Positions 1 to 44,917 of a DNA stretch of 44,917 bases are shown here, one piece after another. Source of the stretch: an uncultured Eubacteriales bacterium (GTDB taxonomy: Bacteria; Bacillota; Clostridia; Christensenellales; CAG-138); contig CADAQS010000003.1 in NCBI GenBank assembly GCA_902790115.1, positions 1 to 44,917 of the forward strand, written 5' to 3'. The stretch's first letter is position 1, and each line of letters begins with the position of its first letter. Below the pieces are notes generated by a model. The model was not told the origin of the DNA and did not search any database. It saw only the letters and a program-made list of their open reading frames with translations. Both the position numbers and the translations under genes were made by a program.

Positions 1-265
1 GACGCCGACAGTGAAGCCGACCGCGACGCCGACAGTGAAGCCGACCGCGACGCCGACAGTGAAGCCGACCGCCACGCCGACGGTTAAGCCGACTGCCAAG
101 CCGACTGTCGCACCGACCGCCACGCCGACCGCCACGCCGACGGTTAAGCCGACTGCCGCGCCGACCGCCACGCCGACCGCGACACCGACGGTCAAGCCAA
201 CCGCGACGCCGACGGTCAAGCCGACCGCGACGCCGACAGTCAAGCCGACCGCAACGCCGACGCCT
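1..265 (+). repeat. Tandem 24-nt coding repeat (unit approx ACGCCGACAGTGAAGCCGACCGCG, encoding TPTVKPTA), about 11 imperfect copies
   Basis: Direct reading of the sequence; the period is 24 nt with synonymous and conservative variants (GTG/GTT/GTC, AAG). Confidence 0.85.
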
Positions 266-1165
266 GCGGTGCAGACCGAGCCGGTTGACCTGCACGGTGC
301 GTCGCTGACGCTCGAAGGGCAGATCACGATCAACTTCTTCGTGCGGCCGCCGAAGGAGACAAACGCGAAGTACGTCATCCTCTCGTACGGAAAAGCGGGC
401 GAGGCGGACCGGCGAATCGAACTTGACCCGACGGCAAAGTCCTACAACCGGGAGGTTAACGAGTACAAGATCGCGTTCCCGAACATCCCGGCCAAGGAGA
501 TGACCGTGCCGGTTACGATCTCGGTCTATGACGCAAACGGCAAGCAGCTGAAGCTCGAGCACTACAAGACCGGACCGGTCGAGGGCGACGCCTATGCCTA
601 CTGCGTGGCCGACTGGGCGCGGAACATTCTGAAGGACAGCAGCAAGGCTGCCAAATCGCACGCGCTCGCAAAAGCGCTTCTGAACTACGGCCATTACGCA
701 CAGCTCTACTTCGGCTTCAACACGGCCAATCCGGCCAATCCGGACGGCTATCTGGCTTCGGAGATGCAGGGCGTCGAGGCGCTTGCGGCAAATGATGCGG
801 TGATCCCGGCCGATGCGGAAGCGAAGATCGGCTACAACGGCGCGTCGCTGATGCTGGAAGGCGCTACGAGCATCCGCCTGTACTTCAAGGAGAAAGTGGA
901 TGCAAAGGACGGCGACGGCAACGCCTGCACGCTGAAGCAGAGCGGCAAGGAGTGGTTCGTGGAGATTCCGAACATTGCGTCGAAGGATCTCGATGAGCGG
1001 TATATTGTGACCGTCACCAAGGATGGCAAGGACTATGTGTTCGAGTACAGCGCGCTAAGTTATGCGAACGGCCGCCTGACGAACGCCAAAGCAAAGGAGG
1101 GCATCAAGAACCTGTGCAGGGCTCTGTACCTGTACAACGATGCCGCGAATATCTACTTCCAATAA
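2..1165 (+). CDS. Secreted or cell-surface protein, 5'-truncated by the window edge: Pro/Thr-rich linker repeats followed by an internally duplicated C-terminal domain
   Basis: The frame is open from the window edge (same frame as track ORF 11..1165). About 11 TPT(V/A)KPTA units are followed by two related modules (LHGASLTLEGQITINFF / YNGASLMLEGATSIRLYF). Stop TAA at 1163-1165 precedes a hairpin terminator. Confidence 0.6.
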   Translation, partial: TPTVKPTATPTVKPTATPTVKPTATPTVKPTAKPTVAPTATPTATPTVKPTAAPTATPTATPTVKPTATPTVKPTATPTVKPTATPTPAVQTEPVDLHGASLTLEGQITINFFVRPPKETNAKYVILSYGKAGEADRRIELDPTAKSYNREVNEYKIAFPNIPAKEMTVPVTISVYDANGKQLKLEHYKTGPVEGDAYAYCVADWARNILKDSSKAAKSHALAKALLNYGHYAQLYFGFNTANPANPDGYLASEMQGVEALAANDAVIPADAEAKIGYNGASLMLEGATSIRLYFKEKVDAKDGDGNACTLKQSGKEWFVEIPNIASKDLDERYIVTVTKDGKDYVFEYSALSYANGRLTNAKAKEGIKNLCRALYLYNDAANIYFQ

Positions 1166-1183
1166 AAAGAGGCAAAACAAAAA

Positions 1184-1215
1184 CCCGGCTGAAAAGCCGG
1201 GTTTTCTGTATTTTG
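1184..1215. terminator. Bidirectional intrinsic terminator between convergent genes
   Basis: Stem CCCGGCT (1184-1190) / AGCCGGG (1195-1201) with loop GAAA. An A-run lies upstream and TTTTCTGTATTTT downstream. Confidence 0.7.
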
Positions 1216-1218
1216 GGG

Positions 1219-2415
1219 TTATACGATCTGGCAGCAGTACCGTTTCAGCTGAGCAACCGTTTCAGAAAGGTCGGAGCGGTACGGCGCGCTGCCCTGCGCG
1301 AGCGTGCCTCTGCCGCCGCCCTTGCCGCCGAGCGCAAGGTTGACGGCCTTTGCGACCTCTCCCATATCGGCAGAGATGCCGTTGGCGGAGAGAATATAGG
1401 AAACGGTGTCGCCGCTCTTCGAAAACAGCGCGGTCAGGGAGCGGGCGGACTGCGTTTTCTGCGCAAGGGCGCGGAGGCGTTTGGCGTCGACATGTTCGAC
1501 GGTCTCAACCAGAACGGACACGCCGCGGACCGTCTCGGCGCGCGTGCAGAGTTCAGCGGCAAAATAGGCGTCCAGCGAGGCATAGGCCTGCTTCAGTTCC
1601 TTTTTGGCGTCGGAAAGCTCGTCTGCCTGCTTTTCCACGGCGGCGACGGCATTTTCCCGTGCGGTCGAGAAGCGCCGCGCGATCGTTTCGACGGCGTCCT
1701 GCATGCGCTGCGCGTGAGAAAGCGCGCGGTTTCCGCAGAGAAAGGTCAGGCGCATGCCTCCTTTGTACGGCAGTTCGCCGACGATTTTGAGCTGTCCGAT
1801 CTCGCCGGTGCGATGCACATGCGGCGCGCAGCAGGTGCAGGCGTCGCTGCCCTCGATCGTCACGATCCGGATCGGCGCGGTCAGACCTTCGGCGTGCTTG
1901 CGGAGCGGCAGGTCGCGGATCTCCTCCTCGGTCGCGTACTCCTTCGCGGTGACGGCGCCGTTCTTGGCGGCTTCGCGGTTGGCAAGGCGCTCCATTTCGA
2001 GCACCTGTTCGTGCGTAAGCGGCTTGTCGAGGTCGAGCGTTGCGTAGTCGAGCGCGCAGTGGAATCCGACGTTGGTCGCGCCGAACAGCTTCCAGGCGCA
2101 CCAGGAGAGCAGATGCTCGCCGGTGTGCTGCTGCATGATATCAAACCGGCGTTCGCTGTCGATCGTGACGAAAACCTTCGCGCCGACGGGCAGCGCGCGG
2201 TCGGAACGGTGCAGAAGCCGCTTTTCGTCCTCGTCGCAGGAGGAGATCACGGCGTCGCCGATTTTGCCGGTATCGCACGGCTGACCGCCCTTGTTCGGGA
2301 AGAAGACCGAGCGGTCGAGTTCGATCCAAAAGCCGTCGTCACACGGCGTGCAGGCGGTGACGACCGCTTCGCAGGAAAACAGCATGCTGTCCTGTAAATA
2401 CAAACGTTCGGTCAT
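1219..2415 (-). CDS. AlaX-L type alanyl-tRNA editing protein (AlaRS editing domain plus DHHA1-like C-terminus)
   Basis: Starts MTERLYLQD. Carries the editing-site zinc motifs HTGEH (HxxxH) and CCAPH (CxxxH) and a GGKGGGR C-terminal motif. RBS GGAGGG sits upstream of ATG 2415. The upstream 126 codons of track ORF 1219..2793 are Arg-rich and lie opposite the AEC gene, so they are rejected. Confidence 0.85.
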   Translation of the reverse strand: MTERLYLQDSMLFSCEAVVTACTPCDDGFWIELDRSVFFPNKGGQPCDTGKIGDAVISSCDEDEKRLLHRSDRALPVGAKVFVTIDSERRFDIMQQHTGEHLLSWCAWKLFGATNVGFHCALDYATLDLDKPLTHEQVLEMERLANREAAKNGAVTAKEYATEEEIRDLPLRKHAEGLTAPIRIVTIEGSDACTCCAPHVHRTGEIGQLKIVGELPYKGGMRLTFLCGNRALSHAQRMQDAVETIARRFSTARENAVAAVEKQADELSDAKKELKQAYASLDAYFAAELCTRAETVRGVSVLVETVEHVDAKRLRALAQKTQSARSLTALFSKSGDTVSYILSANGISADMGEVAKAVNLALGGKGGGRGTLAQGSAPYRSDLSETVAQLKRYCCQIV

Positions 2416-3344
2416 AGAAGCCCTCCGAATACGGTCAGAAACAGGAAGACGGTCGGCAGCGAGCAGGCGGTGGTAACCGCTACGGCTTCCCCGGCCAATT
2501 CCGAGTCGCTGTCCAGCGCGGTCGCAAGCGGATAGCTTGCCATCGCGGTCGGCGCGGCAAAGATCAGCAGCACGGTCAGAAGCCGCAGCCCGCGGAACCC
2601 GATCGCGATCGCGATGCCCATCATCACGAGCGGCACGAGAACGAGCTTGGTCAGCGCGATGCCGAGCAGCGCCTTGCGGTTTTCGCGTACGGACTTGCCG
2701 GACAGGATGCCGCCGAGCATCAGAAAGCCGAGCGGCGCGACCATCGCGGCGAAGTTGTCGATCGGCTTCTGCAGAACCGTCGGGAGCGTCCATCCGAGCA
2801 GACGGACCAGATACCCCGCGATGACCGAGAGGATGATCGGGTTTGTCGCGATATGCCCGAGGAAGGAGAGAAAGTTGACCTTTCCGCCGCGGTTGAGCTC
2901 GAGCGTCGAGATCGCCATCAGATTGAACGCCGTCGCCGAGAGCGCGGCCGTGAAGATCGTCAGACCGAAGTTGCCGTCGCCGAGCATCGACGCCGCAACG
3001 GTCAGCGAGAAGATCGAATCGTTGCTGCGAAGGCTTGCCTGAATGATCGCGCCGCGGCGCTTCGGATCCTTGATGAAGCGCGGCGTGATCAGCCAGGCGA
3101 GCAGAAACAGAACGACGATACCGCCGATCGAAAGCAGGATGACCTGCCAGTCGGCGCTCGAAGCGTCGCGCTCATTGAGCAGATTGCGGAAGATCAGGCA
3201 CGGCAGACCGACGTAGTACACGATCCGGTTGATGACCAAAAACACGTCCTTGGAGACGAGTTTGGTTCGGTTCAGCAAAAGCCCCGCTGCCATCATCAGC
3301 AGCAGCGGCATAACGGTATTGAACGATGTGATCAAATTTTCCAT
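2412..3344 (-). CDS. AEC (auxin efflux carrier) family transporter
   Basis: Starts MENLITSFNTVMPLLLMMAAG; polytopic hydrophobic protein of 310 aa. Its TGA stop overlaps the ATG of the downstream editing-protein gene (ATGA at 2412-2415). Confidence 0.8.
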   Translation of the reverse strand: MENLITSFNTVMPLLLMMAAGLLLNRTKLVSKDVFLVINRIVYYVGLPCLIFRNLLNERDASSADWQVILLSIGGIVVLFLLAWLITPRFIKDPKRRGAIIQASLRSNDSIFSLTVAASMLGDGNFGLTIFTAALSATAFNLMAISTLELNRGGKVNFLSFLGHIATNPIILSVIAGYLVRLLGWTLPTVLQKPIDNFAAMVAPLGFLMLGGILSGKSVRENRKALLGIALTKLVLVPLVMMGIAIAIGFRGLRLLTVLLIFAAPTAMASYPLATALDSDSELAGEAVAVTTACSLPTVFLFLTVFGGLL

Positions 3345-3433
3345 ATCGTCATTATACAAAAGCCCGAAACGAAAAGCAAGCGGAACGGCGCATTTACACC
3401 GTTCCGCTGCGGGATATTTGTCAAAAAAGAGGT

Positions 3434-4129
3434 TCAGCGCTGCCGCTTGTCGGCTTTTGCCGCAAAGCGCGTGCCGAGCATCTGGAACAGCTGAACAAGC
3501 ACGACAAGCAGTACCACGGATGCGGCCATGACGCCGTACATGTAGCGGTTGTAGCCGTAGGTGATCGCGAGCTTGCCGAGTCCCCCGCCGCCGACCGCGC
3601 CGGACATGGCGGTATAGCCGAGGATCGTCGTGATCGCGATCGTGAAGTTGGAGATCAGCGACGGGACGCTCTCGCGCAGCATGACCTTCGTGATGATCTG
3701 AAACGGCGTCGCACCGAGGCTCTGCGCCATCTCGATCAGACTCGGATTCACTTCGCGCAGGCTGCTTTCGACGAGCCGCGCGACAAACGGAAACGCGGCG
3801 ATGACCAGCGGGACGACCGACGCCATCGTACCGTACGCTTTGCCGATCAGAAGGCGCGTCAGCGGGATCACAAGGATCATCAGAATGATGAACGGGATCG
3901 AGCGCAGGATGTTGATCAGAACGTTCAGCGCGTGCAGCAGCCACTTCGGCAGCGGCAGTACGCCGTCCTGTTCGCCGGCGACGAGCAGAACGCCGAGCGG
4001 CAGCCCGATCACGATCGCAAGCGCGGTGGCAAGGATCGTCGCGTAGAGCGTTTCCCAGATCGCGAACGGACATTCGCCGGAGATGATGCGCCACGTTTCG
4101 GCGATCGGTTCAAAATGCAGTTCAGGCAC
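3434..4129 (-). CDS. metI: Methionine ABC transporter permease
   Basis: MetI-like sequence (IEMAQSLGATPFQ EAA-type loop, GGGGLG near the C-terminus). Start is GTG at 4129, preceded by GAGGAGGTGGAAAGCC. It overlaps the metN stop by 8 nt. Confidence 0.85.
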   Translation of the reverse strand: MPELHFEPIAETWRIISGECPFAIWETLYATILATALAIVIGLPLGVLLVAGEQDGVLPLPKWLLHALNVLINILRSIPFIILMILVIPLTRLLIGKAYGTMASVVPLVIAAFPFVARLVESSLREVNPSLIEMAQSLGATPFQIITKVMLRESVPSLISNFTIAITTILGYTAMSGAVGGGGLGKLAITYGYNRYMYGVMAASVVLLVVLVQLFQMLGTRFAAKADKRQR

Positions 4130-5129
4130 GGCTTTCCACCTCCTCGGCAACGATTTCGGGATCGGCGGACAGATAGTGCAGCGCGCGCTCCAGTTCGTCG
4201 GCATCGGCGACCTCGAGCACCATCGAGCCGTACTCCTTTTCGGAGATCGTCTTGATCGAAGCGGCAAGAATGTTCGCGAGGATCTTCTCCTCGATTGCCA
4301 TCCGCGCGATCAGCGGTGTGGTCGTCGTACTGTAGCCGCGGAACACGATGCGGATACGGCGTTTTCCCTCGGATGCCGACGGAAGCGTATCGTAGCCGTC
4401 AGGGAACACGAGCCGGCGGGCGGCTTCGGACTTCGGCGCGGAGAAGACCTCCTCGACCGGCCCTTCCTCGACGACCGAACCGTTGTCCAGAATGGCGACG
4501 CGGGAGCAGATCTCCTCGACGACGCTCATCTGGTGCGTGATCAGTATCACGGTCAGCCCAAGCTTGTTGTGCAGGTCGCGCAGCAGCGACAGGATGTCGT
4601 GCGTGGTCTTGGGGTCGAGCGCGCTCGTGGCCTCGTCGCACAGCAGAACCTTCGGATCGGTTGCAAGCGCCCGCGCGATCGCGATGCGCTGCTGCTGCCC
4701 GCCGGAGAGCTGCGCGGGGTACGCGTCCGCCTTGTCCGGCAAGCCGACAAGCGCCAAAAGTTCCCGCGCTCTTATTTCGGCATCCCTGCTTTTGACGCCG
4801 GCAAGCTCCAGCGGGAAACAGATGTTTTTCAGGCAGGTTCGCTGCGCGAGCAGGTTGAAACTCTGGAAGATCATCGAAATGCGGCGGCGGACCTTGCGCA
4901 GCTCCGGTTCGGTCAGGCTGCACAGGCCGCGTCCGTCGATCAGAACGGTGCCTTCGGTCGGGCGCTCGAGCAGGTTGATGCAGCGCACCAGCGTGCTCTT
5001 TCCCGCGCCGGACATGCCGATGATTCCGTAAATGTCGCCGTCGTTCACCGTAAGAGACACGTTTTTCAGTGCCTCTACGGTGCCGTCGGACGTTCGGAAG
5101 GTTTTGGACAGTCCCTGAATCGAAATCAT
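4122..5129 (-). CDS. metN: Methionine ABC transporter ATP-binding protein
   Basis: Walker A GMSGAGKST, signature LSGGQQQR, Walker B LLCDEATSALD, and a C-terminal NIL-type domain. Confidence 0.92.
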   Translation of the reverse strand: MISIQGLSKTFRTSDGTVEALKNVSLTVNDGDIYGIIGMSGAGKSTLVRCINLLERPTEGTVLIDGRGLCSLTEPELRKVRRRISMIFQSFNLLAQRTCLKNICFPLELAGVKSRDAEIRARELLALVGLPDKADAYPAQLSGGQQQRIAIARALATDPKVLLCDEATSALDPKTTHDILSLLRDLHNKLGLTVILITHQMSVVEEICSRVAILDNGSVVEEGPVEEVFSAPKSEAARRLVFPDGYDTLPSASEGKRRIRIVFRGYSTTTTPLIARMAIEEKILANILAASIKTISEKEYGSMVLEVADADELERALHYLSADPEIVAEEVESRA

Positions 5130-5131
5130 AC

Positions 5132-5980
5132 TTACTTCAGCGCGTCGGTGTCGGTCTGCTTGCCGCCGTACAGGCCGAGCGGCTCGACGTGGATCGCGGA
5201 GATCGAAACGAGATTCGTGCCGTTCTTGGCATTGAAGTCCTCGAGATACGGCAGATGCTGGAAGTAGTTGGCGTCGATCTCGCCGGAGTCGACGACGTTG
5301 TTCGGCTGGACGTAATCGGTGAATTCGCGGATGTCGAGCGTGATGCCCTTGGCGGCAAGGATCTCCTTGGCGACCGCAAGAACTTCGGCGTGCGGCACCG
5401 GCGTCGCGGCGACGGTAATGGTCACGCCGCTGAGCGCATCGTAATCGATCGAAGGATCGTAACCGTCGGTCGGCGCAGTCACGGTGCTGACGACGGCGCC
5501 GTCATAGGTCGCGCTGATAAAGTCCGCAACCTGCTGACTTTCGAGCGCGGCTTTGAGGGCAAGCAGCTTCGGCTCGTTTTCGTTGCCGGCCTTGACCGCG
5601 AGGATGTTCGCGTAGGGGGATTCGGCGCCTTCGATCACGAAGGAATCCTTGACCGGATGCAGACCGGCTTCGAGCGCATAGTTCGAATTGATGACCGCGT
5701 AGTCAAAATCCTTCAAAAGGGACGGCAGCTGCGGCGCTTCGATCTCTTCGATCGTGATGTTGTGCGGGTTTTCCACGATATCGAGCTTGGTCGCTTCGAT
5801 GCCGACGCCCTCTTTGAGTTTGAGGAAGCCGTTGGCTTCGAGCAGCAGCAGCGCGCGCGCTTCGTTGGTCGCATCGTTCGGAACGGCGATCGTTACGCCT
5901 TTTGCGCTCTTGGGCGAGCAGGCAGCGAACAGGGAAACGGTCAGCGCGAGGACCAGCAGAACGGTGAGCAGTTTTTTCAT
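5132..5980 (-). CDS. metQ: Methionine-binding lipoprotein (MetQ/NlpA family)
   Basis: Signal peptide with lipobox LFAAC, MetQ-like body, RBS AAAGGAGAA before ATG 5980. Confidence 0.9.
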   Translation of the reverse strand: MKKLLTVLLVLALTVSLFAACSPKSAKGVTIAVPNDATNEARALLLLEANGFLKLKEGVGIEATKLDIVENPHNITIEEIEAPQLPSLLKDFDYAVINSNYALEAGLHPVKDSFVIEGAESPYANILAVKAGNENEPKLLALKAALESQQVADFISATYDGAVVSTVTAPTDGYDPSIDYDALSGVTITVAATPVPHAEVLAVAKEILAAKGITLDIREFTDYVQPNNVVDSGEIDANYFQHLPYLEDFNAKNGTNLVSISAIHVEPLGLYGGKQTDTDALK

Positions 5981-6216
5981 GGGTAGTTCTCCTTTATATT
6001 CGAATTTTGTTTTAACATATAAAAAACGGAAGCCGTGTTTTGCGGCTTCCGTGAATTGCGATCGATGCAGAGGCGCTTTTTACGCACACAAACGCATGAT
6101 CCGGCAACTCGTCCGCCGCATCAGCTGCATGCACATCGACATAGAGAATTCTTTTGCGAGAATTGCCATCTCCTGCGTACTCCGATCCTCATTGATAAAT
6201 CGTATATTCTTACGAT
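5981..6216 (-). promoter_or_regulatory. Structured 5' leader of about 235 nt for metQNI; regulatory class undetermined
   Basis: Lies between a strong promoter and the metQ ATG and contains several hairpins plus a terminator. It has no clean SAM-I or T-box core (see findings). Confidence 0.4.
6021..6051 (-). terminator. Intrinsic terminator inside the metQ 5' leader (attenuator)
   Basis: The minus strand reads CGGAAGCCG-CAAAACA-CGGCTTCCG followed by TTTTTT, about 40 nt upstream of the metQ ATG. Confidence 0.7.
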
Positions 6217-6222
6217 GCGGAA

Positions 6223-6251
6223 ACTATACCACATTCATTTACGCTTGTCAA
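6223..6251 (-). promoter_or_regulatory. Sigma-A type promoter of metQNI
   Basis: Minus strand: TTGACA (6251-6246), 17-nt spacer, TGg-TATAGT (6228-6223). Confidence 0.65.
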
Positions 6252-6340
6252 CCGGATTTTATGAATTTTTATACGCTTTTTTCCGGCGCTGCCGCTCGGC
6301 AAAAGCGCTGCGTTCTCCGCCGAAAGGCATGCGGCGCTTT

Positions 6341-7018
6341 TCACAGCGGCGACTTCGACGGCGTTCCGGCCTTGCGCGGATAGGTCTTCGGAGTTGGTGC
6401 GTTTTTGGTGCAGATCACCAGAGAACGTACGCCGTAATCCGCTGGGACCGTGACGGTTTCCGCGCTTGCATGCAGCAGGAACAACGCGCTCTTTGCACTT
6501 TCGAGCTCCTGCGACGCCTCGCCCTTAAAGCAGATGCTCTTGCCACCGACCTTCAGCAGCGGAACGGTCAGTTCGAGCAGCACCGGCAACGCGGCAACCG
6601 CGCGCGACACCGCGAAATCATAGGTGCCGCGGTGTGCCGGCATCCGTCCGAAATCCTCGGCGCGCGCATGAACACAGGCCGCAGTCAGGCCGAGTTCGCG
6701 CAGCACGGTCTCCAAAAAACCGATCCGCTTCTGCAGCGAATCGACAAGCGTCAGCCTTAGGTCCGGCCGCCGGATCAAAAGCGGGATTCCCGGAAAGCCC
6801 GCGCCGGTGCCGACGTCCACGACCTTTGCGCCGTCCGAAAGCAGCGGCAGTGCGGCAAGCGAGTCGGCAAAGTGCTTTTTGACCACTTCCTCGGGCGCGG
6901 TGATCGCGGTCAGATTCATGCGCGTGTTCCAGTCGATCAGCAGGTCATAATATGCGACAAATTTGTCGCACTCTTGCTCGCTCAGATGCGGGATCGCGCG
7001 TTTCAGCAGTTCACGCAT
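6341..7018 (-). CDS. rsmG: 16S rRNA (guanine527-N7)-methyltransferase
   Basis: Starts MRELLKRAIPHLSEQE. SAM motif VDVGTGAGFPGIPL. GAGG lies 8 nt upstream of ATG 7018 (alternative start 7039). Overlaps the mnmG stop. Confidence 0.9.
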   Translation of the reverse strand: MRELLKRAIPHLSEQECDKFVAYYDLLIDWNTRMNLTAITAPEEVVKKHFADSLAALPLLSDGAKVVDVGTGAGFPGIPLLIRRPDLRLTLVDSLQKRIGFLETVLRELGLTAACVHARAEDFGRMPAHRGTYDFAVSRAVAALPVLLELTVPLLKVGGKSICFKGEASQELESAKSALFLLHASAETVTVPADYGVRSLVICTKNAPTPKTYPRKAGTPSKSPL

Positions 7019-8882
7019 GGGAAAAACCTCGCTTTGCATAGATCAGAAGGACGCTGACGTCTGCGGGCGATACGCCGGAGATGCGCGACGCCTGCCCGAC
7101 CGAGGCGGGCTTGTGGGCGTTCAGTTTCTGCCGGGCTTCGAGGCGCAGACCGTCCAGTTTGGTGTAATCGAGATCGGGCGGCAGCGCCGTGTTCTCCAGC
7201 GCCCTTTCCCGCTCGACCTGCGTCTTTTGCTTTTCGATATAGCCGTCGTAGTGCGCGAGAACCTCGACCTGTTCCTCCACGTTCGGCGCAAGCGGTTCCA
7301 ACGCGTCGAACAGGCGTAAAAGGTCGGCGTAGCGCACCTTCGGCCGCTTCAGCAGGTCGAACAGCACGGCGCCGTTTTGCGGGACCGGCTCGCCGATCGA
7401 TTCCAGATAGACGCGCAGCACGTCGGACGGCGGCACGTGCGTCCCGAGCTTTTGCAGGGCGGCGGCGATGCCGTTCTTTTTGGCCAGCAGCATGGCGTAG
7501 CGCTGCTCGCTGATCAAACCGAGCCGTCTTGCGCGTTCGGTCAGGCGCAGGTCGGCGTTGTCCTGCCGCAGCAGCAGCCGGTATTCACAGCGGCTTGTCA
7601 TCATGCGGTACGGTTCCGGCGTGCCCTTGGTGGAAAGGTCGTCGACCAGAACGCCGAGATAAGCGTCGCTGCGTCCGAGATAAAACGGTTCCTCGCCCTT
7701 GACGTACAGCGCGGCGTTGATGCCGGCGAACAGACCCTGCGCTGCGGCCTCCTCGTAGCCGCTCGAGCCGTTGACCTGTCCCGCGGTGAACAGACCGGGA
7801 ACATCGCGCACCATGAAGCGCAGGTCGAGCGCGGTCGGGTCGAGGCAGTCGTATTCGATCGCATAGCCGAGCCGCATGACCTCGCAGCGGCGCAGGCCGG
7901 GCAGCGAGTGCAGCATGTCGATCTGCACGTCGGCAGGAAGCGACGTCGAAAAGCCCTGCACGTACATCTCCTCGGTGCTGCGGCCTTCCGGCTCGATGAA
8001 GATCTGGTGGCGGTCCTTGTCGGCAAACCTGACGACCTTGTCCTCGATCGACGGGCAGTAGCGCGTGCCGGTCGCGTGGATCTTGCCGCTGTACATCGGC
8101 GAGCGGTGCAGGTTCGCGCGGATGATTTCGTGCGTCGTTTCGTTCGTATAGGTCAGATAGCAGGGATCCTGCTTTACGCGCAGTCCGTCCGGATGCAGGA
8201 AGGAGAAGGCGGGCGTCGGCTCGTCGCCGAGCTGAATCTCCATCTCCGAAAGATCGAGCGTGCTTTTTTTGACGCGCGCGGGCGTTCCGGTTTTGAAGCG
8301 CTGCAGCGGAATGCCGAGTTCGCGCAGCGCGTCGCCGAGCCGTTCGCTGCGGAGCATGCCGTTCGGTCCGGACAGGCGCGACCATTCGCCGATCAGAATG
8401 CGCGATTTCATGTACACGCCGGCGCAGAGCACCGCGGCGCGGCACGGATAGCGGAAGCCTTCGTCGGTCAGTACGGCGCTGACGCAGCCGTTGTGCGTTT
8501 CGATCCGGTCGGCTTCCCCCTGCAGAACGACAAGGTTTTCCTGCCGCTCAATCGCGCTTTTGACGCGCTCGTGGTAGCGGCGTTTATCCATCTGCGCGCG
8601 GAGCGAATGGACAGCCGGTCCTTTGCCGGTGTTCAGCATCCGCATCTGGATCAGCGTATCGTCGGCAGCAAGGCCCATTTCGCCGCCGAGCGCGTCGATC
8701 TCGCGCACCAGATGACCTTTGCCGGTTCCGCCGATCGCCGGATTGCACGGCATCATGCCGATGCTGTCCAGGTTCAGGGTCAGAAGCAGCGTGTTCAGTC
8801 CCATGCGCGCGCAGGCGAGGGACGCTTCCACGCCGGCATGACCGGCGCCGATGATGACGATGTCAAAAGCTCTGTCTTGCAT
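7011..8882 (-). CDS. mnmG: tRNA uridine 5-carboxymethylaminomethyl modification enzyme
   Basis: Starts MQDRAFDIVIIGAGHAGVEA (FAD fold); full-length GidA-like sequence; RBS GGAGGA before ATG 8882. Confidence 0.95.
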   Translation of the reverse strand: MQDRAFDIVIIGAGHAGVEASLACARMGLNTLLLTLNLDSIGMMPCNPAIGGTGKGHLVREIDALGGEMGLAADDTLIQMRMLNTGKGPAVHSLRAQMDKRRYHERVKSAIERQENLVVLQGEADRIETHNGCVSAVLTDEGFRYPCRAAVLCAGVYMKSRILIGEWSRLSGPNGMLRSERLGDALRELGIPLQRFKTGTPARVKKSTLDLSEMEIQLGDEPTPAFSFLHPDGLRVKQDPCYLTYTNETTHEIIRANLHRSPMYSGKIHATGTRYCPSIEDKVVRFADKDRHQIFIEPEGRSTEEMYVQGFSTSLPADVQIDMLHSLPGLRRCEVMRLGYAIEYDCLDPTALDLRFMVRDVPGLFTAGQVNGSSGYEEAAAQGLFAGINAALYVKGEEPFYLGRSDAYLGVLVDDLSTKGTPEPYRMMTSRCEYRLLLRQDNADLRLTERARRLGLISEQRYAMLLAKKNGIAAALQKLGTHVPPSDVLRVYLESIGEPVPQNGAVLFDLLKRPKVRYADLLRLFDALEPLAPNVEEQVEVLAHYDGYIEKQKTQVERERALENTALPPDLDYTKLDGLRLEARQKLNAHKPASVGQASRISGVSPADVSVLLIYAKRGFSHA

Positions 8883-8904
8883 GGTTTCCTCCGAATTCTC
8901 AAAA

Positions 8905-8933
8905 AGTATAGCATATTTGCTGATTTTACACAA
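8905..8933 (-). promoter_or_regulatory. Candidate mnmG-rsmG promoter
   Basis: Minus strand: TTGTGT, 17-nt spacer, TGc-TATACT. Confidence 0.5.
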
Positions 8934-9025
8934 TGCGCTGTGGAAAAATGTTTGTCAGGATGCTATAATCGGATTATCAAAGCGGATCTGTCCGGCGCAC
9001 GGGCGGGTCGGGACGGAGGAGCGGA

Positions 9026-9889
9026 ATGGGAAAAATGCGGCTTTTGAGCGGCGCGGGCGCGACGACGGAGGGCTTTTGCCTTGTGAAATCCGTTGCGGCG
9101 CGGACGGACGTCAAAGGAAGCGAATATCTCGATTTTGTGCTGGCGGACAGCGAGGGCGAGTGTGTGGCAAAGCTGTGGAACTACAGCCGCGGCTATCACG
9201 GCACGTTTGAACCGGACGACATCATCAAGGTGCGCGGCTCGGTGCAGATCTGGAAGGACAACGAGCAGTTCAAGATCGACCGCATCCGGCATGCCGGACC
9301 GGAGGACGACGTGGACATGAGCGAGCTGGTGCCGTGCGCGCCGTTCGATTCGCAGGAGATGTATGACGAGCTCTACGGTCCGGCAGGCGTCAAGCTGCAT
9401 CATGCGACGCGCGGCGGTCTGCTGCATCATACGCTCTCGGTCGTGCATCTGGCGCAGAATGTGTTGAAGCTCTATCCGTGGCTGGACGGCGATCTGCTGC
9501 TGACCGGCGCGATCCTGCACGACATCGGAAAGCTGACCGAGCTGGACACCGGCTCGCTCGGCCTTGCGGGCGCGTATACCGCCGAAGGGCAGCTGCTCGG
9601 GCACATCAGCATCGGCATGTCGATGGTCGCGCAGGCGGCGGAGGTCACGATGGTGCCGCAGAAGACAGCGATGCTGGTCGAGCACATGCTCCTGTCGCAC
9701 CACGGCAATCCCGAGTACGGCAGCCCGCGTCTGCCGATGATCCCGGAAGCCGAGGTGCTTTCGGTCTGCGACCTGCTGGACAGCCGCTTGTTCGAGATGC
9801 ATGCCGCGCTCGATTCCGTTGCGCCCGGCGGCTTCTCCGAACGTCTCTGGGCACTCGACAACCGGCAGCTCTACAAAGCTGAACCGTAA
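9026..9889 (+). CDS. yhaM: 3'-5' exoribonuclease YhaM-like (OB-fold plus HD domain)
   Basis: N-terminal OB region (DFVLADSEGECVAKLWNY..IKVRGSVQIWKDNEQFKI) and HD domain (HHT..ILHDIGK..SHHG). RBS GGAGGAG. Confidence 0.85.
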   Translation: MGKMRLLSGAGATTEGFCLVKSVAARTDVKGSEYLDFVLADSEGECVAKLWNYSRGYHGTFEPDDIIKVRGSVQIWKDNEQFKIDRIRHAGPEDDVDMSELVPCAPFDSQEMYDELYGPAGVKLHHATRGGLLHHTLSVVHLAQNVLKLYPWLDGDLLLTGAILHDIGKLTELDTGSLGLAGAYTAEGQLLGHISIGMSMVAQAAEVTMVPQKTAMLVEHMLLSHHGNPEYGSPRLPMIPEAEVLSVCDLLDSRLFEMHAALDSVAPGGFSERLWALDNRQLYKAEP

Positions 9890-9931
9890 CGAAGAGGTCC
9901 GTTTGACACGGTTTCGGACAAAAGAGAACAA

Positions 9932-9958
9932 AGCAGCCCTTGATACGGCTGCTTTTTG
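9932..9958 (+). terminator. Intrinsic terminator after yhaM
   Basis: AGCAGCC / GGCTGCT stem followed by TTTTT. Confidence 0.7.
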
Positions 9959-9987
9959 TATTCCGGGACCTTTTCTCCCGAAACCCG

Positions 9988-10016
9988 TTGGCAAACCACC
10001 GGTTTTCCTGTATACT
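9988..10016 (+). promoter_or_regulatory. Candidate promoter of the acyltransferase gene
   Basis: TTGGCA, 17-nt spacer, TATACT. Confidence 0.5.
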
Positions 10017-10083
10017 GAACGCAGGGACGGCGGCTGCGGCTGCCGATAAACGGCGCGGGAGCGCCGCAGGTTCGGGGGAAAAT

Positions 10084-11355
10084 ATGAAACAGCAAATTGA
10101 ACGGTTCGACATGAAACGACCGCCGATCCGGACGCGTTGGTTTCTGCGTCCGCTGACGTACCTGCTGAGCGTGCCGGAGGTTCTGACCCATCGTGCCAGG
10201 ATCCGCAGGATCCGCGCGGACGGACTGAAGCCGCCGTATGTGCTGCTCTGCAACCACAATGCGTTTCTGGATTTCAAGGTCGCTACCAAGGCGATCTGGC
10301 CGCACCGTGCGAACTATGTCGTTGCGATCGACGGTTTCATCGGGCGCGAGGAGCTTTTGCGGCAGGTCGGCTGCATCTGCAAGCGCAAGTTCACGAGTGA
10401 CATCACGCTCGTGCGGCAGCTCAAGCGCGTGGTGCAGAACGGTGACGTCGCGATGATTTACCCGGAGGCGCGGTATTCGCTGTGCGGAACGACCGCGGTT
10501 CTGCCGGCGTCGCTCGGAAAGCTGTGCAAGCTGCTCGGCGTGCCGGTCGTGACGCTGATCTGTCACGGACACCACATCGATTCGCCATTTTGGAACCTGC
10601 ACAAGCGCGGCGTGCGCCCGACTGAGGCGGAACTGACGGTCCTGTTTACGCCGGAAGAGCTGAAAGCCGCGAGCGCGGACGAGGTCAATGCGCGGATCGT
10701 CGAAGCGTTTCAGTACGACGAATACGCGTGGCAGAAGGCGCGCGGCATCCGCGTGACCTATCCGAAGCGCGCGGAGGGACTTGAAAAGGTGCTGTACCAG
10801 TGCCCGGCCTGCCAAACGGAGTTTCAGATGGCGTCGGAGGGGACGCATCTGTTCTGCAAGGCCTGCAAAAAGCGGTGGGAGCTGACCGAGCTCGGCGAGC
10901 TGCGGGCGGAGCAGGGCGAAACGGAGTTTTCGCACATTCCGGACTGGTACGAGTGGGAGCGGAAGAACGTGCGGCGCGAGGTCGACGCGGGCACCTACGA
11001 CAGCGGCGAGCTGCCGGTCACGGTACGGTCGCTGCCGAACGCGAAGCGGTTTCTCCTGCTCGGCGAAGGGACGCTGCGGCACACGATGAACGGCTTTACC
11101 GTGCGCGGGACGGACGCGGACGGCGACCCGTTCTGCATGGAGAAGTCGGTTCCTTCGATGTATTCGTGTCATATCGAGTATGAATACCTCGGCAAATTCG
11201 GCGACTGCGTGGATCTGAACACGCTCGAGGACACGTGGTACATCTATCCGCATGACTGCGCGTTTTCGGTCACGAAGATGGCGCTTGCGACCGAGGAACT
11301 GTATTTTGCCGACCGGGAGAAGGCCGGTCATCCCTGCAAACCGGGACTCGCGTAA
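10084..11355 (+). CDS. PlsC-family (lysophospholipid) acyltransferase with a long C-terminal extension containing a zinc ribbon
   Basis: Starts MKQQIERFD. H(X)4D motif CNHNAFLD, then IYPEARYS. CPACQ..x15..CKACKK in the extension. RBS GGGGGA before ATG 10084. Confidence 0.75.
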   Translation: MKQQIERFDMKRPPIRTRWFLRPLTYLLSVPEVLTHRARIRRIRADGLKPPYVLLCNHNAFLDFKVATKAIWPHRANYVVAIDGFIGREELLRQVGCICKRKFTSDITLVRQLKRVVQNGDVAMIYPEARYSLCGTTAVLPASLGKLCKLLGVPVVTLICHGHHIDSPFWNLHKRGVRPTEAELTVLFTPEELKAASADEVNARIVEAFQYDEYAWQKARGIRVTYPKRAEGLEKVLYQCPACQTEFQMASEGTHLFCKACKKRWELTELGELRAEQGETEFSHIPDWYEWERKNVRREVDAGTYDSGELPVTVRSLPNAKRFLLLGEGTLRHTMNGFTVRGTDADGDPFCMEKSVPSMYSCHIEYEYLGKFGDCVDLNTLEDTWYIYPHDCAFSVTKMALATEELYFADREKAGHPCKPGLA

Positions 11356-11361
11356 TCTTTT

Positions 11362-11393
11362 AGCGGACTGCCGAACGCAGTCCGCTTCTTTTT
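11362..11393 (+). terminator. Intrinsic terminator
   Basis: AGCGGACTGC / GCAGTCCGCT stem followed by TCTTTTT. Confidence 0.75.
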
Positions 11394-11450
11394 ACGGATT
11401 TTACGGGATCCGGATTGTTTTTTGTCGGAATTCGGATTATACTGCTTGGC

Positions 11451-12359
11451 ATGGAAGAGATTTTACTGCAGGCGGGGATGCTGCTCGCCGTGATCCTGCT
11501 CGGCTATTGCCTGCGCCGCTTCAATGTGCTGCCGAAGGAAGCGTTCCGGATCGTTTCGAAAATCGTGATCTGGGTCACGCTGCCGTGCGTCGTGATCAAA
11601 AACTTCGCGGCAACGACCATGGACGGCGCCTATCTTTCGATGATCGGCATCGGCTTTTTCTGCATGGCGCTGCTGGCGTGGCTCGGCTATCTGCTGAACC
11701 GGAAGAAGGACGTCAACACCAAGGTGTTCGATATGCTGAACTTCACGGGCTTCAACATCGGCTGCTTTGCGCTGCCGTTCATCTCGGGACTGACCGGCCC
11801 CGCAGCGGTCGTTGCGGTGTGCATGTTCGACGCGGGCAGCGCGCTCGGAGCGTCGGGCGGGCTGAACATTTTGTGCAAGTCGATGCAGGAGGGCAAGGGC
11901 GTCCGCATCGGCAGGATTTTGCTGCAGCTTTGCAAGACGTTCCTCGTCATGGTCTACGTCGTGATGATCGTGCTGCGGCTGCTGTCGGTTCCGATTCCGT
12001 CGGTTGTCACGCGGTTCTGCGACGTCTGCGGAAGAGGCAACAGTTTCCTTGCAATGCTGATGATCGGCCTCGGCATCAATCTCAGGATCCGCCGGGATCA
12101 GTGGAAGTGGATCGGAAAAGCGCTGCTGGTGCGGTTCGGCACGGCGATTCTGCTGAGCTTTTGCTTCTACCGGCTTTTGCCGTTTTCGGAGGAGGTTCGG
12201 CTCGGCGCGTCGCTTGCGGTTCTGGCGCCGGTTGCGTCGCTGGCTCCGCCGTTCACGCAGGAGCGCGGCGGCGATTACGGCCTTGCGAGCAGCTGGAATA
12301 CGCTGACGATTCTGATTTCGCTGGTTCTGATGACATCGGTCATGCTGCTGACCGCATAA
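11451..12359 (+). CDS. AEC family transporter (second paralogue in the window)
   Basis: Starts MEEILLQAGMLLAVILLGYCLRRFNVLPKE; polytopic membrane protein. The start is uncertain (weak RBS; the track uses TTG 11415). Confidence 0.75.
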   Translation: MEEILLQAGMLLAVILLGYCLRRFNVLPKEAFRIVSKIVIWVTLPCVVIKNFAATTMDGAYLSMIGIGFFCMALLAWLGYLLNRKKDVNTKVFDMLNFTGFNIGCFALPFISGLTGPAAVVAVCMFDAGSALGASGGLNILCKSMQEGKGVRIGRILLQLCKTFLVMVYVVMIVLRLLSVPIPSVVTRFCDVCGRGNSFLAMLMIGLGINLRIRRDQWKWIGKALLVRFGTAILLSFCFYRLLPFSEEVRLGASLAVLAPVASLAPPFTQERGGDYGLASSWNTLTILISLVLMTSVMLLTA

Positions 12360-12365
12360 AAATAT

Positions 12366-12390
12366 GCTCCGGGTTCCCGGAGCTTTTTTT
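12366..12390. terminator. Intrinsic terminator between convergent genes
   Basis: GCTCCGG / CCGGAGC stem followed by TTTTTTT. Confidence 0.75.
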
Positions 12391-12417
12391 CTGGATTGCA
12401 GGAATCCATCGGTCCCG

Positions 12418-12864
12418 TCACAGCTCAAACCGGAAGACCTTGACAAGGCGGCCGCCTTCCAGGTACATCTCATTCGTTTCGGGGATCGGTTCGATTCCGA
12501 GGTATTCGCCGCCTGCGAGCATGCAGGTGCGCGCCGAGGCGTCGTTTTCGGGCATGCAGGTGATGATCAGATACTGCATGCCGTGCCGGCGGGCAAGCGC
12601 AAACAGCAGCCGGCAGGCCTTGGCTGCGTAGCGATTGCCGCGATAGGGTTGGTCGATCGCATAGCCGATGTTTCCGCCGATCGCCGTCTTTTCGTTGTGT
12701 CCGATCCGCAGGTCACAGGTTCCGACCTTCGTTCCGTCCGTGCGGCAGATGTCGAAATAGTACGCCGGGAGCCATTGTTTTTGCGGCTGCGCTTCGGCGG
12801 TGCGGGAAAGGGAGAGCAGGATCTCTCCGTCGCAAAGATCGGAAGTGTCGAAAAACGTGTTCAC
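12418..12864 (-). CDS. GNAT family N-acetyltransferase
   Basis: GNAT-like core (IGYAIDQPYRGNRYAAKACRLLFALARRHGM). The GTG start overlaps the TGA of the upstream gene (GTGA). Confidence 0.8.
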   Translation of the reverse strand: MNTFFDTSDLCDGEILLSLSRTAEAQPQKQWLPAYYFDICRTDGTKVGTCDLRIGHNEKTAIGGNIGYAIDQPYRGNRYAAKACRLLFALARRHGMQYLIITCMPENDASARTCMLAGGEYLGIEPIPETNEMYLEGGRLVKVFRFEL

Positions 12865-13265
12865 AGCAGTGCTTTTAACTGTTCGATCACGCCGTTCAGC
12901 AGCGTGCGCATCGACAGGTCGTTGACGCCGACGATGCGGTTGTTGCAGTGATTGACCGGGATCAACAGCTTCTGCGCAGGGCTCTGCCCGACCGCGACGG
13001 CCATTGCGGGCGTGATTTCGCCGAGCAGCGAATCCGCGATCACGATGCCGATCGGCCCGATGATCAGATCAGCCTTGGGCGCGTTGACGCGCACGGCGTT
13101 TTCGCCGGTTGCAGCCTGATCCGCGCCGCCTTTGAGCATCGCGGCGGTGGCGAGACTGTTGGTTCCGATCGCGGTCACGGTGCAGGGGAGCTGCTCCGCT
13201 TTGATCCGCTCGATCACCTCTTTGCCGAGGCGGCCGCCCTGTCCGTCGATTACAAGAATATCCAT
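12861..13265 (-). CDS. DUF3842 family protein
   Basis: MDILVIDGQGGRLGK...AIGTNSLATAAMLKGGADQAATGENA...IIGPIGIV matches the DUF3842 pattern as I remember it. Alternative start at 13274 (MDTMDIL). Confidence 0.7.
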   Translation of the reverse strand: MDILVIDGQGGRLGKEVIERIKAEQLPCTVTAIGTNSLATAAMLKGGADQAATGENAVRVNAPKADLIIGPIGIVIADSLLGEITPAMAVAVGQSPAQKLLIPVNHCNNRIVGVNDLSMRTLLNGVIEQLKALL

Positions 13266-13292
13266 CGTATCCATCCTTTCCTTGCTGCAGAA

Positions 13293-13321
13293 AGTATAGC
13301 ATCGAACCGGACGGAATGCAA
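13293..13321 (-). promoter_or_regulatory. Candidate promoter of the DUF3842-GNAT operon
   Basis: Minus strand: TTGCAT, 17-nt spacer, TGc-TATACT. Confidence 0.55.
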
Positions 13322-13361
13322 CGCTGCCGGGCGAAAAAAGAGGAATTTCCGGCGGTTTTTC

Positions 13362-13390
13362 TTGACAAGGCGGGCGGCGGGTCCTACAAT
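13362..13390 (+). promoter_or_regulatory. Candidate promoter of the DUF5684-like gene
   Basis: TTGACA, 17-nt spacer, TACAAT. RBS GGGAGG lies before ATG 13420. Confidence 0.6.
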
Positions 13391-13419
13391 GAGGACAGGA
13401 AACATGGGAGGTTAGACAA

Positions 13420-13755
13420 ATGGATAAAGCGATTTCCGTGATTTGGGCGGTTGCGACGCTCGTATTTATGTACATGGCGTTCGAGAAGATGGATCTGGTG
13501 GCGTGGAAAGGCTGCGTGCCGGGGTATAACCTGTATGAGCTGTGCCGTGAATTCGACGGCAACGGTTGGCGCGTGTTCATGTTCCTGATCCCGGTGTACG
13601 GTCTGATCCTGTGGATCAAGCTCTGCATGAAGTGGGCGCGCTCGTTCGGCAAGACGAATGGCTTCGGCGTGGGCCTTGCCCTGCTGACGCCGGTTTTTCT
13701 GGGAATGATCGTGTTCGACCAGAAGGCCTGCTATCAGAAAACCGTCGAACTGTGA
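13420..13755 (+). CDS. Small membrane protein, DUF5684-like
   Basis: Three hydrophobic segments and the pattern W..FMFLIP....I..I......A.SFGK..GFG.GLALL, recalled from the DUF5684 family. Confidence 0.6.
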   Translation: MDKAISVIWAVATLVFMYMAFEKMDLVAWKGCVPGYNLYELCREFDGNGWRVFMFLIPVYGLILWIKLCMKWARSFGKTNGFGVGLALLTPVFLGMIVFDQKACYQKTVEL

Positions 13756-13770
13756 CGGAGTTTGTCAAAC

Positions 13771-13805
13771 GGCGCTTCCCCGCAGCGGGGAGGCGCTTTT
13801 TGTAT
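13771..13805 (+). terminator. Intrinsic terminator
   Basis: GGCGCTTCCCCGC / GCGGGGAGGCGC stem followed by TTTTTGT. Confidence 0.8.
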
Positions 13806-13963
13806 GCGCAAAATCCCCAAACAGAACCGTAAAAGCCCGTTTCGCCCCGATTCGAGCCGGATCCGAGCCGATTCGCCGAAAGTGAACTCTAACCGGTTTT
13901 CGGCAACGGTGTTAGAATGAAGCCATCAAAAGCGAAGCGCTCCGGCGCAAAAGGAGGCAAGGA

Positions 13964-14743
13964 ATGGCGAAATACCGCGTTTTGCTGGCAGACGACAACA
14001 GCCGGTTTACCGATCTGATGAAAGGATTTCTGCTTGCGCAGGAGAACATTGCGGAAGTCGATACGGCTTCCGACGGTAAGGAGGCTCTGCAGCTGCTGAA
14101 GGAAAAGCGTTACGACGTGCTGACGCTTGACCTGATCATGCCGAACGTGGACGGGCTGTCCGTGCTGGAGCAGTTGTCGGCGGTCTGCGGCGCGGAGGCG
14201 CCCGCCGTCGTGATCCTGTCGGAGCTTAGGAATGAGGCAATGGTGCGCCGCTGCTGCGCGATGGGCGCACGGTACTATATGGTCAAGCCGATCGAGCCGG
14301 AAACGCTGTACAAGCGGCTCGTGCAGATGCTCGAAGCCGATCAGCCCAAGGGCGGCATCCTGTCCTATACGCAGTCGCCCAAGTCGTTCGACGAAAAGGT
14401 TACGGCGATCTTCCTTGTCGCCGGTATCCCGGCGCACATCAAAGGTTATCATTACCTGCGCGAAGGGATCCGCATGGTGTACGAGGAGCCAGGCCTGATC
14501 AACCGGATCACCAAGGAGCTGTACCCGGGTATCGCAAAACGCTTCGGCACCTCGGCGAGCAAGGTCGAGCGCGCGATCCGTCACGCGATTGAAGTCGCCT
14601 GGACGCGCGGCAAGATCGAAAACCTGAACGGCCTTTTCGGCTACAACATCTACGGCAAGAACGATAAGCCCACCAACGGCGAATTCATCGCGCTCGTCGC
14701 GGACAAGCTCTTAATGGAGGAGCAGAGCCGAAAGGCGGTGTAA
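13964..14743 (+). CDS. spo0A: Sporulation master response regulator Spo0A
   Basis: Receiver domain (LLADDN, LDLIMP) and the Spo0A-specific C-terminus (GIPAHIKGYHYLREGI, ITKELYPGIAKRFGTSASKVERAIRHAIEVAW). RBS AAAAGGAGG. Confidence 0.95.
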   Translation: MAKYRVLLADDNSRFTDLMKGFLLAQENIAEVDTASDGKEALQLLKEKRYDVLTLDLIMPNVDGLSVLEQLSAVCGAEAPAVVILSELRNEAMVRRCCAMGARYYMVKPIEPETLYKRLVQMLEADQPKGGILSYTQSPKSFDEKVTAIFLVAGIPAHIKGYHYLREGIRMVYEEPGLINRITKELYPGIAKRFGTSASKVERAIRHAIEVAWTRGKIENLNGLFGYNIYGKNDKPTNGEFIALVADKLLMEEQSRKAV

Positions 14744-14919
14744 CAGCAAGAAGACCGGCCATAGCGCCGTTTTCATACAGCTTGCAGGAGAAGCCCCGTC
14801 TCCTTGCAGGAATGCCCCAACCTCATAATCCGTGGAAAGTCGCCGCGTGAAATACCGTGCAGGGATCACGCAGCGGCTTTTCACGTTTTGGAAAAGGTGT
14901 TTTATAATCCGGCTTGTAA

Positions 14920-15456
14920 ACAAAGATCAAAACCGATATAATAAAGCATAGACAACCAAAAGAAGGAAATTATCTTTTACTTCCATTAACGTCAAGTGAA
15001 AGACGCAGATACGTTCCTATTGGTTATCTTCCATATACTGTAATTGCAAACAATTCAGTTCAACTAATACCAAATGCAACTTTGTATGACTTTGGGATAG
15101 TAACATCTAATGTATTTATGTCTTGGATGCGAACTGTTTGTGGAAGATTGAAAAGTGATTTTCGTATTACAGTAACTAACGTCTACAATAATTTTCCTTG
15201 GCCGACACCGACCGACGCACAACGGGCAAAGATTGAACAGACCGCGCAAGGCATTTTGGACGCGCGTGCGCTCTATCCGGATTGTTCGCTTGCCGATCTC
15301 TATGATGAAACGACGATGCCGCCGGAACTGCGAACCGCTCACCAAAACAACGACCGCGCTGTTATGGAAGCATACGGCTTCTGGGGCAAGCTGAATTCGG
15401 AAAGCGCGTGTGTTGCGGAACTTATGAAGATGTATCAACAGCTAACGGCACAATAA
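14920..15456 (+). pseudogene. 3'-terminal remnant of an MmeI-family (type IIL/IIG) restriction-modification enzyme or DNA methyltransferase
   Basis: In-frame translation ..NYLLLPLTSSERRRYVPIGYL..NATLYDFGIVTSNVFMSWMRTVCGRLKSDFRITVTNVYNNFPWPTP..DARALYPDCSLADLYDETTMPPELRTAHQNNDRAV matches the conserved C-terminal region of this roughly 900-aa family as I recall it. Only about 180 codons are present and the upstream frame is closed by TAA at 14917. GC is visibly lower than in the flanks. Confidence 0.75.
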
Positions 15457-15468
15457 GAAAGAGATAGG

Positions 15469-15502
15469 GCAAGAGGCTTCACGCCTCCTGCTCTTTTCGT
15501 TT
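15469..15502 (+). terminator. Intrinsic terminator after the R-M remnant
   Basis: GCAAGAGGC / GCCTCCTGC stem (one mismatch), loop TTCAC, then TCTTTTCGTTT. Confidence 0.6.
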
Positions 15503-15550
15503 ACTCCCCGTATAACATTTTTTCGGCGCGAAAGAGGAGGAAAAAACCGG

Positions 15551-15658
15551 TTATCCACAGGACAAAGTGGACATTTCGGAAGTTGTCCACCGAAAAATTC
15601 CCCAAAAATTCATAAAGCTGTGGATAAATGTGGATAACTTTGTGGACGAAGTGGAAAA
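15551..15658. promoter_or_regulatory. DnaA-box cluster: 3 perfect and 4 degenerate 9-mers
   Basis: Perfect boxes: TTATCCACA 15551-15559; TGTGGATAA 15619-15627 and 15629-15637. Two mismatches: TTGTCCACC 15583-15591, TGTGGACGA 15641-15649, AGTGGAAAA 15650-15658. Three mismatches: AGTGGACAT 15566-15574. Confidence 0.75.
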
Positions 15659-15723
15659 AAGCGCTTTCTATATAGATATACAGAAAACCGGATAGGCGGG
15701 CGGATCGGACGGGAAACGGCGGG

Positions 15724-16725
15724 TCAGAAGCTGCGGCAGATCGCGTAAAACAGCGCGCTGCGCTCGTCGCGTTCGCCGGATTTGACGAGCGCGTTGACCT
15801 CGGCAAACGCCGCAACGGCCTGTTTCAGCGACGCGGCGGACTGCTTCTGCGCGTTCTTCAGCGTGATCTCGGCGGCGGCGGGACTTCCGCCCATGCGGGA
15901 GAGGATCTCCGCGCGCGAACGCTTGCGGTCGAGCATTTCCCGCGCGATCAGCATCTGCCGGAGGCGTCCTTCCAAAAACGATGCGGTGCCGATCGGCGAT
16001 TCCTTGCCCGCGTTGAGCACGGATTCGAGCATCCGGAGCGCCGCTTTCTTGTTTCCGGCGAGCAGGCAGTCGAGCATTATGAACGCTTTGTACTCTGAAG
16101 ACGGCGTAACGGCGGTTTCGAGCACGTCTTTTGTGATCGTGCCGCCGTTTCCGACGTAGCCGGATGCTTTGCTGAGCTCGTTTCGCAGACGGTACGCGTC
16201 GGTGCCGACCATGTCGATCAGGACGCGCGCGGTCCGGTCGTCCAGAACGGCGCCCCGCAGGGCGGCTTCGCGCATGCAGAACTTGGCGGCGCGGTCGGGC
16301 GTCAGCGCGTCGAAGCGAACCGTCCGGTCGCGCGCGGTAAACAGCTTGGTGAAGTTGGTCTCCTTGGCGTCGCCGCGGCGTATAAACAGCACGATCGCGT
16401 CGGGCAGCGCGAAAAAGCGATCGATCGCGTCCGGCGCATGCCTGGTTTCGGCGTTGAGAGCGTCGTAAAGATCCGCGTCGCTCCAGTCGGTTACGACGAC
16501 GATGTGATAGGCGTCAAAAAACGGAAGCTGCCCTGCGGCGACCAGAATGTCGCGCAGCGAAGGCCCTTTCAGCCGGTGCAGATTCATTTCCGAAAAGGCG
16601 GGGTCGAGGGTCGCCAAAATCCGGTCCGCCGCCTCCTGCTTGGTGAGCTCCTCGCTCCCGAGCAAAAGGTAGGGGCCGCGCAGCGTTCTTGCGTTGGTTT
16701 CCCGGAAAAGCGCCTGTTCGTTCAT
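15724..16725 (-). CDS. holA: DNA polymerase III delta subunit
   Basis: Starts MNEQALFRETNARTLRGPYLLLGSEELTKQ; 333 aa with HolA-like organisation. The upstream 47 codons of the track ORF are rejected (TTG start, no support). Confidence 0.85.
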   Translation of the reverse strand: MNEQALFRETNARTLRGPYLLLGSEELTKQEAADRILATLDPAFSEMNLHRLKGPSLRDILVAAGQLPFFDAYHIVVVTDWSDADLYDALNAETRHAPDAIDRFFALPDAIVLFIRRGDAKETNFTKLFTARDRTVRFDALTPDRAAKFCMREAALRGAVLDDRTARVLIDMVGTDAYRLRNELSKASGYVGNGGTITKDVLETAVTPSSEYKAFIMLDCLLAGNKKAALRMLESVLNAGKESPIGTASFLEGRLRQMLIAREMLDRKRSRAEILSRMGGSPAAAEITLKNAQKQSAASLKQAVAAFAEVNALVKSGERDERSALFYAICRSF

Positions 16726-16731
16726 GCCGCT

Positions 16732-16760
16732 ATTGTACCACGGAACCGGCAAAAACACAA
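16732..16760 (-). promoter_or_regulatory. Candidate holA promoter abutting the start codon
   Basis: Minus strand: TTGTGT, 17-nt spacer, TGg-TACAAT, then 6 nt (AGCGGC) and ATG. No Shine-Dalgarno sequence. Confidence 0.45.
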
Positions 16761-16860
16761 CGGCGCGCGCCGAAAAAAGTCCGGAGACAAAAACGGTGCA
16801 CAGGTGCGGGGAAGGCACCGGAAAAAGGCGGAAAAAAGCCCGGAAAATCTGAAAAAATGC

Positions 16861-16889
16861 TTGCAATTTACCTTTGCGTATGGTATATT
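16861..16889 (+). promoter_or_regulatory. Candidate rpsF-ssb-rpsR promoter
   Basis: TTGCAA, 17-nt spacer, TGg-TATATT. Confidence 0.65.
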
Positions 16890-16956
16890 GTATCGGCTAA
16901 CGGTCCTTCTTGCTTTCCGTAGGGGAAGGCCAACAGACCATAAGGAGGTGAAAAAC

Positions 16957-17244
16957 ATGAATCAGTACGAAGTTTTGTACGTGATCACGCCCGAATTGGA
17001 AGAGGAAGCAAATCAGTCCGTTCAGGAGAAGTTTGCGAACATCATCACCGATAACGGCGGCGAGATCGAAAAAACGGATGTATGGGGCAAGCGTCGCTTG
17101 GCTTACGCAATCGACTACAAGACCGAGGGTTTCTACGTTCTCGTGAACTTCTCCGCGAACCCGGAACTCCCGCGCGAACTCGAGCGTAATCTGAGAAACG
17201 ATGAGCGCATCATGCGTTACATGGTTACTCGTAAGGAAGCATAA
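16957..17244 (+). CDS. rpsF: 30S ribosomal protein S6
   Basis: Starts MNQYEVLYVITPELEEE..WGKRRLAY. RBS AAGGAGGTG. Confidence 0.95.
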   Translation: MNQYEVLYVITPELEEEANQSVQEKFANIITDNGGEIEKTDVWGKRRLAYAIDYKTEGFYVLVNFSANPELPRELERNLRNDERIMRYMVTRKEA

Positions 17245-17283
17245 TCAACCAAATCGGCACGAAAGAATGGGAGGAACGATAGA

Positions 17284-17712
17284 ATGAATAAGATTACGTT
17301 GATTGGAAACCTGACACACGATCCGGAAACGCGCACCACGCCGAACGGCGTGACCGTATGCACGTTCACGATCGCCGTAAACCGCAGATTTGCTTCGCAG
17401 GGCGGCGAGCGGCAGACCGACTTTTTCCGCATCAATGCCTGGCGTCAGCTGGGCGACACCTGCGCAAGATACCTTGCAAAGGGACGTAAGGTTGCGGTCA
17501 TCGGCGAGCTGCAGGCGCGCATGTATGAAGCGAAAGACGGAACGTCACGGATGTCGCTCGACGTTTCGGCCGACGAAGTCGAATTCCTGAGCCCGCGCGG
17601 TGACGACAGCGGCAACAGCAGCAGCGGTTATTCCGCGCCGCGTCCGCAGAACAACAATGCGCAGGATCTTGCCGGCTTCACCGACATCAACGCCGACGAA
17701 TTACCTTTCTAA
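17284..17712 (+). CDS. ssb: Single-stranded DNA-binding protein
   Basis: Starts MNKITLIGNLTHDPETRTTPNGVTVCTFTIAVNR; acidic tail ..DELPF. Confidence 0.95.
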   Translation: MNKITLIGNLTHDPETRTTPNGVTVCTFTIAVNRRFASQGGERQTDFFRINAWRQLGDTCARYLAKGRKVAVIGELQARMYEAKDGTSRMSLDVSADEVEFLSPRGDDSGNSSSGYSAPRPQNNNAQDLAGFTDINADELPF

Positions 17713-17738
17713 GTTAAAATTTACAGGAGGCTTGCACC

Positions 17739-17984
17739 ATGGAAGATCGTAAACAACTGCGTCCCCGCCGTCCGCGGAGCAGACGTAAAGTTTGCCGTTT
17801 CTGCGTTGAAAAGGCCACATCCATCGATTATAAAGACATTCGCAAACTGCAGGGCTTTGTTACCGAATCCGGTAAGATCATGCCCCGCCGCATGTCCGGT
17901 GTGTGTGCCGAGCATCAGCGCGACCTGGCCGTCGCCATCAAGCGCGCACGCGTCATGGCTCTGCTGCCGTATTGCGCAGAATAA
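17739..17984 (+). CDS. rpsR: 30S ribosomal protein S18
   Basis: ..[13 protein letters not shown]...L..F..E.GKI.PRR..G.CA.HQR.L..AIKRAR..ALLPY. Confidence 0.95.
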
Positions 17985-18023
17985 GCATTTTTTGAACAAC
18001 CGTAACACCTGACCGATTAGCAC

Positions 18024-18055
18024 GGGGTTCCCGAACCGGGAGCCTCGTTTTTTAT
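18024..18055 (+). terminator. Intrinsic terminator after rpsR
   Basis: GGTTCCCG / CGGGAGCC stem followed by TCGTTTTTT. Confidence 0.7.
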
Positions 18056-18088
18056 GCGCCGTAAAAGGCGGCTGCGCGCCGAAAATAC

Positions 18089-18117
18089 TTGCTTTTATCG
18101 ACGAAAAAAGATATAGT
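18089..18117 (+). promoter_or_regulatory. Candidate mrnC promoter abutting the start codon
   Basis: TTGCTT, 17-nt spacer, TATAGT, then 8 nt and ATG 18126. No Shine-Dalgarno sequence. Confidence 0.5.
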
Positions 18118-18125
18118 AATTGTGT

Positions 18126-18542
18126 ATGGACATGAAAGAACAGATTGCAGCTGCGCTGGACGTTTCCGGCGCGGATCCCAAAACACTTCCGGCGCTGACG
18201 CTGGCATACCTCGGCGATACGATTTATGATCTGTATGCGAGAACGCTGTTGGCGTTCGGGGTGGACGGCACGGTGCATGCGCTGCATCTTGAGAGCACGA
18301 AGCTCGTCTGCGCCAAAGGTCAGGCGGAGGCGTTTTTCCGCATCCTGCCGATGCTGGACGAGGAGGAACTTGCGGCTTTTCGGCGCGGACGCAATGCGCA
18401 CAGCGCGACGGTACCCAAAAACGCAAACGTGCAGGATTACCGCACGGCGACCGGGTTTGAAGCGCTGCTCGGATACCTGTACTGTCTCGGACGCGACGCG
18501 CGGATCGGGGAACTCATGAACAAAGCTTTGCGGAAGGAGTAA
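18126..18542 (+). CDS. mrnC: Mini-ribonuclease 3
   Basis: LAYLGDTIYDLYAR.. and ..TGFEALLGYLY motifs; positioned directly upstream of rlmB-sigH, as in Bacillus yazC-yacO. Confidence 0.85.
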   Translation: MDMKEQIAAALDVSGADPKTLPALTLAYLGDTIYDLYARTLLAFGVDGTVHALHLESTKLVCAKGQAEAFFRILPMLDEEELAAFRRGRNAHSATVPKNANVQDYRTATGFEALLGYLYCLGRDARIGELMNKALRKE

Positions 18543-18545
18543 GAT

Positions 18546-19685
18546 ATGGCATTTTCGGGACGATACGGCAACCGGTCGGGCAAGAGCTTTGACGGAAACG
18601 AAACGCGGGGCGAATCGCATGGTTACGGCGAACGTTCCTATGGTAATAAAAAGGACGGACAGCGTTCCTACGGGCAGCGCGACGGACAGGGCAAGAAACC
18701 CTACGGCGGGCGGAAAAACTACGGCGAGCGCGACGGCTATTCCGGAAACGACGGCGAACGCAAATCCTACGGCGAGCGCGACAATTCGGGGAAAAAGTCC
18801 TATGGCGAACGCGACGGATACCAAAGGAATGACGGCGAGCGTAAGCCCTATAACCGCCGCTTTGACGACCGGCAGCGTGAGGCGGCGCCGGCGTATTCGC
18901 AGCGGCAGGAGCCGGTGCAGACGGAGACCGACGAGCAGCCGTACCTGCTGATCGGACGCAACGCCGTGCGCGAGGCGGTTAAGGCGGAACGCAGCATCGA
19001 CCGCATCCTCGTTTCGACCGAGACCGACGGGAGTCTTCGGGAGATTGTGAACCTTGCGCGGGACCGCAAAATCGTGATCCGCGAGGTCGATCGCAAGAAG
19101 CTCGACGAGATCTGCATGCCGTTCGGACACGGCGGCAAGACCGCAAACCATCAGGGCATCGTAGCGTATGCGGCAGGTGTGGAATACTGCTCGGTGCAGG
19201 AGATTCTGGACGTTGCTAAAGCGCGCGGCGAGGAGCCGTTTGTGATCGTGCTCGACGGGATCGAGGATCCGCACAACCTCGGTTCGATCATCCGCAGCGC
19301 GGAGTGCGCGGGCGCACACGGCGTCGTGATCGGCAAGCGCCGCAGCGCGTCGGTGACGGCGGCGGCGGTCAAGGCGGGCGCGGGCGCGACCGAATACATG
19401 AAGATCGCGCGCGTCGTCAACATTCACGGCGCGGTCGAGGAATTGAAAAAAGCCGGCCTGTGGATCGCCGGCGCGGACATGAATGGGCAGCCGATGCACC
19501 GGCAGAACATGAGCGGGGCATTGGCGCTCGTGATCGGCAGCGAGGGCGACGGACTGTCGAAGCTCGTGCGCGAAAGCTGCGATTTCCTCGTTTCGATTCC
19601 GATGCGGGGACATATCGACTCGCTGAACGCGGGCGTTGCGGCGGGCATCCTGATGTTTGAAAAGCGCAGACAGGACGAGGCGTAA
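18546..19685 (+). CDS. rlmB: 23S rRNA (guanosine-2'-O)-methyltransferase RlmB (SpoU/TrmH family) with a ~125-aa repetitive N-terminal extension
   Basis: C-terminal SpoU motifs (LDGIEDPHNLGSIIRSA, LVIGSEGDGLS, IPMRGHIDSLNAGVAAGILMFE). The N-terminus consists of YGERD / KSYG repeats. RBS GGAAGGAG. Confidence 0.88.
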   Translation: MAFSGRYGNRSGKSFDGNETRGESHGYGERSYGNKKDGQRSYGQRDGQGKKPYGGRKNYGERDGYSGNDGERKSYGERDNSGKKSYGERDGYQRNDGERKPYNRRFDDRQREAAPAYSQRQEPVQTETDEQPYLLIGRNAVREAVKAERSIDRILVSTETDGSLREIVNLARDRKIVIREVDRKKLDEICMPFGHGGKTANHQGIVAYAAGVEYCSVQEILDVAKARGEEPFVIVLDGIEDPHNLGSIIRSAECAGAHGVVIGKRRSASVTAAAVKAGAGATEYMKIARVVNIHGAVEELKKAGLWIAGADMNGQPMHRQNMSGALALVIGSEGDGLSKLVRESCDFLVSIPMRGHIDSLNAGVAAGILMFEKRRQDEA

Positions 19686-19688
19686 CCG

Positions 19689-20300
19689 ATGGAAACGCGA
19701 CCGAGCGACGAACAGCTGATCGAGCAGCTGCGGGCAGGCGACGCGGATGCGGAGCGGATGCTGTACGAGCGGTACAAGCAGACGGTCCGTTCGCGCGCGC
19801 ATACCTATTTTCTGATCGGCGCCGACCATGAGGATTTGGTGCAGGAGGGCATGATCGGACTGTACAAGGCGGTCTGCGAATACGATCCCAACAAGGCGGC
19901 GTCGTTCCACAGCTTTGCGGATCTTTGCATCACGCGGCAAATTCTGACCGCGATCAAGCGCGCCACGCGCAAAAAGCACGGGCCGCTGAACACCTATGTT
20001 TCGCTGAATCAGCCGAAGTTTGAGCGCGAGAACGATCAGACGCTGTTCGATACGGTGCAGAACCTGCGGGTCGTCGATCCGGAGGAGCAGCTGATCGGCC
20101 GCGAGGAGTATGACCGCATCCTGTCCTATCTCAAGGAGAATCTGTCCTCGATGGAGCAGACGGTGCTGGGAATGTATCTGAACGGGTTTTCCTACCAGCA
20201 GATCGCCCAAAAGCTCGATCGCACGCCGAAGTCGATCGACAACGCGATTCAGCGCGTCAAACGCAAGCTGGAAACTTTCCGGGAAGCGAATATGTTCTGA
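19689..20300 (+). CDS. sigH: Sporulation sigma factor SigH (Spo0H)
   Basis: ECF-sized sigma-70 protein with SigH-typical sequence (FLIGADHEDLVQEGMIGLYKAVCEYDP.KAASFHSFADLCITRQILTAIK, YQQIAQKLDRTPKSIDNAIQRVKRKL) and synteny after rlmB. Confidence 0.9.
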   Translation: METRPSDEQLIEQLRAGDADAERMLYERYKQTVRSRAHTYFLIGADHEDLVQEGMIGLYKAVCEYDPNKAASFHSFADLCITRQILTAIKRATRKKHGPLNTYVSLNQPKFERENDQTLFDTVQNLRVVDPEEQLIGREEYDRILSYLKENLSSMEQTVLGMYLNGFSYQQIAQKLDRTPKSIDNAIQRVKRKLETFREANMF

Positions 20301-20313
20301 AAAGGAGGATCAC

Positions 20314-20697
20314 ATGGAACAGTACGAAATCTATGAACCGGCACAGGCGCAGAAGGACGCGGCGGGCAAGGCCGTTCGTTCGCTGGTGTTCGGCATCCTT
20401 TCCGTCGCGCTTTCGGGCGTGTTTGCGATCGTGTTCGGCATTCTTGCCCGTGTGCAGGGCAACGGTTCGGTCCGGATTGCGGAGCAGAACGGTCTGCCGC
20501 GCGACGGCCGCGCAACCGCAGGCAGAATTCTCGGGCTGATCGGCCTGATTATCGGGATCCTTGCGCTCGTCTGGGGCGTGATCCGGCTTGTGATGATCCT
20601 GACCGGACTGACCGCCTCGATTGCATCCGGAAGTCTCGGCGTATTCGAGGAATACTTCCGCGACCTCGGTGAACAGCTGAATTCCGTTCTGAACTGA
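20314..20697 (+). CDS. Small membrane protein (DUF4190-like, two TM pairs)
   Basis: RBS AAAAGGAGG; hydrophobic segments LVFGILSVALSGVFAIVFGILA and ILGLIGLIIGILALVWGVIRLVMIL. Confidence 0.6.
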   Translation: MEQYEIYEPAQAQKDAAGKAVRSLVFGILSVALSGVFAIVFGILARVQGNGSVRIAEQNGLPRDGRATAGRILGLIGLIIGILALVWGVIRLVMILTGLTASIASGSLGVFEEYFRDLGEQLNSVLN

Positions 20698-20698
20698 T

Positions 20699-21367
20699 AT
20701 GACAGCGATCGAAGCCATCCGGGCGCGCCATTCGGTGCGCGCCTATACCGATAAACCGATTCCGCAGGAGATCCGAAAGGCGCTTTGCGAGCGGGCGGAC
20801 GCGCTGAACCGCGAAGGCGGCCTTCACCTGCAGCTCGTGTTTGACGAGCCGCACGCGTTTTCGGGGATCATGGCGCACTACGGCCGTTTTTCGGGCGTAA
20901 CGAACTACATCGCCGTGATCGGAAAGGATTCGGACGATCTTGCGTTTCGCGCAGGATACTGCGGCGAACAGCTGGTGCTGCTTTCGCAGCAGCTCGGGCT
21001 GAACACCTGCTGGGTCGCGCTGACATTTCGCAAGACGAAATCGGCGTACACGCTCGGACCGGGTGAAAAGCTCGTCTGCGTGATCGCGCTCGGCTACGGC
21101 GCGACGCAGGGAACGCCGCACCACAGCAAAGCGATCTCAGAGATCAGCGATTGCGGCGAAGATACGCCAGACTGGTATCAAAACGGCGTCGAAGCCGCGC
21201 TGCTTGCGCCGACCGCCGTGAATCAGCAAAAGTTCCGGCTTACGCGAAACGGAAACCGGGTGACGCTTCGTGCCGGGAAAGGCCCGTATGCGGCGCTTGA
21301 TCTCGGCATCGTGCGGCTGCATTTCGAGATCGGCGCGGGTAAGGACGCGTTCGAATGGGCAGACTGA
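20699..21367 (+). CDS. Nitroreductase family protein
   Basis: The ARHSVRAYTDKPIP N-terminal motif and nitroreductase fold pattern. The start lies 1 nt after the upstream stop. Confidence 0.8.
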   Translation: MTAIEAIRARHSVRAYTDKPIPQEIRKALCERADALNREGGLHLQLVFDEPHAFSGIMAHYGRFSGVTNYIAVIGKDSDDLAFRAGYCGEQLVLLSQQLGLNTCWVALTFRKTKSAYTLGPGEKLVCVIALGYGATQGTPHHSKAISEISDCGEDTPDWYQNGVEAALLAPTAVNQQKFRLTRNGNRVTLRAGKGPYAALDLGIVRLHFEIGAGKDAFEWAD

Positions 21368-21387
21368 AACAAAAAAGGAGTTTTGAT

Positions 21388-21900
21388 ATGAGAAAGATTT
21401 GGATCTTGCTGCTTGCGGCGCTGCTGCTCGGCTGCACAAAAACGCCTGCGGCAACGGAACCGGAGGCGGCGCAGGAGCCGGAAACCGCGGCAGCGGCGTT
21501 TCGGTTTTCAACCACCGATCTGGACGGCAATCCGGTCGACGAGAGCGTGTTCCAGGGGTATGACCTTGTGATGATCAACTTTTGGGCATACTGGTGCGGC
21601 CCGTGCGTCGCGGAGATGCCGGAGCTCGAACAGCTGCATCAGGCGTATCCGAACGTGCTGCTGCTCGGCGTGATCATCGACGAGACGGATATGGACGAGA
21701 CGCGATCCCTGATCGCACAGACCGGCGTGACCTATCCGGTGCTGTACGCAAAGGGCGATTTGGCGCAGCTCGCGCAGGATATGCAGTATGTGCCGACGAC
21801 CTATTTCCTGTCGCCGGACGGAACGATCCTCGGTGAGCCGGCGGTCGGGAGCAATGATCTGTCGGGCTGGACGGAGATCGTGGAAGGGTATCTGAAATGA
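21388..21900 (+). CDS. TlpA/ResA-like thiol-disulfide oxidoreductase lipoprotein
   Basis: Starts MRKIWILLLAALLLGC (lipobox). Thioredoxin active site FWAYWCGPC. RBS AAAGGAG. Confidence 0.8.
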   Translation: MRKIWILLLAALLLGCTKTPAATEPEAAQEPETAAAAFRFSTTDLDGNPVDESVFQGYDLVMINFWAYWCGPCVAEMPELEQLHQAYPNVLLLGVIIDETDMDETRSLIAQTGVTYPVLYAKGDLAQLAQDMQYVPTTYFLSPDGTILGEPAVGSNDLSGWTEIVEGYLK

Positions 21901-22043
21901 AACGCGCAGGAAGGATCGCCGCGCTTGGCGGCCTGCTGGCGCTCGGCGCAGCGTTTTTGAGCGTCGGCATCGGCAAAGGGCAGATGACCGAGGTGCTGAG
22001 CAAGGCGATCCGCATCTGCCTGGAGTGTATCGGGATCGGATGA
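21897..22043 (+). CDS. 48-aa membrane-anchored CXXC peptide (CD1871A-like); not in the supplied ORF track
   Basis: My own translation: MKRAGRIAALGGLLALGAAFLSVGIGKGQMTEVLSKAIRICLECIGIG. ATGA overlaps at both ends (21897-21900 and 22040-22043) couple it to the flanking genes. Confidence 0.6.
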   Translation: MKRAGRIAALGGLLALGAAFLSVGIGKGQMTEVLSKAIRICLECIGIG

Positions 22044-22900
22044 AACGGAAGAGCGAATGGAAGCGGACGGCTGTTCAGGCGGCATCGCTGCTGCTGCACA
22101 ATGCCAACCTGAAGGGCTTTGTCACGGGAAAAATCTATCAAGGTGACTTGAAACAGGTTTGCGTACCGGGGTTGAACTGTTATTCCTGCCCGGGCGCGAT
22201 CGGCGCGTGCCCGGTCGGCTCGCTGCAGAATGCGCTGCAAAAGAGCAAGCCGTCGTTCCCGTTTTATGTGCTCGGCTTTCTGCTGCTGTTCGGCGCGCTG
22301 CTCGGGCGGTTCGTCTGCGGCTTTCTGTGCCCGTTCGGTTTTGTGCAGGATCTGCTGTATAAGATTCCGTTTTTCAAAAAAATCCGGACGTTTCCCGGCG
22401 AAAAGTACCTGCGCTGGCTGAAATACGTAGTTGCGCTGCTGCTTGTCGTCGCGCTGCCGCTGATCTACACCGGCGTGCCGTATTTCTGCAAGTATCTATG
22501 CCCTGCGGGGACGCTGTTCGGCGCGATCCCGCTGCTTTCGCTCGATCAGCTGCTGTCCGATCAGATCGGTCCGCTGTTTTGGTGGAAGCTGATCGTGCTG
22601 ATCGTCGTCGTTCTGGTGTCGCTGCTGATTTCGCGGCCGTTCTGCCGATATCTCTGCCCGCTCGGCGGGTTTTACGGGCTGTTCAACCGGGTCTCGCTCG
22701 TGCAGCTGAAGCATACCGAAACGAAGTGCGTGCACTGCGATCGGTGTGTTCCGGTCTGCGCGATGGGTATCGATCCGAAGACGCAGTTCGACTCGACGGA
22801 GTGCATCCGCTGCGGCAAGTGCGCGCGCGTCTGCCCAACCGACGCGCTGCGGCTCGGTTTATTGGATCTGAAAAAGAAGAAAGAGGAGCAGACGGCATAA
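22040..22900 (+). CDS. Integral-membrane 4Fe-4S binding protein (NapH/MauN-like polyferredoxin type)
   Basis: Starts MKRKSEWKRT. Contains CYSCPGAIGAC, repeated CxxxCP motifs next to TM helices (CGFLCPFG, CKYLCPAG, CRYLCPLG), and C-terminal CVHCDRCVPVC plus CIRCGKCARVCP. Confidence 0.8.
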   Translation: MKRKSEWKRTAVQAASLLLHNANLKGFVTGKIYQGDLKQVCVPGLNCYSCPGAIGACPVGSLQNALQKSKPSFPFYVLGFLLLFGALLGRFVCGFLCPFGFVQDLLYKIPFFKKIRTFPGEKYLRWLKYVVALLLVVALPLIYTGVPYFCKYLCPAGTLFGAIPLLSLDQLLSDQIGPLFWWKLIVLIVVVLVSLLISRPFCRYLCPLGGFYGLFNRVSLVQLKHTETKCVHCDRCVPVCAMGIDPKTQFDSTECIRCGKCARVCPTDALRLGLLDLKKKKEEQTA

Positions 22901-22916
22901 GGATTGCGACCGAACA

Positions 22917-22948
22917 GAGCAGCCGAAGCGGGCTGCTTTTTTGTTTTT
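22917..22948 (+). terminator. Intrinsic terminator ending the mrnC..4Fe-4S array
   Basis: GAGCAGCC / GGCTGCT stem followed by TTTTTTGTTTTT. Confidence 0.75.
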
Positions 22949-22965
22949 GGAATCTGAACGCAGGA

Positions 22966-22992
22966 AAAAGGAGAAAGCATCGGCTTTCTCCT
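22966..22992 (-). terminator. Intrinsic terminator of the carboxypeptidase gene
   Basis: Minus strand: AGGAGAAAGC-CGAT-GCTTTCTCCT followed by TTTTCC. Confidence 0.65.
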
Positions 22993-23014
22993 CTTCATTA
23001 TTATATAGTTCGTT

Positions 23015-24520
23015 TCAGAGCTGATACAGCTCGGTGTACTTCTTCTCAAGGTAATCGGTGAAGTATTTCGGGTCGAACGGGCCCTCGAATGCCTGCTCCA
23101 TCAGATCTTTCGGGTCGAGGCGGCAGCCGTAGCGGTAGATCCGCTCGGTCAGCCAGTCGATGAGCGGCTGCAGTTTGCCTTCGGAAACGTTGCCCCAGAC
23201 GTCGAGGTCGCGCTCCATCAGCTTGATCAGCTGTGCGCCGTAGGCGCTGCCGACCGCGTAGGACGGGAAGTAGCCGAACAGGCCGCTCGACCAGTGCGAA
23301 TCCTGCAGCACGCCCTGCGTGTCGTTCGGGACGTCGATGCCGAGGTATTCCTTGTACAGCGCGTTCCATGCCGCGGGCAGATCCTTGACCGCAAGCGTGC
23401 CGTTGAACAGCTGCTTTTCCAGCTCGTAGCGCACCATAACGTGCAGCGCGTAGGTCAGCTCGTCCGCCTCGGTGCGGATCAGGCTCGGCTCGGCCTTGTT
23501 GACCGCAAGATAGAATTCATGCGCCGTGACGTCTTTGAGCTGCTCGGGGAACAGTTCACGGAGTTTCGGGAACAGGAACGTGATAAACGGCTCGCTGCGG
23601 CCGATGATGTTTTCAAAGAAGCGGGACTGCGACTCGTGCACGCTCATGCTGACGCCTGAGCCGAGCGGGGAACGCGCGATCTCGTCGGCGATGTTCAATT
23701 CGTAGGTTGCATGGCCGGATTCATGGATCACGCTGTACATCGAATAATGCACGGCATCCTCGTGATAATGCGTCGTGATGCGCACGTCGGCCTTGGTGAA
23801 CTCAGTCGTGAACGGATGCTCGACTTCGCCGCAGACCGTGTGGTCGGGATCCATGCACATGATCCGCATCAGATATTCGGTCAGCTTTTCCTGCTGCGCT
23901 TTCGGATAGAAGCGGTAGAGAAAATCCGTCCGCGGCTCTCTGCCGCAGGTCATGACTCTTTCCAGCAGCGGGACGAGCGCTCCGCGTACCTGCGAAAAGA
24001 ACGCGTCGAGCGTTTCGGTGGTCAGCCCTTTTTCGTACAACCCGAGCAGCGTATCGTAAACCGGCTGATCCGGCTTATAGTAGCGCGCAAAGCGACCGGT
24101 CATCTCAACGAGCTTTTCCAGATGCGGGAGGAACGACGCAAAATCGTTGTTGACTTTGGCCTCGTGCCAGACGCTCGATGCCGCGGTCTGCGCGACCTGA
24201 TATTCGACGTATTCCTCGAGCGGGATGCTGGCGAGGTATTCGCGATCCTCGTTCATGCGCTCGGCCTCGCGGCGCGTGATCGGATCGACGGCGTCGGGAT
24301 TCTGCAGGATCGTTTCCATCGCGGCGACGAAGGCTTCATCGGTCTGCAGCCGGTAGCAGGCTTCGGACAGCGCGCCGAGTGTCTCCCCGACGAGCGGCGC
24401 CGCGCCCTTGGGCATGACGGTTTCCATATCATAGTTCATGACGCCCATCGCGTGGTTGTAGACGCGGAGTTTTTCAAGCTGATCCTTGAACAGCCTGACG
24501 GCGGATTCGATCGATTCCAT
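23015..24520 (-). CDS. M32 family metallocarboxypeptidase (Taq-type)
   Basis: Starts MESIESAVRLFKDQ. Motifs HPF, HESGHATYE (HExxH) and IRTEADE. RBS AAGGAGG. Confidence 0.88.
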   Translation of the reverse strand: MESIESAVRLFKDQLEKLRVYNHAMGVMNYDMETVMPKGAAPLVGETLGALSEACYRLQTDEAFVAAMETILQNPDAVDPITRREAERMNEDREYLASIPLEEYVEYQVAQTAASSVWHEAKVNNDFASFLPHLEKLVEMTGRFARYYKPDQPVYDTLLGLYEKGLTTETLDAFFSQVRGALVPLLERVMTCGREPRTDFLYRFYPKAQQEKLTEYLMRIMCMDPDHTVCGEVEHPFTTEFTKADVRITTHYHEDAVHYSMYSVIHESGHATYELNIADEIARSPLGSGVSMSVHESQSRFFENIIGRSEPFITFLFPKLRELFPEQLKDVTAHEFYLAVNKAEPSLIRTEADELTYALHVMVRYELEKQLFNGTLAVKDLPAAWNALYKEYLGIDVPNDTQGVLQDSHWSSGLFGYFPSYAVGSAYGAQLIKLMERDLDVWGNVSEGKLQPLIDWLTERIYRYGCRLDPKDLMEQAFEGPFDPKYFTDYLEKKYTELYQL

Positions 24521-24551
24521 TCTGTATGCCTCCTTGTTGCTGATCTTCTTT

Positions 24552-24614
24552 ATTGTAACCGAATCGTAAAGACGTGTCAAATCCTTTGACACCGGCACAT
24601 TTTGGTGATATGCT
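24552..24614. promoter_or_regulatory. Back-to-back divergent promoters (carboxypeptidase and trkA)
   Basis: Plus strand: TTGACA 24586-24591, 17-nt spacer, TGa-TATGCT 24609-24614. Minus strand: TTGACA (24580-24575), 17-nt spacer, TACAAT (24557-24552). Confidence 0.55.
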
Positions 24615-24654
24615 GTATTTGTATTTCTTTATCGCTTTTTTTGGAGGGAGTCCT

Positions 24655-26025
24655 ATGAGGATCGTTATCGTCGGCTGCGGAAAGGTCGGGTCCACGCTCG
24701 CCATGCGTTTGCAGGAAGAAGGACATGAGCTCACGATCATCGATCGCAGCGAGCGCGTGATCGAACAGATCGGAAACGTCGTTGATGTGATCGGTTACGT
24801 CGGAAACGGCGCGGTCTATTCGGTGCTGGAGTCGGCGGACGTCCGCAACGCGGATCTGCTGCTGGCGGTCACCGCGACGGATGAGATCAACCTTTTGACC
24901 TGCCTGGTCGCAAACAAGCTCGGCGTCAAGCATACGATCGCGCGGGTGCGCAATCCGGAATACGCCGAGAATGCGACGCTGTTCCATGAGGAGTTCGGCG
25001 TTTCGATGACGATCAATCCCGAGCGTCAGCTCGCCAACGAGATCGCGAGGATTCTGCGGTTCCCGAGTGCGACGCGCGTCGAAATGTTCGCCCGCGGCCG
25101 CGCGGAGATGGTCTCCTGCACGCTGCCCGAGGGCGCGGCGCCGGCAGGGCTCAAGCTGTATGAACTGCCGCAAAAGCTCGGCCTGAAAGTGCTCGTCTGT
25201 GCGGTGCGCCGCAACGACGAGGTGCTGATTCCGTCCGGCGGTTTTGAACTGTGCGCGGGCGACGAGCTGTATATGACCGGCGCGCCGAAAGAGGTGGAAA
25301 AAGCGTTCCGCAAGATGGGCATGTGGAGCAATCCGATCAAGAACGTGCTGATTGCGGGCGGCGGCAAGGTGAGCTACTACCTTGCGCAGGCGCTGGCGGA
25401 TCGGAACTTCCGGCTTAAGATCATCGAGCGTGACCCGGAGCGCGCTGCGGAGCTCGCGGAGTCGCTGCCGAACGCGGTCGTGCTGCTCGGCGATTCGTCC
25501 GACCATGAGCTTTTGACCGAGGAAGGTCTTGCGGCGGCGGATGCGTTTGTCGCGCTGACCGGTCTCGACGAGGGCAATATCCTGTCTGCGCTGTATGCAA
25601 AGCGAATCGGTGTGAACAAGATCATCTGCAAGGTCAACAACGATCATCTGAAATCGCTGACGGAGAACGCCGGCCTCGAATCGACGGTATCGTCCAAGAA
25701 CGTCACGGCGAATACGATCGTGCGCGTCGTGCGCGCGTATGCGGCGGGCGAGGGCGAGGGCAACGTGCGCGCCATGTACCGCCTCGCGGACGGCAGGGCG
25801 GAGATCCTGGAGTTTGCCGCGACTGCCGATATGATCCGGCTGATCGGGATCCCGCTGAAGGATCTGAAGCCGAAAATGAAAAAGGATATCCTGGTCGCCT
25901 GCATCGTCCGCAAAAACAAGGCGATCGTACCGGGCGGCGCAGATGTGATCGAACCGAACGACCGCGTGCTGATCGTGACGGCCGATCAGCGGCTGACCGA
26001 GCTGACCGGCATTCTGGTGGGCTGA
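24655..26025 (+). CDS. trkA: Trk system K+ uptake protein TrkA (tandem RCK)
   Basis: Starts MRIVIVGCGKVGSTLA; second Rossmann motif IAGGGKVSYYLA. RBS GGAGGGAG. Confidence 0.9.
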   Translation: MRIVIVGCGKVGSTLAMRLQEEGHELTIIDRSERVIEQIGNVVDVIGYVGNGAVYSVLESADVRNADLLLAVTATDEINLLTCLVANKLGVKHTIARVRNPEYAENATLFHEEFGVSMTINPERQLANEIARILRFPSATRVEMFARGRAEMVSCTLPEGAAPAGLKLYELPQKLGLKVLVCAVRRNDEVLIPSGGFELCAGDELYMTGAPKEVEKAFRKMGMWSNPIKNVLIAGGGKVSYYLAQALADRNFRLKIIERDPERAAELAESLPNAVVLLGDSSDHELLTEEGLAAADAFVALTGLDEGNILSALYAKRIGVNKIICKVNNDHLKSLTENAGLESTVSSKNVTANTIVRVVRAYAAGEGEGNVRAMYRLADGRAEILEFAATADMIRLIGIPLKDLKPKMKKDILVACIVRKNKAIVPGGADVIEPNDRVLIVTADQRLTELTGILVG

Positions 26026-26026
26026 T

Positions 26027-27484
26027 ATGAACCGTAAGATGATCGCCTTCACGATCGGCCGGATCCTGGTCGCGGAGGGCGCATTGATGATCCCGTCGGT
26101 GATCGTCGGTCTGATCTACCGCGAAAGAAGCACATGGGTGTTTTTGCCGGCGATCGCGCTGCTGCTTGTGATCGGCGCGCTGTGCAGCTGGAAAAAGCCG
26201 CAGAACACCGTGATCTTCACGCGTGACGGCTATTTCATCGTCGCGGCGGTGTGGATCCTGCTGTCGGTGTTCGGTGCGCTGCCTTTTTGGTTCTCGGGGT
26301 ATTTCAAATCCTTCTGGGACTGTCTGTTCGAGATCGCGTCCGGTTTTTCGACGACCGGCGCGTCGATCCTGACCGCGATCGATCCGCTGCCCAGGTGCAT
26401 CCTGTTCTGGCGCAGCTTCAGCCATTGGGTCGGCGGCATGGGCGTGCTGATGTTCGTGCTGGCGATCATGCCGCTGGCGGAGGAGCGTTCGCTGCACCTG
26501 ATGCGTGCCGAAGTGCCCGGACCGGTCGTCGGCAAGCTCGTTCCGCGCATCCGCGACACCGCAAAGATTCTGTACGGCGTCTATACCGGACTGACCGCGA
26601 TCCTGGTCATCCTGCTGCTGTGCGGCGGCATGCCGCTGTTTGACGCGCTGTGCTATGCATTCGGCACGGCAGGCACCGGCGGGTTCGGCATTACGAATGC
26701 CGGCGTTTCGCTGTATCACAGCGCGTATATCGAAACCGTCATCGCGGTGTTCATGATGCTGTTCGGCATCAACTTCAATCTGTACTACTTTATCCTGATC
26801 GGCAAGGTCAAGGACGCGCTGAAGTCCGAGGAGCTGCACGTCTATCTCGGCGTGATCGCGGCGGCGGTACTTGCTATTGCGGCAAGCACGTATCATCTGT
26901 ATCAGGGGATCGGGTCGACGCTTCGGTATGCATTCTTTCAGGTTACAACCATCATTTCAACAACCGGATTTGCAACCGCGGACTTTGCAAATGATTGGCC
27001 GGCGTTTTCTCAGATGATCCTTATTCTGCTGATGTTTACCGGAGCATGCGCGGGATCGACGGGCGGCGGTTTGAAAATGAGCCGCATTATTCTGCTGTTC
27101 AAATCCTGCAATCAGGAGATTCAAAGGCTTTTGCATCCGCGGGCCGTTCAGGTGGTGCGGCTGGAGAAAAAACCAGTGGACAATCTGCTGCTTCGGACCA
27201 CGTTGAGCTTTTTTGTCCTGTATATCGGCATTGTCACGGCGGTCACGCTTTTGCTTTCCCTGGATGAACCGGATTTTTTGACCAACTTCACTGCGGCAAC
27301 GGCGTGCCTCAGCAATATCGGTCCGGGTCTTGGGAAGATCGGGCCGAACGGCAATTATGCGTTTTATTCCGCCCCGTCCAAAGTCATGCTGTCGCTGACG
27401 ATGCTGGCGGGCAGACTGGAGCTTTTCCCGATCTTCGTATTGTTCAATTTCAGACACGATCGGAAAAACGGAGCAAAAGCGTAA
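26027..27484 (+). CDS. trkH: Trk system K+ uptake membrane subunit TrkH
   Basis: 485-aa polytopic protein with TrkH-type selectivity-filter glycine motifs (STTGAS, GTAGTGGFG, ISTTGFAT, GACAGSTGGGLK). Confidence 0.9.
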   Translation: MNRKMIAFTIGRILVAEGALMIPSVIVGLIYRERSTWVFLPAIALLLVIGALCSWKKPQNTVIFTRDGYFIVAAVWILLSVFGALPFWFSGYFKSFWDCLFEIASGFSTTGASILTAIDPLPRCILFWRSFSHWVGGMGVLMFVLAIMPLAEERSLHLMRAEVPGPVVGKLVPRIRDTAKILYGVYTGLTAILVILLLCGGMPLFDALCYAFGTAGTGGFGITNAGVSLYHSAYIETVIAVFMMLFGINFNLYYFILIGKVKDALKSEELHVYLGVIAAAVLAIAASTYHLYQGIGSTLRYAFFQVTTIISTTGFATADFANDWPAFSQMILILLMFTGACAGSTGGGLKMSRIILLFKSCNQEIQRLLHPRAVQVVRLEKKPVDNLLLRTTLSFFVLYIGIVTAVTLLLSLDEPDFLTNFTAATACLSNIGPGLGKIGPNGNYAFYSAPSKVMLSLTMLAGRLELFPIFVLFNFRHDRKNGAKA

Positions 27485-27500
27485 TTTTGTGAAAAGAAAA

Positions 27501-27529
27501 AGCGACGCGTGAGAACACGCCGCTTTTTT
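27501..27529. terminator. Bidirectional terminator between trkH and ktrA
   Basis: AGCGACGCGTG / CACGCCGCT imperfect stem, flanked by an A-run and a T-run. Confidence 0.65.
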
Positions 27530-27536
27530 GCGTTTT

Positions 27537-28187
27537 TCAGTCTTTCAGCCGCTTCAGTTCTTTGGTTTCCGAGAGCACGAGAATCTGCGCATCTTCGGTC
27601 AGGGGCTTTTCGGGATCGATCCGCGCGCTGAGAGAACCGTCTTTCTCCCGGATCGCGACAACATTGATTCCGTAACGGTTGCGGAGACGGAGCTCGCTCA
27701 GCGATTTTCCGATCCATTCCGCCTTTGGGCGCATGTTGATGATGCATAGATCCTCGTCCAGGCTGAAGTATTCCAAAAAATTCGCGGAAAGGATCTTATG
27801 CGCGTTCTGCAGCGCGCTTTCTTTTTCGGGATAGATGATCTCATCTGCACCGACAAGACGCAGGATCTCTCCCATACGATCGGATGCGGCCTTTGCGATC
27901 ACGCGCGGAACACCGCATTCCTTGGCAACCATCACGCAGAGAATGCTGGCCTCCAGACTGCTGCCCATCGTGACAATGACCAGATCCATGCCGGACAGAC
28001 CGATATTTTTGATCGACCGCGTATCGGTCAGATCGGCGATCACGGCGTCGCTGACAATGCCGGAATACTGGTTGACGATTTTTTCGTCGTTGTCGGCGAT
28101 CAAAACGTCCGCACCGTTTTTGGACAGCTCCTCCGCGAGAAACTGTCCGAAGCGACCCATGCCCAGAATTGCGATTGATTTGTTCAT
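27537..28187 (-). CDS. ktrA: Ktr system K+ uptake regulatory subunit (single RCK, KtrA-type)
   Basis: Starts MNKSIAILGMGRFGQFLA; 216 aa; RBS AAGGAGG. Confidence 0.85.
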   Translation of the reverse strand: MNKSIAILGMGRFGQFLAEELSKNGADVLIADNDEKIVNQYSGIVSDAVIADLTDTRSIKNIGLSGMDLVIVTMGSSLEASILCVMVAKECGVPRVIAKAASDRMGEILRLVGADEIIYPEKESALQNAHKILSANFLEYFSLDEDLCIINMRPKAEWIGKSLSELRLRNRYGINVVAIREKDGSLSARIDPEKPLTEDAQILVLSETKELKRLKD

Positions 28188-28196
28188 AAAACCTCC

Positions 28197-29570
28197 TTAT
28201 CCGACGAAGAAGCGTCCGCGTGCGTGCTGAATTTCATTTTTATCCGCGTCGTCCACTCCAAAGAACAACGCCAAAGAGATCGGGCCGATACGACCGAGAT
28301 ACATTCCGACGATGATGATCCATCTTCCGGCAGGGGACAGCGCTGCCGTAATGCCGCGGGAAAGGCCAACCGTTCCGGTGGCGCTGAAAACCTCGTACAA
28401 GCCGTCTGTCATGGACAGAGGATCGGAGCACAGCAGAGCGGCGGTCATCAGCAGCGATACCGAGAAGGTGATCAGAACGATCGCCGTTGATTTGCGGATC
28501 AGTTCTCCTGAAATCCTGCGGCGGAAAACGATTGTTTCGCGACGGTTATGGATATAGGTCAGCGCGGTCGCGAACAGGACAAAGACCGTTACGGTTTTGA
28601 CGCCGCCGGCGGTTCCCATCGGCGAACCGCCGATAAACATCATAAGGCAGCCGAAAAGCGCGGTCGGATCCCGAAGGGCATTCTGCGGAACGGCAGCGAA
28701 GCCGGCAGTGCGGAACGTGACCGACTGGAACAGGCTGTTCAACAGCTTTTGCCCGATCGGCATGGAACCGAGCGTTGCGGGATTGTCGTGTTCCAGCAGC
28801 AGAACGATCCCCGCGCCGGACAGGATCAGAAAAGCGGTCAGCAGCAGAACGAGCCGCGAGTGCTCGGAAAGACGCGGCTTGGAACGGCCCTTTTGAAACA
28901 GAACATGCACCGCGGCGGAAAGATCAAACCATACGATATAGCCGAGACCGCCGATTATGATCAGCAGCATGGTCACGATCAGCAGCCAGGGATTGCCGGA
29001 ATAGGAGATCAGGCTGTCAGGTCCGAGAATGTCCAGACCGGCGTTGCAGAATGCGGAGACCGAATGAAAAACAGAATACCAAAGGCCGCGGGGAAAACCG
29101 AATTGCGGAACGAAGAAAAAAGCATACAGCAGCGCGCCGATGCCTTCCACACAAAAAACGCCCTTGATGACGCCGAGCAGAAACCGCATCAGATCCGAAA
29201 TGGAATCCAGATTGAACGCATCCCGCAGCAGAACGCGGTTCTTGATCGAAAACCGTTTTGCAAACAGCAGAAGCATGGAGGAAGAGACCGCAACCACACC
29301 GAGACCGCCGAGCTGAATCAGAATCAAAATGATGATTTTGCCGAAGAGCGACCAGTGTGAGAAGGTGTCGACGACGACAAGACCCGTTACACAGACAGAG
29401 GTAGTTGCGGTGAAAAGAGCGGTCAGAAACGAAGTCTGCTCACCGGGCGCGGTAGCCGACGGCAGCAGCAACATGCCCGTCCCGACTGCGATAAGCAGAA
29501 GAAAGCCGAGCGGGATGATTTGCGCGGAAGAAAAATGCCGCTTTGAAGAAGACAGAGTCGTTCGCTTCAT
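28197..29570 (-). CDS. ktrB: Ktr system K+ uptake membrane subunit (KtrB-type, TrkH family)
   Basis: 457-aa polytopic protein with motifs CVTGL, NAGLD, RTAGF and GGSPMGTAGGVK. Confidence 0.85.
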   Translation of the reverse strand: MKRTTLSSSKRHFSSAQIIPLGFLLLIAVGTGMLLLPSATAPGEQTSFLTALFTATTSVCVTGLVVVDTFSHWSLFGKIIILILIQLGGLGVVAVSSSMLLLFAKRFSIKNRVLLRDAFNLDSISDLMRFLLGVIKGVFCVEGIGALLYAFFFVPQFGFPRGLWYSVFHSVSAFCNAGLDILGPDSLISYSGNPWLLIVTMLLIIIGGLGYIVWFDLSAAVHVLFQKGRSKPRLSEHSRLVLLLTAFLILSGAGIVLLLEHDNPATLGSMPIGQKLLNSLFQSVTFRTAGFAAVPQNALRDPTALFGCLMMFIGGSPMGTAGGVKTVTVFVLFATALTYIHNRRETIVFRRRISGELIRKSTAIVLITFSVSLLMTAALLCSDPLSMTDGLYEVFSATGTVGLSRGITAALSPAGRWIIIVGMYLGRIGPISLALFFGVDDADKNEIQHARGRFFVG

Positions 29571-29602
29571 AACACCTCTGAAAGGCGCAGTACTTTCTAT
29601 TT

Positions 29603-29631
29603 ATTATATCGTACGGACAAAGGCAATGCAA
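29603..29631 (-). promoter_or_regulatory. Candidate ktrBA promoter
   Basis: Minus strand: TTGCAT, 17-nt spacer, TATAAT. The leader is only about 30 nt. Confidence 0.6.
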
Positions 29632-29665
29632 CTGTTTTCAAACGGGACGAAACGGAAAAACAACA

Positions 29666-29690
29666 AGCGCAGTCTTGCAAAGACTGCGCT
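29666..29690 (-). terminator. Intrinsic terminator of the XRE gene
   Basis: Minus strand: AGCGCAGTCTT-TGC-AAGACTGCGCT followed by TGTTGTTTTT. Confidence 0.75.
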
Positions 29691-29691
29691 T

Positions 29692-30036
29692 TTATGCCTT
29701 TTGATCGCCCTTGCCCGCAAGCTGCAGGCAGTTGTCGATGATGGATTCAACAAGCTGCAGTTCAATCGCGTTCAAAGAGCTCAATTTTACCGCTGTACGG
29801 TTGGTTTCTGCGGGAGCAACATGACCGAGGAGAATATAATCTGCGCTGACCTGCAGGACTTGACAGAGTTTTGCCAGATTTTCCGGACGGATGGCTTTAT
29901 GACCTGTCTCGATATATGAAATTGTTTGGGTCGAGACATTCATCTGCTCGGCAAGCTGTTCTTGGGTCAGTCCAACAGCTTTTCGCCTGTGCGCGATCCG
30001 CGCCCCCATTTCCCAATGAAATTTATTTGTTCCCAT
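29692..30036 (-). CDS. XRE-family helix-turn-helix transcriptional regulator
   Basis: Starts MGTNKFHWEMGARIAHRRKAVGLTQEQLAEQMNVSTQTISYIETG. RBS AAGGTGGTGA. Confidence 0.8.
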   Translation of the reverse strand: MGTNKFHWEMGARIAHRRKAVGLTQEQLAEQMNVSTQTISYIETGHKAIRPENLAKLCQVLQVSADYILLGHVAPAETNRTAVKLSSLNAIELQLVESIIDNCLQLAGKGDQKA

Positions 30037-30094
30037 AGTTTCACCACCTTTATAAAGTATATCAACTATGGTTGTTCCCATACATCAATCATGA

Positions 30095-30123
30095 TTGACA
30101 ATAATAAAAACATGATTTATAAT
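30095..30123 (+). promoter_or_regulatory. Candidate promoter of the zinc-ribbon genes
   Basis: TTGACA, 17-nt spacer, TATAAT, overlapped by CATGATT repeats. Confidence 0.6.
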
Positions 30124-30184
30124 TTTACAGAACCGTTGAGAAATAGGTTTATGAAAACACATCATAGGAAATGGAGGAAACGAA

Positions 30185-30973
30185 ATGAAGTACTGTCCGA
30201 ACTGCGGTTCGCAGGTTGATGATCAGATAAAGTTCTGTACGAATTGCGGAGCTCCTTTACAGGAGAATAATCAACCAACATTTCAACAGCAAACGGAGCC
30301 GGTCGTGGAAAGGATCGTCTATCAACAAGTGCCCGTTCAGCAGAATCAGCCGAAACGCGTTTCGCCCTTGGGAATCGTTGCGTTTGTGCTCTCTTTGACA
30401 TTTATCGGCGCACCGATAGCGGTTGTATTGGCAATCCTTGATTTGGTTCTCAACAAAGATCGAAAACACGGTTTAACGATCGCCGGTTTAGCAATCGGCG
30501 CAGTCTTTTCGTTGTTGCTTGCATCGATCTTATTTGATTCTTCGAAGAAAGAAGCACAGAAAGCGCCGACTACAAGTACGGCACAAGTAGAGCGCTCTGT
30601 CCCCGAAACAAAGCCCGATTCGGAAAGCAGCAGAGAAGTCATTTTAGAAACGGAAAGTCCTACAAAAGCTCCGACGGAAAAGCCGACTTCAAAGCCGAAT
30701 GCAATTTCGGAAAACACCATACGCCCGGAGATAAAAGAGGCGATTGACAGTTATGAAGAGTTTTATGACCAATACGTTGAATTCATGAAAAAACTCGACA
30801 TGTCGGATGCTTCTATGCTGATGGAAAGCGTAAAAATGATGGAGAAGCTTGCCGAGATGGAGAAGAAATGGGACGAGATCAATGAGATGGAACTGACCAC
30901 TGCGGAGACAAAATATCTTCTTGATGCCAGCATACGGATCGAGAAGAAATCACTTGAGCTGATCGATTCTTAA
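30185..30973 (+). CDS. Zinc-ribbon membrane protein (N-terminal zinc ribbon, DUF4190-like TM pair, S/T/P/E linker, helical C-terminal domain)
   Basis: Starts MKYCPNCGSQVDDQIKFCTNCG; TM pair GIVAFVLSLTFIGAPIAVVLAIL / LTIAGLAIGAVFSLLLASILF; RBS GGAGGAAA. Confidence 0.7.
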   Translation: MKYCPNCGSQVDDQIKFCTNCGAPLQENNQPTFQQQTEPVVERIVYQQVPVQQNQPKRVSPLGIVAFVLSLTFIGAPIAVVLAILDLVLNKDRKHGLTIAGLAIGAVFSLLLASILFDSSKKEAQKAPTTSTAQVERSVPETKPDSESSREVILETESPTKAPTEKPTSKPNAISENTIRPEIKEAIDSYEEFYDQYVEFMKKLDMSDASMLMESVKMMEKLAEMEKKWDEINEMELTTAETKYLLDASIRIEKKSLELIDS

Positions 30974-31033
30974 TCAGAAAAACAACAGCAATAAAGCTGA
31001 ACAAGAAACGACAATCACTTTGAAAGGGTAACA

Positions 31034-31633
31034 ATGCTAGTCGTAATGAAGTGTCCGAACTGCAATGCGGATTTACAGATGGAGGAAACGCGAGAGTTTA
31101 TGTTCTGCCAATATTGTGGAACAAAAGTCGTGAACCTGTATCAAAAAGTGCATGTCGTTAATCAATTTCAGGTTGATGCTGCATCATTTCTTCCGCTATT
31201 ACAGATGCAGGGACGATATGAAATTCCGCAGACAGGACTTCTTCTCGGTAAAGTACAGGAATTGAAAAGAACCCGAAACATCGATCAGGCTATTGCCTAT
31301 TGTGATGCAATATTGGTTCTCGATCCGAACAATTACGAAGCGCTCAAAGAACGCAATGCGCTGATGAAGACCATAACAACCCCCAATGTCTTTGTCCGGT
31401 TCATCTCCGTGAATGAAAACGCAGGTTTGCAGACTTCTCTTGACGACCGTCAGATTACAAGATACAAGCTTAATGAGGAAAAACAATTTTTAATGCCTGT
31501 CGGAAAGCATATCCTAAAATTCCGTTCGGGAATTAAGAGATACGCGCGCGAATTTGAAATCTTCGATCGTACATCGGTTGTACACTTTACTTTCGAAGCC
31601 GGTATTTTCAGTAACGCAATTTATTCCGAATAA
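31034..31633 (+). CDS. Zinc-ribbon protein with TPR-like helix pair and beta-rich C-terminal domain
   Basis: CPNCNADL..x13..CQYCGTK, then AIAYCDAILVLDPNNYEALKERNAL. Low-GC codon usage; start could instead be 31046. Confidence 0.6.
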   Translation: MLVVMKCPNCNADLQMEETREFMFCQYCGTKVVNLYQKVHVVNQFQVDAASFLPLLQMQGRYEIPQTGLLLGKVQELKRTRNIDQAIAYCDAILVLDPNNYEALKERNALMKTITTPNVFVRFISVNENAGLQTSLDDRQITRYKLNEEKQFLMPVGKHILKFRSGIKRYAREFEIFDRTSVVHFTFEAGIFSNAIYSE

Positions 31634-31641
31634 GATGCACA

Positions 31642-31669
31642 ACAGGCTCCCTTGCGGGAGCCTGTTTTC
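31642..31669. terminator. Bidirectional intrinsic terminator
   Basis: ACAGGCTCCC-TTGC-GGGAGCCTGT followed by TTTTC. Confidence 0.75.
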
Positions 31670-31686
31670 TATCGTTCGATCTGCGC

Positions 31687-32922
31687 TTATTGGATCCGTC
31701 CGCTGGCTTCGAGCACCTTGATGTCGGGCTCGCAGAGGAACGGTTCGCCGGCGGCGCGGAGGGCGTTGTTGACGTCCTTGAGACCGGAGCCGGTCGAGAT
31801 CACGGTGACGGTCTCGTCGGGCTTGATGATGCCCTCGGCGACAGCGCGCTTGACGCCCGCGGTGGCAGTGACGCCGGCGGGTTCGCCGAAGACGCCTTCG
31901 GTGCGGCCTAAAAGGCGCATCGCGGCAAGGATCTCGTCATCGGAAACGGCGATCCAGCGTCCGCTGCTCTTTTCGACGGCGCGGAGCGCTTTTTTCGGGT
32001 TGCGCGGCACGCCGACCGCGATGCTGTCCGCGATCGTGTTTTCGGGGGTCGGGACGAGGTCGCGATGGTTGTTCGCCGCATCGACGAACGGGCAGCAGCC
32101 GGTGGATTGAACGCCGAGGATCTTCGGGATCCGGTCGAGCATGCCCATCTCATAGAGGTCATGGAATCCGTTGTAGACGCCGCCGATCGTGCAGCCGTCG
32201 CCGACGGAGACCGCGACCCAGTCGGTGGGCTCGAAGTGCAGCTGCTCGGCGATCTCAAGCGCGACGGTCTTTTTGCCCTCGGTGAGGATCGGGTTGATGC
32301 CCGCGTTGCGGTTGTAGAAGCCCCATTTGTCGATCGCGGCTTTGGAAAGCTCAAAGGTCTGCCGGTAGTCGCCCTTGACCGAAATGACGTTTGCGCCGAA
32401 GATCAGAAGCTGCGCGACCTTGCCCTTTGGCGCGCGCTCCGGCACGAAGATCACGGTCTTGAGACCCATGCGGGCGGCGTTGCCCGCGCAGGACGAGGCG
32501 GCGTTGCCGGTCGAGGAGCAGCAGATCGTGTCATAGCCGAGCTCGAGCGCTTTCGCGACCGCGACGCCGGAGGCGCGATCCTTGAGCGAAGCTGTCGGGT
32601 TGATGCCGTCGTCCTTGATGTACAGCTTTTTGATGCCGAGTTCGTCGCCGAGCCGCAGCGATTCGTAAAGCGGCGTCCAGCCGATGCGGAGGAACTTCGA
32701 GAGCCCTTCGCCCTTCAGGGGCATCAGCGCGCGGTAGCGCCACATGCTGTTGTCGCGGTCGTTTCGGAGCGTTTCCCGGTTGAGCTCCTTCTTGACCTCG
32801 TTGTAGTTGAACACGATGTCCAGAATGCCCTTTTCGCCGCAGGCGGGGCAGGTCATCAGCTCCGGTCCGTAGGGGTACTCCCGGCCGCAGAGCGTGCAGC
32901 GGTAACCATAGATGCGTTTCAT
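31687..32922 (-). CDS. thrC: Threonine synthase (PLP-dependent, with N-terminal zinc ribbon)
   Basis: Starts MKRIYGYRCTLCGREYPYGPELMTCPACGE. PLP lysine motif PTASLKDRAS. RBS AGGAGGAA. Confidence 0.8.
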   Translation of the reverse strand: MKRIYGYRCTLCGREYPYGPELMTCPACGEKGILDIVFNYNEVKKELNRETLRNDRDNSMWRYRALMPLKGEGLSKFLRIGWTPLYESLRLGDELGIKKLYIKDDGINPTASLKDRASGVAVAKALELGYDTICCSSTGNAASSCAGNAARMGLKTVIFVPERAPKGKVAQLLIFGANVISVKGDYRQTFELSKAAIDKWGFYNRNAGINPILTEGKKTVALEIAEQLHFEPTDWVAVSVGDGCTIGGVYNGFHDLYEMGMLDRIPKILGVQSTGCCPFVDAANNHRDLVPTPENTIADSIAVGVPRNPKKALRAVEKSSGRWIAVSDDEILAAMRLLGRTEGVFGEPAGVTATAGVKRAVAEGIIKPDETVTVISTGSGLKDVNNALRAAGEPFLCEPDIKVLEASGRIQ

Positions 32923-33037
32923 CGGCTTCCTCCTGTGATGGATGCAAGATTGCGAAACGAACAAGCGCCATTTCATCGCTTCTATGATACAATACTGAAA
33001 ATTTTTTTGCAACCCTTTTCCATTTTTGCTATTACAC

Positions 33038-33066
33038 TTGCACATTTTCCGAGGATCGTCTATAAT
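33038..33066 (+). promoter_or_regulatory. Candidate ssnA promoter
   Basis: TTGCAC, 17-nt spacer, TATAAT. Confidence 0.6.
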
Positions 33067-33101
33067 AAAATTGTAAATAGCGCGTAAAGGAGCGAACGGA
33101 T

Positions 33102-34430
33102 ATGATTCTGATCGGCAACGGCAGACTGATAACAAGGGTCGGAACGGAATTCTTCGAAAACGGCGCGGTCGCGATCGAAGGCCGGTATATCAAAGAAGTC
33201 GGCGAAACGGCGACGCTGCGCAAAAAGTATCCCGAAGCGGAGTTTGCGGATGCGCACGGCGGCGTGATCATGCCGGGTCTGATCAACATGCACAACCATA
33301 TTTACAGCGCGTTTGCGCGCGGGCTGTCGATCCGCGGATACGCGCCGAAGGACTTTATGGACATTCTCGAAGGGCAATGGTGGAAGATCGACCGCTGCCT
33401 GACGCGTGAAAACGACCGCCTGTCCGCGTATGCGGTCTATCTCGACTGCATCAAGAACGGCGTCACGACGGTGTTCGACCACCACGCGAGCTTTTTCGAC
33501 ATTCCGGACAGCCTCGACGAGCTTGCGGAAGCCGCGACGGCGCTCGGCGTGCGCACCTCGCTGTGCTATGAGGTCAGTGACCGCGACGGCGAGGAGAAGC
33601 GCGTGCAGTCGATCCGCGAGAACGAGCGCTTCATCCGCCGCGCCGAGCAGGACGATACCGACATGCTCAAGGGCATGATGGGTCTGCATGCGTCGTTCAC
33701 GGTTTCGGACAAAACGCTCGAGGAGTGTCTTGCGGCGGGCGGAAAGGAAGCCGGCTTCCATGTGCATTGCGCCGAAGGCCCGGCGGACCTGCAGCACAGC
33801 TTGCGCACGTACGGCAAGCGGATCATCGAGCGGTTCTACGACGCCGGCGTGCTCGGAAACAAGACGCTTGCGATTCACTGCGTGCATATCAACAAGGCCG
33901 AAATGGAGCTTTTGAAGGCGACCGATACCGCCGTGGTGCACAATCCGGAATCGAACATGGGAAACGCGGTCGGCTGCGGCGCGGTGATCCAGATGAAGAA
34001 GCTCGGGCTGCTGGTCGGGCTCGGAACCGACGGGTATACGAACGACATGCTCGAAAGCTATAAGGTCGGCAATATCATCCACAAGCATCATCTGTGCGAC
34101 CCGACGGTAGCGTGGGGCGAGATCCCCGATATGCTGTTTTACGGCAACGCCGAGATCGCCGGCAGGTACTTTGCAGCGCCGCTCGGCGTGCTGAAACCCG
34201 GCGCGTATGCCGACGTGATCGTGACCGATTACGATCCGCTGACCCCGATGGACGGCGCGAACGCAAACTCGCACATCCTGTTCGGCATGCAGGGACGCTC
34301 GGTCGTCACGACGATGTGCAACGGACGGTTTTTGATGAAGGACCGCGAAGTGCTGGTCTGCGACGAAAAGGAGCTTATGGCAAAGTGCCGCGAGAGCGCA
34401 AAGCGGCTTTGGAACGCCGTCAACGCATAA
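33102..34430 (+). CDS. ssnA: SsnA-type amidohydrolase (chlorohydrolase/aminohydrolase superfamily)
   Basis: Motifs PGLINMHNHIY and HVHCAEG; 442 aa; synteny with ygfK and a molybdenum hydroxylase, as at the E. coli ygfK-ssnA-xdhD locus. Confidence 0.85.
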   Translation: MILIGNGRLITRVGTEFFENGAVAIEGRYIKEVGETATLRKKYPEAEFADAHGGVIMPGLINMHNHIYSAFARGLSIRGYAPKDFMDILEGQWWKIDRCLTRENDRLSAYAVYLDCIKNGVTTVFDHHASFFDIPDSLDELAEAATALGVRTSLCYEVSDRDGEEKRVQSIRENERFIRRAEQDDTDMLKGMMGLHASFTVSDKTLEECLAAGGKEAGFHVHCAEGPADLQHSLRTYGKRIIERFYDAGVLGNKTLAIHCVHINKAEMELLKATDTAVVHNPESNMGNAVGCGAVIQMKKLGLLVGLGTDGYTNDMLESYKVGNIIHKHHLCDPTVAWGEIPDMLFYGNAEIAGRYFAAPLGVLKPGAYADVIVTDYDPLTPMDGANANSHILFGMQGRSVVTTMCNGRFLMKDREVLVCDEKELMAKCRESAKRLWNAVNA

Positions 34431-34441
34431 GGAATCCGTGC

Positions 34442-34470
34442 GGGGAGGGATTGCGCCCTCCCCTTTTGTA
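34442..34470 (+). terminator. Strong hairpin plus T-run between ssnA and ygfK
   Basis: GGGGAGGG-ATTGCG-CCCTCCCC followed by TTTTGTA, 34 nt before the ygfK ATG. Confidence 0.7.
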
Positions 34471-34503
34471 CAAACCGCGAACAGAATTTGACAGGAGGCG
34501 CGT

Positions 34504-37479
34504 ATGTCGGATGTAATGACCCCGATTCCGTTCGGGACTTTGATGGATTGGGTATGGAAGGAGCAGGAAACCGGCTCCGTCTTCGGCGTGAAAAAGGCAT
34601 TTCACCCGGTCCCGGGAAAGTTTTTGGAGCTGTTCGGCGAAAAACTTGAGACGCCCTTCGGACCGGCGGCCGGTCCGAACACGCAGCTGACGCAGAACAT
34701 CATCGCGTCGTATTACGGCGGCGCGCGGTTCTTTGAGCTCAAGACCGTTCAGATCATGGACGGCGAGGAGCTGAGCAAGTGTGTCAGCAAGCCCTGCATC
34801 GCGGCGGAGGACGAGTGCTACAACTGCGAATGGTCGACGGAGCTGACCGTGCCGCAGGCGCTTGCGGAATACGTCAAGGCATGGTTCATGCTGAAGCTTT
34901 TGACGAAGGAGTTCGGCTGGGGCGACCCGGATGGCTTCGTGTTCAACATGAGCGTCGGCTACGACTACGCCGGCATCACGTCACCGAAGATCGACGCGTT
35001 TCTGGAAGGCATGATGGATGCCAAAAAGACTCCGATCTGGGATGAGTGCATGGCGTGGGCAAAGGCGAACCTTGACCGCTTTTCGCACGTTGACGAAGAG
35101 TATCTTGCCGGGATCGAGCCGCGCATCTGCCGGCAGATCACGCTGTCCACGCTGCACGGCTGCCCGCCCGAGGAGATCGAAAAGATCGCGTCGTATCTGA
35201 TCGAAGTCAAGAAGCTCCATACCTTCGTCAAGTGCAATCCGACGATCCTCGGCTATGCGACGGCGCGAAAAACGCTCGACGACCTCGGCTTCGACTATGT
35301 GGCGTTTGACGAGCACCACTTCCGGGAGGATCTGCAGTACGCCGACGCGGTGCCGATGTTCCGGCGGCTTTCCGCGCTTGCCGAAAAGAACGGCGTCAGC
35401 TTCGGGCTGAAGCTTTCCAACACGTTCCCGGTCGACGTGACGCGCGGCGAACTGCCGAGCAATGAGATGTATATGTCCGGCCGCGCACTCTATCCGCTGA
35501 CGATTGAGATGGCGCGGCGGATCGCGGAGGAATTTGACGGACAGCTGCGGCTGTCGTTCTCGGGCGGCATCGACGCGTTCAACATCGACACGCTGTTCGA
35601 GGCGGGCATCTGGCCGATCACGCTCGCGACGACGATCCTCAAGCCCGGCGGCTATCAGCGGCTCGTGCAGCTCGGCGAGCAAACCGCAAAGCTCCCGTAT
35701 GCGCCGTTTTCCGGCGTGGACGTCGGCAAGGTCGGCATGCTTGCGAAGCAGGCGCGCGCGTCCGTGCGCAATCAAAAGCCGATCAAACCGCTGCCGAAGC
35801 GCAAACTGAACGAGAAAGTGCCGCTGTTCGACTGCTTTACCGCGCCTTGCACGCACGGCTGCCCGATCGGACAGGACATTCCGCAGTACGTGGAGCTGGT
35901 CGGGCAGGGAAAATACGCCGAAGCGCTGCGGGTCATTCTGGATAAAAATCCGCTTCCGTTCATCACGGGAACGATCTGTCCGCATCACTGTGCGGAAAAA
36001 TGTACGCGCAACTTCTATGAGGAGGCGATCCGTATCCGCCGCGTCAAGCTGACGGCGGCGCAGAACGGATTTGCGGAGCTTTTGCAGCGGATCGCACCGC
36101 CGGGGCACAAGATTGCGCTGAAAGTCGCCGTGATCGGCGGCGGTCCCGCCGGCATGGCGGCGGCTTACTTCCTTGCGCGCAGAGGCGCCGCGGTCACGCT
36201 GTTTGAAAAGCGGGAGCAGCTCGGCGGCATCGTTCGCTATGTGATCCCGTCGTTCCGGATCGAAAACGAGTGCATCGACAACGATGCAAAGCTGCTCGAC
36301 CGGATCGGCGTAGAGGTGCGGAAGAACACGCCTGCGCCGTCGGCGGGCGCGCTGTTTGCGGCGGGTTATGAGAAGATCATTTACGCGATCGGCGCATGGG
36401 CCGAGGGACGGATGCGGCTCGAGCAGGGCGAAGCGCAGAACGTGATCTCATTCCTGGAAAAGGCCAAGGCGGGAACGCTCGGTCCGATCGGTGAGAACGT
36501 GATCGTGATCGGCGGCGGTAACACGGCGATGGACGCCGCGCGGGTCGCCAAGCGCACCGGGGGCGTCAAGCACGTGATGCTCGTCTACCGCCGGACCGCC
36601 CGCTATATGCCGGCGGATGAGGAGGAGCTGCAGCTTGCCAGGGAGGACGGCGTCGAATTCATGGAGCTGCTGAGTCCGGTCGCTTTTAGGGACGGAAAGC
36701 TGCTGTGCCGCAAGATGGCGCTCGGCGCGCCGGATGCGTCGGGACGCCGTAGTCCGGTCGAAACGGAGGAGATGGTTACGCTGCCGTGTGATACGCTGAT
36801 CGCGGCGGTCGGCGAAAAGATCGAAACGGACGTGTTTACGGCAAACGGCATTGCGGTGAACGCGCGCGGCAGGGTCGAAACGGATGCGAACCTGGAAACC
36901 TCTCGCAAGAACGTCTATGTGATCGGCGACTGCAACCGCGGCCCGGCGACCGTCGTTGAGGGCATCGCCGACGCTGCAAAGGCGGTCGAAGCGATCGTAG
37001 GAAAGCATGCACGCCGGATCGGCGCAAATGCGGCCGTTTCGGAGCAAAGCTGCATCGAAAAACAGGGCGTTTTGCGGGATTACAAAAATGCACAGTCCGA
37101 GCATACACGCTGCCTGAACTGCGGAACCGTATGCGAATGCTGCGTACAGGTCTGTCCGAACCGCGCAAACGTCGCGATCGCGGTTCCGGGATTTGCACAT
37201 CCGCAGATTCTGCACATCGACCGGATGTGCAATGAGTGCGGCAACTGCCTCGTGTTCTGCCCGTACGACAGCCGTCCGTATCGGGAAAAGTGGACGCTGT
37301 TTGCCACGGAAAATGAGTTCGACGGCTCGACCAACGACGGCTGGTACCCGAAAGAGGGCGGCTATAAGGTTCGTTTGTTCGGCGAGGTTCGCTTTGCAGA
37401 GACGCTTTCGGCTCTGCCGGACGGCGTGCGGGCGTTCATCGGGACCGTAGAAAAGGAGTATCCGTATCTGCTCGGATAA
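34504..37479 (+). CDS. ygfK: YgfK-type Fe-S flavoprotein (annotated in databases as putative selenate reductase subunit YgfK)
   Basis: 991 aa. N-terminal DPD-like barrel, then GltD-like dinucleotide folds (VIGGGPAGMAAAYFLARRG, VIGGGNTAMDAAR), and C-terminal Cys clusters (CLNCGTVCECCVQVCP, CNECGNCLVFCP). Confidence 0.85.
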   Translation: MSDVMTPIPFGTLMDWVWKEQETGSVFGVKKAFHPVPGKFLELFGEKLETPFGPAAGPNTQLTQNIIASYYGGARFFELKTVQIMDGEELSKCVSKPCIAAEDECYNCEWSTELTVPQALAEYVKAWFMLKLLTKEFGWGDPDGFVFNMSVGYDYAGITSPKIDAFLEGMMDAKKTPIWDECMAWAKANLDRFSHVDEEYLAGIEPRICRQITLSTLHGCPPEEIEKIASYLIEVKKLHTFVKCNPTILGYATARKTLDDLGFDYVAFDEHHFREDLQYADAVPMFRRLSALAEKNGVSFGLKLSNTFPVDVTRGELPSNEMYMSGRALYPLTIEMARRIAEEFDGQLRLSFSGGIDAFNIDTLFEAGIWPITLATTILKPGGYQRLVQLGEQTAKLPYAPFSGVDVGKVGMLAKQARASVRNQKPIKPLPKRKLNEKVPLFDCFTAPCTHGCPIGQDIPQYVELVGQGKYAEALRVILDKNPLPFITGTICPHHCAEKCTRNFYEEAIRIRRVKLTAAQNGFAELLQRIAPPGHKIALKVAVIGGGPAGMAAAYFLARRGAAVTLFEKREQLGGIVRYVIPSFRIENECIDNDAKLLDRIGVEVRKNTPAPSAGALFAAGYEKIIYAIGAWAEGRMRLEQGEAQNVISFLEKAKAGTLGPIGENVIVIGGGNTAMDAARVAKRTGGVKHVMLVYRRTARYMPADEEELQLAREDGVEFMELLSPVAFRDGKLLCRKMALGAPDASGRRSPVETEEMVTLPCDTLIAAVGEKIETDVFTANGIAVNARGRVETDANLETSRKNVYVIGDCNRGPATVVEGIADAAKAVEAIVGKHARRIGANAAVSEQSCIEKQGVLRDYKNAQSEHTRCLNCGTVCECCVQVCPNRANVAIAVPGFAHPQILHIDRMCNECGNCLVFCPYDSRPYREKWTLFATENEFDGSTNDGWYPKEGGYKVRLFGEVRFAETLSALPDGVRAFIGTVEKEYPYLLG

Positions 37480-37491
37480 CTGGGAGGAGCT

Positions 37492-40056
37492 ATGGCGGAG
37501 TTTTACGTCAACGGCGCGATGGTTCAGGCGCCGGATCAAAAAAAACTGATCCGATATTTACGCGACGATCTGCACCTGTTCAGCGTCAAGAACGGGTGCA
37601 GCGAAGGCGCGTGCGGAACCTGCACGGTTCTGATCGACGGAAAACCGACCAAGTGCTGCGTACAGACGGCGGCGCGCGTCGCGGGCAAGCATATCATCAC
37701 CTGCGAAGGCCTGACGCCGCGGGAGCAGGAGGTCTATGCCTACGCGTTTTCGGAGGCCGGCGCGGTGCAGTGCGGATTCTGCACGCCGGGCATGGTCATG
37801 TCCGCAAAGGGACTTTTAGACCGGATTCCCGACCCGACCGAAGCGGAGGTGCGCGACGCGATTAAAAACAACATCTGCCGCTGCACGGGCTATCAAAAGA
37901 TCGTTGAGGCGATCCTGTCAGCCGGCAGGATCTTCCGCGAAGGGCTCGCCGTTCCGGCGTGTACGCTAAAGGGCGCGATCGGCGATGCGCTGCCGCGCGT
38001 AGATGCGCCGGCAAAGACGCTCGGCACCGCAAAATACTGCGACGATCTGTATCTGGACGGTATGCTGTACGGCGTTGCGCTGCGCAGCGCCTATCCGCGG
38101 GCGAAGGTGCTGTCGATCGACACTGCCGAAGCGGAGCGGATGGAAGGCGTCGCCTGTGTGCTGACCGCAAAGGACATTCCGGGAAAGCAGAAGATCGGCC
38201 ATCTCAAACAGGATTACGACGTGATGATCCCGGTCGGCGGCATTACGCACTTTCTCGGCGACGCGATCGCGCTGGTTGCGGCGGACACGAACGAGCACGC
38301 GCGCGCGGCTGTCGCGGCGGTTCATGTGGAATACGAACCGTTGCCCGGCGTCTTCGATATGAGGGAAGGGCTGAAGGACGAGGTATTGGTTCACGCGTCG
38401 AACGGGACGAACGTGCTGGCGCATGAGCATCTTGTGCGCGGCCATGCCAAAGAGAAGATCGCAAACAGCAGGTACGTTGTTACGAATCATTATTCCGTTC
38501 CGCCGACCGAGCACGCCTTTTTGGAACCGGAGTGCGCGGTGGCGATGCCGGAGGGCGGCGGCGTCCGCATTTACAGCGGCGATCAGGGTATTTATCAGAC
38601 ACAGAAGGAGTGCGCGGCCATGCTCGGCCTTGCGCCGGAGCAGGTGCGCGTCACGGCAATGATGGTCGGCGGCGGGTTCGGCGGCAAGGAGGACATGAGC
38701 GTGCAGCATCACGCGGCGCTGCTCGCCTACCATACGAAGCGTCCGGTCAAGGTGACGTTTACGCGCGCCGAAAGCATTCTGATCCACCCGAAGCGCCATG
38801 CGATGGAGATGGAGTTCACGACCGCCTGCGATGAAAACGGCTATCTGACCGCGATGCAGGCCGTGATCGTTTCCGATACCGGCGCGTATGCGTCGCTCGG
38901 CGGGCCGGTGTTGCAGCGCGCCTGCACGCATGCGGCAGGGCCGTACAACTATCAGGACATCGACATCGACGGCAAGGCGATCTATACCAACAATCCGCCG
39001 GCCGGCGCGTTCCGCGGGTTCGGGGTCACGCAGAGCTGCTTTGCGACCGAGTGCAACCTCGATCAGCTCGCGGAGATGGTCGGCATCACGCCGTTTGAGA
39101 TCCGCTACCGCAACGCGATCCGACCCGGACAGGTGCTGCCGAACGGGCAGATCGCGGACGAAACGACGGCGCTCGTCGAAACGCTCGACGCGGCGCGCCC
39201 GATCCTCGAACGGAATCCCAAGGCGGGCATCGCGTGTGCGATGAAGAACGCCGGTCTCGGCGTCGGCGTGCCGGATACCGGCCGCTGCCGGATCGAGATC
39301 GAGGGCGGCAAGGTGCATCTGCATTCCGCCGCGGCGTGTATCGGGCAGGGCATGGGTACGGTACAGGTGCAAATGGTCTGTCAGACGCTCGGCGTCACGC
39401 CCGATCAGGTCGTGTATCACGAGCCGGACACCGCTCTTTCTCCGAATGCCGGCGTCACGACGGCGTCCCGGCAGACGCTGTTTACCGGCGAGGCGACCGT
39501 GCGCGCGGCGAAGATGGTCCGCGAGGCGGCCGAACAGGCAGGCGGCATCGCTGCGCTGGAGGGACGGTCGTTCCTCGGCGAATACACCGGCGTGACCGAC
39601 CGGATGGGTTCCGACAAGCCGAATCCGGTTTCGCACATCGCGTACGGGTACGCAACGCACGTGGTGGAACTGGACGACGACGGCAGAATCGCGCGCGTGA
39701 CGGCGATTCACGATGTCGGGCGCGCGGTCAATCCGCGGGCGGTCGAAGGCCAGATCGAGGGCGGCGTCGTCATGGGACTTGGCTATGCGCTGACCGAGGA
39801 CTTCCCGCTCAAAGAGGGCAAACCGCTCGGCAAGTACGGCACGATCGGGCTGTGGAAGGCGCATCAGGCGCCTCCGATCGACAGCCGGATTGTCGGGAAG
39901 GCCGGCATGGAGAACCTCGCGTACGGTGCAAAGGGCATCGGTGAGATCGCGACGATCCCGACCGCTCCGGCGGTGCAGAATGCGTACTACAACCGCGACG
40001 GCATTTTCCGGACCAAACTCCCGCTTGAAGGAACGCCGTATTCCAAAAAGAAATAA
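37492..40056 (+). CDS. Molybdenum hydroxylase of the xanthine dehydrogenase family, fused 2Fe-2S and Moco-binding domains (XdhD-like, selenium-dependent molybdenum hydroxylase type)
   Basis: 2Fe-2S motifs CSEGACGTCTV, CGFCTPG and CRCTGYQKI, followed by a ~700-aa aldehyde oxidase/xanthine dehydrogenase Moco domain (GGGFGGKE). Confidence 0.88.
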   Translation: MAEFYVNGAMVQAPDQKKLIRYLRDDLHLFSVKNGCSEGACGTCTVLIDGKPTKCCVQTAARVAGKHIITCEGLTPREQEVYAYAFSEAGAVQCGFCTPGMVMSAKGLLDRIPDPTEAEVRDAIKNNICRCTGYQKIVEAILSAGRIFREGLAVPACTLKGAIGDALPRVDAPAKTLGTAKYCDDLYLDGMLYGVALRSAYPRAKVLSIDTAEAERMEGVACVLTAKDIPGKQKIGHLKQDYDVMIPVGGITHFLGDAIALVAADTNEHARAAVAAVHVEYEPLPGVFDMREGLKDEVLVHASNGTNVLAHEHLVRGHAKEKIANSRYVVTNHYSVPPTEHAFLEPECAVAMPEGGGVRIYSGDQGIYQTQKECAAMLGLAPEQVRVTAMMVGGGFGGKEDMSVQHHAALLAYHTKRPVKVTFTRAESILIHPKRHAMEMEFTTACDENGYLTAMQAVIVSDTGAYASLGGPVLQRACTHAAGPYNYQDIDIDGKAIYTNNPPAGAFRGFGVTQSCFATECNLDQLAEMVGITPFEIRYRNAIRPGQVLPNGQIADETTALVETLDAARPILERNPKAGIACAMKNAGLGVGVPDTGRCRIEIEGGKVHLHSAAACIGQGMGTVQVQMVCQTLGVTPDQVVYHEPDTALSPNAGVTTASRQTLFTGEATVRAAKMVREAAEQAGGIAALEGRSFLGEYTGVTDRMGSDKPNPVSHIAYGYATHVVELDDDGRIARVTAIHDVGRAVNPRAVEGQIEGGVVMGLGYALTEDFPLKEGKPLGKYGTIGLWKAHQAPPIDSRIVGKAGMENLAYGAKGIGEIATIPTAPAVQNAYYNRDGIFRTKLPLEGTPYSKKK

Positions 40057-40073
40057 TAATCCGTAAAAGCAAA

Positions 40074-40100
40074 GGACCGTTCTGTGGGGAACGGTCCTCT
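40074..40100. terminator. Hairpin terminator between convergent genes
   Basis: GGACCGTTC / GAACGGTCC stem. TTTGCTTTT follows on the minus strand; the T-tract on the plus strand is weak. Confidence 0.6.
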
Positions 40101-40123
40101 TCTATGGGAACGGAATCGACTGA

Positions 40124-41155
40124 TCAGGCCGGATCCGGAAAAATAACGCTGATGTCGTTTTGCTCCGAAACGGTTCCGGCGGGCACGGTCAGCACGATGT
40201 GCCATTCGGCCATATCACAGGTGCCGACCTCGGGAACGTGCCGCAGAACGGGAACAATCAGGCTGCCGCTATCGAGCGCCACCTCGGAAACCGTGTGGGA
40301 CACGGACCCGCTGCCCTCCTCGAGGACGATCAGCACGAGTTCGTTTGCTGCAAAAAAGGTATCGTCACAGCCTTTGAGCGCGTCGGCCATGCCGGACTCG
40401 GTTATGTAGTACGTTTCGGAGGCGGCGTGCAGATATTGCGTTAGCTCGGCAGCGGAGCGGATTACATAGGTCTGCGGAAACTGCGCGCCGTCCCGGTATC
40501 CGTTCGTGCGGAAAACCTGTGCCGAAAAATCGACGGCAAGCGGCTTCTCCTCCGCGGATTCGCCGTCCACGCGGAACGCATAGCAGGAGTCGCCGTGCGA
40601 ATCGCCCTCCCAGTACGCATGCACCTCGTAGATCGCGCTGACGCGGGTGTCCAGCGCGACGATGCAGGCTTCGATCGGTTCGGACGAGACGGCGGGGGTC
40701 AGGCGGGTCACTTTCGCAGAAAAGGCATTCGGCTCTCCGGCCTCTGCCCGGCCTGCATAGCGGAGGTCCCAGCCACGGACCGTAATGCTTTTCAGACTTC
40801 CGCTCGGCGCGGAAAAGGACAGCGTCAGCGAATCGGCATCTCCGATCGGAAGCGGTTCTAAAAGATCGAGCATATCCAGCGGATGCATTCCGCAGGCGTC
40901 GACGCCGGTGTCGGTGCCGTCGCCGTTCGGATAGGTCCACGAATAGCTGCCCATTGTCGCAGCAATGGATTGTTCGCCGGCAAGGACGCGCAGCTTCGGC
41001 GGTTTGGTCCGGATATCCGGCTCGTAGGTCAGCGGCGCGCTGGCCTGACCGGACGTCGGAGCGCCGCCAAGATCGATCGGCGCGGTGATCGTTTCATTTT
41101 TCGGCGCACACGCACAGAACAGCAGTGCGGCAAGAAGGATGAAAAAGCGTTTCAT
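40124..41155 (-). CDS. Lipoprotein of unknown function (possible PrcB-like C-terminal domain)
   Basis: Starts MKRFFILLAALLFCAC (lipobox). RBS AAGGAGAA. The upstream 49 codons of the track ORF are rejected. Confidence 0.65.
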   Translation of the reverse strand: MKRFFILLAALLFCACAPKNETITAPIDLGGAPTSGQASAPLTYEPDIRTKPPKLRVLAGEQSIAATMGSYSWTYPNGDGTDTGVDACGMHPLDMLDLLEPLPIGDADSLTLSFSAPSGSLKSITVRGWDLRYAGRAEAGEPNAFSAKVTRLTPAVSSEPIEACIVALDTRVSAIYEVHAYWEGDSHGDSCYAFRVDGESAEEKPLAVDFSAQVFRTNGYRDGAQFPQTYVIRSAAELTQYLHAASETYYITESGMADALKGCDDTFFAANELVLIVLEEGSGSVSHTVSEVALDSGSLIVPVLRHVPEVGTCDMAEWHIVLTVPAGTVSEQNDISVIFPDPA

Positions 41156-41249
41156 AGCGGTGTTCTCCTTGGTTCTTTGCCAATAATACCGGACAAAGCG
41201 CAAAAAGGTTGCAAAAATGTGGGGAGATCCGTTTTTTCGGAAAAACCGT

Positions 41250-41278
41250 TTGACACGGTTCCGGCGGGAAGCTATAAT
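41250..41278 (+). promoter_or_regulatory. Sigma-A type promoter of mgtE
   Basis: TTGACA, 17-nt spacer, TATAAT (consensus hexamers). Confidence 0.65.
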
Positions 41279-41284
41279 AAAAGA

Positions 41285-41514
41285 CGCGGAATGATCCGAC
41301 ACTTTTCAAAGGCAGGTGACATCCATGGACGCAGGCAGTAGCGGGAATCCTCTTTTATGTCCCTTCGAGCGCAGCCTTGCACGGATGCTTTCACCTGTTT
41401 GGTTCTTCGCCTGAACAGCTGAATTCACTCGCGTAAGATCGGCACGAAGCGGCGGCTTCGCGCTTTTTGCGTTTCCGGGAATCGATCCAATTCGTTTTTT
41501 GCGGGGTAAACGCC
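41285..41514 (+). promoter_or_regulatory. Structured ~230-nt mgtE leader with terminator; possibly a divergent M-box (Mg2+) riboswitch
   Basis: Blocks AGGUGA, AUGUCC, GGAUGCUU and GCC..ACAG occur in the same order as in the B. subtilis mgtE M-box as I recall it. Several invariant M-box blocks are not seen. Confidence 0.35.
41442..41475 (+). terminator. Intrinsic terminator inside the mgtE leader
   Basis: GCACGAAGC-GGCG-GCTTCGCGC followed by TTTTTGCGTTT, 40 nt before the ATG. Confidence 0.7.
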
Positions 41515-42909
41515 ATGACCGACCTGACCGAAACCGTTCGTTCGCTTGTTTCGAACAAGCGCTTTTCCACCCTAAGGGATCTCTTTGCCACGATGAACGC
41601 GGCGGATATCGCTCCGATCCTCAGCGATCAGAAGGAGAGCGACCTTCCGCTGCTGTTTCGCTTGCTCTCGACCGAGACGGCGGCCGAAACGTTCGTCGAG
41701 ATGAGCCCGGCAGAGCAGGAGGTTCTGATCCGGGGCTTTTCCGATACCGAACTGAAAGCCGTCCTTGACGAGCTGTTCCTGGACGACGCCGTTGACATCA
41801 TCGAGGAGATGCCGGGTATTTTAGTGCCGCGTATCTTAAAGGCCGCAGATCCCGAATCGCGCAACCTGATCAATGAACTTTTGAAGTATCCGGAGGACTC
41901 CGCGGGCAGCATCATGACGCCGGAGTTCGTCTCGCTGTCCCCGCAGGAGACGGTCGAGGAGGCGATCGGAGAGATTCGCCGCACCGGACTGGATAAGGAA
42001 ACGATCAACGTCTGCTATGTGGCGCGCGCCGACCGAACGCTCGTCGGATCGGTTACGATCCGGCGGATTCTGCTGTCCGAGCCGGATCAGCGCATCGGCG
42101 AGATTGCGGACACGAACGTGATCACCTGTCAGACGACCGACGACCAGGAGACCGTCGCGCAGATGCTCTCGAAGTACGACTTGATCGCCATGCCGGTTGT
42201 GGACAACGAGAAGCACATCGTCGGTATCGTTACGATCGACGACGCCATCGACGTTCTGCAGGAGGAGAACACCGAGGATATTGAAAAGATGGCTGCTATT
42301 ACGCCGTCTGACCGCCCGTACCTCGAGACGACGGTTTCGAGCCTGTTTCTGCACCGCATTCCATGGCTGCTGCTGTTAATGATTACCTCCACCCTGACCG
42401 AGTTGATCATCAGCCATTTTACAGACAAGCTGAGCTTTTTCGGCCCGATCGCAAGCGCGATGCTGATCGCCTGCATCCCGATGCTGATGGATACCGGCGG
42501 CAACGCGGGCGGGCAGAGCTCCGCAACCGTGATCCGCGGACTTTCGCTCGGCGAGATCGAGTTCTCCGATTTCTTCCGCGTGATCGGCAAGGAACTGATC
42601 GTCGCGGTGATGAGCGGCGCGGTTCTTGCCATCGTGAACTTTGCGAAAATGATCCTCGTCAACGTGATCCTGTATCATTACAGCGGACCCGATTTAGTCA
42701 CCTACATAGTCGCTTCGATCACAATCTCGCTCGCAATCCTTTTGACGATCCTTGTCGCGAAGTTCTCGGGCAGCATGCTGCCGATGCTTGCCAAGAAGAT
42801 CGGCTTCGACCCGGCGGTCATGGCGGCGCCGTTCATCACGACGATGATCGACGTGACCTCGCTGCTGCTGCTGTTCGGCCTTGCGAACCTGATCCTGCAG
42901 CGCCTGTAA
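41515..42909 (+). CDS. mgtE: Magnesium transporter MgtE
   Basis: Starts MTDLTETVRS. N-domain, CBS pair, and TM domain with MDTGGNAGGQS. Confidence 0.92.
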   Translation: MTDLTETVRSLVSNKRFSTLRDLFATMNAADIAPILSDQKESDLPLLFRLLSTETAAETFVEMSPAEQEVLIRGFSDTELKAVLDELFLDDAVDIIEEMPGILVPRILKAADPESRNLINELLKYPEDSAGSIMTPEFVSLSPQETVEEAIGEIRRTGLDKETINVCYVARADRTLVGSVTIRRILLSEPDQRIGEIADTNVITCQTTDDQETVAQMLSKYDLIAMPVVDNEKHIVGIVTIDDAIDVLQEENTEDIEKMAAITPSDRPYLETTVSSLFLHRIPWLLLLMITSTLTELIISHFTDKLSFFGPIASAMLIACIPMLMDTGGNAGGQSSATVIRGLSLGEIEFSDFFRVIGKELIVAVMSGAVLAIVNFAKMILVNVILYHYSGPDLVTYIVASITISLAILLTILVAKFSGSMLPMLAKKIGFDPAVMAAPFITTMIDVTSLLLLFGLANLILQRL

Positions 42910-42924
42910 AAAGAAGAACGAAGC

Positions 42925-42954
42925 GGAGCTGCCCAAGAGCAGCTTCTTGTTTTT
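42925..42954 (+). terminator. Intrinsic terminator after mgtE
   Basis: GGAGCTGC / GCAGCTTC stem followed by TTGTTTTT. Confidence 0.75.
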
Positions 42955-42977
42955 GCCAACAATCGACGGAACAGGTA

Positions 42978-43006
42978 TTGACAAACCCCAATCGTGGTGG
43001 TATTAT
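42978..43006 (+). promoter_or_regulatory. Candidate promoter of the SPFH operon
   Basis: TTGACA, 17-nt spacer, TGg-TATTAT. Confidence 0.6.
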
Positions 43007-43053
43007 CATGATGATATCAAAAAGATATCACAAAGCTTGGGGAGGACAATACC

Positions 43054-44064
43054 ATGAAAGAAATCGAACTGAAGAACCGCAAAAACGGCATGCTCGTCAT
43101 GCTTGTGACGATCGTGCTGTATGTGCTCGCCGTCGTCGGCATGATCTTCGGCGGGCGGAAGATGGATGCGGGCGGCAATCCGCTGCTGTTCGCTGTCAGC
43201 TTCATCTGGCTGTTCATCGGATGGATTCCGCTTCCCGGTCTGAAAGTTTTGAAGCCCCAGGAAGCGCTTGTTTTGACCCTGTTCGGCAAGTATATCGGCA
43301 CGCTGAAGGGCGAGGGATTCTATTTTGTGAACCCGTTCTGCTCGGCGGTGAACCCGGCTGCCAAGACGAAGCTGAGCCAGAGCGGCGACGTTTCGACGGT
43401 GCATATGATCGCGGAGGCCGGCAAGAATGCACAGTCGGCCGAGCTTGCCAATAAGAAGCTGTCGCTCAAGATTATGACGCTGTCGAACAACCGGCAGAAG
43501 ATCAACGACTGCCTCGGCAATCCGATCGAGATCGGCATCGCGGTCACGTGGCGTATCGTGGACACGGCAAAAGCGGTGTTCAACGTGGACAACTATAAGG
43601 AATATCTGTCGCTCCAGTGCGACGCGGCGCTGCGAAATGTGGTCCGGCTGTACCCTTACGATGTCGCGCCGAACGTGGATACAACCGGCGACGGTGTGGC
43701 GGACGACGGCAGCCTCCGCGGCTCGAGCGAGATTGTTGCAGGCAGGATCCGCGAGGAGATCCAGGCGCGCGTGCAGGAAGCCGGCATCGAGATTGTCGAA
43801 GCGCGCATCACGTATCTTGCCTATGCGCCGGAGATCGCGGCGGTCATGTTGCAGCGGCAGCAGGCTTCGGCTATCATCGACGCGCGAAAGATGATCGTAG
43901 ACGGCGCGGTCGGCATGGTGGAGATGGCGCTCGATCGCCTGAACGAGAAGGGTACCGTTGTGCTCGACGAGGAGCGCAAAGCGGCGATGGTCTCGAATCT
44001 GCTGGTCGTGCTTTGCGGCAACCACGATGCGCAGCCGGTGGTCAATTCGGGCAGCCTGTACTGA
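43054..44064 (+). CDS. SPFH/Band 7 domain membrane protein
   Basis: N-terminal TM hairpin, then an SPFH core ([31 protein letters not shown]..., [20 protein letters not shown]). RBS GGGGAGG. Confidence 0.85.
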
Positions 44065-44094
44065 TGCGCGGCACCGGTTCGGAGGAGACCCGGC

Positions 44095-44325
44095 ATGAAC
44101 GAATCGACAAAGAAACAAGTCCCTTTGCGGCTGTCGCCTCGTTTGTATGAGGCGATCGCTGCATGGGCGGAGGATGATTTCCGCTCGGTCAACGGGCAGA
44201 TCGAATACCTGCTGACCGAGTGTGTGAAGCAGCGCAAAAAGAACGGCCGCTACGTTTCGACCGAACTGGACGCGCCGCTCGACGTTGCGCTGCCAATCGA
44301 TACGCGCAGCAAACAGGACGAATAA
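44095..44325 (+). CDS. Ribbon-helix-helix (Arc/MetJ-type) DNA-binding protein
   Basis: [35 protein letters not shown] shows a beta-alpha-alpha pattern. RBS GGAGGAG. Confidence 0.7.
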
Positions 44326-44342
44326 GGAGGGAAGAGAACGGA

Positions 44343-44917
44343 ATGGAGCAACTGACGAACCAGGCGGTGCAGCCTGTCGAAACGAAAACAATCGAGATGA
44401 AGCGCGCATACAACCGGGGCGGACTCGGTCTCGGCGCGCTGTATCTGATCTTTCAGCAGATCGGATCGGTCTTTCTGATCATCGCCGCGGTGATCGGCGC
44501 GATGATAGCGATCGTGCCGAATATCGATCGGTTTTCCGGCTTTGCCGGGGACATGGAAGGCATTCTCGAACTTTTACGGGTATCGAACGTCATGCCGTGG
44601 ATCGTGGCGGCGTATGTGATCGGCATGGTCGTCGGCATGATCGTCGGCTTGCTTGTCATGCGCAGGATTCTGACCAAGCGCGTCCCGATCGAGCGGAAAA
44701 ACCTCGGCTTTGGCGAGTTCCTGTGCATCGCACTGATCGCGTACGGCATCTGGGGCGTCGGCGCGGTGATCGGCAATCTGCCGTCGTTCTTCGGTGTGAC
44801 CGAATCGAACGGTCTTGACGAGCTGCTGAACGGCTTGAAGCAGCAGGCTTGGCCGATGTATCTGTATGTGTGTGTCGGCGCGCCGGTGTTTGAGGAACTG
44901 GCCTGCCGGAAGCTGCT
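44343..44917 (+). CDS. CPBP family intramembrane glutamic endopeptidase (CAAX/Abi-type), 3'-truncated by the window edge; not in the ORF track
   Basis: My own translation: MEQLTNQAVQPVETK..., multiple TM segments, and the EExxxR motif (PVFEELACRK) at the window end. RBS AAGGAGGG. Confidence 0.75.
   Translation, partial: MEQLTNQAVQPVETKTIEMKRAYNRGGLGLGALYLIFQQIGSVFLIIAAVIGAMIAIVPNIDRFSGFAGDMEGILELLRVSNVMPWIVAAYVIGMVVGMIVGLLVMRRILTKRVPIERKNLGFGEFLCIALIAYGIWGVGAVIGNLPSFFGVTESNGLDELLNGLKQQAWPMYLYVCVGAPVFEELACRKL

Follow-up and report, generated by a model that had tools for sequence, protein, structure and literature searches.

A predicted extra-origin cluster of DnaA boxes with a fixed geometry in related Clostridia

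Results

The cluster occupies a convergent intergenic gap

The DNA analysed here, referred to throughout as the window, is a stretch of 44,917 nucleotides that corresponds to positions 68-44984 of a 69.2-kb metagenome scaffold, with the contig end 67 bp to its left. Within it, a truncated MmeI-type restriction-modification gene on the forward strand and holA on the reverse strand converge on a gap that carries a dense cluster of DnaA boxes, the first of which lies 66 bp from the end of holA (Table 1). A first-pass annotation of the window had placed the ends of both genes at this gap and described it as promoter-less; our gene boundaries agree, and a scan of both strands found no sigma-70-like promoter in the gap. 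Across the whole window, Rfam at gathering thresholds returned no match and ARAGORN found no tRNA or tmRNA. A contig from a different sample (L064) is identical over 889 bases across the gap, the end of holA and the MmeI remnant.

Of the MmeI-family gene, only the C-terminal domain and the last part of the target-recognition domain survive. Together with three promoter-like sites (14880-14976) this remnant occupies a low-GC stretch, 14744-15456. The stretch, which separates spo0A from the cluster, is a restriction-modification insertion that has decayed, and the remnant lies outside the conserved element described below. A second low-GC patch (29692-31633, 0.43-0.50 against a window mean of 0.59) codes for an HTH regulator, a zinc-ribbon/DUF6591 protein and a 199-aa protein without a Pfam match, and is possibly a small foreign island.

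An AT-rich tract that the earlier annotation had singled out (15665-15687) is indeed present, and its sequence supplies the two arms of an 11-bp stem followed by U6 on the holA strand. Because it folds as a hairpin with a U-run, which is kept in both the minimum-free-energy and the centroid fold, the tract forms a terminator-like structure and no obvious unwinding element. As judged from the fold, the hairpin is probably the intrinsic terminator of holA; it is not conserved in the relatives, and in one of them (L077) GC-rich sequence stands in its place.

Table 1. Features at and around the DnaA-box cluster, in window coordinates. Boxes are numbered from the holA side.
Feature	Position	Strand	Description
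rsmG and mnmG	6341-8933	-	Pfam assignment
spo0A	13964-14743	+	Pfam assignment
MmeI-type restriction-modification gene	15082-15456	+	C-terminal remnant (124 codons); Pfam MmeI_TRD (partial), MmeI_C
Terminator-like hairpin	15469-15491		Bidirectional; between MmeI remnant and cluster
Box 7	15551-15559	+	TTATCCACA, perfect; opposed to boxes 1-4
Box 6	15567-15575	-	ATGTCCACT (+ strand AGTGGACAT), 3 mismatches; weak
Box 5	15583-15591	+	TTGTCCACC, 2 mismatches; opposed to boxes 1-4
A/T-tract spacer	15592-15618	-	27 bp; holds conserved motif ATGAATTTTTGGGG (15600-15613)
Box 4	15619-15627	-	TTATCCACA, perfect; start 10 bp past box 3
Box 3	15629-15637	-	TTATCCACA, perfect; start 12 bp past box 2
Box 2	15641-15649	-	TCGTCCACA (+ strand TGTGGACGA), 2 mismatches; start 9 bp past box 1
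Box 1	15650-15658	-	TTTTCCACT (+ strand AGTGGAAAA), 2 mismatches; first of four tandem boxes
holA hairpin	15655-15688	-	11-bp stem 15678-15688/15663-15673, loop 15674-15677, U6 15655-15660
holA	15724-16818	-	DNA polymerase III delta subunit, 364 aa; Pfam DNA_pol3_delta and DNA_pol3_delta_C
rpsF-ssb-rpsR	about 16957-17984	+	Pfam assignment
SpoU methylase and sigma factor	18546-20300	+	Pfam assignment

The density of DnaA boxes exceeds chance expectation

The cluster spans 108 bp (15551-15658) and comprises three perfect boxes (TTATCCACA, or TGTGGATAA on the complementary strand), three boxes with two mismatches and one with three. All three perfect boxes fall within 87 bp, and the six boxes with at most two mismatches within 108 bp. 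We assessed this density against 300 first-order Markov simulations of the window, which gave a mean of 0.07 perfect boxes per window; in none of the 300 did three perfect boxes occur, and no 110-bp stretch held two or more perfect boxes or six boxes of at most two mismatches. As no simulation reached the observed density, chance is excluded and the clustering is non-random. The window total of one-mismatch boxes, by comparison, is just marginally above the shuffle expectation.

Most of what the first-pass annotation had recorded about the boxes holds. A both-strand search recovered its three perfect boxes, including the tandem pair with starts 10 bp apart (15619 and 15629), and no further perfect box in the 44.9 kb; the GTGGACA/TGTCCAC inverted pair is likewise present as described. 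Of its seven box-like 9-mers in 108 bp, six have at most two mismatches and the seventh (box 6) has three. The statement that only a single one-mismatch box, at 8939, occurs elsewhere was wrong, as there are five (8939, 13610, 34075, 35937 and 42198), which leaves the finding unaffected. The box at 8939-8947 (TTTTCCACA) is a single site in the 92-bp gap that separates mnmG from a divergent HD-domain gene, and lies 6 bp upstream of the mnmG ORF.

Read from box 1 towards box 7, box 7 begins 23 nt past the end of box 5. Boxes 6 and 7 together make a 7-bp inverted repeat followed by a T-run, and a terminator-like hairpin can be drawn there at 15552-15573 on the holA strand.

Homologous clusters share a fixed geometry

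Homologues of the cluster were sought by several routes. A holA-based scan of 185,579 species genomes yielded five loci in metagenome-assembled genomes of rumen or gut Clostridia, among them L004, whose cluster aligns to window positions 15581-15658 with 73% identity (E = 1e-9); L065, L077 and L080 were added through look-ups of holA homologues. Scanning metagenomes with the pattern TCCACANNGTTATCCACANTTNTCCACA returned 57 loci, of which L021 and L061 were the only homologues. Homologous clusters are thus available from six related Clostridia contigs (L077, L080, L004, L065, L021 and L061), and the check that the first-pass annotation had proposed, conservation in related genomes, came out in favour of the cluster.

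All seven copies, that of the window included, are built alike: four tandem boxes, whose starts are 9, 12 and 10 bp apart, come first and are followed by a spacer and one to three opposed boxes. Box 1 reads TTTTCCAC[ATG] (TTTTCCACN) in all seven and is abutted by box 2, and box 5 is opposed in every copy, its other strand reading [GT]GTGGA[ACT]AA. A second opposed box lies 23-24 nt past box 5 in most copies, with L077, L004, L021 and L061 sharing the offset of box 7; box 6 is common to the window, L077 and L080 only. The spacer, which measures 38 bp in the relatives (37 in L080) and 27 bp in the window, contains (T)ATGAATTTTTGG, and its TGAATTT..GG core and T-run are conserved across members. 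Relative to the other copies, the window spacer has an 11-bp deletion, equal to one helical turn, so that helical phase is kept.

Conservation is concentrated on the boxes. Computed over six aligned members, pairwise identity is highest for box 3 (0.96), with 0.92 for box 1, 0.90 for box 2, 0.89 for box 4 and 0.87 for box 5; box 7 (0.74) and box 6 (0.32) are less alike. Because boxes 1-5 (0.87-0.96) are far more identical than the sequence between boxes (0.57) and in the flanks (0.26), we conclude that selection acts on the boxes and their spacing. Inspection by eye revealed no small ORF downstream of the cluster that is conserved between members, and an sda-like peptide gene was accordingly rejected. 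The RNA fold of the gap on the holA strand is no better than that of shuffled sequences (z = -1.17), and a structured RNA was therefore also rejected.

Most of the 57 loci from the metagenome scan are unrelated box clusters, lying upstream of a dnaB-like gene, upstream of apparent tRNA genes, or in oriC-like regions. About 35 loci of aquatic origin (L008, L010, L011, L015, L016, L020, L022-L025, L027-L032, L035-L037 and others; 52-58% GC) have a common GTTTCCACAGRGTTATCCACAGTTATCCACAG, preceded by additional boxes; about 90 nt downstream follows a gene that, judged from its sequence, is DnaB-type helicase-like (MSMLAPV...NLEAEQS), and these boxes are a candidate conserved DnaA-box operator for dnaB, unrelated to the cluster near holA. 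In three other unrelated loci (L006, L018 and L050), about 100 nt 3' of the pattern match, CTACTACTAGTACTACTA and an AT-rich run come after a DnaA box, an arrangement that resembles a true origin unwinding module. The sole phage BLAST match to the gap (49 nt, E = 2e-3) was to a Gokushovirus and was set aside as a run of generic DnaA boxes and no homologue. This rat-gut microvirus (Gokushovirus WZ-2015a, KT264787.1, about 1780-1877; L079 625-722) carries six tandem DnaA boxes, five TGTGGATAA and one TGTGGACAA, in the non-coding gap between VP1 and VP2, which could serve as a DnaA sink or replication aid.

The cluster is probably old, and its neighbours differ between copies

Of the seven copies, five are found downstream of holA, always in one orientation relative to that gene. 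The cluster is found 66-100 bp past the holA stop in the window, L077 and L080, where its far side is taken up by the MmeI remnant, a MatE gene and an M3 peptidase gene, respectively. A GH2 glycosidase gene separates the two in L004, placing the cluster 2.6 kb downstream of holA and ahead of a rubredoxin-like ORF and a pyrophosphatase gene, and four efflux or large-protein genes do so in L065 (6.8 kb), with rubredoxin-pyrophosphatase-DUF5684 beyond. In L021 and L061 the cluster is flanked by two genes, an ATG22-type MFS gene on whose 5' side it lies and an M20 peptidase gene that ends towards it.

In about ten further related contigs the cluster is missing after holA, which is followed instead by a YunG gene, an HSP20 gene or IS elements, so the cluster is either dispensable or able to move within the chromosome. 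The holA tree places the carriers on three distinct branches; this distribution indicates an old element, inherited vertically and repeatedly lost or relocated. Downstream of holA lies an insertion hotspot, which has received IS elements in L067, the efflux genes in L065 and the GH2 gene in L004. The block of holA and rpsF-ssb-rpsR is oriented oppositely to GC skew in the window and in L065 (holA on the C-rich strand in the former and on the G-rich strand in the latter), indicating a local inversion.

In the four copies that do not adjoin holA, direct TTTTTTGAAC(A/G)G repeats spaced by 234-235 bp stand on either side of the cluster (3152 and 3386 in L061; 17707 and 17942 in L065; 9599 in L004; a diverged TTTTTCGAAC near 4106 in L021), and ahead of the downstream one lies a palindrome, A(n)-(G)CGATCG(C)-T(n). 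These repeats could mark a module boundary, terminators or a protein site.

Both spo0A and the MmeI remnant adjoin the cluster only in contigs of the window's own lineage. The proximity of spo0A is hence incidental, and the connection with spo0A and sigH that had been raised for this locus is unsupported; Spo0A '0A' boxes (TGTCGAA) are absent from the window cluster, for which reason regulation by Spo0A was dropped, and a single one occurs in L021 only. Since the relatives carry the cluster and lack the MmeI remnant, the cluster did not arrive with the restriction gene.

Features of a replication origin are absent

On the forward strand, nearly all 1-kb bins have a positive GC skew, and the cumulative skew climbs monotonically across 15.6 kb. 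To separate replication bias from coding bias we used skew at third codon positions (GC3), which on the coding strand is +0.068 for forward genes and -0.151 for reverse genes (+0.151 in forward-strand terms). The forward strand is therefore G-rich at silent sites whichever strand codes, and this bias is alike to the left and right of the cluster, the mnmG-rsmG block included. The homologous cluster of L065 likewise lies inside a 21-kb stretch of uniformly positive skew, so that in both sequences skew has one sign across the cluster and no switch. The rpsF, ssb and rpsR genes (16957-17984) have a negative coding-strand GC3 skew (-0.08 to -0.22), unlike other forward genes, which probably reflects the codon-usage bias of highly expressed genes and not replication orientation.

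Adjacency of oriC to dnaA and dnaN is usual in Firmicutes. Neither the window nor the neighbourhood of any other copy, as far as the contigs extend, has a gene with a DnaA or DnaN domain. The mnmG-rsmG block lies 6.6 kb from the cluster and rpsF-ssb-rpsR 1.3 kb; both gene groups lie near oriC in B. subtilis, which suggests that the cluster may be origin-proximal. Every available contig of the window's locus ends at the same repeat-rich gene. In the basal unwinding system of bacterial origins, at least three DnaA-trios occur within 16 bp of a box and are followed by an AT-rich unwinding region (PMC8287927). Among six aligned members, neither strand in or around the cluster has a run of at least three NTA (3'-NAT-5') trios, and under the looser 3'-NAN-5' rule no run of three was seen by eye in the spacers of the window and L004. 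The AT-rich tract, on the box-1 side, is unique to the window among the copies. We conclude that the cluster is not oriC, given that it has no dnaA gene, no trio run, no conserved AT-rich unwinding tract and skew of one sign. A search of the window for the parS consensus with up to two mismatches found no site.

Comparison with characterised DnaA-box clusters

Clusters of DnaA boxes outside the origin are known regulators of initiation in B. subtilis, E. coli and Streptomyces. Eight stable DnaA-binding regions have been mapped in B. subtilis, six of them outside oriC (Ishikawa 2007, PMC2533591), and deletion of all six such DnaA-box clusters (DBCs) leads to over-initiation, most of which is explained by two (Okumura 2012, PMC3245932). 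Only these two of the six measurably affect initiation, and no structural feature was found that marks the active ones (PMC3245932). DBCs are usually origin-proximal in Firmicutes (PMC2533591, PMC3245932) and in Actinobacteria (PMC3245932).

By analogy, the best reading places our cluster closest to the B. subtilis cluster between gcp and ydiF, DBC[gcp-ydiF], which is located where convergent genes have their 3' ends, shows conservation among Bacillus species, has an unclear role and was judged uncharacteristic for transcriptional regulation by its authors (PMC2533591). The two share a dense arrangement with three top-affinity TTATCCACA boxes, convergent 3' ends, conservation and a position outside oriC. 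They differ in their flanking genes and sequence, which are unrelated; in density, DBC[gcp-ydiF] having eight boxes of at most one mismatch in about 50 bp (A = 0.94) and the window three perfect plus three two-mismatch boxes over 108 bp (A = 0.02); and in that DnaA binding is known from ChIP for the former and predicted from sequence for the latter.

The A value of Ishikawa is affinity-weighted and divided by mean spacing, and a cluster is called where it exceeds 0.3 over four successive boxes with at most one mismatch to TTATNCACA. The window copy scores 0.02, below this cut-off, because only three of its boxes qualify; on those three it scores 0.31, the criterion being an empirical one for B. 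subtilis. Among the homologues, L021 and L061 pass with 0.97 each and L004 is borderline (0.30), with lower values in L077 (0.19), L065 (0.03) and L080 (0.01). Considered more generally, the window cluster has the closely spaced high-affinity boxes of a DBC and lies outside an origin, having neither a skew switch nor dnaA/dnaN; what would be expected of a DnaA operator is absent, as the gap has no promoter-like site and the downstream genes differ between copies.

Other known systems offer partial parallels. The B. subtilis yydA and vpr clusters provide our working model, being extra-origin clusters whose copy number relative to oriC limits initiation; they overlap promoters and have no known defining structural feature (PMC3245932), whereas the family described here is promoter-less and has a fixed tandem-spacer-opposed geometry. 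The head-to-tail boxes about one helical turn apart and the opposed arrays resemble the DnaA-oligomerisation region and basal unwinding system of oriC (PMC8287927), from which the cluster differs by its lack of trios, conserved unwinding element, skew switch and dnaA/dnaN neighbour. The DARS element of E. coli has a core of three boxes (I-III) that promotes release of ADP from DnaA (PMC6868365).

The resemblance to E. coli datA lies in the few high-affinity DnaA boxes outside oriC with an A/T-rich segment between them, and in the predicted role, since datA controls initiation negatively. The two are not homologous in sequence, and datA needs IHF and stimulates hydrolysis of DnaA-ATP; Firmicutes, to our knowledge, have neither IHF nor an Hda system.

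Discussion

On the present evidence the locus is probably an extra-origin, vertically inherited, promoter-less DnaA-box cluster that would bind DnaA without starting replication or operating a promoter. Among the alternatives that the first-pass annotation had listed, the favoured one is thus a titrating cluster similar to datA or the B. subtilis DBCs, given a fixed architecture in six relatives, the lack of a promoter and a position outside any skew switch. Its most likely role, by analogy with those systems, would be to sequester or inactivate DnaA and so restrain re-initiation.

A mechanism that fits the geometry can be outlined. DnaA would bind the perfect boxes 3, 4 and 7 first and then spread cooperatively onto the phased weaker boxes 1, 2 and 5. 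A DnaA oligomer would be seeded by the four head-to-tail boxes, two of them perfect and two weaker, and two to three opposed boxes (one perfect) would face it across an A/T-tract spacer that is probably intrinsically bent. As the spacer changes only by one helical turn (38 to 27 bp), the arrays could be brought together across it into a single stable complex of about 6-7 DnaA molecules, and this nucleoprotein complex may sequester or inactivate DnaA. Given that only two of the six B. subtilis DBCs affect initiation (PMC3245932), binding need not mean titration.

Two readings tie the boxes to the start of replication, on the chromosome itself or on incoming DNA. That the cluster is the origin of the chromosome, or half of a bipartite oriC that has moved away from dnaA, might be entertained from its opposed arrays of high-affinity boxes, which recall the DnaA-oligomerisation region of oriC, from the 23-bp AT-rich tract adjoining box 1, and from the presence in the same window of mnmG-rsmG and rpsF-ssb-rpsR, which are neighbours of oriC in B. 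subtilis. We regard this as very unlikely: neither GC skew nor GC3 skew switches at the cluster in the window or L065, genes converge on the site, no copy has dnaA or dnaN nearby, and the six aligned members have no run of at least three NTA trios. The AT-rich tract is moreover absent from L077, folds as a terminator hairpin, and lies 5' of the TTATCCACA-oriented boxes; the trio run in L006, L018 and L050 is on the 3' side, which we take to be the usual one. That the cluster is instead a relic of the replication origin of foreign DNA, delivered together with the MmeI-type gene, would account for its directly adjoining the truncated gene and a low-GC stretch, and yet is hardly credible when clusters of the same geometry occur in all six relatives with no MmeI remnant nearby and in a syntenic holA/DUF5684 neighbourhood. 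A BLAST search of the gap against 72,556 plasmids and a scan of viral contigs with the three-box pattern gave no match, and no rep gene lies near the cluster.

The remaining readings accept DnaA binding and assign it a different purpose. DnaA is a transcription factor at several B. subtilis DBCs, namely sda, ywlC and yydA (PMC3245932, PMC2533591), and the boxes might similarly form a transcriptional element: bound DnaA could block or attenuate transcription at the holA 3' end, or the boxes could be the operator of a neighbouring gene or of a transcript that is not annotated. The cluster does start at the U-run of the weak holA hairpin, boxes 6 and 7 form a hairpin with a T-run on the holA strand, and the L021 and L061 clusters lie about 130 bp upstream of the ATG22-type MFS transporter gene. 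Against this, the window gap has no sigma-70-like promoter on either strand, neighbours differ among the seven copies, with the L004 and L065 clusters kilobases away from holA, and neither a conserved small ORF nor an RNA structure (by fold z-score or Rfam) was found; we consider a transcriptional role unlikely. Rather improbable, in our view, is that the boxes bind DnaA for chromosome organisation, as an anchor or boundary of the origin domain, or for DARS-like reactivation, and not for titration. Both roles have been raised for B. subtilis DBCs (PMC2533591, PMC3245932), and the strict geometry and conserved spacer motif suggest a specific complex and not a mere sink; sequence does not discriminate these roles from titration, and the window has neither parS nor another known organiser site.

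The extra-origin, titrating cluster that we favour belongs to a known class, and its fixed geometry across genera is the only moderately novel aspect. We know of no extra-origin DnaA-box cluster characterised in Clostridia, nor of a sequence rule that separates functional from incidental clusters. For the prediction of origins in metagenome-assembled genomes the locus is a caution, as box density alone would miscall it as oriC. The family provides seven aligned copies in which box spacing is invariant, the spacer motif is conserved and an indel equals exactly one helical turn, and hence a compact, testable substrate for the assembly of DnaA oligomers outside the origin. We suggest, tentatively and with some doubt, that it may be a dedicated DnaA-regulatory locus of gut and rumen Clostridia, an equivalent of datA (or DARS) in which four tandem boxes are set against two to three opposed boxes across a phased, bent ATGAATTTTTGG spacer. 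If so, its geometry would supply a structural rule separating regulatory DBCs from mere clusters of boxes, of a kind that was not identified in B. subtilis (PMC3245932).
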